A stretch of 64,000 bases of DNA, from the NCBI GenBank assembly GCA_965644295.1, contig CBFFRP010000268.1, positions 51,391 through 115,390 of the forward strand, given 5' to 3'. Below the pieces are notes generated by a model that did no database searches, was not told the origin of the DNA, and saw only the letters and a program-made list of their open reading frames with translations. The position numbers and the translations under genes are program-made. This stretch comes from Paraphysomonas bandaiensis. Taxonomy: Eukaryota; Protista; Chrysophyceae. Position 1 is the first letter of the stretch; the number at the start of each line of letters is the position of its first letter. This document shows positions 1-64,000 of this stretch, piece after piece.

Positions 1-312
1 GCCGTAATTTTTTGTGTGATATTCACCTGTACACTCCAATCCAAGCTGAATGATTTGAAGCTTTGATAAGTACAACGCAGTCTCTTCCACCGCAGCGCAC
101 ATCGGAGCAATATCAAGCTGAATAGTCATACCATCAAAATAACTGTCTCCTTTTACTACTGATATGTTTATAGTATTTGATATAAAACCATTAACTCTGT
201 CTGCACGATCCAAGTAATAATTCAGCAAGTTTTGAGAGCGGAAACTATGCCATGCAGACTTATACATGGGCATCTTAATCCAATCCAGACCAATGTAGCG
301 TGAATTCTCCAT
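1..312 (-). CDS. 5' part of an unknown protein running off the window edge
   Basis: Manual translation from the ATG at 312 is open to base 1 (104 codons: MENSRYIGLDWIKMPMYKSAWHSF...EYHTKNYG). It is absent from the ORF track because there is no stop in the window. Divergent from the next gene. Confidence 0.5.
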   Translation of the reverse strand, partial: MENSRYIGLDWIKMPMYKSAWHSFRSQNLLNYYLDRADRVNGFISNTINISVVKGDSYFDGMTIQLDIAPMCAAVEETALYLSKLQIIQLGLECTGEYHTKNYG

Positions 313-901
313 AGTGTACAGTACGTTTGACTATCCAGCTATTCTAGTGCCCAGGATGAGCTGTTATATATGGTAACCCTTATATGCATTGCTGAGAATG
401 CTATTGTGCCATATAGAGGAACAAGAAGCACGTAACTGTAATCGCATGTGAGACAGTTGCAGTATGTTGAGACTGTGATAGCGAGTGCTAAAAATATGGG
501 ATTTTTGCATTTTGGAGAACTAATATACAGGATTTCTATATTTAGATCTTTCATTGACGTTCCTGGTTTTAACACACAAAATTCCTATATTTTATATATT
601 TCTCTAATTTTTCCATCTATTAATCATATTATCTCATGTTTTTAGAATAGAAGATAGAACACTGAAGAACCACTTGGAGAAATATTATCAATGTCTTGAT
701 AGTCAGTCCCTCATATTAATATCAGTGTCAATTCCCTCTCAACATCACTGTTTTACTGGCAAGTTAGTATATCTAAAGTTATTTACTGTTAGTTTACAGT
801 GTATTGATTGATATCTGACCTCTTCCTTTGAACACAACCGTTAATTATCTCTGCAATTAGCTATTGACTGTATAGCAGTACGTATATTGGCTATAGTAGA
901 G

Positions 902-3900
902 ATGATTGGGTTATTAATATCTGTTTGGCTTGCATTCACCTCAGCTACTGTACCTCAATGGAATTATGTGAGAGATTTGCAAACATATGGAGAACAGCGC
1001 TGTGAATCAGAGTGCTTAGTAGACAGAAGATGCGTATCATGGACATACAATGACTCGAATATAAACAATCAGGGACAAGGACAGTGCTATTTACAGTCGG
1101 AATTATTCGAACGACTGAGTAGTCGTATTCGCCCAACATCAATTTCAACTGATAGCCCTCAATATAAAATTGGCAACAGTAGTTCACATCAATATACATC
1201 TCGGATGCGACTACTAAGCGGGCCTGTCGCTATAGGCAGATCGACCGTGATAAATTTTCCGCAAAGTTTTTATTTTGGTTGTTCGTATACCATATCGGCT
1301 TGGTTTTGGCTGTGGAAAGTTACTAAAATGCCCCTCAGACATGAGATGCCGATATTCTCAACGCACGAGAGTACCCCTGCGTTGTATTCTCACCAAGCCA
1401 TATTGCCATCTGTTGTATTCAATATCGGTTCCCGTCGGGACAATATTTTTTTTAGTACTCTGAAAGACTCTCGGGGTGATTACGAAGGCACATGGGGCGG
1501 TGAAGTTGAGTACAACAAATGGATACATTTAGCTATTACCTTTTCCAGAGATAAAATGATGGTGTACATGAATGGCAAGCTACATTGTGAACCAATGGTT
1601 ATGTCTAAGAAGCAACAGTACCTATCCCATGTTTGCCCTGAAATCGAGTATCCTCATCACCTGAATAGGACAACTGCATTACCCAATAACACTATCATGC
1701 AACTTGGTGGCAGTAAGCAGGGATCGATGTTGGGTATGCTGTCGAATATCGACATATTTCGGGGATTGGCTTTGGACGAACACCACATAAAACAATGGAT
1801 GCTTCAAAATATTCCGGTTCAATTTCCCACCCTTCAGAAGCTTGTTCAAACCAGTGCGAAATATATCTTTAAAACAAGCATTGGATATCAAGATGATTAT
1901 GCGTTAGTGGATTATGGCATATGTCCTGTTAGTAAATGTGGTCCTATTTGTGTACCCACTGAAGTGATACCTCCAGATGAAGAAGTACAGAATGTTGATA
2001 GCAGAGACGAAGCGTCATGGGGTGGTGATGCACTGGATGGTGTGGAGTCGGTATCTAGTGAAATCACACCTCATGGCGACATTGATATATCCCCGCAAGG
2101 GGATGTCAGTCAAGACGAGAAGACGGACACAAGCACGTCCTTTACAAGCGATCCTCCTGAAGAAGTTGCCACAGATAGAGACACTCCTTCGCGATTGAAG
2201 ACTTCAGATTTGTTGAAAAAGCAGGAAAAGGAATGGAAAAATATGTTTCAATTACCCAATGAGGGAAATTGGGACGATATGGGCGACCTCTTGAACTTGG
2301 ACGATGCAACTTTGCAAGAGATATCTGATATCTACGGCATAGATTCTGCATTGTTAGACCCTACTATGTCTGATGAAGAAATCTTGCGTGCATTATCAGA
2401 GGCTGCAGGCTATGATGTTGGTCTCGATGGTTTAAATTGGGACAAAACTACTGAGAGACTGTTGGACGAATATTATGCCTCAGCATATTATGATAATGGT
2501 CACACTGACGACATGTCCTTTGCAACTGGTAACCATAAATCGGATCATACAGGTAGCAGTACTGTGGACGATGACATTACTGTAATTGAAGAAGACTATT
2601 ACTATGGCGATGAATACTATATTGAAGATGCGGTAGACTATGACGAAATTGAATTACCAAACCTTGACAGTGAGACGCCACAGCAGCAAACAGAGTCCAG
2701 TACAGCTACTCCCTCTGATACACCAATCCAGCCTGTGAAGCTAACTGCAGCTGAGTTGAAAGCTAGACTAGATGTGCAGTTACGTGACCCGTATTTTCGG
2801 ACTTATGTTCGCGCACCTGCGGTTGGAAGGGATGCTGAAGAATATGATTCTGGAAAGGATACGAGCAGTCGAAGTGCAGCTTTCTCAAGTGGCAAGCTGT
2901 ACTCTGAAGTTGCATCAATCGTAGCATCAGTATTATCCGTCCTTCGGGGACAGTTATATGCACTGAGGGACGGTGTACTGCAGCATATTCAAACGACTCT
3001 AGATTTTCTGGGTTTGAATGTAAGTGCGTATAATTCATCTGTAATCAATGCTACTGCGTCGTACGAGAAAAGCAAATATGACAAAGATATTGACGCTGTC
3101 CTTCAGCGAATGTTGGAAAAATCAAGTCTGTTGCGGGATAGGCTGACCAGTGAGAGCGAACAAGTTATGCGAGATTGGATATCTACTTTAGCTTCGCAAC
3201 ATGTGGATGGTGTTGATGTTCTTGAGGCACTTTTAGAGGGTTCTTTTATGGTTGTTGAATCAGAGGCTTCTGATCCTAGAGTAGAGCGCATAATAGAATT
3301 GTATGATCAAGCGATGCATTGGATGTCGGGACGACATATTGTTCATACCTATGACCAACTAAATGGCGATAAAGTAATGACACGTGTCATGACACGTGTT
3401 CATGAGAATGATACGAGAAATATTGGACACGGTATTGAAAGTACATCTAGATCTGATGCTGTACACGGGAAGTCTTCTCGGCGATCATACATGAGTGATA
3501 TTAATATCTACCGAGAGAGATCTTTTGAACCTTCTCAATCAACACTAATGGCTGCGATGTGGCTGTCGGACGAACTGGAGTTAGAATACTCAATACTTGC
3601 CGAAGGAGGGTATTTTTCTAACCAGCAAGCAGGAATGCTTGGACAAGGTCCTAGATTAGCTCTTGGAAGCAGGCATAACGATATGTCTCCCACAGTGCGT
3701 TATCAGGGCGATTTTCGAGAATATGTTAGCGACATTGTGCATGGAAAAATGGAAGTGTTGGCCCTTGGTGGAGGAGCTTCTGATGCAGACATTTCTAATC
3801 CGAAATCGACTGTGGAAAGCACAGTAATTGAGTCAGCAGATAACAAAGTCCGAACGAGTGATGATAAGGCGGAAGAGTTTGGTACGACATACTTGGATTT

Positions 3901-6491
3901 TGTTGCTGCTGTTGCACGTATGGACGCTTTTTTGGATTCAGATTCACTTATTGACGAAAACTTGAAGGATATTTTGATAAACGTGTCGTCAGATGCTCAT
4001 TCAGTGAGTTTATCTCCCTCTAGAGTGTATAATGCAACAATCGCGGATACATCAGACTCTCTACTTCATAGAATCGAGACTTCTGAATGTATTGTGGCAG
4101 CATCATACTATCTTCCTGTGATGAGGTATGTCCTGGCCAATTACGGCGATACCACAACTGGAGTGGCGATTCCTGAGGATATTCGGCTTGCGGATATTCC
4201 TTCACTGGATCAGTTAATAGGAGGTGTTTCAGGTGCTACCTCTGTAGGTGGAGACGGCGGGTACACAGGTAAGGCACTTTTTATTGCTATATGTTTGCTT
4301 ATTAAATTCACTTTTTTCTATTGCTGTGAATAGCTGGTGCCAGGCAAACTGCCACTTCGGATGCCATGGAGACCTCCATTCGAACGCACTATGTAGCTGA
4401 GGCGGCCGCTGGAAACCCTCAAGCCCAGGTTTGTTCTGATGCTTTGCTGTGAATAGTGATATGTCTATCCCAATACAAAAAAATACAAAGTTATTTGTTA
4501 TTCCATAACCTAGGTATGGTTGGGAATACGAAGTTTTTGGGGGAGTCACGGATTGGAACCTAATGCAACTGCTGCGAGAAAGTGAGTTGTGTATCATATA
4601 CAAAGCAGTTTTATGTGTATATTGTTGAAGTTACTTTCTGTAGATATTTGATGAAATATATGATTTTATTTCAGGTACTTCGAAATGGCTGCTGCCAAAA
4701 ACCACAGTGAAGCTCTATATTGTCTAGGCGCTATGTATGACAATGGCCAAGGTGGCTTACCTCGCAACAGAACCAAAGCACTGGAACTGTTTCGTCTCTC
4801 AGCAGAGCAAAAAGTTCCGTGGCCTGCATCGCTGCAAGCCTTGGGAAACTACCATTGGAACTCAGGCCCATCAGTGAGTAAACTATTAATGTAGCACTCA
4901 ATTGTATCGTAGTACCTTATATTTTGTTGTTCGTGTTAACGCAGTCTCAGCGAAATGAATCATTGGCGAAGGCGTATTTTGAAAAAGCCGCTGAAATGGG
5001 TAATGCGAATGGGTACTACAGTCTTGGGACTATGTACCGCGATGATAGCGTCAGTGTTACAATGAAAAATATTCCCCTGGCTGTGCATCTGTATACACTT
5101 GCGGCCACTCAGGGCAACATCAGGGCACTGGGAAACCTTGCATATGCGCTGTACGACTCTGACTCCTGGATAGGGCAGTATGCTCGTGAACAAGATGCCA
5201 TATCTCGCAAACAATTATTTGAGAATTCATCACACAGCAAGTTAGGTCAACATCAAGTTGCCAGTAAAGAAGCTTCCGATTTAGATGTCGAAGACTCGCA
5301 TGATTCACGAAAAGCTGAGAACTTGGATGACGAGGAAGTAGATGATGAATTATCTAGGTGGGGCTACAACGAGACATTGGGCTTCACTGTGATTCTACCC
5401 GGAGTAAACCAAGTAATCCCAATACCAACACCTATTCGGAGTAGCTGCGAAGCTGCTCTTCCTCTGCTGAAACACCTTGCCGAACACTCATATCGTCCTA
5501 ATGATCTATCGAAGGAAGCTCTAGATGCTTATATGTCTGGAGATATATGGGCTGCACTAGAATTATATGAGGAGGCTGCAGAATTAGGAGTTCAATCTGC
5601 TCAAGAAAATGCTGCGTTTTTGTATGAATTAATTGCTGAAACTATTTGCCCGAATGAAGAATTTGACTCTACAGGGGTGCAACAATCCATTGTTGGTGAT
5701 GCGTTCAACATGATATCCAGTAATTTAGCCCCCGCTAAGTCATATGTATCATTTGTTTTACGCATATTCGGTTCAACAACAGATCTGGCGAGTGATGCTA
5801 ATGTTAACCGAAACACCAGTGTATACAGCGGTCAGCAAAAATTAATCCATAGTCCGAATTGCAAGCGATATTTTAAAGGCATGGCTACTCGACGTTGGAT
5901 CCAGGTGGCTAATAATGGAGATGTGGAAGCTATGCGCGAAGTGGCTAGTATGTATGAGAGCGGCATTCATGTCGAAAAGAATCTGACACAAGCTGCGAGT
6001 CTCTATGCTCATGCTGCCGCTATGTTTGGTGATATAAGTAGCGTGATGGCTCTTGCGTGGATGATTCATAAAGGCCACGGATCTGGTACGTGGTGTATTG
6101 AACGAAATATGATAGTAAACCTTTAATTTTGTTATACTGATACTTTATGTTATACTGATATTACGCATCCGCTTATTTATACTATGCAGAAATTCCGAAG
6201 AACTTGACTCTCGCTGCATTACTCTATGCAAAAGCAGGAGAACTTGAAACCGTATATTCAGACTATGGTCTTTCTTGGGCTACAACTCTTGGCGTTGCAC
6301 CTTTTTTGGCGAAAGTTGCCGTGGGAATCGAGCAATATGTCAACACCTGGAATGTATACAAGATCGCCTCTAATTTTGCTCTGTATATGGACGACGAAAA
6401 AAGTATTAGTGACTTTTTGGTGTTGGGAGGTTTGATAGCATGTTTTCTCATTTTAGTGTACATTAAGCTTAGAAGAAATAGACGAATGTAA
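902..6491 (+). CDS. SEL1L3-like type I membrane protein: signal peptide, PAN/Apple-like Cys module, LamG/ConA-like domain, acidic linker, Sel1 repeats, C-terminal TM; multi-exon
   Basis: N-terminus MIGLLISVWLAFTSA; CESECLVDRRCVSWTY...CYL; LamG motifs YTISAWF and NKWIHLAITF...MVYMNGK. Sel1 repeats (ALYCLGAMYDNGQGGLPRNRTKALELFRLSAE, GYYSLGTMY, EKNLTQAASLY) in ORFs 4685, 4924 and 6204. TM FLVLGGLIACFLILVYI followed by KLRRNRRM. GT-AG introns, e.g. 4269-4333. Confidence 0.8.
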
Positions 6492-6774
6492 TTTTAACTA
6501 TAGGTGGCATATATATGACTGGTTTATCAACTTATTGACATATATGTGACATCTAGTTACCAGGGATAGGGAACAATATATTGCAATACTATCCTCATAC
6601 TCATTCACCGAGTCATCATAGGTGACGTCAATATTGACATATGCATTCAAAATTATATTATATATGCTTGCATCTTGCATCCGCCAAAACTGTCGAGTAG
6701 GTTTCACAAACAACTTCATATTAAGTGTAGTAGGATGTATACGTGTGCTTATGTAGTACGCTAAAAGCTGCGCT

Positions 6775-7425
6775 GAACAGACGTTCACCCTCAACATAGT
6801 CGGGGAAACTAACGTGAGCCGCATATATATACAGCAGATAATGTTCTGCCCAGTCATAGCCTAATGCTTGTGTAGTACAAGGTACAAGGGACACTAATAA
6901 GTGTTACTTGTGTAGACGTCTCTGGGCCTTGTCGAATAAACAGGGATCTATTATTGGACCTAGTTAAATTGGTGTAATTTCCTAGTCACACCAAAATTGG
7001 TGTAAAAACCTAGTCAAGCGGTTGAAAAACCTAGTCATTTAAAAATTCATATTTTTAGTTTACAATGACTAGGTGTTTATGGTATTCACCTAGTCAAAAA
7101 GTTGACTATGTTGAATCATTTATTACTTTGACTAGGTTATTTCACCAAAATAGCGTGACTAGGTAATTAAACCAATTTGACTAGGTTGAATAATATTTCC
7201 CGAATAAACAGGCATCCGGAAATGGACCCACCTCAAAGCACCCGGGGCGTTGGACTGCCTGCTGAAGTCAAGCATCCGGAACAGGGCCCACTTCAAGGGC
7301 ATCTGGAGGGGATGTTCACTTTAAGGACTCAAAATCTTAAAGTCAGAGGATGTCAGGTATATATCAACATTCTGCATGATCACTGCGTTCGCTTTGAGTG
7401 ATAGAGCAAAAGTAGTTGCACCTTT
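6775..7425 (+). repeat. Dispersed repeat family, copy A (interrupted by a MITE)
   Basis: Colinear with the reverse complement of 48178-48530 (TTCACCCTCAACA.AGTCGG; GCAGATAAT.TTCTGCCC; CTTGTGTAGACGTCT.TGGGCCTT; CTGAAGTCAAGCATCCGG; GCTTTGAGTGATAGAGC) and with the reverse complement of 63945-63985. Confidence 0.85.
6943..7201. mobile_element. Mutator-like MITE (259 bp) with 9-bp TSD GAATAAACA
   Basis: Termini GGGATCTATTATT... and ...AATAATATTTCCC. Long imperfect TIRs built from CCTAGTCA/TGACTAGG subrepeats. GAATAAACA at 6934-6942 and 7202-7210. The paralogous site near 48355-48363 has only one copy and no insert. Confidence 0.9.
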
Positions 7426-7868
7426 GTGCTTGCGTCAACCTTTGATCAACTTCCGTATCCTGAATCTTGAATCGTCATGATACTTCGGTTTCACAGTTAG
7501 AGGTATATAGTACTTTTGACTACCTCTTACAGTTTTTTCACATTGTATTTAACGTATTCTACAGTTCTATCTTAGAGAAACATGCATATTCCAACAAAGA
7601 ATGATAAGTATAATGCGATATTTCTATATAAGTAACGTATCAGCAGTGACACTTGCTCTCAGAAGCTACTACGCAAGTACATGCCTTAGATGCAAATGTA
7701 TACAAAACTATCATTGCATTGTGCAAGTATATGACGTTTTAGTTTTTATCATAAGGTGCACTGGTCATCTTATACGTTTAAAAGAGAAATTTTTAATGAG
7801 AAGATTCTTCATTTTCATCACAGGGGAACAACTAAAGTGACATATATCCCCACTATTTCAGAACAGAG

Positions 7869-8554
7869 TTACAAATCCGTTTTTGAAAGCAAGTCAACAA
7901 TAACTTCCTTAATATCTCCAGTTACATGTCTCGCGTTTCCATTTTGGTCAATAATAAATCTTCCATCGAAATTCCTACAATATGTATTAATATACGGCCA
8001 GATCAAACAAATACATCATACCAATTAATGTGCTTCTTAGCTGTTCTGTCCTTCAAAAACACAAATGTTGGTCGTGCATTGACACCATTTACGTCCCCTT
8101 TCTCCATAATAACCCCTTCAAATCCTTTAGACTGAGCGAACACAGAGATCGCCTGACTATCACCAGGTTCCTGTGCACCAAACTGATTGCAAGGATAGAT
8201 CAATATTTCAAATGAATTAGATCGCAGTGGTGCTAGAGACTTTAAGAGATCATATCCTTCAGCAGTGTACCCACAATACGACGCCACATTCATAATAAAC
8301 ACAACTTTTCCTCTAAATCTCTCAAATGAAACTTGATTTCCATTAATATCATTCTCAACTATACTGTAGAAGTCCACAGGAGGAGGTAGAGATGATTTAG
8401 CATACGTACGACAGGAATCTGCACATGATTGTAGCATATAAGCAGGGTTCTTATCACACTCTCCTATAGAGGCCCAGTATTGACAGTTTTCATGTTGATC
8501 AATAGCTGTAGATAGAGTTAGAGTAAGGAGGGTGAAGAGAGTAGCGTAGTGCAT
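7869..8554 (-). CDS. Secretory-pathway Cys-type glutathione peroxidase with an N-terminal ShKT domain; 2 exons
   Basis: Signal peptide MHYATLFTLLTLTLSTA; ShKT DQHENCQYWASIGECDKNPAYMLQSCADSC; GPx motifs NVASYCGYT and YPCNQFGAQE. WNF is restored by splicing (intron ~8022-7975). The protein ends SKTDL*. Confidence 0.9.
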
Positions 8555-9531
8555 ATTTGAATTGGAGTTACTGGGATGACTGTGTTCGAGTGGTAAGTTA
8601 AGTATGGAATCTACTGTCATATAGATGCCTACTACGCTATACATGCAGCTAGCTACAGTATATGGAGCATGTGTGCAAGCGTATGCGTCTTATTTTTCGG
8701 GAATTTATTGAAGCAAAACTCGTCTACATTACTGATATCCAACTACGGCTGGAATACAGAAAATTATTGTCTCAATATTTGAGGCAATTTTCAACAAAAA
8801 TATACAAAGGATGCCGATATGAGCAATACAACACACAGTACACCTACAAACACCTACTCTGTACTCATACACACCTACAGTAGTACATACTGTACTGCCT
8901 GTATAGATATGCACGAAGATGCTGCCCTACAGAAAAATACGTGACAACATCGGAATGTATAACCACCAATCAATATGATAGCAGCTAAATAGCTTTGTTT
9001 TCATTGGCCACTATGTAACTGAAGAAATGAGGACAACAACAGGACAGCAACGTTGCTGAATAATTAGATTTATGTCATGAAACAACAACAAACAGAGCGT
9101 ATATCATCTGGAATAGATAGCCATGACACCGGATACAACTAGCAGCATCTAACAATGCATAGTCATTTATAATTTATATAACGCGTGCCGATGTCATTTT
9201 CATAATATTATGACCGTGATAGGCTATGACAAATGGATGAAGGGCATTTCATCACATACAAATGCTGTTTTACACATCAGTAACCTACAAATAACAACCA
9301 GGAAAGTGTATAATACAGGCCCGGCAACTACAGTTGATCTCATACACTAAATCAATTGATAGCCTCTATTGCATGCGGTACGTATTACTTTGTTGTACTA
9401 GTACTTTGTGTATAATTTTTGCAAGGACGCGATTAATACATGAATACCATGGAAGAAACACTTTCCCACATTTCGAGAGTACTAGCGAATCATACTCAGT
9501 ACGAGTCATATGTAAGATATCAGTATATTCA

Positions 9532-10900
9532 CTACGTGATTAATCGTCCTAACTTTTTACCAATTGACATATATCTCTGTTCCATTTCACCATATAGTAC
9601 GCTTAACTCCTTCTGCATATCTGCCTTAGATAGACCTTTTAACTCACCATTGCTTTGAAGAATGCTTTTCTTTACTTTCAAACGAAACTTTTTGTAAACT
9701 TCTTGGTCACTCGGCTTATATTTTTCTACATCTTCTTTATTTATTTCAGAGCTATTACGATCGGTAACTCCTTCATCAAGAGGACGTTTTGTCCCTGTCA
9801 ATGACTTCAGGCCATTTACTGCTGAGGTACATCTGGGAACAGATATGCCACACAGGACAAGGAACTCCAACGCCTGCTTTACGAACAATAGCTGGGATGG
9901 AATTATCTTTACATCGCTGGCTACTATGTTCTCAATATCGACGTCGTTATTTCGTGCGTACTGCATACACCACTCCACGTCAACTGCATCCCTCAGGCGC
10001 TGAAATCCCTCTGCAGGATCTTCCACAGTAACTTCAGCTACAAAAGACCGAGTGGAAGCAATTCGATATGTTTCAAGCAGCATATGTCGACCAATACCCT
10101 TACCCTATTATCAGTGCGTGTTACATATCTATACCAATAGTGTAGAATGAAATACCAAAACAGGATCAAAACTAAGATGCACCAACATCTATTGTACACA
10201 GTGGATACAAGTACCAATACACATATATTGAACAACAGGTTGCAAGTTATACATGATCTAAGAATAATGTATCCTATACCTGGTGGTGGGGTAGAACAAG
10301 AGCTTGACAGACACGGATCTTTGTGCCCACAATAGGATTATGGAATGAATAGAGCGTAAAGTATCCCGCCACTGACAGAGTATCACCTTCTTTTTTAAAC
10401 ATAAACATAACCTCCCACTTATCATCATTAAAGTCCACTGAAGATGCGGTTTCGATAAACCACATTGCCACGCGCTCAGCTCGTGATAATAGACTTCCTG
10501 CGATATCATCCTCATGTTTGAAGAGATATAATTCAAACACCTCGTTGCCAATATTTATAGTCTTCAGTAGATTGGGACCTAAATCGGGTTTGGACGGTAT
10601 CACCTCTGGCGGAGGAGAGAGAAGGGGATTCAGCTTATCTTGTAAGCTCTTGGCAGTATCTTCAAATGGTAGATTAGATATAGTCATTCGAGAATATAAA
10701 TTGTAAATATCAATGTAAATATCAACCCGCAGATCATTGACTCCTGTCTCATTGATAATAACTTTCTCATCATCAAATGTTTGGTGTGTGTATGTCGGGT
10801 GTGTTACTATACAATCACTCCCACACCCTTCAAAGTGAAGATATATAACATCATTAGCTCGTAACACACAAGCTGGAGTGCTTGGCACATCATCTTCCAT
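9532..10900 (-). CDS. HAT1: Histone acetyltransferase type B catalytic subunit (HAT1-like); 2 exons
   Basis: HPTYTHQTF, WFIETAS and RVCQALVLPHHQ spliced to GKGIGRHML (GNAT motif A), then EVTVEDPAEGFQRLRD and KKFRLKVKK. Confidence 0.88.
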
Positions 10901-11309
10901 TATCTGTATGAAGATAAGGCCTCAATGGATGTGTGATACTTAGTTAAGACTGTCTAATTGTGTATGTATGTGTATATATCATATTTAACTTTTAAAACTT
11001 TGTATGAGTAGAGTATACCGTATAGCAATACAGTGCCACTGTACGTACATGTAGACGAAGTATGGGAATTCTCTATTTTGTTAGAAATACGGTATTTCGG
11101 GGTTTTGGTGTGCTGAATATTGGCGCTTTTAGAAACACAGTAACTGAAGTATACTGTAAGTGGTAGTTAATTTAACGAAGTTCCCTCTATAGTAACACAT
11201 GCTTCATAGCTCACGATATATACGATGGATTGTGTTAGGCTTCATATGAAGTATTAAATGTGATTAATAGAAGGGTAGAATGCATGTTTTAGTAGTGTAA
11301 ATTCTTTCA

Positions 11310-12849
11310 ATGGATGATCCGAATGATATGTCCGTTACTGACTTATTACAGTCTATGTCCCAGAGTCTACTGGAGGTTAAGACTGTCCATAGACCTGTTG
11401 ATGTACCAGATAGACCATTTAACCTTAAAATAGGTGGAAAGGTTGAATGACTCCATTTTAATCCCGTATTGTTATATTACTGTTTCGCAGCCCCCTAGAG
11501 AGATGTTCTATCGAAAGACAATAGTATGTGCAGCCGATCCTACAGTTCCATATAAACCGGAGCGTTGTTCCTGTCAATATCTATGTTCACGAGCGTTAGC
11601 TACTACGAAGTGCCTTACCTGTGCTCTATATGATCCTCAAGGTACGAAGTATCGTGTGACTGCTGCATAGTTAGATGACCATATCACGATTACTAGGGTT
11701 AGGGTATTACTGTGATGCTTGCTTTACAAGTCGACACCCGTGGTACCGAGTTACACATGTTTTTGCTCCTATATATCGCAACGAAAGTATCCGAGACTCC
11801 ATGAGGAAACAGGACAGTCAACTTCAAGCTGATAGGCGGCGTGTAGAGGGTTATGAGATGTTGAGCAAGTTGAAGGAAAATGAATTCAAATTGAGCGTTG
11901 TTGCAGACGACTTAGAAGTAGATACCAATATGAGGTAATTGTTGTGCCGGTTTCTATATTTCAAGAAAAAATAACGGTGTAAATGATTGTAGGAGTGCAG
12001 CGCGGAAGAGCGTCGCTCTGGAGAGTCGAATGGTTGCTCTGAGACGGCAGCTACGATCTAGTGTGCGAGCTTCGGGTGGAGTTATGGAGATAACAGAGGA
12101 CGAGGCAGCTGTGGCGGTGCAACGAGCTTATAGAGGCTACCAGGTGTAAAACTACGGCTTTTTCTCTGTGTATCAATAAGTATAATGGAATGTAGATTAG
12201 GAGATTGGTTTCACTTGCCTATGCGGAACGTACTGTGAGAGTGTGGGATGAATCTTCTGGCAGAGGTTATATATAAGTATCTCTATCACTTATTGTTGAT
12301 TTATATCTCAGAGTACTATTACGATAAGTTCTTAGAGACGTCTTCATGGACTCCTTCTAACGTGAGTAGAGTCAATCTATGTTATACCTCGTAATGGTGA
12401 AACCTGATATTTTGCAGCTGTTAATGAAGAAAGACCTTGAAAGTTTACCTCTGGTGCATGAACAAGACCCTGAGAGACGGATATGGTGCGTTAAAAAGAC
12501 AATGGCTAGGTAGTTTTAGAATATTGATATTTTATGCCATGCTCACTCTTGTTTAAGGCGGCGAGCCCTCCCGATTGTTTCTGAAGATGAAGCTGCTAAT
12601 GTTATTACGGCATTCTTCCGATGCATTGTTGCGCGGTCTGTTGTTCTTAGGACCGCATCCATAGTGTACAAAAAAGTATACGATGCTGACTACGACACAC
12701 ACTTTTATGCCAATGTCCTGACTGGTGAGTCGACTTGGGAAAAACCACGTTTATTTCTTACTAGCGATGCTTTACTGTTGTTAACTGATGATCAAAATAA
12801 GCGTAGCCCACGAGTAAATAGGGAACGGATACAAATTGCAAATAATTAA
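11310..12849 (+). CDS. B-box zinc finger / coiled-coil / IQ / WW domain protein; many short exons
   Basis: KCLTCALYD...YYCDACFTSRH (B-box-like); AAVAVQRAYRGYQ (IQ); RVWDESSGR.YYYDKFLETSSW and VYDADYDTHFYANVLTGESTWEKP (WW). Several ~50-bp GT-AG introns. Confidence 0.7.
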
Positions 12850-13884
12850 GACTTTTTACTGTGAACGAGTTCTTAAAGAATGACAAGACGAAAACTTGGA
12901 TTTGTATTTCAGTGGTTCAGATGGCTATGATTCGAATAAAAGTGTTCGAAGCATATATCTAGTATCTACCACTCGTTCATACGGAATATACAATTATATA
13001 TGATTTAGATTATATGTTACGAATTATCTGTAAACGACGACATACTTAAATCGCTGTGTCACCCTACTCTACAAACATAATCTCCAACCCTAATCATATT
13101 ACACGTAGTAAAACATCTTCGAAAGTTTTTTTGGATACTTTCTCATCCTTCTTTGCTGTTCGTAGGTATCAATAATAGTAGCATGATCATACAAAATGGT
13201 TAAGTATGATACTAGACGATCACTTGAGAGTTGTGCTGAACAGAGAAGTACATGAGCTTGATTATCAACTAGAAGCAAAAGAGTCGAATTCAACCAAATC
13301 AATCCACATCAAGATCAGGATACACAGACAGAAGCAACATAACGCAGCTCCCTCAGCAAACCCTCTGAATGTATGCATATATCTATTCAATATAAATCAT
13401 AACACCTCTACCCCCCACTGCAGAGAATACATAATATACATATGATTAACTGGATACAACACCTACTTATGAACATATAGTTCAGTTGAAGTGGCAATTC
13501 ATTTCTAGCTGTGTACATACATATAGATAGATAGATACACAGTTGATTGATATCTAGATATGGCCATCCTGTACACAGCAGTATCTTTCTTGTGGACATC
13601 ACTACGGCACAGTCTCTATACGACAGAGCAGTGTTGTGTATTGTACATGGGTCGAGTGTAGAGTACTACAGTAGCATATACAGCAGTATATAGACGATCG
13701 TACAGCAGTATGTTACTGCAACAGTCATACAGCTATAGCTATGCATCATACTATACATACATATATATACCAGTCGCCATAGTATGTTCATTGCTATTGC
13801 TATGCAATTCAATTCGATACAAGATAATTACAAGTCGTAGATAACTCTTGTCAAAAGTATCTATTGCTTGCATTGTTTATTGCA

Positions 13885-15782
13885 ATGCAGAGTTCTAGTG
13901 GTAATAAGAAAGGAAAGGTCCCCTTACCTCTGCTATTGACAGTTGTGTTGTTATGCATATCTACCGCCTCTTATCAGATATGGCAGTTTCAAAAACAAGA
14001 AGGTATGTAAGATTTTATTATATGTAAGAAGTATTGTGATAAGTATTATATGAGTAGCGGACCATCAACAGAGATATGATGCTGCAATGGCTCGTGCACG
14101 AGATGTTCTCAATAAGCTACAGGAGAAACTTGGCAATGGAGTGAATAGTGCTTCGCCTTCAAGTGCTGTAGCACCTTATTCTCAGAGTAGCAATAGTAAT
14201 TATGCCAGTGCGACTTTGAGAACCCAGAATCAACCCGTGGAATCACATGCGAAAGAGTATGTGCTTGCCAAATCTAATAGTAGAGATATCGTAATAGGAA
14301 TGGCACAAGACACCGACCCCAAGAATTTGGTAGTGTTTTGTGCCTCCTTAAGAAAGTCAGTGTGCTCTTTTCTTTTTGTTTAGATGACCATTGTATTTAG
14401 ACATTCTTCAGCAGATGTTGTGTTGTTCGCCAACTCTCCTGTATCTGATTTGAATCTCGAAATTGCTTCCAAGTACAACATTAATTTGATTCCTTTCTCC
14501 TTATCTGAATTCCCAGTGGCACATCAAGCTTATCATCCTTCTACATTACGATGGACAATGATATATAATTTCTTTCAGGTAATTACTAGCGGCAGTATGG
14601 AAGCAATGCGTTTATAACTTCGTGTGACATGTGCGTATAGGTTGATGCCAATCGAAAAAAATACCAGCGGGTGTGGATGATTGACGTGAGGGACAGTATG
14701 TTTCAGAGTGACCCCTTCGCTATTTTACCAGTCGATGGCTCTGCTTTTTATGCCTTTAAAGGAGTGGAAACAAAGGTCATTTCTCAGTGTGGATGGAATG
14801 GTGGCTGGGTTCGAGACTGCTTTGGAGAGAGTGTAAGTGAAAATATTATGGTAGATAGAAACGTTAATTCTATTCAGTATTTTGTGCTTTTCATGTACAT
14901 TCTGTGCTGTAACGCTTTGTTTACAGATGGTCAAAACTGTTGGCCTGAAGCCTATTATCTGCTCAGGAGTATCTGTAGGAACCATAGACACTGTACTTCC
15001 ATACATCGAACAGATGTACACTATCACGAGTGGAAAAGATACTTCTGCCAAGTTCCCTATGTGTGAACGCAATGGTGTTGATCAGGGAGTTCACAATGTA
15101 CTTGTTCACACTGGCAGAGTGCCCAATCTTCGCATCTGGGGGCAATCAGACAGTCCAGTGTTGAACCTTCAGGCAAAAGTAGCTAGGGTGGAAGGTATGA
15201 CCGTACACAACAAGAAAGGGGAACTTGCGGCAGTGGTTCATCAATACGATAGATACCCTGATCTGCAGAAGGCCTTATTCAAAGAGGTATGATAACACGG
15301 TGTATTGTAATGCCAGCATACAATTTTATGCTCTGTAGAGTATACTATGTGCTCAGTGTTGATCGGTGTGTATGAGTAGTATGTATACTGGATCGATACT
15401 TCAGACCCTCTTGCGGAATGGAATGCGGACAAGCAATGTGCACAGTTTCATTACGTTCCTGACAAAGATTTATTCAAAGGTAGTTGCACTGGTAGTATCT
15501 CTGTAGCGTATGGCCTCAAGTATAATTTGGTTTCAGCTGAGATGACCCCACATACAGTCCTATGATAATTTATTACTTGTGTTAGGTAAATGTGACTTCC
15601 GAGTACGGGGGGGAGCTACAGGGCCAAGCTCGTGCTGCTCTATTTGCTCATCCTTTCCAGAATGCTCGGCTTTCACGTTTTATGGGGGACAATGTTTTCT
15701 GAAAAGCGGGTGTAAGAAACCTCCTGGAGGGCCTAATTCGAGGCTTGTTATCAAAGGAGCTGTATCGGCTTACTTGAAGTGA
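13885..15782 (+). CDS. Type II membrane GT-A-like glycosyltransferase with a C-terminal PAN/Apple module; multi-exon
   Basis: N-terminal TM (PLPLLLTVVLLCISTASY); motifs VWMIDVRDSMFQSDPF, IICSGVSVG, GVDQGVHN and VVHQYDR. Last exon CCSICSSFPECSAFTFYGGQCFLKS. Confidence 0.7.
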
Positions 15783-16782
15783 ATATGTTGATTTGCATTG
15801 TAAAATATATAGGTTTTATCTTGTGTATGAGGGTGATTCTGACAAGTTCTGCTGTATAATATGTTAAATATTGTGCAATTGAAGATAGTTGATTGTGTGC
15901 AGTAGGGGAAATGAACATATAGTGGAAACTGGGATATTAGTTACGAAGGAAGTAGATCCAGTTATTGATATTTTAATTGTTTTTCATGAGTACAGAAAGC
16001 AGTGGAGAACTTGTACATGGGTTTACGTAATCTATAGTGACGCATTGTTTTGCAACATAGTGTACATTTTCTAGTTTACAACATGAGTGGATTCAAAGAA
16101 AACGATGAACCATCCGAACTTCAAGCTAGCGTTACAGTAAACTCAAAACTCCGGTAAAAAAAGATTCAAACACATACATCAGGTTTTGTGAGTATTGCAA
16201 ACAATTTGTTTCGCAAATATGTCACACTCCACAACTATCACTTTCAAAGCGTTTCTGTCCATCTCAAAGTGTGGCTTGTCGATATGTCACCTATACGAAG
16301 AAGAAACCATTAACCTTCTAACGGATTCTTACAGTCAAATACATAACTGAACTCTGCTACCTATACTGACATCTTATCCCTTGCAACCAAGTGATGTTTA
16401 GCCAAGTTATGACATATCTTTGGCCATAATATCTTCTAACGGTACTCTGCAGGTCTTTCCATATACTTATACTCTCAACGCAGTTATTGTCCTTAATGAA
16501 ACAATTTTTTTTTAGATTTAACAAATTATATCTCTCTAATCACTAATACTAGTATATGATTGGAGGATACAGGTGTTACTGACGATTTGCGTGCGGTGTG
16601 TTACATGTGATTATATAGACATATGCATACATACACATACATACAGAGAGGGGATCATGAAGTTGAAGAGAGATGAGATGATACTCTCCCATACATACAT
16701 ACACATACATACATACATATACCCACATAATCATCTTCTATTGATGTTATACTCCTATTCATCATATATCTAAGACATTACC

Positions 16783-17964
16783 ATGGTATGTGATGAAGTG
16801 TCAAGTCATTGGCACTTAGGTTATCTATTTGCATCAATTGGGATGTCTTTTCTTGGCTCATATGCTGCTGTATCATTAGCTGAATACTTACGATCATATA
16901 ACATCATAAATAAACAGTATACAACACCATATTTCCATCTTGGATTATTATCTTTTACTCTTGGTGGTGGAACGATATGGTGTATGCATTTTGTAGGTAT
17001 GGGTGCATTACAGTTACACACATCACATAATGGTGTGATTAAACAAGAATATGATTTGGGGCTTACTATGATATCACTCATACTGTGTATATTCTTTGTT
17101 TATTTTGGGTCTTATATTGCTACATTGGATACATTATATACGAAAGAGCGACATGAACTATTTCAAGAGTTGATTAAATCTTGCACCTTACTCTCAGTAG
17201 GCAACCTTCAGAATAAGTGGGTTGTGTTTCGCATTGTCATGCTTCATGGAACAGCATATATTATTGTGGGTGGGCTGCTTACAGGAGTGGGAATATGTAT
17301 CATGCATTATATTGGCATGATGGCTATGATAAATCCAGTAGAGGTTCAATGGGACTATGGAATAATTACCGCTTCGGTTCTGGTAGCCTGTGGGGCTGCA
17401 ATAGTGGCATTCTGGATTTTGTTCCGTATATTGGCTCTGTATCCACAAAGTGAGTGTATCCGCATCATCAGCAGTTTCGTGATGACTGTTGCAATATGTG
17501 GTATGCACTATTCGGGCATGGCTGCAGCGTCGTACTGCTATCAACCAGGGAAGTCTCTCGCGAGTCTCACTGGTACTGAAATGCCACTTGATTCAGCTAT
17601 AATACCTGTGATATCAGGGGGGCTCATATTTGATTGGCTCATGATAATGCTCATTCTTTCTCACTCAAGGCGGCAGTTTTATGACATGCGGAATGAAATG
17701 CGGACCACGAAACAAGCACTAGAGGAGATTTCCATCAACTTCGACCGTTCTGCAAATGATGCAGATAAAAATTGTAAAGTTTCGAAGGCTGATGATAAGT
17801 CTTCTTTTTTTGAAGTTACGAAACCACTGAGTCAGAAGTTTCCAGTACTATCTGTATTTGCGGAGTGTTTTTCCCCGCCATTGCCCAACATTAAAATATA
17901 TCCACATTCGCTTGATCAAACCTCGAGCGCAAATGATGAAGTGGCTTCGACACTGTGTGTGTAG
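16783..17964 (+). CDS. MHYT-domain integral membrane sensor protein (intronless)
   Basis: Three MHYT repeats (IWCMHFVGM, IMHYIGM, GMHYSGM) with flanking TM helices; N-terminal SFLGSYAAV. Confidence 0.92.
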   Translation: MVCDEVSSHWHLGYLFASIGMSFLGSYAAVSLAEYLRSYNIINKQYTTPYFHLGLLSFTLGGGTIWCMHFVGMGALQLHTSHNGVIKQEYDLGLTMISLILCIFFVYFGSYIATLDTLYTKERHELFQELIKSCTLLSVGNLQNKWVVFRIVMLHGTAYIIVGGLLTGVGICIMHYIGMMAMINPVEVQWDYGIITASVLVACGAAIVAFWILFRILALYPQSECIRIISSFVMTVAICGMHYSGMAAASYCYQPGKSLASLTGTEMPLDSAIIPVISGGLIFDWLMIMLILSHSRRQFYDMRNEMRTTKQALEEISINFDRSANDADKNCKVSKADDKSSFFEVTKPLSQKFPVLSVFAECFSPPLPNIKIYPHSLDQTSSANDEVASTLCV

Positions 17965-18785
17965 GCCATTTCTCCATGCAACTACGTGGGTGTTGATGAT
18001 TTTTATATACACAATTTGTACACTTAACAGTTCGTATGAATATTAACATATTATATGTGATATATCGATACGAGTAGACCGCATATTTTGATTATTGAAT
18101 GGTAATAACTAAAGTTAATTGTTTATCGCATCCCAAAGAGCGCCCGAATTCTTGACTGGTAATAGTCCTACGTGTTAAGCTATTTGGCCATATTTACATA
18201 TTTCCATGGCTTCAAAACAGCGATACTATTCGTGAGTGATTTGAGTCGTATTTAGTGTTGGAAATGTAGCGATACTTTCTCGTGTAATGTTCTTGGAGAA
18301 ATAACGACTGTTGATATAACTGACATCCTCTGACGTAGGTTTTTGTTGACTCTTAAAGAAGAGAGTGCATCATCTTCAGATAGGTCAGCCCAGTACCTCT
18401 GGTAATCATTGATGCCATCAATTGTAGTCTAGTTCCCTGCAATTATAATAGTAGTGGATGTCTGATTATTAGCAATAGGCGTGAAAGAGTAAGAACTAAT
18501 GTGGCAATTATAATAGCAATTAATTATAAATATCATTATCATTAACGGTTACCAGGCCCTGGTCAATCTAGTATCCCTGTGTTCATACTGGATACTGGAT
18601 TGGATAATGGTGTTTAGAAGAGTAATAGAGTAGAATTTTAAACACGACTAGACTAAGTTCGAATATAATAGAACATATATACCATATTAGCAGCACCACA
18701 TATATTGACATATACCTAACATGTGTTATGTGCACTACACTATTTACTAGTACCACTAACACAATATATTTACGGGATTAATATT

Positions 18786-18857
18786 TATATTACTTAACAG
18801 TGGGATGTTCGATTAAGGTTAGGGTTTTAGGGCTAGGGCTATATTACTTAACAGTGG
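18786..18857 (+). repeat. Interstitial telomere-like 36-bp insert flanked by an 18-bp direct repeat
   Basis: TATATTACTTAACAGTGG at 18786-18803 and 18840-18857. The intervening sequence is GATGTTCGATTAAGGTTAGGGTTTTAGGGCTAGGGC. Confidence 0.75.
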
Positions 18858-18913
18858 TGACCAACTAGGTGCAGTCCTTCTCCTTACGCATCTAGTAGGA
18901 AGAGGATACGCGA

Positions 18914-19427
18914 TTACCTTCGTTTGCCGCAGAGGTATGTCTGACGTGTTCTGGGATGAAGTCTGGGGCGTACAGTGGTTGAGGTCATTTGTTTGGCTGC
19001 ATCGAAAAGAGTGGTTGGAGGCGTATAACTGCGACCTCGAGAGCGCGAAATCATCGCGAGTCCAGCGAGCAGTGGTCTTTCTAGCTGGGATTTGATAATG
19101 GTTACCTTTCTTTCGACCTGCGTTCCTTCTCTATTGGAGATACGGTTCAAAATTGCAGCAATCCAAATTTGAAGCGTCTTGTCGCATTGTTGTAGCTACC
19201 GTAACCTTTCCTTATATATGTTTGAAGCCGTATTCTTGTAGCTGAGATATAGAGTAATGAGGACAGTCGAGACGCATATGTTTGAGAGAATCAAGGCAAA
19301 AGCCATAGTCTGAGCATTTGCCATTGTTCAGGCCGAGTCCGTGCTTCGTTTTGACCCTTTTCCTTCCAATGCTGGAGGATGTGTCCCATGTTGAGTTCTG
19401 CAATATCATGTGATATATATTGTGCAA
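18914..19427 (-). pseudogene. Probable decayed non-LTR retrotransposon ORF2 C-terminal fragment
   Basis: Broken frames, one containing KCSDYGFCLDSLKHMRLDCPH, which resembles the C-x2-C...H-x4-C knuckle that follows LINE reverse transcriptases. No RT core visible. Confidence 0.35.
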
Positions 19428-20028
19428 TTGAAGTGAGTTAATAGTGTGAAATAGGTGAAGTCACCTCATAGGTATAACAGCGGGAGATTATATTTACAAA
19501 GGAATTAAATTCAGTTACTGATGTATGACTATATAAGATATAGGTGTGACTGGTGAGCATATGATAAACAGATGTAAGGAGTGTTGCTGAGAACAGATAT
19601 TTTACCAAGTGATATATATCATTGTGGAAATAATATGGATAACAGATGTGTTGAGATTTAAGGATGCTGCTTTAAGCAACAATAGAACAGCGCCTCCATA
19701 AGAATTGTAACAATATTTGACTCTCGGCACCTTTCGTTCTTGACGAATATGAACACTATTACTTTTCAAAGTAAATAGTTAAATGAGAATGGTTTTGTAC
19801 TGACAACATGACAGAAACGTCTTAACATGTTAGTATGACTAAGAACAAGTACTATTCCCTATTCCGGATAAAGCATCCCTATAAAACAGGAATAACTAAC
19901 TTGAGGAGCACGATACTATTCATAGATTTTCTGTATTACGAACAAACCCACTATTATAACGGAACAACTGTCGCCAATTACTGGAAGCTAGCTGTAAATA
20001 TATACGTCCTGCACTTATCTAGTATTAC

Positions 20029-23000
20029 TCATGGGTTTCCTTCTGTGCACCCATCTCTCCTGGCGGAGTTACACCCATCATCATTTCCATCATGCGCTTC
20101 CGTGGTTTCAACTGCAGAATCTATAATAGTGACAATATGAGCACAACACTAGCTGCCTCGAATGCATTGACTTACACGAACTAAGACGTCGTCGATGGCT
20201 ACCGCGCTGTAAACATCGTAAGTAAGCATAATTAATGAATGTGATGACTGTAGATTAACGTACTCTATGAAATCATTGACATCCATCTTTGATATTTTAA
20301 TTCCTTCTGAATCTGTGCTGGCTGTGGTGTCAGCTTGTGTGTTCTCTTGTGTAGGGACTGGGGCAGGAGAAGCAGGGGAAGGGCTCGAAGAAGTGTTAGG
20401 TTTATTTCCACTGACAAGGGCGGATAATGCTGCATTTCGACCTGATAGGTACACGACTAAGCTGGACACTAGCGGTTTGGAAACGCTTACCAGGTTTCTT
20501 GGGAGTATTCGTGTCAGATTGCCCACTTGTCGAAGACGACGGGGATGGTGGGGGGGGCGGAGACTCAGCAGTGGAAGATACAGTGCGTGTACCAGAATTC
20601 TGTGCACGTCGTCGTGCAAGTGCGGCACACAAGGCGTTGAATATCTTAGTTCCTACTTCTGGGCTATAACCTAGCCTCTCGAAAACTGCAGATACATTTC
20701 GCGCTGGCAATTCACCAGTTACAATATATATATGCAGTTGCACCATGACAAGATAATGAGCTACCTGTGATGAACTTAGGTGGCTCCACAACATCGGAGC
20801 TTTTAGTGTCTTGTGTGTTTTCAGTGAGGATACTTTTCATTCTGTAATAAATAGAAAAATATCAACCGTACTTTATGACGTATTAAAACACAACCGTTTA
20901 TTACTCAGTACGTAACATATCGATATGGAATACGAAAAGCACGGTGAAACATATTGAACCCTTACATTTGTCCTTTCGTTCCTCCACCGCGAATCATTTT
21001 CATCTGATTAAAGTGCCGCCCAGGATACCACACAGCCTCCGTATACGCCCTGAAGACAGCTTTCAGAAATTGAGGATTTCTTTGCTGAATGCGAGCCTAG
21101 AAATGCAGTCACTGAATTAGAATCACGACTTCAAGATAGACATAACATGAACTACACAGAATTTGACACAGTGTGCCCATGAGAAACACTAATAAGTGCA
21201 AAGAGTGGTATGCATATGGTACCTCTGCTTGTAGAATATCTTCTGGAGATATTAGTCCATCTCCATCACTGTCAATGAATCGGCAGATGAGCATCATGAC
21301 CCCACTTTGCTTGTCTTCTGCACCGGATACCTGGGACAAGATCTGGGTGAACTGGTCGACAGTGAGCCGGCCTCCATTGCTGGTAGCACCTATGAACAAG
21401 TATTACTTCAACCCACGCATGCAAGACATAAAGTACAAAACACATGGTACAATCATAAGTCATACGCCCTCACCCATTTCCTGAAACACTTGAACCAACC
21501 GATCTCTCATTTCAGATGCCATAAGAGTGCCCCCCTCCGTCGTTCCATCAGTTCCATCACTGTTTCCCTCATCGGTGACAAGGCTCATTAGGTTTGTACC
21601 ATTAGCTCCCCCCATCTGCATTGAGCTGACTAGACGACTAAAGTTGGACGCAAGTTTTTCGATCTTCCGCTCTTGCACATGCCCACTAAGCTTACGCAAA
21701 GCACTATTGAGGTGCGTGCTGCTCGCTGACTGACGTCGCACAGCACTGGTATGTGGAAAAGATATCATCGTATCCGACACGGTATCCTGAGATACTACAC
21801 TGGCACTAGAGTCGTCAACCATACGAATCCATGGATGTTGGAGAATCTCTATACCACAAAATTTATCACACACATTTACAAGTTTGGCATAATCAAAGAG
21901 TATAAACAATACACAGGTCATTGTTGACTTGTGCATATATAATACCTGATGCTGTTATCCTTCTGGAAGGGTCAACGGTAAGCATTTTCGATACCAAGTC
22001 TTTGGCCTCGTCGCTCACACCCTCCCACTCTTTCCCATCAAGAGAGAATTCTCCACGAGCACTCTTTTCAAGAATTTCTCTACAGTATACAAAGTATATA
22101 TCATCTCAGTTATGTTTCCAACTAGAAATTTTCAGACTAGAAACTTTTCCAGGGCTTCCAACGAAAACCATACACCGTGAATTATGGAGTACCTGTTTGA
22201 CCTCGAATGAAAAGGAGGTATCCCGCACAAGAGAATATAGAGCACCACACCAGCAGCCCATATGTCAGTGGCCCGGGAGCTCACCCCAGCAAGAATCAAT
22301 TCGGGAGACATGTACCCCACAGTACCGCGCAGACTGTCCCTATTCAGCACTCCACTCATCTAATAATCAGATCAGGATCCATTCAGACACCATAGCAGTA
22401 CGCTCATTGTTGTACACCAATACAGCTGTGATATCACACGCAGCATATCATGCCAAAACAATACTAACCTCGAAGGCTTTCATTTTCTGAGTAAGCTCAT
22501 CCATGGTAGGAATGCGCTGTGTGGCATCTGTAGTGCCCTCTGCAGGAGAGTGGAAAACCTTCGAGAGTCCAAAGTCTGTTAATTTGATTCTTGCATCCGG
22601 AGCATCTGACTCAAACAAGATATTCTCGGGCTTGATGTCCAAATGTAAGATGTCATGACTATGTAACTCGTGCAAGGCACTGATGAGGTCCCTCATGATC
22701 ACTGCGGCATCGAGTTCTGTGAAGTGCCCACGCTTGACTACTTGTTCGTAGAGTTCTCCACCGGTGCATAAAGGAAAAACGAGATAAAACTTGTTACCAA
22801 CCTACATCAAGGTACAAGGAAGTATTACGATGAAACATTGAATAGTACAATACGCATTCATATGACATCGAAAATCACTTTGGCACATATACACATTTTG
22901 TAAATGGCAGCGAACGAGATGGCGATACATAACTAAAAAGAATATACCTGAAACACTTTCTCAATGTTAAGAATATTAGGATGAGAAATCGTCTCCATGA

Positions 23001-23532
23001 TGTCTTTTAGTATCTCAGCTTCTGCAACGGCCATCTTCAATTGAGCTTTACCGGTAAGTTCCATTTCTTTCATTGCATATCGTTGACCATTAGTCTTATG
23101 GAGCAACTCGTGGACAATCCCCGCGCCTCCCACGCCCAATACTTTGATTTTTTCGAATTCATCAAGCCACCGCACAATTGTATGTACGTGATTTAAACGC
23201 ATCAACCAGCTACGCTTTTCTCTCGATGATTCCGCACGTAGATGCCACGCAGGACTATTACCATCATTAATATGAATAGAAAATCCATGCGGATCATTAT
23301 CCACATCCTCTCTATCGATAACAGTAGCAGATGTTATCTGTGTTTTCGTAATCAAATATTCATCACTGGGATGTCCATCAACTGGTTTCTCAGACATGTA
23401 TGCTATCTCTGATCCCTTTAATACAACCCATCTCTTTTTCCATAATTTCATCCAATGAAACCCTTTTTTCATAAGATATCCTGAATATTCAGGTGAGACT
23501 ACCCATACGCTACTTTCCAATGCAGTGTCCAT
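20029..23532 (-). CDS. PH-domain CAMK/CDPK-like Ser/Thr kinase with C-terminal EF-hand(s); multi-exon
   Basis: PH domain (SGYLMKKGFHWMKLWKKRWVVL...EKRSWL); kinase motifs LGVGGAG, AMKEM, HLDIKPEN, DFG, GTVGYMSPE and DIWAAGVVLYILLCGIPPF; EF-hand DSDGDGLISPED. The last exon ends ...CTEGNP*. Confidence 0.88.
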
Positions 23533-24140
23533 GTGATAACTGATCAATGTGATATGTGATTGATGGATATAAGGCTATATATCCTCAGATGGATCTGTCA
23601 TTAGGATTATATATATATATGGAATGCTTACTGGGCAGTTGGTCGTACTGCTGTGGCTGTATGTACAGTAGCTAGCAGTATATGTATATGTATGTATAGT
23701 ACGTATATGTACATTGGGCTGTAGGTGTATATAGACGTCAACAGAATTCGAATGACAGTTGAAAACAATATTTACAAAAAAAAAAATACATGATATAAAA
23801 TAATTTTTGTATAGGTTCTATATATATATTTATACAGACATCGAATATGTAAAATAATTTTGTAAAAATAATTTATATATATATATACAGTTGGACTACG
23901 GTCCATATGCTTGTACAGCGATACTGTGTATACAGCCAGTTCTCACATGCCCCACATATAGAGGCCCCCATCTAGCCTCTAGCATCTCCAGGGTCCTCTA
24001 TAATCAACCCATCACACCTTAACATCATGATCATATACATGCATATTAAACATACTAGCTGCATACTAGATATCTAAACATGCAGTTTTTAGGTCCCCCA
24101 TAAATTCTTTTCATTCTTGTATATAGAAGTGTAGAATTTA

Positions 24141-25592
24141 ATGATGTTTCGATTTTTTAATTTTATCCAACTAAAACTATTAAATCAACGATTAAACAGC
24201 ACTCACTGTACACTCATATTACTATGTACAGTGTCATTTTTAATGGGAATACCACAGAATATGATGAGTCCATCTTTATCGGCGATTGCTACTGATCTTG
24301 GATTCAAAGAGCGGGAGAGGGATTTATATATCGGAAGTTATATGCAATTATGCTATGCTGTAGTGTCTCTACCACCAAGTCTAATTGCAGGAGTAATGAC
24401 TGATCATTATAATCGTGTAATGCTTTTGACTGTTATTACTTTTATGGCCTCGTTGTCTATGATTGGTTTTGGAATATTTTCATCGTATCCTCTCATGCTG
24501 TTCTTGCGCACAATTCAAGGAACTGTGTATGGGGCGTGTATTCCTGTTATATATTCTCTCATGAGTGATCTATTTTCTGCTTCTAAGCGAGCTAGAATGT
24601 CTGCATTTCTTACTGTAGCAATGGGTGGAGGCACGCTGTTTGGGCAACTGTTCGCGGGCTATATGGCTCCCATCATGAGTTGGCGCACATCTTTTATCTT
24701 GTTCGGTGTTTTGACATTCCTACAAGGAATTATTATTATGCGATATGTAAAAGAGCCTACTAGAGGCGTGCTAGATACAATTGGAGAGGAGGATGGTTCA
24801 ACCGCCTCATTGTTGTCAGAAGCTCCTAATTCAACGTCCTCAACCAGCGTTCCAACGCCTCCGCCAATGTTCTCCATGGCAGCAGTAATGGACATTCTGC
24901 ACATGCTTCAGATTCCCACAGTGGCTTTAATGCTTCTTCAGTCTATTCCCAATAGTATTCCATGGGGCCTGTTGTCCGTCCATATGCACGACTTTTTAAT
25001 AACAGAAGGGAAAATGCAGGTGTCTGCTGCCACCTCTCTTATCGCGATGTTCGGAGCTGGAGCCGCTGTAGGAGGGGTTGGTGGAGGCGTCCTCGGCACC
25101 TACGTGTATACCATTAAGAAGATATATCTCCCGCTCTTCATGGGCATTACACTTATTGCCGCGGGTCTGCTGATGCAGTACGTGTTGGCCATATCAATTA
25201 GTAGTCCGGATTCGATGGTGTTAACCAGTAGCGTCATACTTCTTGCGGGAACCTTTGCGGCGGTGAACGGCTCACTGAACCGTGCTGTGCTACTCAACGT
25301 GGCATCTCCGTATACTCGTGGTGCGGCAGTGTCCAGCTTTACAGTCATGATGTCGTTAGGCCGAGGAGTAGGGCCGGCAGCTCTTACTTCTCTGATGCAC
25401 ACACGCAATGTGTCTAGGCAAATAGCCATGGAGAACCTGCTATACCTTTGGGTCTTTGCTGGTACACTCTTACTAGGAATATGTGTCTTTATAGTTAGAG
25501 ACGAGGAGAATATGAGAGATGGAATACAGAATGGCTCGAAGGATGGGAGAAAGAAGCACGAAACTATAATAGATGTCGAGAAAGTATATTGA
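24141..25592 (+). CDS. Major facilitator superfamily transporter (Spinster-like), intronless
   Basis: About 12 hydrophobic segments; motif A AGVMTDHYNRVMLL; SDLFSASKRARMSA. Confidence 0.9.
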   Translation: MMFRFFNFIQLKLLNQRLNSTHCTLILLCTVSFLMGIPQNMMSPSLSAIATDLGFKERERDLYIGSYMQLCYAVVSLPPSLIAGVMTDHYNRVMLLTVITFMASLSMIGFGIFSSYPLMLFLRTIQGTVYGACIPVIYSLMSDLFSASKRARMSAFLTVAMGGGTLFGQLFAGYMAPIMSWRTSFILFGVLTFLQGIIIMRYVKEPTRGVLDTIGEEDGSTASLLSEAPNSTSSTSVPTPPPMFSMAAVMDILHMLQIPTVALMLLQSIPNSIPWGLLSVHMHDFLITEGKMQVSAATSLIAMFGAGAAVGGVGGGVLGTYVYTIKKIYLPLFMGITLIAAGLLMQYVLAISISSPDSMVLTSSVILLAGTFAAVNGSLNRAVLLNVASPYTRGAAVSSFTVMMSLGRGVGPAALTSLMHTRNVSRQIAMENLLYLWVFAGTLLLGICVFIVRDEENMRDGIQNGSKDGRKKHETIIDVEKVY

Positions 25593-25901
25593 GTCTATTA
25601 GTAGCCACTACTACTAGATTATTGATATTATAAAGTTCCTACGGTGATATTTATCACATCTGTTAACTGGTAACAATATAATAATATTAGACATTATATC
25701 GACTGCGCTATAATACTGTTTGTATTCAAAAGTACCATATTTTCTACCATTTTTATGAATGCAATACCATTGAAGTAGTAACATCGCCGGTGTCACTATA
25801 TAAGTTAAAGTTATATCATGTACTGATGAAATTTGGTTACCCGAAATATATCTTGTAGAGTCTACATCCAGAGGGTGTCCCGTGTGCCTTAGTGTAGCGG
25901 T

Positions 25902-26027
25902 CAGGCTGCGTATCAATTAATTGATGCAGGTGCGTTGTAGTGAATTATAGTTGCAATTATGATTTTGATACCCCAATTTCAACTATTGCAATTTGAATAA
26001 TTGACAATTAATTCATACGCAGCCCTG
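25902..26027. mobile_element. Short hAT-like MITE (126 bp)
   Basis: Inverted termini CAGGCTGCGTATCAATTAATTG ... CAATTAATTCATACGCAGCCCTG. A related end occurs at 35576-35671. No clean TSD seen. Confidence 0.7.
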
Positions 26028-26443
26028 GTAATCAAACTAAGTTGTGAGCCTTGCTTTATTAACACCCCGGCATGTGTTGTGTGTACGGCACCAAGGAAAC
26101 TATACTTGTGACGTCTATGCATAATTACGAGAAACCCTGTGAATCAGAAAATATAAATCAACGAAGTCATATTTGTTCACTTACCTTATCACTGTTCACA
26201 ATGACTAGGTTGAACAAACTGTTTATGGTAAAACCAACCATCTAAGTTTGGTGTAGTGTTGAAAAGCTAAACACGAAGTAGAAAGGAAAAAGGAACAACT
26301 TTAGGAGTACTTTTACATGTGCTATATAATAACATTCACTACTTCAAGTATATACTAAGAGGGAAATGTTATAGAAGAATGTCTAAAAAGAGTAACACTG
26401 TCTAAAAACATCATAAAAAATAACAAATATCACTGATTCTTCC

Positions 26444-27472
26444 CTACATTTTGCACGAAGAAACTTTACCGGAACGGACGGAGCGGCTTTGCTGGTGATT
26501 TAGTAAAAATGCCAGCAGCTGATCCACTGTCATACCCTTTTTTTCAGCAATATCTAAAATAACAACAGTTCGGAAGACAGTGTAAGACAGACGCTTGCCG
26601 AACATAACACCCTTTGAATATGTTTTGTTGTTCGGATTATAATGCAATGCTATTGCTTTCTGGAAAATATGCTTGGCGTCCTGTCTGGTGAAATCCAGTT
26701 TAAACGTATCGAGCGGCACTATTTCGGTGTACATACACATATTCACTAAATCTTGTGACGACATATATCCATCCACACTGAACTTAGAAAATAGACTATA
26801 ACAACACTTCTCTTCTTCACACTTATCAGGCGCATTGAGGTCGGTGGCCTTGCTTATAACACTGTCGAGCTTCACGCTTTTAATTCTACGTACAATCTTT
26901 CGATTAGCTGCATTCCTTCGACTGAGACCAGCTCGCCAAATTTTCTGCAGCTTCAAACACGCGTTATGTTCTTTTAGTTCATCTACTGTCATCTGTCTAA
27001 TATCACTGCGAATATTTCGCTCACCATTTTCGTGCACAGGGCTAGGTTCAAAAGAGGATAGCTTTTCGAGTAGTACTGGGAGCGTAGACTCTTGTCGAAG
27101 GGCCACCTCAGGTAAAACAGCAAACCTGAAGCAGTTGAAATTGAATATAGAATTCTCTGATTTCTTCTCACAGTATAATACTTCAGCATCTTTTCTTGTG
27201 AAATATTTCTTTGTTAGCATCTTTGTGTCAACGCATAACTTTAAAAACTCATCTTTATCCATCTGACCGGTACAATATGAAAGATATAACGATAATATCT
27301 CCTTCTCCGTATCACTCCCCATAATATGTACAAATAGATCCCGATCAACCATATTATCTTGATCTTTTAATGCCTCCACAAGCATATCTTTGAATCTAAT
27401 CTTATCTGCGCATAATACCCCAACATCAGTAGGGCTTAACTTAGAGGGCATGGTTGATGCAGCTGAGCCCAT
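26444..27472 (-). CDS. p25-alpha (TPPP)-like repeat protein with an IQ motif and a predicted N-myristoylation site
   Basis: Starts MGSAAS. Two p25-alpha-like blocks (MDKDEFLKLCVDTKMLTKKYFTRKDAEVLY; MSSQDLVNMC...FTRQDAKHIFQK...KRLSYTVF...IAEKKG) flank the IQ motif ACLKLQKIWRAGLSRR. Confidence 0.7.
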   Translation of the reverse strand: MGSAASTMPSKLSPTDVGVLCADKIRFKDMLVEALKDQDNMVDRDLFVHIMGSDTEKEILSLYLSYCTGQMDKDEFLKLCVDTKMLTKKYFTRKDAEVLYCEKKSENSIFNFNCFRFAVLPEVALRQESTLPVLLEKLSSFEPSPVHENGERNIRSDIRQMTVDELKEHNACLKLQKIWRAGLSRRNAANRKIVRRIKSVKLDSVISKATDLNAPDKCEEEKCCYSLFSKFSVDGYMSSQDLVNMCMYTEIVPLDTFKLDFTRQDAKHIFQKAIALHYNPNNKTYSKGVMFGKRLSYTVFRTVVILDIAEKKGMTVDQLLAFLLNHQQSRSVRSGKVSSCKM

Positions 27473-27831
27473 GAGATATCGATGATAAATCGAATAGATC
27501 GATTGCACATCTGCTAATTGCACTTAAAGTGTTTGGTGTGTGGATCTGAATGGTGGCCGTTTTATGTACCCTCGAACCCATACTACCGTTACCGGATGTT
27601 TGCTATCACAAAATAGTCCCGTTACGGGTTGTAGTTGCTATGATCTTCATAGCTGAACATGTACATGTATGCCATGCTATGATGCAGAGTAGCAGTACTA
27701 GATATTCCACTCTGTGTGTACCAGCTGTAGCCTATAGCTATAAGTATAAGATTCTTCAGTGAGTATTAAGTAGCACGCAACATCCTATACTGTGTTATAT
27801 ATAGGATACAGTAAACACCATTGATATCATC

Positions 27832-28918
27832 ATGTGTGGTCGAGCGAGGTTTGTAACGTGTTCCATATCATCTTCCTCTATATCTTATATACTCTACAGA
27901 TGCTGTTTCTCTGAACCGCAACTAGAGTCTATGCACTCTGTACCACGTCGTAACTGGGTAAATATTCATTACTACGAACCTAAAAACAATATGGGACCTG
28001 GAATGTATTTCCCGGTATCATTTTCTGATCGAGATGGAAAAAGAAATTTGCAAGCTATGAAATGGGGGTTAGTCCCTTCGTTCACAAACTTAAAGAATGG
28101 TTCCAAACCAGACCACTTCGTTATGTTTAATGCTAGATCTGAAACTGTGGAATCCAAGCCATCTTTTCGTCGAATTGTTCAGTCTCAACGATGTTTAGTA
28201 ATTCTCAATGGTTTTTATGAATGGAAATCAGAGGGTCGCCAAAAGCAACCTTATTATGTGCATTGCGAAGGTGAAAAAACTCTCAAAATTGCGTGTGTAT
28301 TTGACACATGGATGGGAAGCACTGATAATGAGCCAATGTATACTTTTTCTATGTTAACCTGCGAGGCCAATCCGTCGCTTCGGTGGCTTCACCACCGCCA
28401 ACCACTCTTCCTCTCTGATTCGGAAGCGGAGGCTTGGATCGATAACACAAACCCTCCGCCCCATGGTGTAATTTTAAGGGGGAGAAATGACGAAATAAAG
28501 CCCGAAGACCGCGTTTCGTATATTCCTTCATCTATATCGCACTACCCGGTGACTTCCAAGATGTCCTCAATATCTTATCAGGAGGAAGATGCTTGTGCAC
28601 CCGTGAAACCCTCCAAGAGCATTACGTCATTTTTTAATAGGTAATGTCTGTGTGCCACGAAGTCAGTTTAATATTCTCCAAGCTGTACACTATATGTACT
28701 AATGATATGACAGGTCTCCACAGGATACACGTAAAGATGTGGCCAAGTCAAAAAGAAATAGGAATACCGAGGGATCGCATGACGAGAAATCAGATTTAGA
28801 CACGAAATCACCTACTCCTAATCAGTCTCTCGAGACGAGCCCATCAGCAGTGAGTAAGTCTCCGGGGACGAAACAAAAATCGGTGATGTCGTTCTTCAAG
28901 AAACAAAGGGTGGAGTGA
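27832..28918 (+). CDS. HMCES: SRAP-domain abasic-site sensor (HMCES/YedK-like); 3 exons
   Basis: MCGR N-terminus (catalytic Cys2), MKWGLVP, FNARSET, RCLV..NGFYEW, KQPYY, LHHRQP. Introns at 27849-27899 and from 28641. The tail ends QKSVMSFFKKQRVE*. Confidence 0.92.
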
Positions 28919-30196
28919 TGGATATGGTATTGTACACCTCATTGGCCGTGCGAATATTATTATATGAAGGATACATCTTGTTCAGTTGGGTGTCTATTAT
29001 AGTATTCAATGGCGTAAACGTTAAGAGCAGCCGAGCTTTGAAGTAGTGGCGTGATGCGGTGCACTTGTATCTGATACTGTATATTTTGTTTAAGTTGTGT
29101 AAAGTGACTGTTCAAACGAATTAAGTTTTACCTGATATAATTTTCTTTTGGATGAAAGTGGAATTTCATGGAACCATAATGTTTTGCTTCAGTGTATAGG
29201 TGTATATCAATCGCACGAAAAGAGACGACAGTTATGTAAAGCGTTACGGTTCTTTTACACACTTGACAATTCCTTTATTCATATAGTAGCTCGCAATCAA
29301 AATAACGCAAGAATTGTATATATTTAACCAATTTATTAAGTGTTTTGCTCACTCATAACTATAGAACGTCATGTATTAAGTACTCCCAGCTTGGTGACAT
29401 ACTAATCTGTGTGGCAATAGGCTTGACATTACCCTTAACATATAGATTTAGCTGCACAGCATATTCTACGAACTACATTCAACAATTGGCACTTTAATAA
29501 TTGATCATATCTATTATTTTAGCACGAATGGTTTACGGTCTGTATGTTCGACACTTATATCAGCCTCTACACCTGTCCCAGTAGGGACACCACCAGCTGA
29601 TACAGAGATATTATAATCCACTACTATTTTATGACAGTAGCTCCCCCTGTATGAACAATTACCTTATACTGTTTACAGGTTGAATAGAGTGGTAGAGTAT
29701 CCGATATCAGATATCTATTAATGAACTGGTACTAGCTATATCTAGCTATATCCATTGGACTGACAGGTGTACGTCTGCATATCCTATTTTCGTACCTATA
29801 TGTATCTCCTGTACCTACGGTGTGTATAGAGGTACCTACTGCATATACTGTACAGCTGTACGCCGCTGCTGTACAGCAGAGAACATCATATAGCATAATT
29901 TTGTCCATCAAACATTCTCTTTTAGGAAATTTCAAGCCAATCAATTGATTTAAATAAATTATACAAGTATATGATTTGTTCACAACACAACTGAACAGAT
30001 GTAATTAGAATTCCACCAAATATTTAGCAGCATATGGTCATGTACGCAATTATGATCTTGGCATCAACATTAGGTGAAGCTTATGTTATCTTCCACAGTT
30101 ATATATGATGTTGATCACGATCAAGTCATACCTAATTAAAGGGATTTAGAACTGATTAATTATTGTTTATTGACTCATTGAGTGAGTATCTATCTA

Positions 30197-31411
30197 ATGA
30201 GTAGTTCGTGTTTGGATGCAAAGAGAGATCCGACCCAATCTCCACAAGACAACTCCCTCTGCCGTGTGTCTACCCCGCAGTTGATTTCGGAGCAGGAAGA
30301 AAGTCCATCATCGAACTGCTCAGATTCCCATCTGGCGGATAGTGGTATGCATGTAAACGATGTTTCTGAAGAGAGTAATGTCAAGTGTCCATCAGCACTC
30401 GCTCATTCTGAATCATTGAAGATTGAAGAGCCCCCACTGAAGCGAATTCGTTCCAACTCAACAGAAGAGTCGTGTTCTAAATCAGAAAGCTGTGTGCCAC
30501 ATGATGCCTGTTCTTGGACAGGTAAAATATCTCAGCTAGATTCTCACATTTCGGAGTGCGAATACTCTCTCATTCGATGTCCATATGAACGATGTGGTAT
30601 ATCACTTCGCCGCAAAGACTTGAAAGAACACCAAGAAGAGTGCGCGTCGAAGGTATCACCGTGTCCATCCTGTGGGGTCAGTCAGAAGCAATCAGATCTT
30701 GACGAACATATGACAGCATGTAGGGCTACACTTTTGCCCTGTCCTAATAGATGCAAAGAAGGATCTGATGTTCGATTAATTCCCCGATCTAGTATACCGA
30801 GCCATATGTTGGAATGTCCGAATATTTCGTTGGCTTGTCCTTACGCGGCGGTTGGATGTTGCCAACGAGGCTCACGCTCAGAACTTCGAGAACACATGCG
30901 GGATGGGGCATCCCATATAAACACGCTTGTCAAAGCAGTGGTTACTCAAGGCAAACGTCTTGCTTATGTCTCTGAACAACTAAGCATTCGAACTTCAGAG
31001 CTGGTACACTTGAAAGACAGTTTGTCAGAAGCCAAAAACTGGACACATTCAGAGATTATTTGGCAAATACCTTCTATGCAGATATGTCGATCAGAATTTC
31101 AAATTATATCTGGTCGCAAGGTTTCAATTGCAATTTGGCCTGATCGGGACTCTGCAAGAGATATATGTCTAGGATTGAATATTCGCAGCCCTGTTCCCAC
31201 AACTGTAAAATTTGCTTTTGTTTTATATCGGGACAATGTTGAGATTAAACGTAGCATGGCAGCTATTGTTCATTGTTTTAATGGAACGGAATTATTTGGA
31301 TCGCCTTTCATGAGTATCAGCGATATTTTAGCCACAGGAGGAATCACAAAGCCGAAATCTTCTTTCACCATTGTGGCAGATATCGCAGTCAAACGTGCAT
31401 GCACATTTTAG
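30197..31411 (+). CDS. TRAF-type zinc finger protein with coiled-coil and MATH-like C-terminus
   Basis: CSWTGKISQLDSHISEC and repeated C-P...C...H...C fingers (CPYERC, CPSC, CPNRC, CPYAAVGC); helical segment; beta-rich tail IIWQI...VSIAIWP...LGLNI...FGSPF...FTIVADI. Confidence 0.85.
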   Translation: MSSSCLDAKRDPTQSPQDNSLCRVSTPQLISEQEESPSSNCSDSHLADSGMHVNDVSEESNVKCPSALAHSESLKIEEPPLKRIRSNSTEESCSKSESCVPHDACSWTGKISQLDSHISECEYSLIRCPYERCGISLRRKDLKEHQEECASKVSPCPSCGVSQKQSDLDEHMTACRATLLPCPNRCKEGSDVRLIPRSSIPSHMLECPNISLACPYAAVGCCQRGSRSELREHMRDGASHINTLVKAVVTQGKRLAYVSEQLSIRTSELVHLKDSLSEAKNWTHSEIIWQIPSMQICRSEFQIISGRKVSIAIWPDRDSARDICLGLNIRSPVPTTVKFAFVLYRDNVEIKRSMAAIVHCFNGTELFGSPFMSISDILATGGITKPKSSFTIVADIAVKRACTF

Positions 31412-32382
31412 TTGATATGAGTGAATATCAGTATAATTGATGATGTTTAGTTTTACCGTTCGTTATACAGTGCCAAATTCTTATTCTTAGTTTTTTATAA
31501 GTTTTTTCTTTTTAAGTTTATGATAAATTTAAAAAGTTTATTAATTTTGTTTATAAAATTGTTTTATACTAAGCAAGTACAGGAAGTAGTATCATGCATA
31601 TCGTTATACACTGGCATCTATTACAAGTTACGAGATAAGTACTACATTGTCTTTTTACATTCTCAATTCTTATCAGTTCACTTCTTGTAGCATAGACAAT
31701 ATGAGGACAAAGGATGCCATCATGGGAGGAACACATACTCTGATGATGTATTACAAAGTTGACGATTGGTTCTGTAACAGTATTAATTAGAAAACAAATT
31801 ATATATAGTATATATAGGTGGTTGGTGAGTACAATTCATGTGTCATGCATATTGGGTATTACATCAAACATGGAACCAACATTGAGGTCCACACTTTTCC
31901 CAGTACATTTACTATACTGTATGATCTCCTGTACAGTATTAGGGATCACCTCACTCTATTCCCAGGGTCATTTAATAGAACTTATTCCATCAAATACACA
32001 AACACAAAGATATGCCTCATATCTGATAGATTAATGTACCCTCATTGTAACTCTAGATCTTTAATGAGGACACTATACAGTCTGATGTACAGTATAGTAT
32101 CTATGTCCTCTATGATCATACGACTGGACAATATCCCAACAAGATATCTACATATCCGGGATTTTATATATAAATAATCAGTTTTTTCGAAAATCTTAGG
32201 ATTTGTAGGTAAAGTATTACTGCAGTACATAGCAGTGTATACAGGACAGTAGTAGCAGAAATACAGTATTGAAGTGGTGACTGTTACACTGTGCATATTA
32301 AGAAGTTTATATATATGCAGAGAGAGAGAGCAGATCCCTTCTGTTATGCTTAAAGCTATACACACTGCCTGGGATAGTTAAT

Positions 32383-34822
32383 ATGGGTGCTGGGGGATCA
32401 GTTGAACTGTCAACAGGTACCCTCCCTCGAGTGATTGTGGGTATTGATAAGCAAAGTAAAGTGGTGCGTTGTAAGAGGCAGCACTCTAAAGCTTGTCATG
32501 CACTGTCTCATCGATGGGAGGCCAGGGATTTAGCAGATACTTGGACAGTAGAATGTGAATATGAAGAGCCATATGAGTGCAAACTTTTTGAAGAAGAAAT
32601 TGAGAATCTCATAAAGTTTTTGGAGTTATGCTCCACACCCGTGTGGGTGGATTATGCGTGCATCAACCAAAACGACTATTCTGATAAAATAGCCCAGATT
32701 TCGATCATGGGATATTTATACTATAATGCCACTACACTTATTGTGGGATCAAAATTATCTCACGGCATGCCATCCGAGGACTACCTTTGTAGAGCTTGGT
32801 GTGTCCAAGAGAGAATGTTTGGCACCGTTCGACTTCCTTGGGATATGCAGTCTTGTGATCCAGCACGATTAATTGAATTTGCATGCTTATCATTAGAGCA
32901 TGTTCCCCATTTACGCGCTATACGGTATGTTAATGACGAAAAAGACAGACATGGTCGAATGTTATATCTGGACTACGTGGAAAAGCAGATGATGAAAGCA
33001 CTTCGGAGTTGGAAGTACCGCGCTGCAAGGATGCACATCAAGTCTATAATTAAGCTTATCCAGTCCCAAGAAACTAGTAACCGACGATACCAGGTGGCCT
33101 TGCAGGCATTAGAGATACGGCAGTTGATATCTTGCCATTCTGATGTTGATCCCGTTCAATGGGGCATGTTGATGTTTTCCAGTCAGTGTCAGGTTGCCAA
33201 AGATAGGTTATATGCAATTTGGGGAACCCCTATGTACCAAAAACGTCAAACTTTACCTTATGATGACCCTGAAAAAGCCTTGGAACTCGTAACACATTCC
33301 TTCCCTGCAGCTCGTTATGCATTCTATAACTCAGTGTCTGATCCATGCCAAAGTCTCTGTGGATATTTCACCTTTCGAGAATGGGATGAAGTGGCGCTCG
33401 ACATTATACTAGAAAATAAGACTTCTAAATCTAATCTTCCCATTACATGGTCTGCGCGATATACCCATAACACTTGCATTGTTGTCGTTGTTGGTGACCG
33501 CAGCGTGGGTTTCGGATTTGATAGGGACGTTTTTCGGCGCACACCAACAGCCGAAGTGCAAATATATCTTGTGGTAGATATTGGCGTTTTAAAGTCACAA
33601 AAGCATAAGAAATTGTTCTTTTCAGCTGTTGAACAGTTTTGCGAGCGTGTGGCTATTGTTTCGTCATCACTAACCAAAGGATTGAAAACTACTCTCGATA
33701 TACTATTTTTAGCCTTGTCGTTGGTACATGAAAGTCAGTTTTCACCTACCGATGTTGTTAGTAAAGAAGAGCACGACATGCTTATAGAAGAATCACTGGA
33801 GCACGATTATGTAATATGCGGTGGTGACTTTGATTCTATATGTGCACTGGAGCACGAGATGTGTGTTGAAAGCTCTCCCCCTTCTAATACGACACTCCAG
33901 TACTCTAACTTCTTGCGTGACGTGAAGTGTGCAATACTCGACATTCTAGTCAATGGCATGAAAATTTTGTTAGAGCAAAGTGAAATTCGAGATGTAATGA
34001 AACACGTTACCTGTCACGACGCTGTTCGGATAGTTAATTCTATAAATTTGGTGGGAAAAATTTCTCAGAGTGAATTCGATGCCTTGAAATCTCTTGGCAA
34101 CGATCCTATTATATTAGACTTGTGGGATCACAGGAGCGAATTCGAAGTGCCACATGTTTTAATGTACTACATACAAAGACTGGATCGGATAAATATGCCA
34201 GACTATGTACCAAATTTGGAAGAAATTCAGCACTGCCAGCTATCTCGCTCTTATAGCAGAGTTATTCGAAAGCATGTCAATCCCGTGAATGTTAGGTTTC
34301 ATAGTTATGTTAGGATTGAAGGATACGAAGATTTTCAATTTGTGGGTAAACTTGCATTTATTGCATTTGCAGTTCCGTTATACTGCTATAATGAGAAAAC
34401 CAGCAGCCCGGATGATAATAAAGTGGTATGTATACTGTTAGTAACTTCAATCGCCAGTAATTATTCTGCTGTAGCTTCTTGCGTTGAATGCTTTTTCTGA
34501 TCTCTGCTCATATATTGGTGGTTGCGGTAGTACCGCATATATTTCAATTGTTCTAGTACTACAAAAAAACGGGCGAGAATTTGAAAATATCGTGAAGGAG
34601 CACGGCATTCGTGACATGTTCCCTGATCATGAAGGTAATCAATACGACCCGGGCTCAGCTCAAGATTTTATTGTCTCTTTATTTAACGACATACATGATT
34701 CTATCCTCATTTCACGAAACACAAAGGTTTTTGTTACGGAGAATGTCAGAGATATTTTTGATTCCATCCTGCAAGATGTTGTTCTGACATCGTCAATGTA
34801 CGATACTGGATTATTAGTTTAG
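32383..34822 (+). CDS. HET-domain protein fused to a degenerate heterotrimeric G-alpha fold; 2 exons (intron 34426-34474)
   Basis: HET motifs ALSHRW, VWVDYACINQND..DKIAQISIMGYLY and RAWCVQE. G-alpha-like segments LWDHRSEFEV...YYIQRLDRINMPDYVP, AFIAFAVPLYCYNE, SIVLVLQK, IRDMFPDHEG, AQDFIVSLF and ENVRDIFDSILQDVVL...TGLL. Starts MGAGGS. Confidence 0.8.
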
Positions 34823-35575
34823 AGTTTAGAGCAGTCTGCCGGTCTTGTATATTGACAATCTGAATGTATAGTGACATTCTGTAGTTTAAAGTTTTATTGA
34901 TTATTCTACACATTAGCTGTACTAACACATACAGTTTGTTTGCAATATATTTTTAATGTGTCATAGATGTCTTCAATAGTAGTGATACTGTCGTGTCATG
35001 AGAAGAATGACACCAGTAAGAGCTTATGTAAGTAACCATCTATTATTTATACCTTTGCACTTATAATATATATGATCAAACGGTGAGTAACAAACAGAAG
35101 TATTAGCCGTAGTTAAACACGAATACATCAGTTGATAAAACTTAATATTTTCCTACTAATTCGAGTTTTTTTCGTAAAGAGTGGTTGCAGTGTCATAAAA
35201 AAGGCAGTCGTGAAGATTAAAAAAAGCGAACTCGGACAGAAAAGAATCAAATTAAAATATCTTTGCTCGATGAAGATGAATACGATTATGACAATTCCAG
35301 TCTAGTTCCAAATGACGACGCAGCGCAACGTTTGATTGATGGTAGCAGACAGCAGAAGTGAGCAAGACTTATAGCCAGCAAACACGTTACTGCAGTATGA
35401 AGCACTGGCATATCACAACCAAAAGGTTGAAAGGTTGTTCCGTAGAGCTAAGATTATCGTTTTGACGGGTTTGACTCCTCGACATTTAAGAGCTACTTAG
35501 ATTTTTACGCATGAACAGTCGCCTCTGGAATGAAATGACAGTTGAGGTAGCTATATTGACAGCTAGTCTACTTTA

Positions 35576-35765
35576 CAACTGAATAATTGCAATTAATTGA
35601 GACAGCAAGTAATAATTGCAATTATAATTGACTACAACCGGCGACAATCAATTAATTGATACGTATCCCTGCTAGGTTGAATATAATACTTAGACTAGGT
35701 ATTTACACCAGAAATAGTGTGACTAGGTTATACAATCAATTTGACTAGGTTGAATAACATTTCCC
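35576..35765. mobile_element. Composite of MITE ends: hAT-like terminus (to 35671) abutting the right half of the Mutator-like MITE (35672-35765)
   Basis: ...ATCAATTAATTGATACGTATCCCTG matches the 25902 element. It is followed directly by CTAGGTTGA...GACTAGG repeats ending TTGACTAGGTTGAATAACATTTCCC, which matches 7178-7201. Confidence 0.75.
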
Positions 35766-35948
35766 ATAAATAAGTAAAGTGGGACAAATAAGTCAAAAAC
35801 TAGTTTTCAAACGGTTAATGAGACATAAGAGCAAGGATTGCAGTTCCAACTTGTGTTCATAACGTAAAGATCAGTTGCCAACAATCACGTAACATACGTT
35901 TATTACAATACCATTAACTACGCCACTGTCCTAGAGCTAAGTCAAAGT

Positions 35949-37118
35949 TCACGAATCCTCTGTCGCTCGCCGATATGGAATCTTTCTGTGATCTTTGTTG
36001 GCGTTGCGCTTTCGCTTCTTAGACATGAATTGGTTTAGCTTTCCTGATTTCTTCAATTCATCGTATCTAAGCAGGAAATAAATGAACCCCACGATAAAAG
36101 TCAAGAAATTTTTACTAACCTAACTTCCAATGCTATTTCCTTCTTCGCAGAGTCCTTCAAGAAGAAAGCCTTTTTGCCTTGCTTCACCTAGTATTGTATA
36201 TATGTCACAGACATCTTGACCAAGGTATGAAATTGAACAATAAAGCAACTAATACCTTTTCTTTCTCCTCGAGTTTAGCCTGTTGCAAACGCTCTCGAAC
36301 TTTTACTTCGCGTCTTCTCTCAGTCATCTGTTGCTTCATTCTGAACAAATATAAGAATAGATGAGTACACGAGAACAAGATATGAGATACGGAATACACT
36401 ACAAAACGCATTATAATTATCTATATTGGGCTGAATGTGAGTACTTGACTAATTCTTGTTTAGCTTCTTCCTTAACAGCCGCACTTTTGGATTTGGCAAT
36501 CGTTTTTTGAAGCCTCTTAATTTCATCTTCCTATGTATTAACGAATGAGAATAGTCCCAAATTACACTGCTTCGTCAACCTGGTATTCATCTAAAAACTT
36601 ATACGAGTGGAGAAATTTATCGGTGTCAAGTCTTCCGCTTAAATCTGAAAATCTAAATACCGAAACTGAGAAAACTATTACAAGATATACCATAACAAAC
36701 CTGGGATCACGGCGTTTGGCGGTAGTATTATTGGCATCAACACGTAACCTAAGAATACCCAGTCATAAAATAGTACCCACATATCATGTAAGTAACACCT
36801 CCTGACGGGTTTATTAGACGGTAACTCTGCAGGAGCATTCTTATGTGCTTTTTTGTGTCCTTCTTTCGTAGAATTCTTTCTATCATTAGAAGCTGTACGA
36901 GCCAATCATATACATGGATGAAGATAATGTTACATACATGTTTTCTTTAGTTTTTTAGGGGGTTTATTAGAGTGTGATTGTGCTGCACGTTGATTTTTTT
37001 CTTCTTCACGTTGTAGTCTTTCATATAATGGAATATCAGTCACAGGTATGTCATCAGACACTGATTCAGAGTCCCATCCTTCATCTCCATCTATAGAATC
37101 ATGCTCTGAGTCACTCAT
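35949..37118 (-). CDS. RRP36: rRNA-processing protein RRP36; multi-exon
   Basis: KNAPAELPSNKPV, RRDPRF, LHSYKFLDEY and GKKAFFLKDSAKKEIALE. C-terminus ELKKSGKLNQFMSKKRKRNANKDHRKIP. Confidence 0.85.
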
Positions 37119-37276
37119 ATTGAATGTATTTAATGGTATGAGTTCCAGTGGCGTGTAATGCTGCGGTTAATACCACTGGAACAGTACTGCTCTCGTGTAC
37201 ATATACATACATATACACACGTCCATATACATACACACACGTCCATATACATACAGCCAACCACAGCTGTATAGTA

Positions 37277-37388
37277 TACTGCTGTACGGTATACCATACA
37301 CTGCATACTGCTGTCCTATATACTGTGTAGGATCTCTGTGTATATGTCAACATGCTATATGAAGTCGTAGTTTCTATATACAGCAGTA
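37277..37388. promoter_or_regulatory. Candidate oriented promoter motif CAGCAGTA in the RRP36/STX6 divergent promoter (example of a window-wide pattern)
   Basis: TACTGCTG at 37277 and 37306 (toward minus-strand RRP36); CAGCAGTA at 37381 (toward plus-strand STX6). The same arrangement is seen at 40312/40424. Confidence 0.5.
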
Positions 37389-37644
37389 TGCAGTGTTGGG
37401 TAGAGCCACTGTACAGCTGTATATATACAGTGTGTGTACAGACAACTAGAGGGCGCCTCCTAATACTATGATGATATCTCCCAACACATATATCACTACC
37501 ACAATAACGACACTCTAGACGAACTAATCTTTCATTGTGCACTGTGTGTCTTACATTGTGCGTGAAAAGGTTCAGTTCTATTAACAATTTATGTTTAAAA
37601 GAGACAACAACAGCGGCTCTGATAACGATACAGCGCCACTGATA

Positions 37645-38764
37645 ATGTCAAAGAGTGCAGGAGCAGCTGATGATCCTTTTTATGCCGTAAGAGAGTAAGT
37701 AATGATTATATGACTATATTTCATTGTATTTATATCTTATGATGTATAGTAATGTTCAAACTTATGTCGATCGAATAAAGATACGTCACGAGAAGTTTCA
37801 AGACCTCGTATTCAATTCCAACACTGCCAATAATAGCGAATTTAAGGATGTTAGGAAAGGTAGTATATAAATTGCGAGTATATATGGCTCTCATGTTTGA
37901 ATTACAGGCCTGATTAAAGATATTCGTACAGCAGACAAACAAATTAAAGATCTCAAAGGCGCTGTCGAAATGGTGTGTATTTCGTTGCCATCTTGTCCGT
38001 ATAGTATATTTTGTTAGTTACATAATGTTACAGGCCGATAGAAATCGTGATAAATTTCAGCACATTAGCAACTCGGAGTTGACCCAGCGAAAGAGATTTG
38101 TTGAGGATATGAGCAAAGAAATTAGTGGTGAGTACCCGTCAAGTTTCGAGCTTTGTAGTGCATGGACTCCTGTACAGTCGGATATTGCTCATTAGTATAC
38201 TGTTGACCTTTTATGTGTCTGATGTTCTTTCTATCGGATTTCGATTTTGTTAGAGGTGAGAGCATCCATGGAGTCTCCATCCGTGCGCAGAAAGCTTGAA
38301 GACGATGAAAATAAAGCGAAGCGCACAGTACACGACGAGAGTCTCGGGGCAGTAACTGGAATCGAGAGGGAGAATACTCATTTCGTACGGGGACAGATGC
38401 AGGAGACCAAGGAAATGATTGGACAACAGGATGTGCAGTTGGACTCACTAGGACAGGCTGTCGACCGATTAGGTGGTATGGGGAGAACAATCAATACGGA
38501 GCTGAAGGAGCAAAATAAGATGCTGAATGAGCTGGATAGAGACCTCGACGACGCTGGTGAAAAGATGAATTTTGTTATGGCAAAGCTGTCAAAGCTCCTG
38601 AAGACCAAAGATGGATGCCAGATATGGACCATCGTCATCCTTGCATTGGTTCTTGTCATTCTAGGTAAGCGCTTTGTAATGCGCTTAGTGTGTGTTTCGT
38701 TTCAGATTATGTTATCTGTGTCGAACTAATATTTTGTGCAGTTGGATTAACCATATTCCTCTAA
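37645..38764 (+). CDS. STX6: Syntaxin-6/SYP61-like Qc-SNARE; multi-exon
   Basis: N-terminal DDPFYAVR (Syntaxin-6_N); ISNSELTQRKRFV; SNARE motif QQDVQLDSLGQAVDRL...ELKEQNKMLNEL; C-terminal TM WTIVILALVLVILVGLTIFL*. Confidence 0.88.
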
Positions 38765-39322
38765 CGGAGGTGGAGTATTATGAAGTTTGATGAATTTCTC
38801 CGCATACCTATCTAAATTAGTATAATGTTGATGAACGTGCCGAATAGACCTAGCTATGGTATTCGTCCACTATTCTGAGAGAGCGTTACTTGTGGTCTGA
38901 TATTTCGAAAGTAATAAAAATGTAGTTCTAATATAATCTTTCTTTTGGAAGACCGGGTCTCGCCTTTTCTATTATATTCCAAGCTTTATTTATAATTTTG
39001 AAATAGCATACATTCTGTCGTGATGAGTAATGTGGTGTGTTGAGTGTTGATGACGTGGAAAGTGTTGTTAAATCGTGTTGCAGATAGGCCTAATCGAATA
39101 TTAACTGACGCTAAATGTATTGTGTATGAAACCTGCATTATATAGGTTTAAACGGGAGGATATCGGAATTATGCTTACTACACAAATATTTCAAGAATAA
39201 GGTTCGAAGGATATCCTTGCCGTATACATCACAGAGTACTGTTCTAAATTCCCTTCAAAAGCGCTATGGTTGGCGTTATTTTGAACACGTGATACAAAAT
39301 ATATTATTAACACAAGCTTCCA

Positions 39323-40102
39323 TCAGCTTGCTTGAACGGCTATTCTACTTTTAATATCATTTAAGACTTTACTAATATCGCGTGCAACATCTTTAGAACC
39401 CTTTGAGCTATCAAATAGATGCACATCAGTACCAAACACTCCAATGATATCAGCTACAGTTTCTTCGTGAATTCGATACCGCTTTTCCAATATTTCCTTG
39501 CTATCATCTGGTCTCTGCTCTAATCTACTGGCGACTTCGCTAGGAGGAGGGTTAAAATCTTTATGGTATACTTTCTTAGTGACTGGATCCACTAGACGTC
39601 CCATCCCGCGCTGTAGCACTAAGTCTAATGGAGTATTTAGTACAACCACGGCATCAGGTCGCAATACTGGTTCCTCGAGGGCAGCCTCTGCCTGTTCCTT
39701 GGAACGAGGGTAACCATCCAACAACCACCCGTGCTTCCTATAGTCTGGTAATGATAGCTTGGTCCCAATTATTGTGGTCGTGAATTTCTCGGGTACTAAT
39801 TCGCCTTTTCTTAAAAACTTAGCAATATACGTAGCATCATACATCGGAAGATTCGCAAATTGTCGAAGAACATCACCACATGACACTTGTTTCAATCCAT
39901 GTTCGGCAGCAATTAATTCACCAATTGTACCCTTTCCTGAGCACGGTGGACCGAGAATCATAACTTTGAGGGGTGAAGTTGAGTCAGGTTTAGGAATCTT
40001 ATTGCCTGCAAATATGGAACTACTCCATAAGTGATTAGAATTATGTAACCTGAAAGATGATACAGCTGCTATGCAGAGGACAAGTATAAGCGTGTTGAGC
40101 AT
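39323..40102 (-). CDS. Adenylate kinase, predicted complex-plastid-targeted
   Basis: P-loop GPPCSGKGT, GWLLDGYPR, GRLVDPVTKKVYH and QRPDD. Signal peptide MLNTLILVLCIAAVSS followed by F and a transit-like region. Confidence 0.92.
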   Translation of the reverse strand: MLNTLILVLCIAAVSSFRLHNSNHLWSSSIFAGNKIPKPDSTSPLKVMILGPPCSGKGTIGELIAAEHGLKQVSCGDVLRQFANLPMYDATYIAKFLRKGELVPEKFTTTIIGTKLSLPDYRKHGWLLDGYPRSKEQAEAALEEPVLRPDAVVVLNTPLDLVLQRGMGRLVDPVTKKVYHKDFNPPPSEVASRLEQRPDDSKEILEKRYRIHEETVADIIGVFGTDVHLFDSSKGSKDVARDISKVLNDIKSRIAVQAS

Positions 40103-40699
40103 CTTACTGGTCAATTTTAATCTAGATCTATCAGAAAATATATATCAGATAGGCTGACATTGTCTGCGTTGAATATAGTCGCCGAGAGGCAGGATGTATA
40201 TATGTGTGATCTCATGTAATAACTTGCATAGCAGAGCCGCATATATGTACACTGGAGTATGTATATACTACAGCATCTCACTGGCACAGTATTCTGCCGT
40301 ATAACATATACTACTGCTGTATACTGTATGAGCAGAAACCTGGAATACGGTAGTATTTTTTGTATACAAGTGTAATATATTTGAATATGTTAGCTATAAG
40401 ATCTTGTGTAGAGTATCCACCTACAGCAGTATACATATATATATATATATATGTACATACAAGCAGTGCATATATATACAGCATGCACTGTATGTTACCA
40501 TAGCCGTACATACATTTCCATACATAACATCACCACATCTATTGCACCTCTAATCAATAGAATAACGAAACCAATAGTACAGTAATAGAGATTATCCCTC
40601 TACTCCTATCATCATTGAGAGTATCGTTGCATGTCAAGTAACTAGTGAATTAATTCTGATTAGTTATACTCTACTTTATTATTACTGTTTAGAAGTAGT

Positions 40700-43600
40700 A
40701 TGTTTGATATTCAACAGAGTGCTAATCGATTACAGAATGCTGCAACAAGTTCTGAGAGAATTAATGCTCTTAAGCAGTTACAGGTATATGATTATATGAT
40801 AATAATAACATTTACAATTGAATTATGATTTATTTGTAGAAACTGTCCAAAGAGAACTGTCAAGATGTGGGGAATATAGCAATGGAATTGATTCTAGATT
40901 TGCTTAAAGAACATGGTGATTCGGATGAATACATTGAAGCACTAGAGCTTGTATCGAAACTTGTTAAACCGAAAGCAGGAGAGGCTGCGAAGGTGAATGC
41001 ATTAAAAATACTTGAAGATGCCATGAAAATAGAGTTACTCTTGGATTTACTTGAGCATGAAGACGGGCTTGTCGGGGTAATGGCAAGTGAGATACTGACC
41101 AATATCCATACCATTGCAGGGGAAGATCTGGAGAAAACCATACAAGATTGCCCAGCTGGTATGACAAAACTACTCAATCGGATGCCTGACAGGACAAGAG
41201 AAGAAGTCAGCAACCAGGCCATTATTTTAATAAGACAGCTAACTTCAAGCAACGAAGAAATGAAAAAGACTGTTGCCTTTAACGAGGTTGTTTTTTGTAA
41301 CTTTGGCTTCTTTTAGTTTTTGTTAATCTTTGCTTTTCAGGGATTCGAGACTTTGTTTGGTATTATGGAAAGTGAAGGCGGATGCAAAGAGGCTGGGGCA
41401 GTTGTCCAGGATTGCCTACAAATATGTACAAATGTGCTAGATAACAGTGAAACTTGTCAGAGACTGTTCTATGGCATGGGAGGGGGGTGGCACAATCGCC
41501 TACTGGACTTTTTTTCTCCAATGTCAGTGGAACAATTTTCCAGTAGACCGGAATCTCATGGAGAAGGGAACGAAGATGAGGATATGTATGGGCCTGTGGG
41601 CCCATGGTACGAGCAGCCAGGCCGACTAAAGTGTGCAATTCTTGCATTGGAGGCATTTTCTGCTTCTATGAGCACTTCGAATGCTTATGAAAAGGTGCTG
41701 GTCAATTCTGTAGATGAAGTTACTGGAGCCTGTGGGCACTGGGTAATTCGTGGAGGTCCAGCAGAAATGCTGCTTCTCTGTCTGCGCATACTTGAGCAAT
41801 TAGCATCCGCTTCAACCCCTGTTTTTGCCCAGCGGATGTTCGACGTGCTGATGCGGTTTGTCCCTTCGGTCGCTGGTGTTCACTTGCCATTCAGTGGATC
41901 CACTCCTCTAGTATTCAGTTGGAAGCTGATACCAACAGATGATCGACGTATGATATCACTTGTAAATCTGCTGGCCGAACAGTACATATTCCCATCGAAG
42001 GCTTGGTGGGGCCATGAGTCTAGTACTCGGAGTGATGTTAGAGAGGGAACTCTTGTGCGAAGAGGTGATTACATGGTGGGGAGTGAGTTTTGGATGGGTG
42101 CTCTGAAGGTTTTGCAACGCATGCTGGCAGCAGATGAAGCTACAAGCGGGATGGTAATGCAGCATGTGCTGGCTCCCCCTCCACCCCCCAGCGCTATGGA
42201 CGGGGAAATGGGCTTGGATATGGGCATGCCTGTTGAAGCTGTACAGATGGACCTTGGTGGAGTTGTTTTCGGAGTTCTACTGAACAGCATAGAGCGGTTA
42301 GTTGCTAGGGCTGGAGGGGCCACTGCTGGAGCTCAAATTCTCCAATCTGATGTTGCCGCTGCTATCCGTGCTGCAAATGTATTGTCACTTGTGCTTCTTC
42401 ATGGCGGGTTGCTGGCCAGTGAACTATGTACAGCTATATATACATTTCATCTCTCTTCCCACCGCACAGCACTGGATCCCTCTGCTGCGTCACTATCGGC
42501 CCATGCAGAAACAGGATCCCCCATACTTCCCTACCTATTGTCCCTATGCTCAAGAGTGGTGCGTGTGCCAGGAGTAGGATTTACTGTAGCTGCAGCTGTT
42601 TTGCGGCTTCTAACCTCCGCAGCGAGTGGATGTGAGCGAGCTACATGCCAGGTCAGTACACGGCTCAAACTCTATGCATATGTTACTAATGCAGTGTAAC
42701 TCGGTAGATGCTGGACGATCCAACTAATTTTTTCATTGTGGATCTGGCTACTCGTTCGAGTGAAGGTGCTGGGGTACCTGAAAATATGCAGGTTGTTTGC
42801 TGCCTGTTCTTGGGAGCATGTTTCGATTCGTTTGGTCCGGATACTCACAATTCTACTGAGGGAGTTGGAGTCGATGCAGAAAGTAGACTGTGTAGGAGAT
42901 CGATATTAACTATGATCGACTCTAAAATTGGTTTATCTCGGTACAGTGATATCCTGAAGCGCCCACTTGGGAAGGCTCCCCGCTCAGGCTCTACAGTGCC
43001 TGCATTGGACAGTAGCACTAGTCCTGAAGAACTCTTTTTCTGTGAATCGTATCGAACTTTTTATATATCACAAGTTGACAGCATTCGCTCAGCTATATTT
43101 GATTTTTATAGTGGTTCTGCTCCCGGAGAGGAATCGGCGGAGGGACAGGTTATTAAGATGCAGAAAGAAACAATTGCTCAGTTGGAGCACGAGCTGGAAA
43201 GAATGCGTGGAGGGGAGGTGGTATCGTCAACTGCAAATGAGTCTGTGAGTGACGATGAGATTAGCGCACTGAAACAACGGCTTGCTGCTATGGAGTCTGA
43301 GCTGTCAGCACAAACTGAGCTTAATGAGATGTTGGAGGAAACGTGCAGAGAGAAAGAGGAAACGATCGAGAGCATGTCTCAGAGTGAGACTGCTCTGGTT
43401 CAAGAATTAGAGGAAATTCGGTCGAGAGCAGAAGCTGCGGAGGCAGAACTGATATCCAGCAAGGATAAATATGCCGCTATATTAAAGGAAAAGGCTGGGA
43501 ATGGTGTACACTCGCAAGGCCAAGTAATTCCAGAGCAAATTAATTTGAAATTACAGAATTTGGAAGCAGAAAATGAAAAGTTGAGATTGCATATGCAGTC

Positions 43601-46600
43601 TTATGAGGTAGGAAATGGAGATAGTCAAGAGCTACTAGCATCAAAAGACCAGGAAATATTGAAATTGAAGGAGAAAGTCGTGAATCTAGTGGAAGGAAAG
43701 AAAAGCCTTGCTGAGGAGGTAGATGTACTGAATCGCAAGCTCATGCTTCTAGAGGAGGACCTACGGACACCAATGCCACACGAGAAGGTGAGCAGCGCCA
43801 AAGTTTCTGAATTGGAAGCTCGAAATGCTAACCTGAAAACCCAAATTTGGGAGTTGGAGTCCAATATTTCGACAATGCGGTCAGCGATGACTTCAGAGTA
43901 CGATGAGCTGAGAGAGTCTGTGGAGCTGCTTGTGTCGCTCTCGGAAATAGAAACCAATGACTACTTTTCTGGTCCGCATGATAGAGGTGGGGATACTTTG
44001 CCCCGAAAGCTCTCCGGGATGTTGCAATACTGTGTAGATGCGCTGGCATACGCTTCTGGGCATTGTAGTGATATGTCAGAAGGAGTAGGTGTGAGTTTTA
44101 AGGGTGATGAGAGTAAGGGTCTCCAGCGACTTATGGAAGCTGTCGGACAGCTTTGTGAGCAAGTACGCGAATACGAAGCTGAAATTAACGAAGAGCAGAG
44201 CTTCAGATCGAAACTGGAAGCTGTGGAGTCCGAAGTGGAAGCTTTACAGGACCTTAATGATGCTGCTCAGCAGCGAATCGAGGAGCTTGAGGCGGAGAAG
44301 ATTCGCACTACTGATGTTCCGAAAATATCGATGTCAGATGATATACTTCGCCTCCAGGAACTCTTAGAACAACGAGATGAAAAAATCATGCAGCTCGAAA
44401 GTGCCTTGGAGTCCGCCACAAGTGGGGATGCTGACCATGTAGCTGCACTAGAGCAGGAGGTAAAATTACTTCTTGAAAAGCTTTCTGTGGAGTCGGAGCG
44501 AAATGAATCGTTGCATTCCGAAACGTTATCTCTGAATAACACTATTGATTCCCTGAACGCAGATCTCAAGAAAGCATTGGATGAATTACACATGAGGCCT
44601 GCCCCCTCGAGCCCTTCGTTAGAAGAGTTTACATCGTTGCAGGCGGATTTGAACGCTGCAGTCGACGCAAATGGAGTTCTATCATCTGAGATTGAAGCAT
44701 ACCGTGAGAAGATTCGTCGTGTAGATGAAGAGTTGGCTGATGCTGTGAGACAACTGGAGGAGAAATCTCATGCTTGTAAAGTATTGGAGGAAGCAGTCGA
44801 ATCTTTTCGAGATGCCGAAGAGCAAAAAAATCAGAGTAATTCTGGAGCATCGAGCACTGTTGCTGCTGAGAACGCCGTGCTCGCTGAACAGATTAGAGAG
44901 CTAGAAGCTACATTGTTGTCGAAGTCACAGACTATAGAGAAGTTAGGTGCCGAACTTGATGTCAAATCTGAAGAATATATCGATATTTCTAAAACGCTGG
45001 ATAGCTACAAGGAATCGATTGCTAATTGTAAAGCCGACACTGCGAGCCTTGAGGACAAGGTACATGAACTAACTGCAGAAATGATAATTCTAGCAGAGAA
45101 TAAAAAGGGTTTGGAAGATCAGCTACGAATGAAAACGGATGAGAATTCAACTTTGAAGGATACCGTTCAATCCCTCGCAGATCAGATTGACATACTGAAA
45201 TCTGATCAACTAAGCCTGAATGATGAAATAAGAAGACTGCAGGATCTGATAAAGTCGAAAGATGAAGATATTGATGCGTTAAAGTCTCAAGAAAAACTAA
45301 CGGAACAAATTCAAAGTTCAGCGGCACTCGTCGAGCGCGAATTGACCAACTTGAAGGAAGAGTTGTCTGCAGCTTACAGTAATAACGAGTCGCTGACGAT
45401 GGAACTTCAGTCTTGCAAAGAGAAGTCCTCTTCTCTGGATGCTGAGATCATAGAAATTTCTCGACTTTTAAATGAAAAAACGCAAGCACATGATATCTTG
45501 CTGAAAGAGTGTGAAGAATATCGCGAGGAAATAATAAGCTCTATCGCACTGAAGGAGTCTATTAGTCGTCTCGAGACTGACAAGGTTCAACTTATGGCCG
45601 AGATCGAGGAAATGAAGGTTGTGGCACAGAAAGGGGAGAATGATAGGGAGAAAGTACGGAAAGAAGTTATGTCCGCATTGGAAGCGGAATATGCTGACCG
45701 CCTGACCTCTGCAGATGAAGCAGCTTATTTGACGCGAGAACAGCTAAGGAAGGCAGAGCTTGAGCTGGAGAGCATTAAGGAGTCCAATACTTCGTTACAG
45801 GATCAACTGAATGACGCGAGAGAATTGGCAGAAGGATATGAATCGGCCTTACAGGCAAGAGACGAAGATATGGAAGCGTTGAAGAAATCACTTGAAGCGA
45901 AAGCAATTGAGCACAATCGACTCTTAGAAAGTTTTTTGTCGCAAAAAGAGAAATTAGCCGCTGCAACATCTGGAGAGACATTCTCTACAGCAGATAAGAT
46001 TCGATTGGAATCAGAGAAGTCTGACTTGATGGAGAAAGTTGCGACTCTGAAAGAGCAGCTCAGTCGATGCGAACTACAGTGCCAAGAACTCATTGAAGAT
46101 GTGAACATCAAGAATGGTAAGATATCCGGGTATGATTTAGTTATCCGAAATCTAGAAGGCGAAATCAACGGGCTGGTAGAGAGTAAAGAGTCCACGGAAG
46201 ACTCGTACAAAGCAAGTCTGCAAGATTTGGAAGAGAAACTTGCTGATACAAGTGCAGCCTACGCTAAGCTGCAAGGTGATAATGCGAATATGCAAGCTTC
46301 CATGCAGGAAGCACTACAAGGATACAAAGTGGAATTGGAAGACTGTAAAAGCGCACTAAAATCTTTGGAACAAAAGGAAGCAAGCCTATTAAGGTGTGTT
46401 GTTTGCGATATGTGTATAGCGTGTATAAATACATGACAGGCAAGTAGAGAGCTTTTCCAAATTTTCTCAGGATATCCGTCACTACTTTCACGAAGTTGCT
46501 GGAAGTCTTCCAGATAACGTATGCTGTAATCTACAGCAAACGGTTCAGGAGTCCAATACTGTGGAATCAATATTGCGTTACGTGAAGGATGTATCGAGAG

Positions 46601-47197
46601 AGGTAATAGAATACTATGCAGACAAAATTCAGCAACAAAAAGTATCCTTGGAAGTAAAGGAGAATAGCATTCGTGAGTGTGATAAGAAGATTCATGAGCT
46701 AGAGCAAACACTAGAGGTATGTAGAGGAGTACACATATTAGTTAATTAATTCACCAGCTTTTGCTCAGAAGAGTAAAAAGTCAGATTCTGTAACCACTGT
46801 CTCTAAGTTGACTCCTTCAAAAAATACACCAGCTGGTGGCGGACCAGTGTCAGATGTAGTCCGGATTGCTTCCCCTGCTGCCTTAAAGGATACTGCGAGG
46901 TTACATACGGAGCTCAGAAAAGAGGTACGCTACAGTGGTTGTATTTTTGTTTTGACTACTTTTAACACGAGTCGACAGAGGCAGCGCCTGCATGCGTTGC
47001 AAGAGCAGCATAACGACCTTTTGGGTCTTCTCGCACAGCAGGAAGTTGAATTGAGAGTGTTTCGATCCAAACTTTGGAGTGTGGGTGGCTCGTGCGCTTG
47101 TGATGATGCTGAAGATGAGGCTCGCCGGGTGGCTATGGAGAGATATGGATCGTACATATCGTTTCGAAATCCCGGCTCGTCTGGAGATACCATATAA
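40700..47197 (+). CDS. USO1: USO1/p115-like Golgi vesicle tethering protein; multi-exon
   Basis: Armadillo head (RLQNAATSSERINAL, IQDCPAGMTKLL, REEVSNQAII, MKKTVAFNEGFETLFGIMESEGG, VVQDCLQ, CQRLF); a very long coiled coil in ORF 42708-46436; C-terminal EQHNDLLGLLAQQE. Confidence 0.85.
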
Positions 47198-48087
47198 TGT
47201 GTGTGATATAATAGTTTGTTAGTCGTTTAGTCATGTGTAGGGTTACGTAAGTAAGCAGCAGAATAAATTCATGAAAATTCTGTCTAGTCGTTGTGAAATC
47301 CCAATTTTATTGTGGCGTACTTTAGTATGAGTGATTCTTAGGTCGATGTCTAATGAAGTATGAGATATTAAGTATAAATTGTCCAACTACATTGTATTCA
47401 AATAATAGCAATTATGCAGTGTAAGGTTTTCGAATAATACTCATTGGTGAAGACTAAATGCTGTTTTATTCGATATAATGATATGATATCTACTGAATAT
47501 ATTTAATACAGTGACTATTGTCTAAAGTTGGTGGTTTATTGTTTATTGTTTATTGTGACTGGTTAAACGAGGAATTAGTAATTACAGCAAGTTGCAATGA
47601 ATGATGAAAAACGGTAGTGCTAATCTTTGCTGATACGGATGAATATTATTTCTTACAGATTGGGTTCTATTAAATAAAATCATGTAAGTTATATAGTTAT
47701 ATTTAACCACGCGTTACAAAAAGGCTATATCGTCCAGCGTTCAAAATTTTGAAACAAGTGCTAAACGCACGAGTTTGGACATTTGGACAAGGGGCGATAC
47801 TTCTTATCGATAGATCAATTGTATGTTGATATCCTAATATATCTAGAAGAAATAGGTGTTCCCGACGATTAGCATCAAGAAAACAATGAAACATCAAATA
47901 TTGTTTGTATCTACAGAGATGTGATTAACTCAAAAACTATAATTCCCTAAATTTCAATAATAGCTGTAACAAATGTATCTTTCCCGCAGAAGGAATAGCC
48001 ACTGCGAGGTATTGAATTCGTACAAGGCTTCTCGTTATCCTGGTTGGTATAGTCATCACATTGATGAACACTATCAAGTATTGAATA

Positions 48088-48530
48088 TCTTATTATTAGC
48101 AATATAGGCGTTAAAGAGTCAGTGCTTGGCTCTGATATCCTACTATTCAACGCTACGAAAGCTGCTTGTGCATCCTACCAAGCACCAAGGTGCAACTACT
48201 TTCGCTCTATCACTCAAAGCAAATTCAGCGAGAAAGCATAATGTTGATATATACCTGACATCTGTCTCTTTAAGGTGAATAGCCCGGATGCTTGACTTCA
48301 GTAGGGAGCCCACTACCCCGGATGCCCTTAAAGTGAGCCCATTTCCGAATGCCTGTTTATTCGATAAGGCCCAAAGACGTCTACACAAGCATTTGGCTAT
48401 GAGAGGGCAGAAAATTATCTGCGGTTTATGTGTGCATATGCGCGGCTCAGGGTATTTTCCCGGAGAAAAATCTTCGGTACTTAAAAACAGACACAAGGCC
48501 GACTTTGTTGAGGGTGAATACTGTTTGCAT
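48088..48530 (-). repeat. Dispersed repeat family, copy B (empty-site copy)
   Basis: Homologous to 6775-7425 (inverted) and to 63841-63985 (direct: CTCTGATATCCTACTA.T.AACGCTAC.AAAGCT). Confidence 0.85.
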
Positions 48531-49291
48531 GATAATCACGACGTTCCAAACCCCGAAAGAACTGGGTGTCACTTCTCCAATCGCCTTCTGCATTAGATGT
48601 GATACTCTCTAGCAGTATTATTCTTGCCGTATAGTTTCGAAGTCTTCTGGTTATTTATATAGAAAAACTTGCACTGACATCATTATGATCTTCTATATTA
48701 AACGAAGGATTGACTTATCATTTTGTAATTGTGCTTTCCCCAAAACCGCTTAATGTAATGTAATGACGAATGACTGTCTATATTATAATTAAGACAAGAG
48801 AGAGCGTCAATATTTCCTATATGCTAATATGAGCGTTCTGTTGAACCCAAAAAAGCTTTTCTAGACGAAATCGGTATAATTGTTAACAATAAATGCTGTA
48901 TGCTTTTTAACAGTGGTAAGCACTATTCTGTATCCGTTGGTATTCTACAACAGCTACCAGATATCAATATATATTATTAACTTCCAGAAAAATAAATCGT
49001 TTTAGCTTTATTGCAAAGTATTTTATATCTACTCCATTGGTTGCTACACATCATTGATAGATAATAGATAGTCGTTATATTTTCCTCATCTACTAGTTAA
49101 AAATTACTCGTCATAATTTCTGAAAACTTGTGAGCTATCTTTCATGTACTATGCATCTGTACACTACAATTAATTCAATTTAGATATAAGGCAGTAAATA
49201 AGTTTACTCCTAGTGTATTGTGGTTTCAGCTATCAGCTGTGCAAACAAACACCAGTCAAAAGACAGCAACATATAGCAAACAGCGATACCT

Positions 49292-50035
49292 CTAATGCAC
49301 CTGTTCTTTGGGTGGAAGTCCGTTCATCTTTCTTTCATGAGGAGATAATCCTGCTTCTCCCATGTCCCCGAATCCTAATGCTTTCACCGGAAGAAAGACT
49401 AGACTCACAGCAAAAGCGTTTCGTAAGAGTGCGATCGGCCCTGCCGCAAAAGACCCAAACATGTCCACCATCATCTGAACATGCCACTGTAATCCCATAC
49501 CAATTGTAAGTGGCTTCAGATGAGACGTAACTTGTTCCACCCGCTTGCCATTATGTGCGGGGTTAAATGCGGCATCCACAGCAATATATGAACCAACAGC
49601 TAACCAAGTGTAACAATAGAGGTTAAGTAAAAAAGGTGCTGGAGTAGCTGCAAATGAAACGAGACCAAAGTACTTCACAAATACACTCGTAACAACAATA
49701 TCATAGAAAGCAAGTGATGCCGGAATCATAAACAAATGAGGCAGTCGAGTGCCCCAAAACGGCGAATCAACTTCTCTATTGTCCCAATAGAGTTTATTCA
49801 GTATTCCATAATCAATTTTTGCAGTTGGATGAATTAATGCATTTGATATAAAGTTCGCTCCTAATAACACAATGTATAATTCCGTTACTTTTCTTATAAA
49901 GGACATCTGACGAGGAGCATCTACTCCAGGCACTCCTTTAGGTGGAGAGGTGGTGCATAGCCGTTTGCTTGCACGAGATGGTAGCCATGAGGTTCGTATG
50001 GGAGCTACAAGTCGTGATCGCAATGTAGAAAGCAT
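49292..50035 (-). CDS. Uncharacterised multi-pass membrane protein with a mitochondrial-type presequence
   Basis: 247-aa intact ORF; Arg/Ser-rich, acid-free N-terminus MLSTLRSRLVAPIRTSWLPSRASKRLCTT; 4-5 hydrophobic segments. Family not recognised. Confidence 0.75.
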   Translation of the reverse strand: MLSTLRSRLVAPIRTSWLPSRASKRLCTTSPPKGVPGVDAPRQMSFIRKVTELYIVLLGANFISNALIHPTAKIDYGILNKLYWDNREVDSPFWGTRLPHLFMIPASLAFYDIVVTSVFVKYFGLVSFAATPAPFLLNLYCYTWLAVGSYIAVDAAFNPAHNGKRVEQVTSHLKPLTIGMGLQWHVQMMVDMFGSFAAGPIALLRNAFAVSLVFLPVKALGFGDMGEAGLSPHERKMNGLPPKEQVH

Positions 50036-50477
50036 GAGTGATTGGTGTTGTGGAGTATGGGCAGTTGATTGTGGCTATTGCACACTGTGCGTGATATCTA
50101 ACTTGCATCGTATCTCCAGATGTGCATGTATGTACTCTGTGGTTGTAATATACATACATAGGTACGAATGGGAATCTTTATGGGCATATATACGATAGAA
50201 AGATACGCACAAACACATGCATGTAGTGCACATGTACAGAGGTACAAATTACAAGTATATAGGTACGTCAAGATTAATCTCTCAATACGATATAGCCACA
50301 CCAGCATATACAGCAGTACACCAGTACATACATACATACATATACATATACTGCTCTATAGTGTATACCGTATAGCTATATCCAACATACGCAGTAGCAC
50401 TGCAATACTTCCTCCACAGGCATTAGCTAGCTACTGCCTATATATGTATGTATATCGCTCCTCAATCATGACTAATC

Positions 50478-51245
50478 ATGTACAGATACTCTACACTGAC
50501 TAAACTTGGATTCACATACCATAAATTAGTAGTGTCTAGAACCATGACAACTGTTCCTAGAAGAAATAACAAGCGCAAATCTATTAAATTAACAGCAGAG
50601 GAGAGCTCTGAACCTAACAAGAAACCTACACAGCAATCACCATATCGCTGTGGTTGGGTTGGTTCCGATCCATTGATGATCAAGTATCATGATGAAGAAT
50701 GGGGTGTCCCTAGCTACGATGGTATCCATAGCTTTCACTTTAAACTTTTGGTTAATAGTAATGCAGATCGATATTTATTTGAAATGCTTATCCTAGAAGG
50801 CGCACAAGCTGGACTCAGCTGGAAGACAATCTTAAACAAACGTGAGAATTATCGTGAGGCATTTGACAATTTCGATATTGACGTCATAGCTCATTACGAT
50901 GCAAAAAAGGTTGAAGAATTGTTGAGCAACCCAGGTATAGTAAGAAATAAGCTCAAAGTGAACGCTACTATCAAGAATGCACAAGCAGCACAAGAGATCA
51001 TAAAAGAATTTGGAAGCTTGTCTAATTACTTTTGGGGTTTTGTAAATAATACTCCGATAGATAACAATGGGATCACACACCACTCACAGATTCCTATAAC
51101 AACTCCCGTCAGTGATACACTAAGCAAAGATTTGAAGAAGCGAGGCTTTAAGTTCACTGGCAGTACAATTATATATGCCTTTATGCAAGCTGTTGGTATG
51201 ACTAATGATCACGAAGTGGAATGCATTCAGCGATCCGCAAAATAG
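50478..51245 (+). CDS. tag: DNA-3-methyladenine glycosylase I (Tag family) with N-terminal extension; in-frame intron 50722-50766
   Basis: RCGW...YHDEEWG, LFEMLILEGAQAGLSW.TILNKRENYREAF, GIVRNKLKV, SKDLKKRGFKF.G.T..YAFMQAVGM.NDH. Confidence 0.93.
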   Translation: MYRYSTLTKLGFTYHKLVVSRTMTTVPRRNNKRKSIKLTAEESSEPNKKPTQQSPYRCGWVGSDPLMIKYHDEEWGVPSYDGIHSFHFKLLVNSNADRYLFEMLILEGAQAGLSWKTILNKRENYREAFDNFDIDVIAHYDAKKVEELLSNPGIVRNKLKVNATIKNAQAAQEIIKEFGSLSNYFWGFVNNTPIDNNGITHHSQIPITTPVSDTLSKDLKKRGFKFTGSTIIYAFMQAVGMTNDHEVECIQRSAK

Positions 51246-52018
51246 ATGCAGTTCGAGTTAGTGTACTGCTTATAAGTCTATTCATTCCACATTGTGCTCA
51301 ATTTCGGTAGAATACTAAAGCAAATAGAATTTGTCGTCTATTTATAAGGATTGTCATTTACTAATATGATGTAATTTTTCTATTTAATATGTATAATAAT
51401 ATTTAATTCTAAGGTGTTACACTTATGAACTTATGAAGTTGTAGTTCAACGTATAGCAGGGCGCCGCTATTCAGCTACTTACTAGTATATAGTACAAACT
51501 ATGGTACCAGCATATATACCACCTCTCACAATTAATAGAGAATATATACACTGTTTATTCTATCATAAAAAGTTTGACATTTTATGGGAAGTGTTAACTT
51601 AACAACTGAAGGTAAATTTTAAACTGACGTGTTATCTCATATCATTCAACAATTTCACGTTAATGTGATAATGCTTACTTTTCGTAATCACTGCAGGCTA
51701 TGGTTTGCTTACGTGTTCATGTTGACAGTAACAACTATATTTATGTTGCTGTGTTTGAACGCAACTATATGTATGATCGGTTGGTACTATACACATACTT
51801 TCAAAAGCCATGTTATCTGATACGTATAACTACGAAGTATAATGTCTGATATATGTGAATGACTCGGTGTCATACAGTGTTAATTTATCCTACAATTTAT
51901 AGAAAAAATGAAATTAAGATAATCTTTAAATATATATTGATTATGCTATTATCGCAATCATCATCATAGCACGGTAAAGGACTGCTACAGTTTCAATGCT
52001 GCATCATTCCAACAGTTC

Positions 52019-52462
52019 TTATTTCTTATTAACAGTAATTGGAATTTTTGTAGCAGGAGGTGTTGGCTCCAGCTTTGGGAAAGTTACGGTTAGTACCCCA
52101 TTCTCAAATGTGGCTGAGGAATTGTTCTTATCCGCCGTTGGAGGAAGTCGGATAACTCTTGTCACACTGCCATACGTTCTCTCCACTCTGTGAGATGTGC
52201 TATTCTCGACATCGTAATTTCTTTCCCTGTGTCCTTTGATAATCATGCTGTTCCCCTCAATGCTAATATCCAGGTCATTTTCCTGGACACCGGGCAGATC
52301 TGCATGCACATGAAAGTCATTCTCGCTCTCAATGAGGTCAACGCGCAAGATAGGAGCAAGAGACTTGTTTCCTTCATCATGGTCCTTAAACAGAACCAAA
52401 TCTCTCTCAGGAGACCAAGGAAGAGGATGGAAAAAGTCGTGATAAAAGTGTTGAAGAGACAT
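52019..52462 (-). CDS. Small heat-shock protein (HSP20, alpha-crystallin domain)
   Basis: VDLIESENDFHVHADLPGV, HRVERTYGSVTRVIRLP, ATFENGVLTVTFPK and a C-terminal I-P-I motif. Confidence 0.95.
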   Translation of the reverse strand: MSLQHFYHDFFHPLPWSPERDLVLFKDHDEGNKSLAPILRVDLIESENDFHVHADLPGVQENDLDISIEGNSMIIKGHRERNYDVENSTSHRVERTYGSVTRVIRLPPTADKNNSSATFENGVLTVTFPKLEPTPPATKIPITVNKK

Positions 52463-53006
52463 GTCTGTATTAATGTAGTTTAGTTATTAGTAGTTTCTAA
52501 TTTATTGTAGTAACAATATTTATGACAGCACTGGAGATGCAAATAACTAAACATCAATAACTTGAAGATATAATTCAACTCTATCTTCAATATTCGAGAT
52601 GTATATCACTGTACATAACATTCCATTACACATCAAGATTGAAATGGGACACTTCAAGATATGTGTTACTTCAACAAGCAAGATCAACATGCATACACAC
52701 CCCTCTGCATCAACAGCCACCACATCGAGAGTATACTGCCGTATACAGTGAACTGTATTTCACACCCAATTATACAAACATTTGAGAAGAAGTATACGCA
52801 GGTATACGGTACTGTATTTGATGCATATGTATGAACTGTTGTGTCATATGTTGGTAGACTGTTCCATATGATCTCTGCACCACATGTGAGGTGGACGGTA
52901 TGTGGACATGTAGATACAGTAAGAAAGAATTCTGGAAGCGTTAAGAAACCATTCCGTCAACATCTTGCAATGAAGGTGAGTTGCAATAAGAAATTGTGTG
53001 TGTGCT

Positions 53007-54169
53007 ATGATGAACATATTGCTAGTAGGTATCCTCTGCATACTGTCCGCAACTACCAGTCTCATCTACGGGTTAACATCAGTGGGAAATGGTCTGCTGT
53101 TTCAAATTGCATGGCAGTTGTTTGGAAGTATAAACGGCAGCTTGTGTGACGGTAGCACAAGCACTGCTGCATTTTATTTAACTCTAGGGTCTCCAATATA
53201 TTACCCTCTACAGTGTTGGAACCTGCGACAACATGTTGATTGGAAATTAGCCACACATATATCCGTTCCTCAGATATTTGGATTGGTATGCGGCGCACTA
53301 GTTCTTAATGTCTGGTCTTCTGTATGGTTAGCAAGGTGTCTTGGATATGTTATTCTTTTCGCTGTGTTGCAGAAGCTATACAACGATACATATTGCAACC
53401 GAAATAACGTCCAGACTGTGACTAAGTATGAATTCAGTGATTGGAAGTCATACATGATTGTCTGGATTGCTGGAATTATATCTGGGTTTCTTGGAGGTAA
53501 AAAGGCAATATCAATGTATTAGTATCATTTTCTCATATTGTCGTATTCATAGGCCTCTATTGCACTGGGGGACCTCCACTTATTCTGTTTGTGGCGTATG
53601 CGAACATTGAAAAGAACGTTGCCCGGAGCACTCTAGCTTGTAGTTTCTTAGTTCTCTCAGCTGGCAGATTTATCTTTGTTTTGCTTACTCCTTTGGACGC
53701 AAGTATGGATCTCACTTTTACGGAGCTAGTGTTTCTCAGCTGCATGCTGAGCGTTAGCTCTGTCGGCGGTGTAATTGTTGGAAGCTCTCTCTCAAAGTAC
53801 ATAAACCAACGTGTGTTCGATTTAGTAATATTTTTGATTCTTTCATGGGGCGCTTCTCTTCTAGCAACCTACAACTACAGTGCTATGACTAAATACACTA
53901 CACTGGGAGTTGTTATGGCTTTTCTTGGGGTGTTGAAGATCTCAGCTTCTTATTTTGCACGGCTGTCTGATAAGCGTGTACAATTAGATTTTGTCCCAAA
54001 TGTGGACCTAAAAATGAACGAAATTAATTTCATATCAGAAGTATTTTCACCACTTGGGAGTGGTGCTACAGATGTGGAGCAGGCCACAGAAGTGCCGTAT
54101 ATAGTTTCCGTTAATCCAAGTCATCGCGATAACAATGGACCCATTGTTGGTCCTGAATTTCAAGCCTAA
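53007..54169 (+). CDS. Sulfite exporter TauE/SafE-family membrane protein; 2 exons (intron ~53497-53552)
   Basis: IYGLTSVGNGLL, VDWKLA, and AGIISGFLGG spliced to LYCTGGPPLILF; multiple TM segments. Confidence 0.8.
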
Positions 54170-54617
54170 GTCTTCCACTGGAAGTGAAGGGGTACTAGAA
54201 TAGTATAAAAGTGGCCGTAAAATAGATTCTGCATAGTTTGTGCAGTATGAATGAATGTTCTACAATTATATTACGATACATTTCTAATGTGAACTTATAG
54301 AGATCAAACTAAACTACTTTTGGAGGTGTTTGCATAATGAATAGCCCTTCATGATGTGAACAGGATTAATATTAATAACGATAATTTATCTTATACCCTT
54401 TTATCTAAACTTTAGGTCACACAATATGTGATTTACTGTAGATATAGAGATGATGGCAGAGACAGATATTGGAAAGCCTATTACTATATATGATATATAG
54501 TCCAGGAACTCACTCCCGCTTCACGAATTCAGTTAGTCAGCATTATTATCCAGAAATAGAGATTAAATAAAAGTTCTGATAGCTATATGGCAGTTGCTTG
54601 AAAATAACATAAATAGA

Positions 54618-56428
54618 CTACACAGGAACGAGTAACCTTTTCCGATAACTCGCTGAGAATAGCGGTATAATAGACTTTAAAAAGCGACTTATATATCGAC
54701 CATGGTTACCAGGTAAACTACGTCTGAATGACGCGTGTCTGCTTATATTTTGGAGTCGAGTCATAAGTTTCATACTGCAATGTTGGGCGTTATGCTTTCG
54801 ATATCGACTACTATTTCTATTCTTGGATAGGGGCAGATGTTCGCCAAATATGCTACCCGACTCAGCAGAAGGTATCTTGTAGTGCAACACTACGCCCCGG
54901 CGTAAATCGACAACATAAGGACTTCGATTCCAGCTGCCAGACACACGCGGCTCAAGCATTGTCAAATAATGTGTATAAAACATTCCGACAGCTTCTGAAC
55001 GCATGATTAGTTTTCCCTCGTAATCAGGTCCCACTTTTCCTCGGCTACCCCATGACATTACCCGTGGGGAGCGAATATCATACGCAGATGTGTGTGTCTT
55101 GTTTAGAGTAGTAGCCGGGAGTGATAAGGCAGATCGACAATCTGTCACAAATAACGGTAAGAAATAGACTGCACTGAGAGATGGCCTGGTACGAGCTATT
55201 TCGTCCACAAGATCGTGAAGCGTTTCCACGCGCGAGCCACTATATGTCATGGAAAGATCGAAAGCCTACGATTGCAGAGACAAATTGGGATCATATGTTG
55301 CTAATGGTTTAGTGTATATGCATATTTTGCTAGTATTCATAGATATCTTTATTACCAGAAATTCATCATCATCCACATGTGCCATCCACTGACTTGTGCT
55401 TTTATATCTAGAATAGCACGACGCGAGTGCAGCGGTCTGGGAAATCGCCCGCGGGGGATTGAAATAACTGTAATAAAGATTTTTACATTGTAAACTATAT
55501 ATGATAACATAAACACTTGCTTCAATTCGTTTGTAACAGGATCTTTGTATCCCACCCAGCGTCCACTTGCCATTCCTTCAACGCAATTCTTATATGCCCA
55601 ACGTACTACAGTCACAATATGTTCATCAATATAATCTGACAAGACGCTACTTAAAAGTGTAGTAGTAGGAGTGTCATTGGGTGAAGTATCATAAAGAAAA
55701 AAGTGTTCTACTCCGAGAGCAATGTGAAACTCCAACCATTCAACAAGCTCTTCCCGTGACGCTCGGGCTGTTGCAGTACAAATAGAAAGCTTATACATAT
55801 ACGACGCTGACCGGTTTAGAAATAAGCGTTCCGTATGTGGCAGTGGTGGAGAGGATATTTTACTAGGGTTCCAATCACGTAGATCACATACAGGAAATTC
55901 GACAGTGGCGTATTCGTTGTATTTACACACAGCGTCAGGAAAGCATCTGTGCAACTTGATCATATCCCAACCCTCAATTGTTTTTCCTTGTTTAGTAGGC
56001 ACAGGACACCTCACTTGGTAAGTAGAAATATCAACTTGATTGAACCCTTTCACGGGGAAAGATGTTGACTCGCCTACTATGTGCTTATCACTAGAGTTGA
56101 TAAATACACAGTGCATCGATTGTCCCAGTATATCTGCCCCGTCAAATTTCCCTCTGGATACATAATTATACATGTCATCGGCATAAACTAATATATTGCT
56201 AGTATTTCCATAGGCAAGCTGTGACTGATATTCTGGAAATAACTGCAAAAGCTTCTGCCATACGTTTAATTTAAACTTACAGGCATTTCTGGACACCGCT
56301 GTGGCCTCCACAACATTACTAGAAGACAGATGTGCATCCCATATCCATGGGATATGATGAAGGGGTGGTTCAGTAGGAAAAGTTATGTTGTTTTGATAAA
56401 TACAGAAAGCTCCATTGAGTTCATTGCT
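54618..56428 (-). CDS. Glycosyltransferase family 92 (DUF23)-like protein; multi-exon, 5' end unresolved
   Basis: LSICTA...LVEWLEFHIALGVEHFFLYD and, after splicing, WMAHVDDDEFL; VVLHYK near the C-terminus. The frame is open up to a likely acceptor at 56429. The start exon was not found. Confidence 0.72.
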
Positions 56429-57036
56429 CTATGTGTTCAGTATGACAGCAGATAACACTGTGTAGAGTGTATATGTAGAGGATATAAGCATCATGGGCAG
56501 ATATTACTATGAGGGTAATATGTGACCATGATGCGATGATAGAGATTAGCTTGATTAGAGATATGAAAGTGACCCAGTTGTAATGATGTTAAGGAGATAG
56601 TAGCGTATATATGATCATCCAGTGCTTATGATGGACACTCCTGCTGTACATGTAATAGACCATAGATCTAAAAACCAAAGATTTTAGAGGTTCAGTGTTC
56701 CAGAAAATAGATTTCTTACAATGGTCTGTACACATTTTCAGCAGTTTTAACGAACTCCACAGCAAAAAGTATACTTTTCCTCCTATCTTTTCCACATTTT
56801 TCGACAGCAATACTAGAGATACTGTTGTATGTATAGAAAGTACTGTATAGCTTCTAGAAGAGGAAAAACAGGCCAAAATTGACTTCTATTTTTCTATACG
56901 ATCCAATACATACATAACTCTACCATACAATCTAGCAGCAGTAGGTGATAATATCAGTAGAAACATCATCCAACACTGTCATTATCTTAGTGATCTTAAT
57001 ACTTACATTAACTTACATAGAAAACAAAGTAAAATC

Positions 57037-58595
57037 ATGTCAGAATTTAATACTGATGGATATGTGGATATTAGTGGTGATGGGGGTCTTCTTAAGAAGA
57101 TATTAACAGAGGGATCAGGTGATAGTCCTCAGCCAGGAGATGAGGTGGTTGCACACTATACAGGGACTCTTGATAATGGAGATGAGTTCGATAGTTCACG
57201 TAAACGTGGTAGAGAGTTTAAGTTTACTATTGGACAAGGCAATGTAATTAAAGGATGGGATGTGGGGTTTGCTACTATGAAGAAAGGGGAAAGAGCGATG
57301 CTACGATGTCGTTCAGATTATGCATATGGAGATAGTGGACAAGGGAGTATTCCTGCTGGAGCTACTTTGAATTTTGATGCAGAGTTGATTAGTTTTGGTC
57401 CAAAGAAGAAGGAGAGGTGGGAAATGACTGAAGAGGAAAGAATTGCTGAAGCCACTGCAGATAAAGAAAAAGGTTCAGAAGCCTTTAAGGCAGGAAACTA
57501 TACGGAAGCCTTCCATCTGTATGCCCAGGCAGCTGAAATGCTGGAGGATGTTGATGAAGGTGAAGATTTATGGGTGACTTGTCAAGTCAACGCGTCGATG
57601 GTGAGTAGATGTGTGTCATCGACACATAAATGTGACTCATTATTTTACCTAGACACAACTTAAAGTCAATAACTACCCCAGTGCTGCTGAACGCGCCACC
57701 TTTGCGCTGAAAAAAGATCCAAATAACTTGAAAGCGCTGTATCGACGTGGGCTTGCCAGGAACCACATGGGACTTTGTGACGAAGCGCTCGATGATCTCA
57801 ACCGCGCCCTAAGCATCGACCCGGACAATAAGCCCGTAAAGGTTGAGATCGCAAAAGCCAAAAAAGCAATTGCAGCGGCCAAAAAGAAAGCAAAGGCTAC
57901 CTACGGTGGTATGTTCTCTAAGATATCTATGTATGATGATAAAGAGGTTCCTGCTGCTGCTGTGATCTCATCCGCATCGAACAAGAAGGTGAGTTTGGTG
58001 TGCTGATATTATTTACACCTAAGTGGTTGTATAGGCATTCTTTGACATCACGATTGGTGATGAACCTGCCGGAAGAATTGTAATGGAACTTTATAACAGC
58101 GTTACACCAAAGACGGCCGAGAACTTTTTGGCACTCTGTCGTGGTGATCGTGGAACTGCTTCTACTGGCCAGCCGCTTCATTACAAGGGCAGTACATTCC
58201 ACCGTGTAATTAGTGGATTCATGATTCAGGGTGGAGACTTTACACGTGGAGATGGTACCGGTGGAGAGTCTATCTATGGAGCCAAATTTGCCGACGAGAA
58301 TTTTACTGTAAAACATACCCAAGAAGGATTGTTGTCCATGGCCAACGCTGGACCAGGAACCAACGGCTCACAATTCTTCATCACAGCGGGCCCCACTCCT
58401 CACTTGGATGGAAAGCACGTTGTTTTCGGTCGTGTGATAGAAGGTATGGATGTCGTGCGGGCTATTGAAGATACGGAGACTGGGGAGAATGATAGACCAC
58501 TAAAGCCTTGCGTTATTGCTGATTGTGGTGAACTGCCGATGGAAGCCGATGGTGAAACTCCAGAACCTATGGAGGAGACAGCTGCGACTGCTTAA
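57037..58595 (+). CDS. Dual-family immunophilin FKBP-TPR-cyclophilin (FCBP); 3 exons
   Basis: FKBP ([30 protein letters not shown]); TPR ([18 protein letters not shown]); cyclophilin ([54 protein letters not shown]). Frames are joined by GT-AG introns. Confidence 0.93.
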
Positions 58596-59110
58596 GAGCA
58601 ACTGTTGTCCGTATGCTCTTAATTTAGCGCTTTGCTTGTCGCAATTTAACGTAAATAATAACTTTATATATACGTCGTAACAGTGGCAGAATCTAGAGTG
58701 TAGGGGGTAATTCGAAGTTTTACGATAATTACAACATCAATCGTATATAAAATGCTTTAGATATACGTATATACGAATGCAACCAGTTTGAAGAAATTCC
58801 GTTAGAAAGTAGAATGAAGATATTAACTCGTTAGCATCAATACGTGTGGAAATCGCTTGTTCAATGTTCAATATAAAATTATGACACATTCATGGAGCGG
58901 TTATCCATATCCTAGCTATATCCTGTATGACACGAAATATAACTGTATTCTTTTGGATATTTATTTAGAATCTTTTAATAAGAACCTAGTTTTGATAGCT
59001 AATCACAGTATTAAAGATGCAAATCACGTTATTGTTATTACTTAGTAGACAATATGCGTAAGCACTTTTAGGAGTACTCAAATAATGGATTTTCATAATA
59101 TCATAGCACC

Positions 59111-61079
59111 TTATCCATGGTGACTATTTATGCTATTCTTCGGAAACATAGAAATATTACTCACAGAATTTATCGCGGAGCTGCTTTCTTTATCAACTAC
59201 AATTTCTTTCATGGACGACACAACGGTAAAACGAGTTTCCGCGAGTGCAACAAACTCGTCATTTCGTAAGAGAATCGCTTTGTACTCTCCAACTGTAGGT
59301 AGTTGCTTTGAGAACACTTTCGAGTCCTTCAGAGAAACTCTAAATTTCCCACTAAATTTTGCCCCAGTGTAAAAATTTCCTATGATACAAATATAACGCG
59401 ACAAAGGAATAATCATACAAATACTAACCAATGAAGCCCCCAAGATCAACATTCGAGGCCTCATATATGGCCACCCAGTCCATTCTATTCCCTGGGGTAT
59501 GTTCCCAGCATAGAATAACCTCCCCGTTTAGAGGAACGACCGGGGTATGCACCCATAATCTGGGAACTACATGGGGAGCTACAACCGCAAATACAACTCT
59601 GGCAAGTTCTTCGCCCTCGCCTTCTGACTTAGAGGAGAGGAGAACTGCTTCGTATTCACCAGGTGATAGAGTGTACGACCCAAACCGAATTTTTCGTCTG
59701 TACGAAAGTTTTTCATTGTATAGGCCAGTGATGGCCTCACTCGCCGGTCGGTCTGCATATATGTGATATCAGTATTTAAGTATGAGGAAATGGAAAACAC
59801 TCACGCGCAAGGACAAGAACCACACTCCATGAGTCACCTACTGGTACACTGAGGTATACGTTGATATCCTCACCAATCATTACTCGGCGACGAGTTACAG
59901 CGATCATTGGTACGGCCTCTATTGGGGTTAATCTAACAGTGGCAACAACAGCACTGTGGTCTGAGGGCCAAGTATAGGGCGTGTCACTCTTGAGGTGGTC
60001 GTCAATGCGAGCATTGTCACTTGAGATAGATGGTAGGTCATCTACAACTTCGCAAGATACAACCTCTATACAAGGAGTCGTCCATATAAAATCAATGCGG
60101 TCCATGAGCTCATTGGTCACTGGTACTGGCGCCGGTTGTCCTGGAGTATGTGTGATTCCAGGCAAGGCTGTTGGAGATGGATTCACCAGACGATATGAAT
60201 CTTGCAAGCCTGCATCTTCCATTTTCTTTGTTATCGGCCATTCAATTGGAAACTGAATCTGCGGCTGACTTCCAACTGTTTCCGGTGTATAATCTAAATG
60301 ACTTGGAGTATTGAAGTCCCCGGTTACAAATAAGGGAATATTTTCGCTGGATGATTAGATAAGTATTGTACTTTCATCCACTGAGAAATATTGGGAATAA
60401 CTTACCGTACAAGAGGCTCCAGGCCACTTACAAGAGCATTCACATCATCCCCACGAATTTCTTCTTCCAACTTCACAATTTCGTCTGCAGTTTTTCCGGC
60501 TACTACAAAGTCTGGACCATAAGGGTCACTAGGTAGGTGTGTGTTAGAAAATGCTATCATACGATCAGGTTTGACAAGAACCCACGCATGAATACAATCA
60601 GGATCCAACCCACTAATACTGTACTCCCCTGATCCATGAGCCGTGCGCATACCACGTCCAGAGTTGAACAATGGAAAACGAGATATGATGTACCTACGAT
60701 CATCCACATACGGCATGCCTGCAAGTTCTGCAATGGCATACAAATTAGCATCCGGCTCTTGAATGCCCACAATATCAGCACCACATTCGACAATAGCTCT
60801 GGCTGTATCCTCAATATTGACCTGATCACCTGTAAATCATGACTGTATTACAGTATATCCATAGATCCATATGAGATCCTCACCTCCATACCATACATTA
60901 AATGTCATTATCCTCAATTGCATTGTAGCCTCTGGATCATATTCATCTCTCTCATTCAGTGTATCTGTCGTATGTCTCTGTGTATCTGTAGATGTCCTTG
61001 ATCTAACTCTCTTATTGTCTACTGACACAAAGAACGATTGTATCACCTCATACCAATTTTTATTTCCTTCACTTTCCAT
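59111..61079 (-). CDS. Endonuclease/exonuclease/phosphatase (EEP) family hydrolase with C-terminal beta-sandwich repeats; multi-exon
   Basis: LRIMTFNVWYGG, DIVGIQEP, SNTHL...PYGP, VTGDFNTPSHLD, LQDSYR, DRIDFIW and WPSDHSAV; tail with DWVAIY...GNFYTGA. Confidence 0.85.
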
Positions 61080-61220
61080 TTAGATTGATGTATAGTGATT
61101 TGATGTGTTAAATCTATGTGTTATGGTATGTATGTATGTACCTGGATAGAACACATCCTCCTATGTGCGCACCATATCATACCATATGTTTCTATAGATC
61201 CATATGATGCATGTACTTAG

Positions 61221-63093
<1,873 letters not shown>

Positions 63094-63840
63094 CCAATAA
63101 TAGATCTTATTAATTAATAGTGACTATGATTGATTTACTTCAAGAGATTGGACGGAGGCATCAGAGGCTCAAAGAGGTCAGTGTGTGTGTGTGTCAGTCT
63201 GTCTGTTAATGCGGTAGTCAACTACTATCAATATAGAAAATACACAGCACACGTATTCCTCTCTCACCAGCAGGACAAAAATTTATGGGTACGTGTATTA
63301 GGACATATAATGTGTCCTTATTACAGTATCTGTTACAGGATTCGTATATTTTTGTATACCAGTGTTGATTGGGGGCTGCTTATGGAACTGGCAGAGTAGT
63401 ATTTCCGAAAGAAATCTTCAGGAACGCCTTCAACAACAGAATGTAGATGTATATCCCGGAACTCAGGAACAAAACAAAGCATTTCAAAAAGTCTTGGACA
63501 AAACTCAACCTAAATAAACACACTCTTCCTCACATAGCCATAGATTTAATTGAAAATAGTTTTCATGTACCAATAGATATATGATTTAATAATAGTAATA
63601 ATGATACTCGTATTCAAATTTAAATATGGTTTTTACTTCGACTTTGTACCTAGCTTGTATCATTATATTATGTTTTCTTAGTATTGGCATTGTTCCAATA
63701 TGTTCCAATAGATCTACAAGCACAAGAATTCTGGTGCAAACACATACTATAACTGAACACAGAATGGTCTATTTAGTTAAAGTAGTAATTGTGTATGTTG
63801 AGTTGTAGTAAAAGTAGAGTGGAGTAACTAGAAGTGAATG

Positions 63841-63985
63841 TCTTATTATAAGTAATAGGCATTTAAGAGTCAGCATTTAACTCTGATATCCTACTAATTA
63901 ACGCTACAAAAGCTACCAAGGTGTAGCCAATTCAACTCAATATTCCGGAAGCCGTTGAGGTGGACCTATCCCGGATGCCTGTTTA
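63841..63985 (-). repeat. Dispersed repeat family, copy C (internally deleted)
   Basis: TCTTATTAT...AAGAGTCAG...CTCTGATATCCTACTA matches 48088-48165. TTGAGGTGGACCTATCCCGGATGCCTGTTTA matches the reverse complement of 7205-7236. Confidence 0.8.
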
Positions 63986-64000
63986 GCAATACGTAACTGG

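Follow-up and report, generated by a model that had tools for sequence, protein, structure and literature searches.

A HET effector-type module joined to a degenerate Gα-derived domain in a single gene of the chrysophyte Paraphysomonas bandaiensis

The 64,000-nucleotide stretch of the Paraphysomonas bandaiensis genome analyzed here (the window, positions 51,391 to 115,390 of contig CBFFRP010000268.1) contains a two-exon gene for a single 796-aa protein, in which an N-terminal HET module is followed by a Gα-derived domain (Table 1). The host is a stramenopile, in agreement with the original prediction. Two open reading frames are present, at 32383..34500 (705 aa) and 34484..34822 (112 aa), and removal of the 49-nt intron at 34426-34474 (GTATGT...TAG) brings both of them into one frame of 796 residues. 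This intron, part of the original prediction, is confirmed by contigs from two public runs (X8 and X9) of a sister strain, which start 55 nt 5' of the ATG, span the whole ORF, and lack exactly the same 49 nt. The contigs from both runs are bounded at the ends of the gene. X8 and X9 were merely guessed to be RNA, and X9 was flagged as “probably DNA,” so the intronless form may be DNA in the sister strain. Pieces of the gene at ≥99% identity are found in polyA metatranscriptomes, and the gene is near-absent from the 2015 culture transcriptomes deposited under the same species labels (runs X21-X23). According to the public contig data, the gene is apparently transcribed and spliced. Separate transcription of the HET and Gα halves was rejected, as one ORF and one contig contain both. 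The 5' leader also includes a short upstream ORF of 11 codons, from an ATG at 32346 to a TAA at 32381, which is out of frame and ends 1 nt ahead of the main ATG.

Table 1. Features of the HET-Gα gene, in window coordinates
Feature	Position	Strand	Basis
5' leader of the mRNA	32328..32382	+	Contigs of runs X8 and X9 begin at 32328/32329
Coding exon 1, residues 1-681 (HET module, linker, first two-thirds of the Gα-like domain)	32383..34425	+	No internal stop; one contig spans the exon in X8 and in X9
MGAGGSV, N-myristoylation consensus (Gly2, Ser6)	32383..32403	+	Read from the sequence; similar start in P0004, P0005, P0013, and P0031
HET core, residues 10-175	32410..32907	+	Pfam HET, alignment with stramenopile and fungal HET domains, AlphaFold2 model
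Family-specific extension of the HET module, residues 176-425	32908..33657	+	Core and extension modeled as a single globular unit
Linker and remnant of the Gα αN helix, residues 426-470	33658..33792	+	Alignment with canonical Gα
Degenerate P-loop YVICGGDFDSICALEHEM, residues 476-493, replacing LLGAGESGKSTIFKQM	33808..33861	+	Alignment; Lys and Ser/Thr gone
Gα helical domain, about residues 505-620	33895..34242	+	Pfam profile 57-188, Gq match, own-profile alignment
Remnant of G3/switch II HSYVRIEGYEDFQF, residues 640-653	34300..34341	+	Alignment; DVGGQ absent, deletion
Phase-0 intron, 49 nt, GTATGT..TAG	34426..34474	+	X8 and X9 contigs skip 49 nt, GT..AG
Coding exon 2, residues 682-796 and stop (α3, β5, α5)	34475..34822	+	Pfam Gα profile 249-331; Gq residues 260-345
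α5 helix and C-terminal tail ...IFDSILQDVVLTSSMYDTGLLV	34745..34819	+	Alignment; canonical end kept
3' UTR, running past 35000 in the contigs	34823..35000	+	X8/X9 contigs

In fungi, HET domains rank with the most common cell-death modules. In the Paraphysomonas protein, the Pfam profile PF06985 matches residues 40-122 with 37.9 bits (cut-off, 22.5), and a six-frame search of the genome with the HET profile scored this locus at 39.5 bits. All three conserved blocks claimed in the original prediction are present, but the Pfam match spans profile positions 3-85 only, and block 3 is visible by alignment alone. The blocks ALSHRW (residues 40-45, 32500-32517), VWVDYACINQ (residues 87-96, 32641-32670), and RAWCVQE (residues 137-143, 32791-32811), the last of which includes Glu143, all have aligned counterparts in the HET domains of fungi and stramenopiles (A.S[HY].W; W.D..CI.Q; R.W..QE), and Glu143 is conserved across the aligned HET family. 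AlphaFold2 models the core with a pLDDT of 93.6 and residues 1-440 as one unit (pLDDT of 88, pTM of 0.87), with the pLDDT falling at residues 427-431.

Residues 15-424 show 35-43% identity to stand-alone proteins of 420-470 aa, exemplified by the protein XP_008866784 of the oomycete Aphanomyces invadans (466 aa, “heterokaryon incompatibility domain-containing protein”), which is alike over the whole ~425-residue module. In such stand-alone stramenopile proteins, the MGxxGS[IV]E start, the three HET blocks, and the motifs DRLYG.WGVP and LPYD.P recur as in the Paraphysomonas protein. However, the chain stops where the module does, without a Gα domain, while other relatives carry PX or MIR domains in that place. 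Judging by these alignments, residues 1 to ~425 are a complete HET module from a stramenopile family that is rare. The N-terminal myristoylation consensus, correctly recognized at the outset, recurs as MG[AGS][AGS]GS[IV]E in the four family members listed in Table 1, so that the motif is, by the same comparison, a property of the HET family and not of the Gα part. The protein is predicted to be myristoylated. Since this start is kept in the relatives, one of which has a PX domain instead, membrane targeting looks like a trait of the HET family.

The fungal HET proteins (HET-E/D/R, TOL, PIN-C, and HET-6) belong to the same Pfam family PF06985, have the same three blocks, and represent the closest predicted folds: the 10 nearest cluster types in the Atlas all consist of HET proteins, and fungal ones, with TM scores of 0.39-0.50 over 211-315 residues. 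Fungal cells die when they overexpress this domain, which is the N-terminal effector of the proteins (PMC4986451, PMC12881547), and HET biochemistry is not yet established, even in fungi (PMC12881547, PMC10197012). The fungal partners of HET are NACHT/WD40, ankyrin, TPR, or variable regions, and the proteins form large polymorphic families, whereas the Paraphysomonas gene is single-copy, comes from a unicellular flagellate, and has its HET joined to a Gα-like domain.

With the HET core alone as the query, the top PDB matches by two methods were TIR domains (SpbK, Z 6.7; SARM1, Z 5.9; RUN1; RPS4), with nucleoside deoxyribosyltransferase chains also among the top fold matches. All these matches are weak, with VIA Z scores of 6.7-4.0 (below 8) over ~100 residues, Foldseek E values of 0.5-2, and TM scores of ~0.3. 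The whole 440-residue module retrieved generic helical-bundle matches only; no solved HET structure was among the PDB matches of the fold searches, and the Pfam TIR and TIR_2 models did not match the protein at E values up to 1. The HET core models, weakly, as a TIR-like fold. NAD-cleaving TIR effectors (SARM1, plant TNL TIRs, bacterial Thoeris ThsB, and SpbK) provide its best, though weak, solved-structure matches, and block 3 has a conserved Glu, as the TIR enzymes do (Dyrka et al. 2014, PMC4986451). Unlike them, the HET core adds N-terminal β-hairpins and an ~250-residue extension. The kinship with TIR NADases that had been proposed for this protein is weakened by the low scores of these fold matches (Z 6.7; Foldseek E value of ~0.5) and by what the reviews say of HET biochemistry. 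In the reading preferred below, the HET module would act in cell-death or immune-type signaling, and its activity might possibly be NAD-directed, as in TIR domains.

The C-terminal part of the protein was recognized as Gα-like by several searches. Taken separately, the two exons match the Pfam profile PF00503 with 38.2 bits (exon 1, residues 514-640, profile positions 57-188) and 28.4 bits (exon 2, profile positions 249-331), each below the cut-off of 48.8 on its own and the two collinear. Among solved structures, residues 549-642 of the helical domain, the best-conserved stretch of the Gα part, align with Gq residues 108-198 (E value of 1e-7), and exon 2 independently matches Gq residues 260-345 (E value of 5e-7). 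Against a purpose-built profile of 113 canonical Gα proteins, the spliced protein scored 87.4 bits as one domain, as compared to 3.7 bits for the best of 200 shuffled sequences and 125-429 bits for ordinary Gα proteins. On these matches, residues from ~470 to 796 are Gα-derived. The Gα part keeps the fold order but falls slightly short of the full length originally claimed: the αN helix, located directly behind the HET module, is shortened to a stretch of ~20 residues, and part of switch II is deleted.

The five nucleotide-binding motifs G1 to G5 (GxxxxGKS/T, RxxT, DxxGQ, NKxD, and TCAxDT) are all destroyed. The P-loop motif is replaced by GGDFDSIC, QKNG (residues 711-714, in β5) stands for NKxD, and KVFVTE (residues 765-770) stands for TCATDT; in switch II, the conserved Arg/Lys/Trp/His/Cys/Phe positions are gone, with the stretch deleted or rewritten. 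Only 4 of the 35 near-invariant G-box positions are kept, versus 29 of 92 elsewhere (Fisher p = 0.024), which bears out the reported erosion of the P-loop, DVGGQ, and NKxD. The domain is predicted not to bind GTP. At its C terminus, the α5 helix and tail (IFDSILQDVVL...YDTGLLV; profile consensus vfdac.kdiil...lknsgfl) retain the canonical end, a conservation that could be purely structural. Compared with canonical Gα subunits (PF00503; C141 and C451 in this genome), the domain preserves the helical domain inserted within the Ras-like domain, α5, the ...sG[LF]L end, and the intron position of C451. It differs from them in the loss of G1-G5 and switch II, in the short αN, and in the location of the lipid-anchor motif, which opens the HET module 470 residues further upstream. 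The central claim of the original prediction, a single gene for HET and a GTPase-dead Gα, is borne out by the PF06985 match above the cut-off, the 87.4-bit Gα domain, the eroded G boxes, and the presence of both parts in one ORF and one contig.

The genome encodes 4 canonical Gα proteins and has at least 7 loci for RGS and 11 or more for TIR, with HET found at this one locus only; contig C149, considered as a second Gα, was rejected, as it encodes an Arf-family GTPase. A six-frame search for Gγ returned no match anywhere, controls included, and so carries no information on Gγ here. In the alignment, the 49-nt intron coincides in position with the 47-nt intron of the canonical paralogue C451 (L002 2176-2222), whose sequence spliced at that intron is 100% identical to P0200. 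The shared intron position indicates that the Gα part came from a host gene, and a horizontal origin of this part was rejected on the same grounds. Its identity to the host's own Gα proteins is ~18-26%, and in a phylogeny of the Gα part it was unplaced, with a branch length of ~10 versus a median of 0.27 and long-branch attraction. No Gα gene was found in the neighborhoods of two HET homologues.

The fusion is found in one narrow lineage only. No other HET-Gα fusion was detected among 1.84 billion representative proteins, and none of the named ESM Atlas clusters (at least 50 members) joins HET and Gα. A word-indexed protein search with exon 1 or alignment A1 as the query returned nothing or only four HET relatives, and scans of metagenomes with peptide patterns and with the exon-exon junction gave no match. 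Literature searches for a HET-Gα fusion, stramenopile HET proteins, or a HET NADase led to Dyrka et al. 2014 and to reviews only, with no fusion described. The architecture is new within the public protein sets and papers searched, in line with the initial statement that no such fusion had been described. To our knowledge, Gα subunits are almost never fused to effectors.

The comparison of the two strains shows that the gene is kept under purifying selection. Across the whole ORF, there are 10 synonymous versus 6 nonsynonymous changes (dN/dS of 0.16), and neutrality is rejected (binomial p = 0.0005, 16 substitutions); the dN/dS check of the Gα part alone had 3 synonymous and 3 nonsynonymous changes to draw on. 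Both strains have an intact ORF, and indels occur in the 3' UTR only, where there are 3 substitutions and 2 indels. A pseudogene was rejected on the basis of the intact ORF in two strains and the dN/dS of 0.16.

The reading preferred here, given about an even chance of being right, is that of a membrane-anchored HET effector with a dead, nucleotide-independent Gα as its docking or regulatory domain. The lipid anchor would keep the protein at the membrane; the dead Gα would dock or regulate without nucleotide, probably toward a receptor or another Gα-binding partner; and it would thereby position or switch the HET module, the output of the system. A partner of the Gα-like domain is presumed in this scheme. 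A complex prediction for the HET module and the split Gα-like domain scored 0.00, with the partner itself poorly folded, and so has no bearing on whether they bind. Of the roles originally suggested for the Gα part, Gβγ coupling looks less likely, as does a decoy insofar as known Gα toxins are concerned; the gating of HET by the Gα part, also proposed there, is hypothetical.

As an integrated decoy, the dead Gα would mimic the host Gα proteins, and its binding or modification by a microbial or viral effector would fire HET, similarly to plant immune receptors. Paraphysomonas is a phagotrophic bacterivore, constantly exposed to bacterial toxins, and its genome has an immune-like TIR repertoire; a noncatalytic domain joined to a death-type effector also fits this idea. 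However, the regions targeted by known Gα toxins are the most eroded, with the Arg of switch I, the Gln of switch II, and the Cys at position -4 from the C terminus all absent, and an identity to host Gα proteins of only ~18-26% makes for poor mimicry. In contrast to NLRs with integrated decoys, the 796-aa protein contains no NOD, NACHT, or NB-ARC module according to Pfam. In addition, the gene is single-copy and evolves under purifying rather than diversifying selection, although that estimate comes from 16 substitutions only. A decoy is therefore considered unlikely, and the version aimed at known Gα-modifying toxins has lost ground.

The closest analogues of the Paraphysomonas protein are plant XLG1-3, in which a long N-terminal extension is likewise followed by a Gα-like domain that lacks key nucleotide-binding residues and is largely nucleotide-independent; the resemblance is functional only. 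The N terminus of XLGs consists of a nuclear localization signal and a Cys-rich region, with no effector domain, whereas here it is the HET module. The Gα-like domain of XLG2 barely binds nucleotide and still binds partners (bioRxiv 10.1101/795088), and XLGs act in immunity and cell death (10.1101/795088; see also PMC5951851 and PMC10815853). XLGs have been described as unique to plants (10.1101/795088), so an independent origin of XLGs and the Paraphysomonas fusion is probable. With XLG2 (10.1101/795088) as a precedent, and with canonical Gα and RGS proteins encoded in the genome, this protein could itself be an atypical α subunit that binds Gβγ (and RGS) without nucleotide and so tethers HET to the heterotrimer or sequesters Gβγ. 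That would be quite improbable: XLG2 keeps Gβγ and RGS binding, but here switch II, which makes the main Gβ contact, is deleted or rewritten and has lost the conserved Arg/Lys/Trp/His/Cys/Phe positions, and αN is cut to ~20 residues right behind the HET module, all of which weakens the case for Gβγ coupling.

The fusion could also be read as a “Rosetta stone,” although the chances of this are slim. The myristoylated HET/TIR-like proteins of stramenopiles would then be membrane-proximal enzymes of receptor signaling, and in Paraphysomonas one of them would have captured a nucleotide-free Gα that docks via its α5 tail on activated seven-transmembrane receptors. If so, receptor activation would directly recruit and cluster a TIR-like effector that consumes NAD or makes a messenger, which would amount to a G-protein-independent GPCR output and to the first physiological context for HET outside fungal incompatibility.

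An evolutionary accident, in which a HET gene reads through into a decaying Gα duplicate with a functionless or tolerated tail, would agree with the loss of every catalytic motif, the extremely long branch, the single narrow lineage, and the even split of changes in the tail alone, but it is very improbable, given that the reading frame has survived over ~330 codons and across an in-frame, correctly placed 49-nt intron in AT-rich DNA despite ~75% divergence, that fold-core residues are retained while the G boxes are preferentially lost, and that the strains differ by indels in the 3' UTR only, with an overall dN/dS well below unity.

A HET module physically linked to a Gα-derived domain, and kept so under selection, suggests a concrete partner system for HET: the membrane, a receptor, or the G-protein machinery. 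The protein may also provide a natural “dead” Gα, apart from plant XLGs, for the study of nucleotide-free Gα functions. It is one more piece of evidence for the building of immune or death effectors in free-living protists through domain shuffling and, as the host is a culturable marine bacterivore, these ideas are open to testing at the bench.

The predicted product of the gene under study is a protein of 796 residues, in which a HET module is followed by a linker and a Gα-derived domain. Its frame is split between two ORFs and becomes continuous upon excision of a short intron, as the original prediction held (see the table). The HET domain (Pfam PF06985) was expected in the N-terminal region and was indeed found there, in residues 40-122, with a score of 37.9 bits against a cut-off of 22.5. 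When 1.84 billion representative proteins were searched exhaustively with HMMER, residues ∼15-424 emerged as one conserved module, 35 to 43% identical to stand-alone proteins of 420 to 470 aa, such as the oomycete protein XP_008866784 from Aphanomyces invadans, annotated as “heterokaryon incompatibility domain-containing protein.” Several members of this family start with MGAAGSIE, MGGGGSIE, MGSGASIE, or MGASGSVE, so the predicted N-myristoylation consensus noticed earlier in this protein (MGAGGSVE) belongs to the HET family as such and is not a loan from Gα. In other relatives, the additional domain is PX at the N terminus or MIR at the C terminus. No Gα was found in the HET-family matches of this search, and no Gα gene adjoins the HET homologues at the two loci inspected.

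Modeled with the family alignment, residues 1-440 form one confident unit (pLDDT 88, pTM 0.87). In the ESM Atlas, the predicted folds closest to this unit all belong to fungal HET proteins (TM 0.39 to 0.50). The HET core modeled alone (residues 10-175, pLDDT 93.6) had no significant match in Foldseek; still, 9 of the 10 best hits were TIR domains. TIR domains and nucleoside deoxyribosyltransferases also led an independent structure search: SpbK TIR (Z = 6.7), Hydra TIR (6.0), deoxyribosyltransferase 6evs (6.0), and SARM1 TIR (5.9). This weak resemblance is consistent with a proposal made in 2014 by Dyrka et al., who linked HET to TIR and also noted stramenopile HET homologues (PMC4986451). According to reviews from 2023 and 2025, enzymatic activity of any kind has not been established for HET (PMC10197012, PMC12881547). 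By its profile, motifs, and predicted fold, the protein belongs to the HET family.

The C-terminal part, where Gα (PF00503) was expected from residue ∼460 onwards, matches this Pfam profile in two collinear pieces, residues 514-640 (profile positions 57-188, 38.2 bits) and exon 2 (positions 249-331, 28.4 bits), each below the 48.8-bit cut-off when scored separately. Each exon on its own matches the corresponding places of solved Gq chains (E values of 1.2e-7 and 5e-7). Against our own profile of 113 canonical Gα proteins, residues 517-795 of the spliced protein aligned with profile positions 75-356 as a single uninterrupted domain and scored 87.4 bits; the best of 200 shuffled controls scored 3.7 bits. 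Given these matches, sequence homology to Gα can be considered settled, and what the original prediction observed in the sequence is confirmed.

However, alignment with Gα proteins from this genome and elsewhere suggests that this is not a working Gα, since its defining nucleotide motifs fail: the P-loop LLGAGESGKST is replaced by VICG-GDFDSIC, switch I R.RT.GI by Q.SRSYSRVI, NKxD by QKNG, and TCATDT by KVFVTE, and DVGGQ is missing, along with a deletion through switch II. Among positions at least 90% invariant in canonical Gα proteins, 4 of 35 are retained in G1-G5 versus 29 of 92 elsewhere (Fisher p = 0.024), so the loss is directed preferentially against the nucleotide site and against switch II, with the fold core persisting, much as the original prediction described. 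Best preserved are the helical domain and α5 with the tail (...YDTGLLV versus the consensus ...knsgfl). The order of the fold is kept, but “full-length” was too generous a term, given the switch II deletion and an αN of only ∼20 residues behind the HET module.

Features of the HET-Gα gene and of other loci in the assembly. Positions are those of the window unless a contig (C) or an excerpted locus (L001, L002, and L014 of contigs C141, C451, and C149) is named.
Feature	Position	Strand or location	Remarks
TRAF-type zinc-finger ORF	30182-31411	+	Pfam zf-TRAF, 47.8 bits; 970 bp upstream of the HET-Gα gene, same strand
uORF, 11 codons	32346-32381	mRNA leader	Frame differs from main ORF; stops 1 nt ahead of main ATG
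ATG-initiated ORF	32383..34500	+	
Intron, 49 nt	34426-34474	+	GTATGT...TAG; between both ORFs; removal restores frame
Second ORF	34484..34822	+	Overlaps first ORF in another frame
AGTTTAG unit	34816-34822	Over stop codon	
19-nt indel between strains	34853	3′ UTR	
ORF, 459 aa	41320-42699	+	Downstream of gene
ORF, 1242 aa	42708-46436	+	Downstream of gene
TIR_2 loci (examples)	C280:32850-33173; C111:17249-17572		Pfam cut-off passed
C451 intron, 47 nt	L002 2176-2222		
Upstream repeat tracts	L001 717-1337; L002 514-1158		
Arf-family ORF, 516 aa	L014 2138-3688		Arf, 91 bits

In the assembly (62.6 Mb, 669 contigs), TIR_2 loci above the Pfam cut-off number at least 11, many of them within open frames of 600 to 1100 aa. 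RGS is represented by at least 7 loci and canonical Gα by four; the six-frame scan revealed a single HET locus. The best match of the Gα part within the genome is the canonical Gα gene on contig C451 (26% identity), which, once spliced, exactly reproduces a database protein. The introns of both genes lie at the same aligned codon boundary, after ...DDNKV here and ...SANRM in C451. Based on this match and the common intron position, the Gα part originated from a host Gα gene by way of a genomic copy; a retro-copy or a foreign gene was rejected as the source. Its finer placement in a tree was not obtained because of its branch length of ∼10 (median, 0.27). Paraphysomonas is a colorless, phagotrophic marine chrysophyte; the canonical Gα on contig C141 matches an MMETSP1103 transcript (taxon 36769, genus Paraphysomonas) with 100% identity, and C451 agrees with a second MMETSP1103 transcript in 357 of 358 positions. 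The stramenopile host implied by the original prediction is thus borne out. Both these genes have ∼0.6-kb short-unit repeat tracts 100 to 300 bp upstream of their start codons, in which ORFs read CMYV or HTYI repeats. A further ORF flagged in the Gα scan, on C149, encodes an Arf-family GTPase that is extended at its N terminus by ∼200 residues.

For the TRAF-type ORF next to the HET-Gα gene, the zinc fingers of TRAF6 and TRAF4 were weak matches in the PDB. Animal TRAF adaptors adjoin TIR pathways; however, neither of the two inspected HET homologue loci has such a neighbor, so the adjacency may be due to chance. The two downstream ORFs contain no Pfam family at E ≤ 0.001.

Public sequencing runs were compared with window positions 32200-35000 as assembled contigs. 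A sister strain (organism B) is represented by two runs, each with one ∼2.6-kb contig that starts at 32328/32329, 55 nt ahead of the ATG, covers both halves, continues into the 3′ UTR, and lacks exactly the 49 nt (GT..AG, 34425/6-34473/4) predicted to be spliced out. The RNA status of these runs is a guess, and one (X9) is flagged “probably DNA”; the contigs look like transcripts because their ends coincide with the gene borders at a depth of 17-39×. If they were DNA, the sister strain would have a continuous intron-less ORF, and the joined frame is thus confirmed in both cases. Two polyA-selected marine metatranscriptomes contain pieces at least 99% identical to 33730-34247 and 34574-34772, none of which bridges the intron. 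The uORF, unchanged in the sister strain, may keep translation of the main ORF low, whose product could be toxic.

Comparison of the two strains revealed 16 differences in the coding sequence, of which 10 are synonymous and 6 nonsynonymous (Nei-Gojobori dN/dS = 0.16; binomial p = 0.0005). Calculated by part, the ratio is 0.12 in the HET module (7 and 3 changes) and 0.27 for the Gα part, the subject of a proposed check, where 3 and 3 changes are too few to stand alone. Indels are confined to the 3′ UTR; one concerns the 7-nt unit at the stop, which is tandemly duplicated here but present once in the sister strain; the protein ends identically in both.

The architecture is new. A combination of HET with Gα, of which the original prediction knew no example, is absent from the 75 matches of the exhaustive protein search, the named ESM Atlas clusters, two metagenome scans, and the literature searched. 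So far, the fusion is confined to organisms A to D, a small set of strains or species labels that are closely related. Functionally nearest is the plant XLG family, which similarly joins an N-terminal extension to a Gα-like domain that barely binds GTP but retains its partners (10.1101/795088). However, XLGs are not known to have an effector domain, in contrast to the HET module here, and XLG2 retains Gβγ binding, whereas here switch II is lost.

One polypeptide, maintained by selection, thus combines a lipid-anchor motif with a complete HET module and a GTPase-dead Gα. Judging by the lost motifs, the Gα part would not serve as a nucleotide switch, and the switch II/αN surface for Gβγ is probably gone. 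An integrated decoy, in which the Gα part would mimic host Gα proteins for toxins, is improbable: the mimicry is poor, and the residues on which known toxins act are absent. An XLG-like Gβγ binder, or the Gβγ-coupled switch suggested earlier, is less likely still with switch II lost and αN so short. A functionless tail is the least probable, as the reading frame has stayed open through ∼330 codons of high divergence and an intron that is correctly spliced. What remains specifically Gα-like appears to be the helical domain and the α5 tail, the receptor-contacting element of Gα. Because these persist and the nucleotide switch and Gβγ surface do not, we favor, with middling confidence, a nucleotide-independent docking or regulatory role of the Gα domain, which would place or switch a HET effector held at the membrane by its putative lipid anchor.
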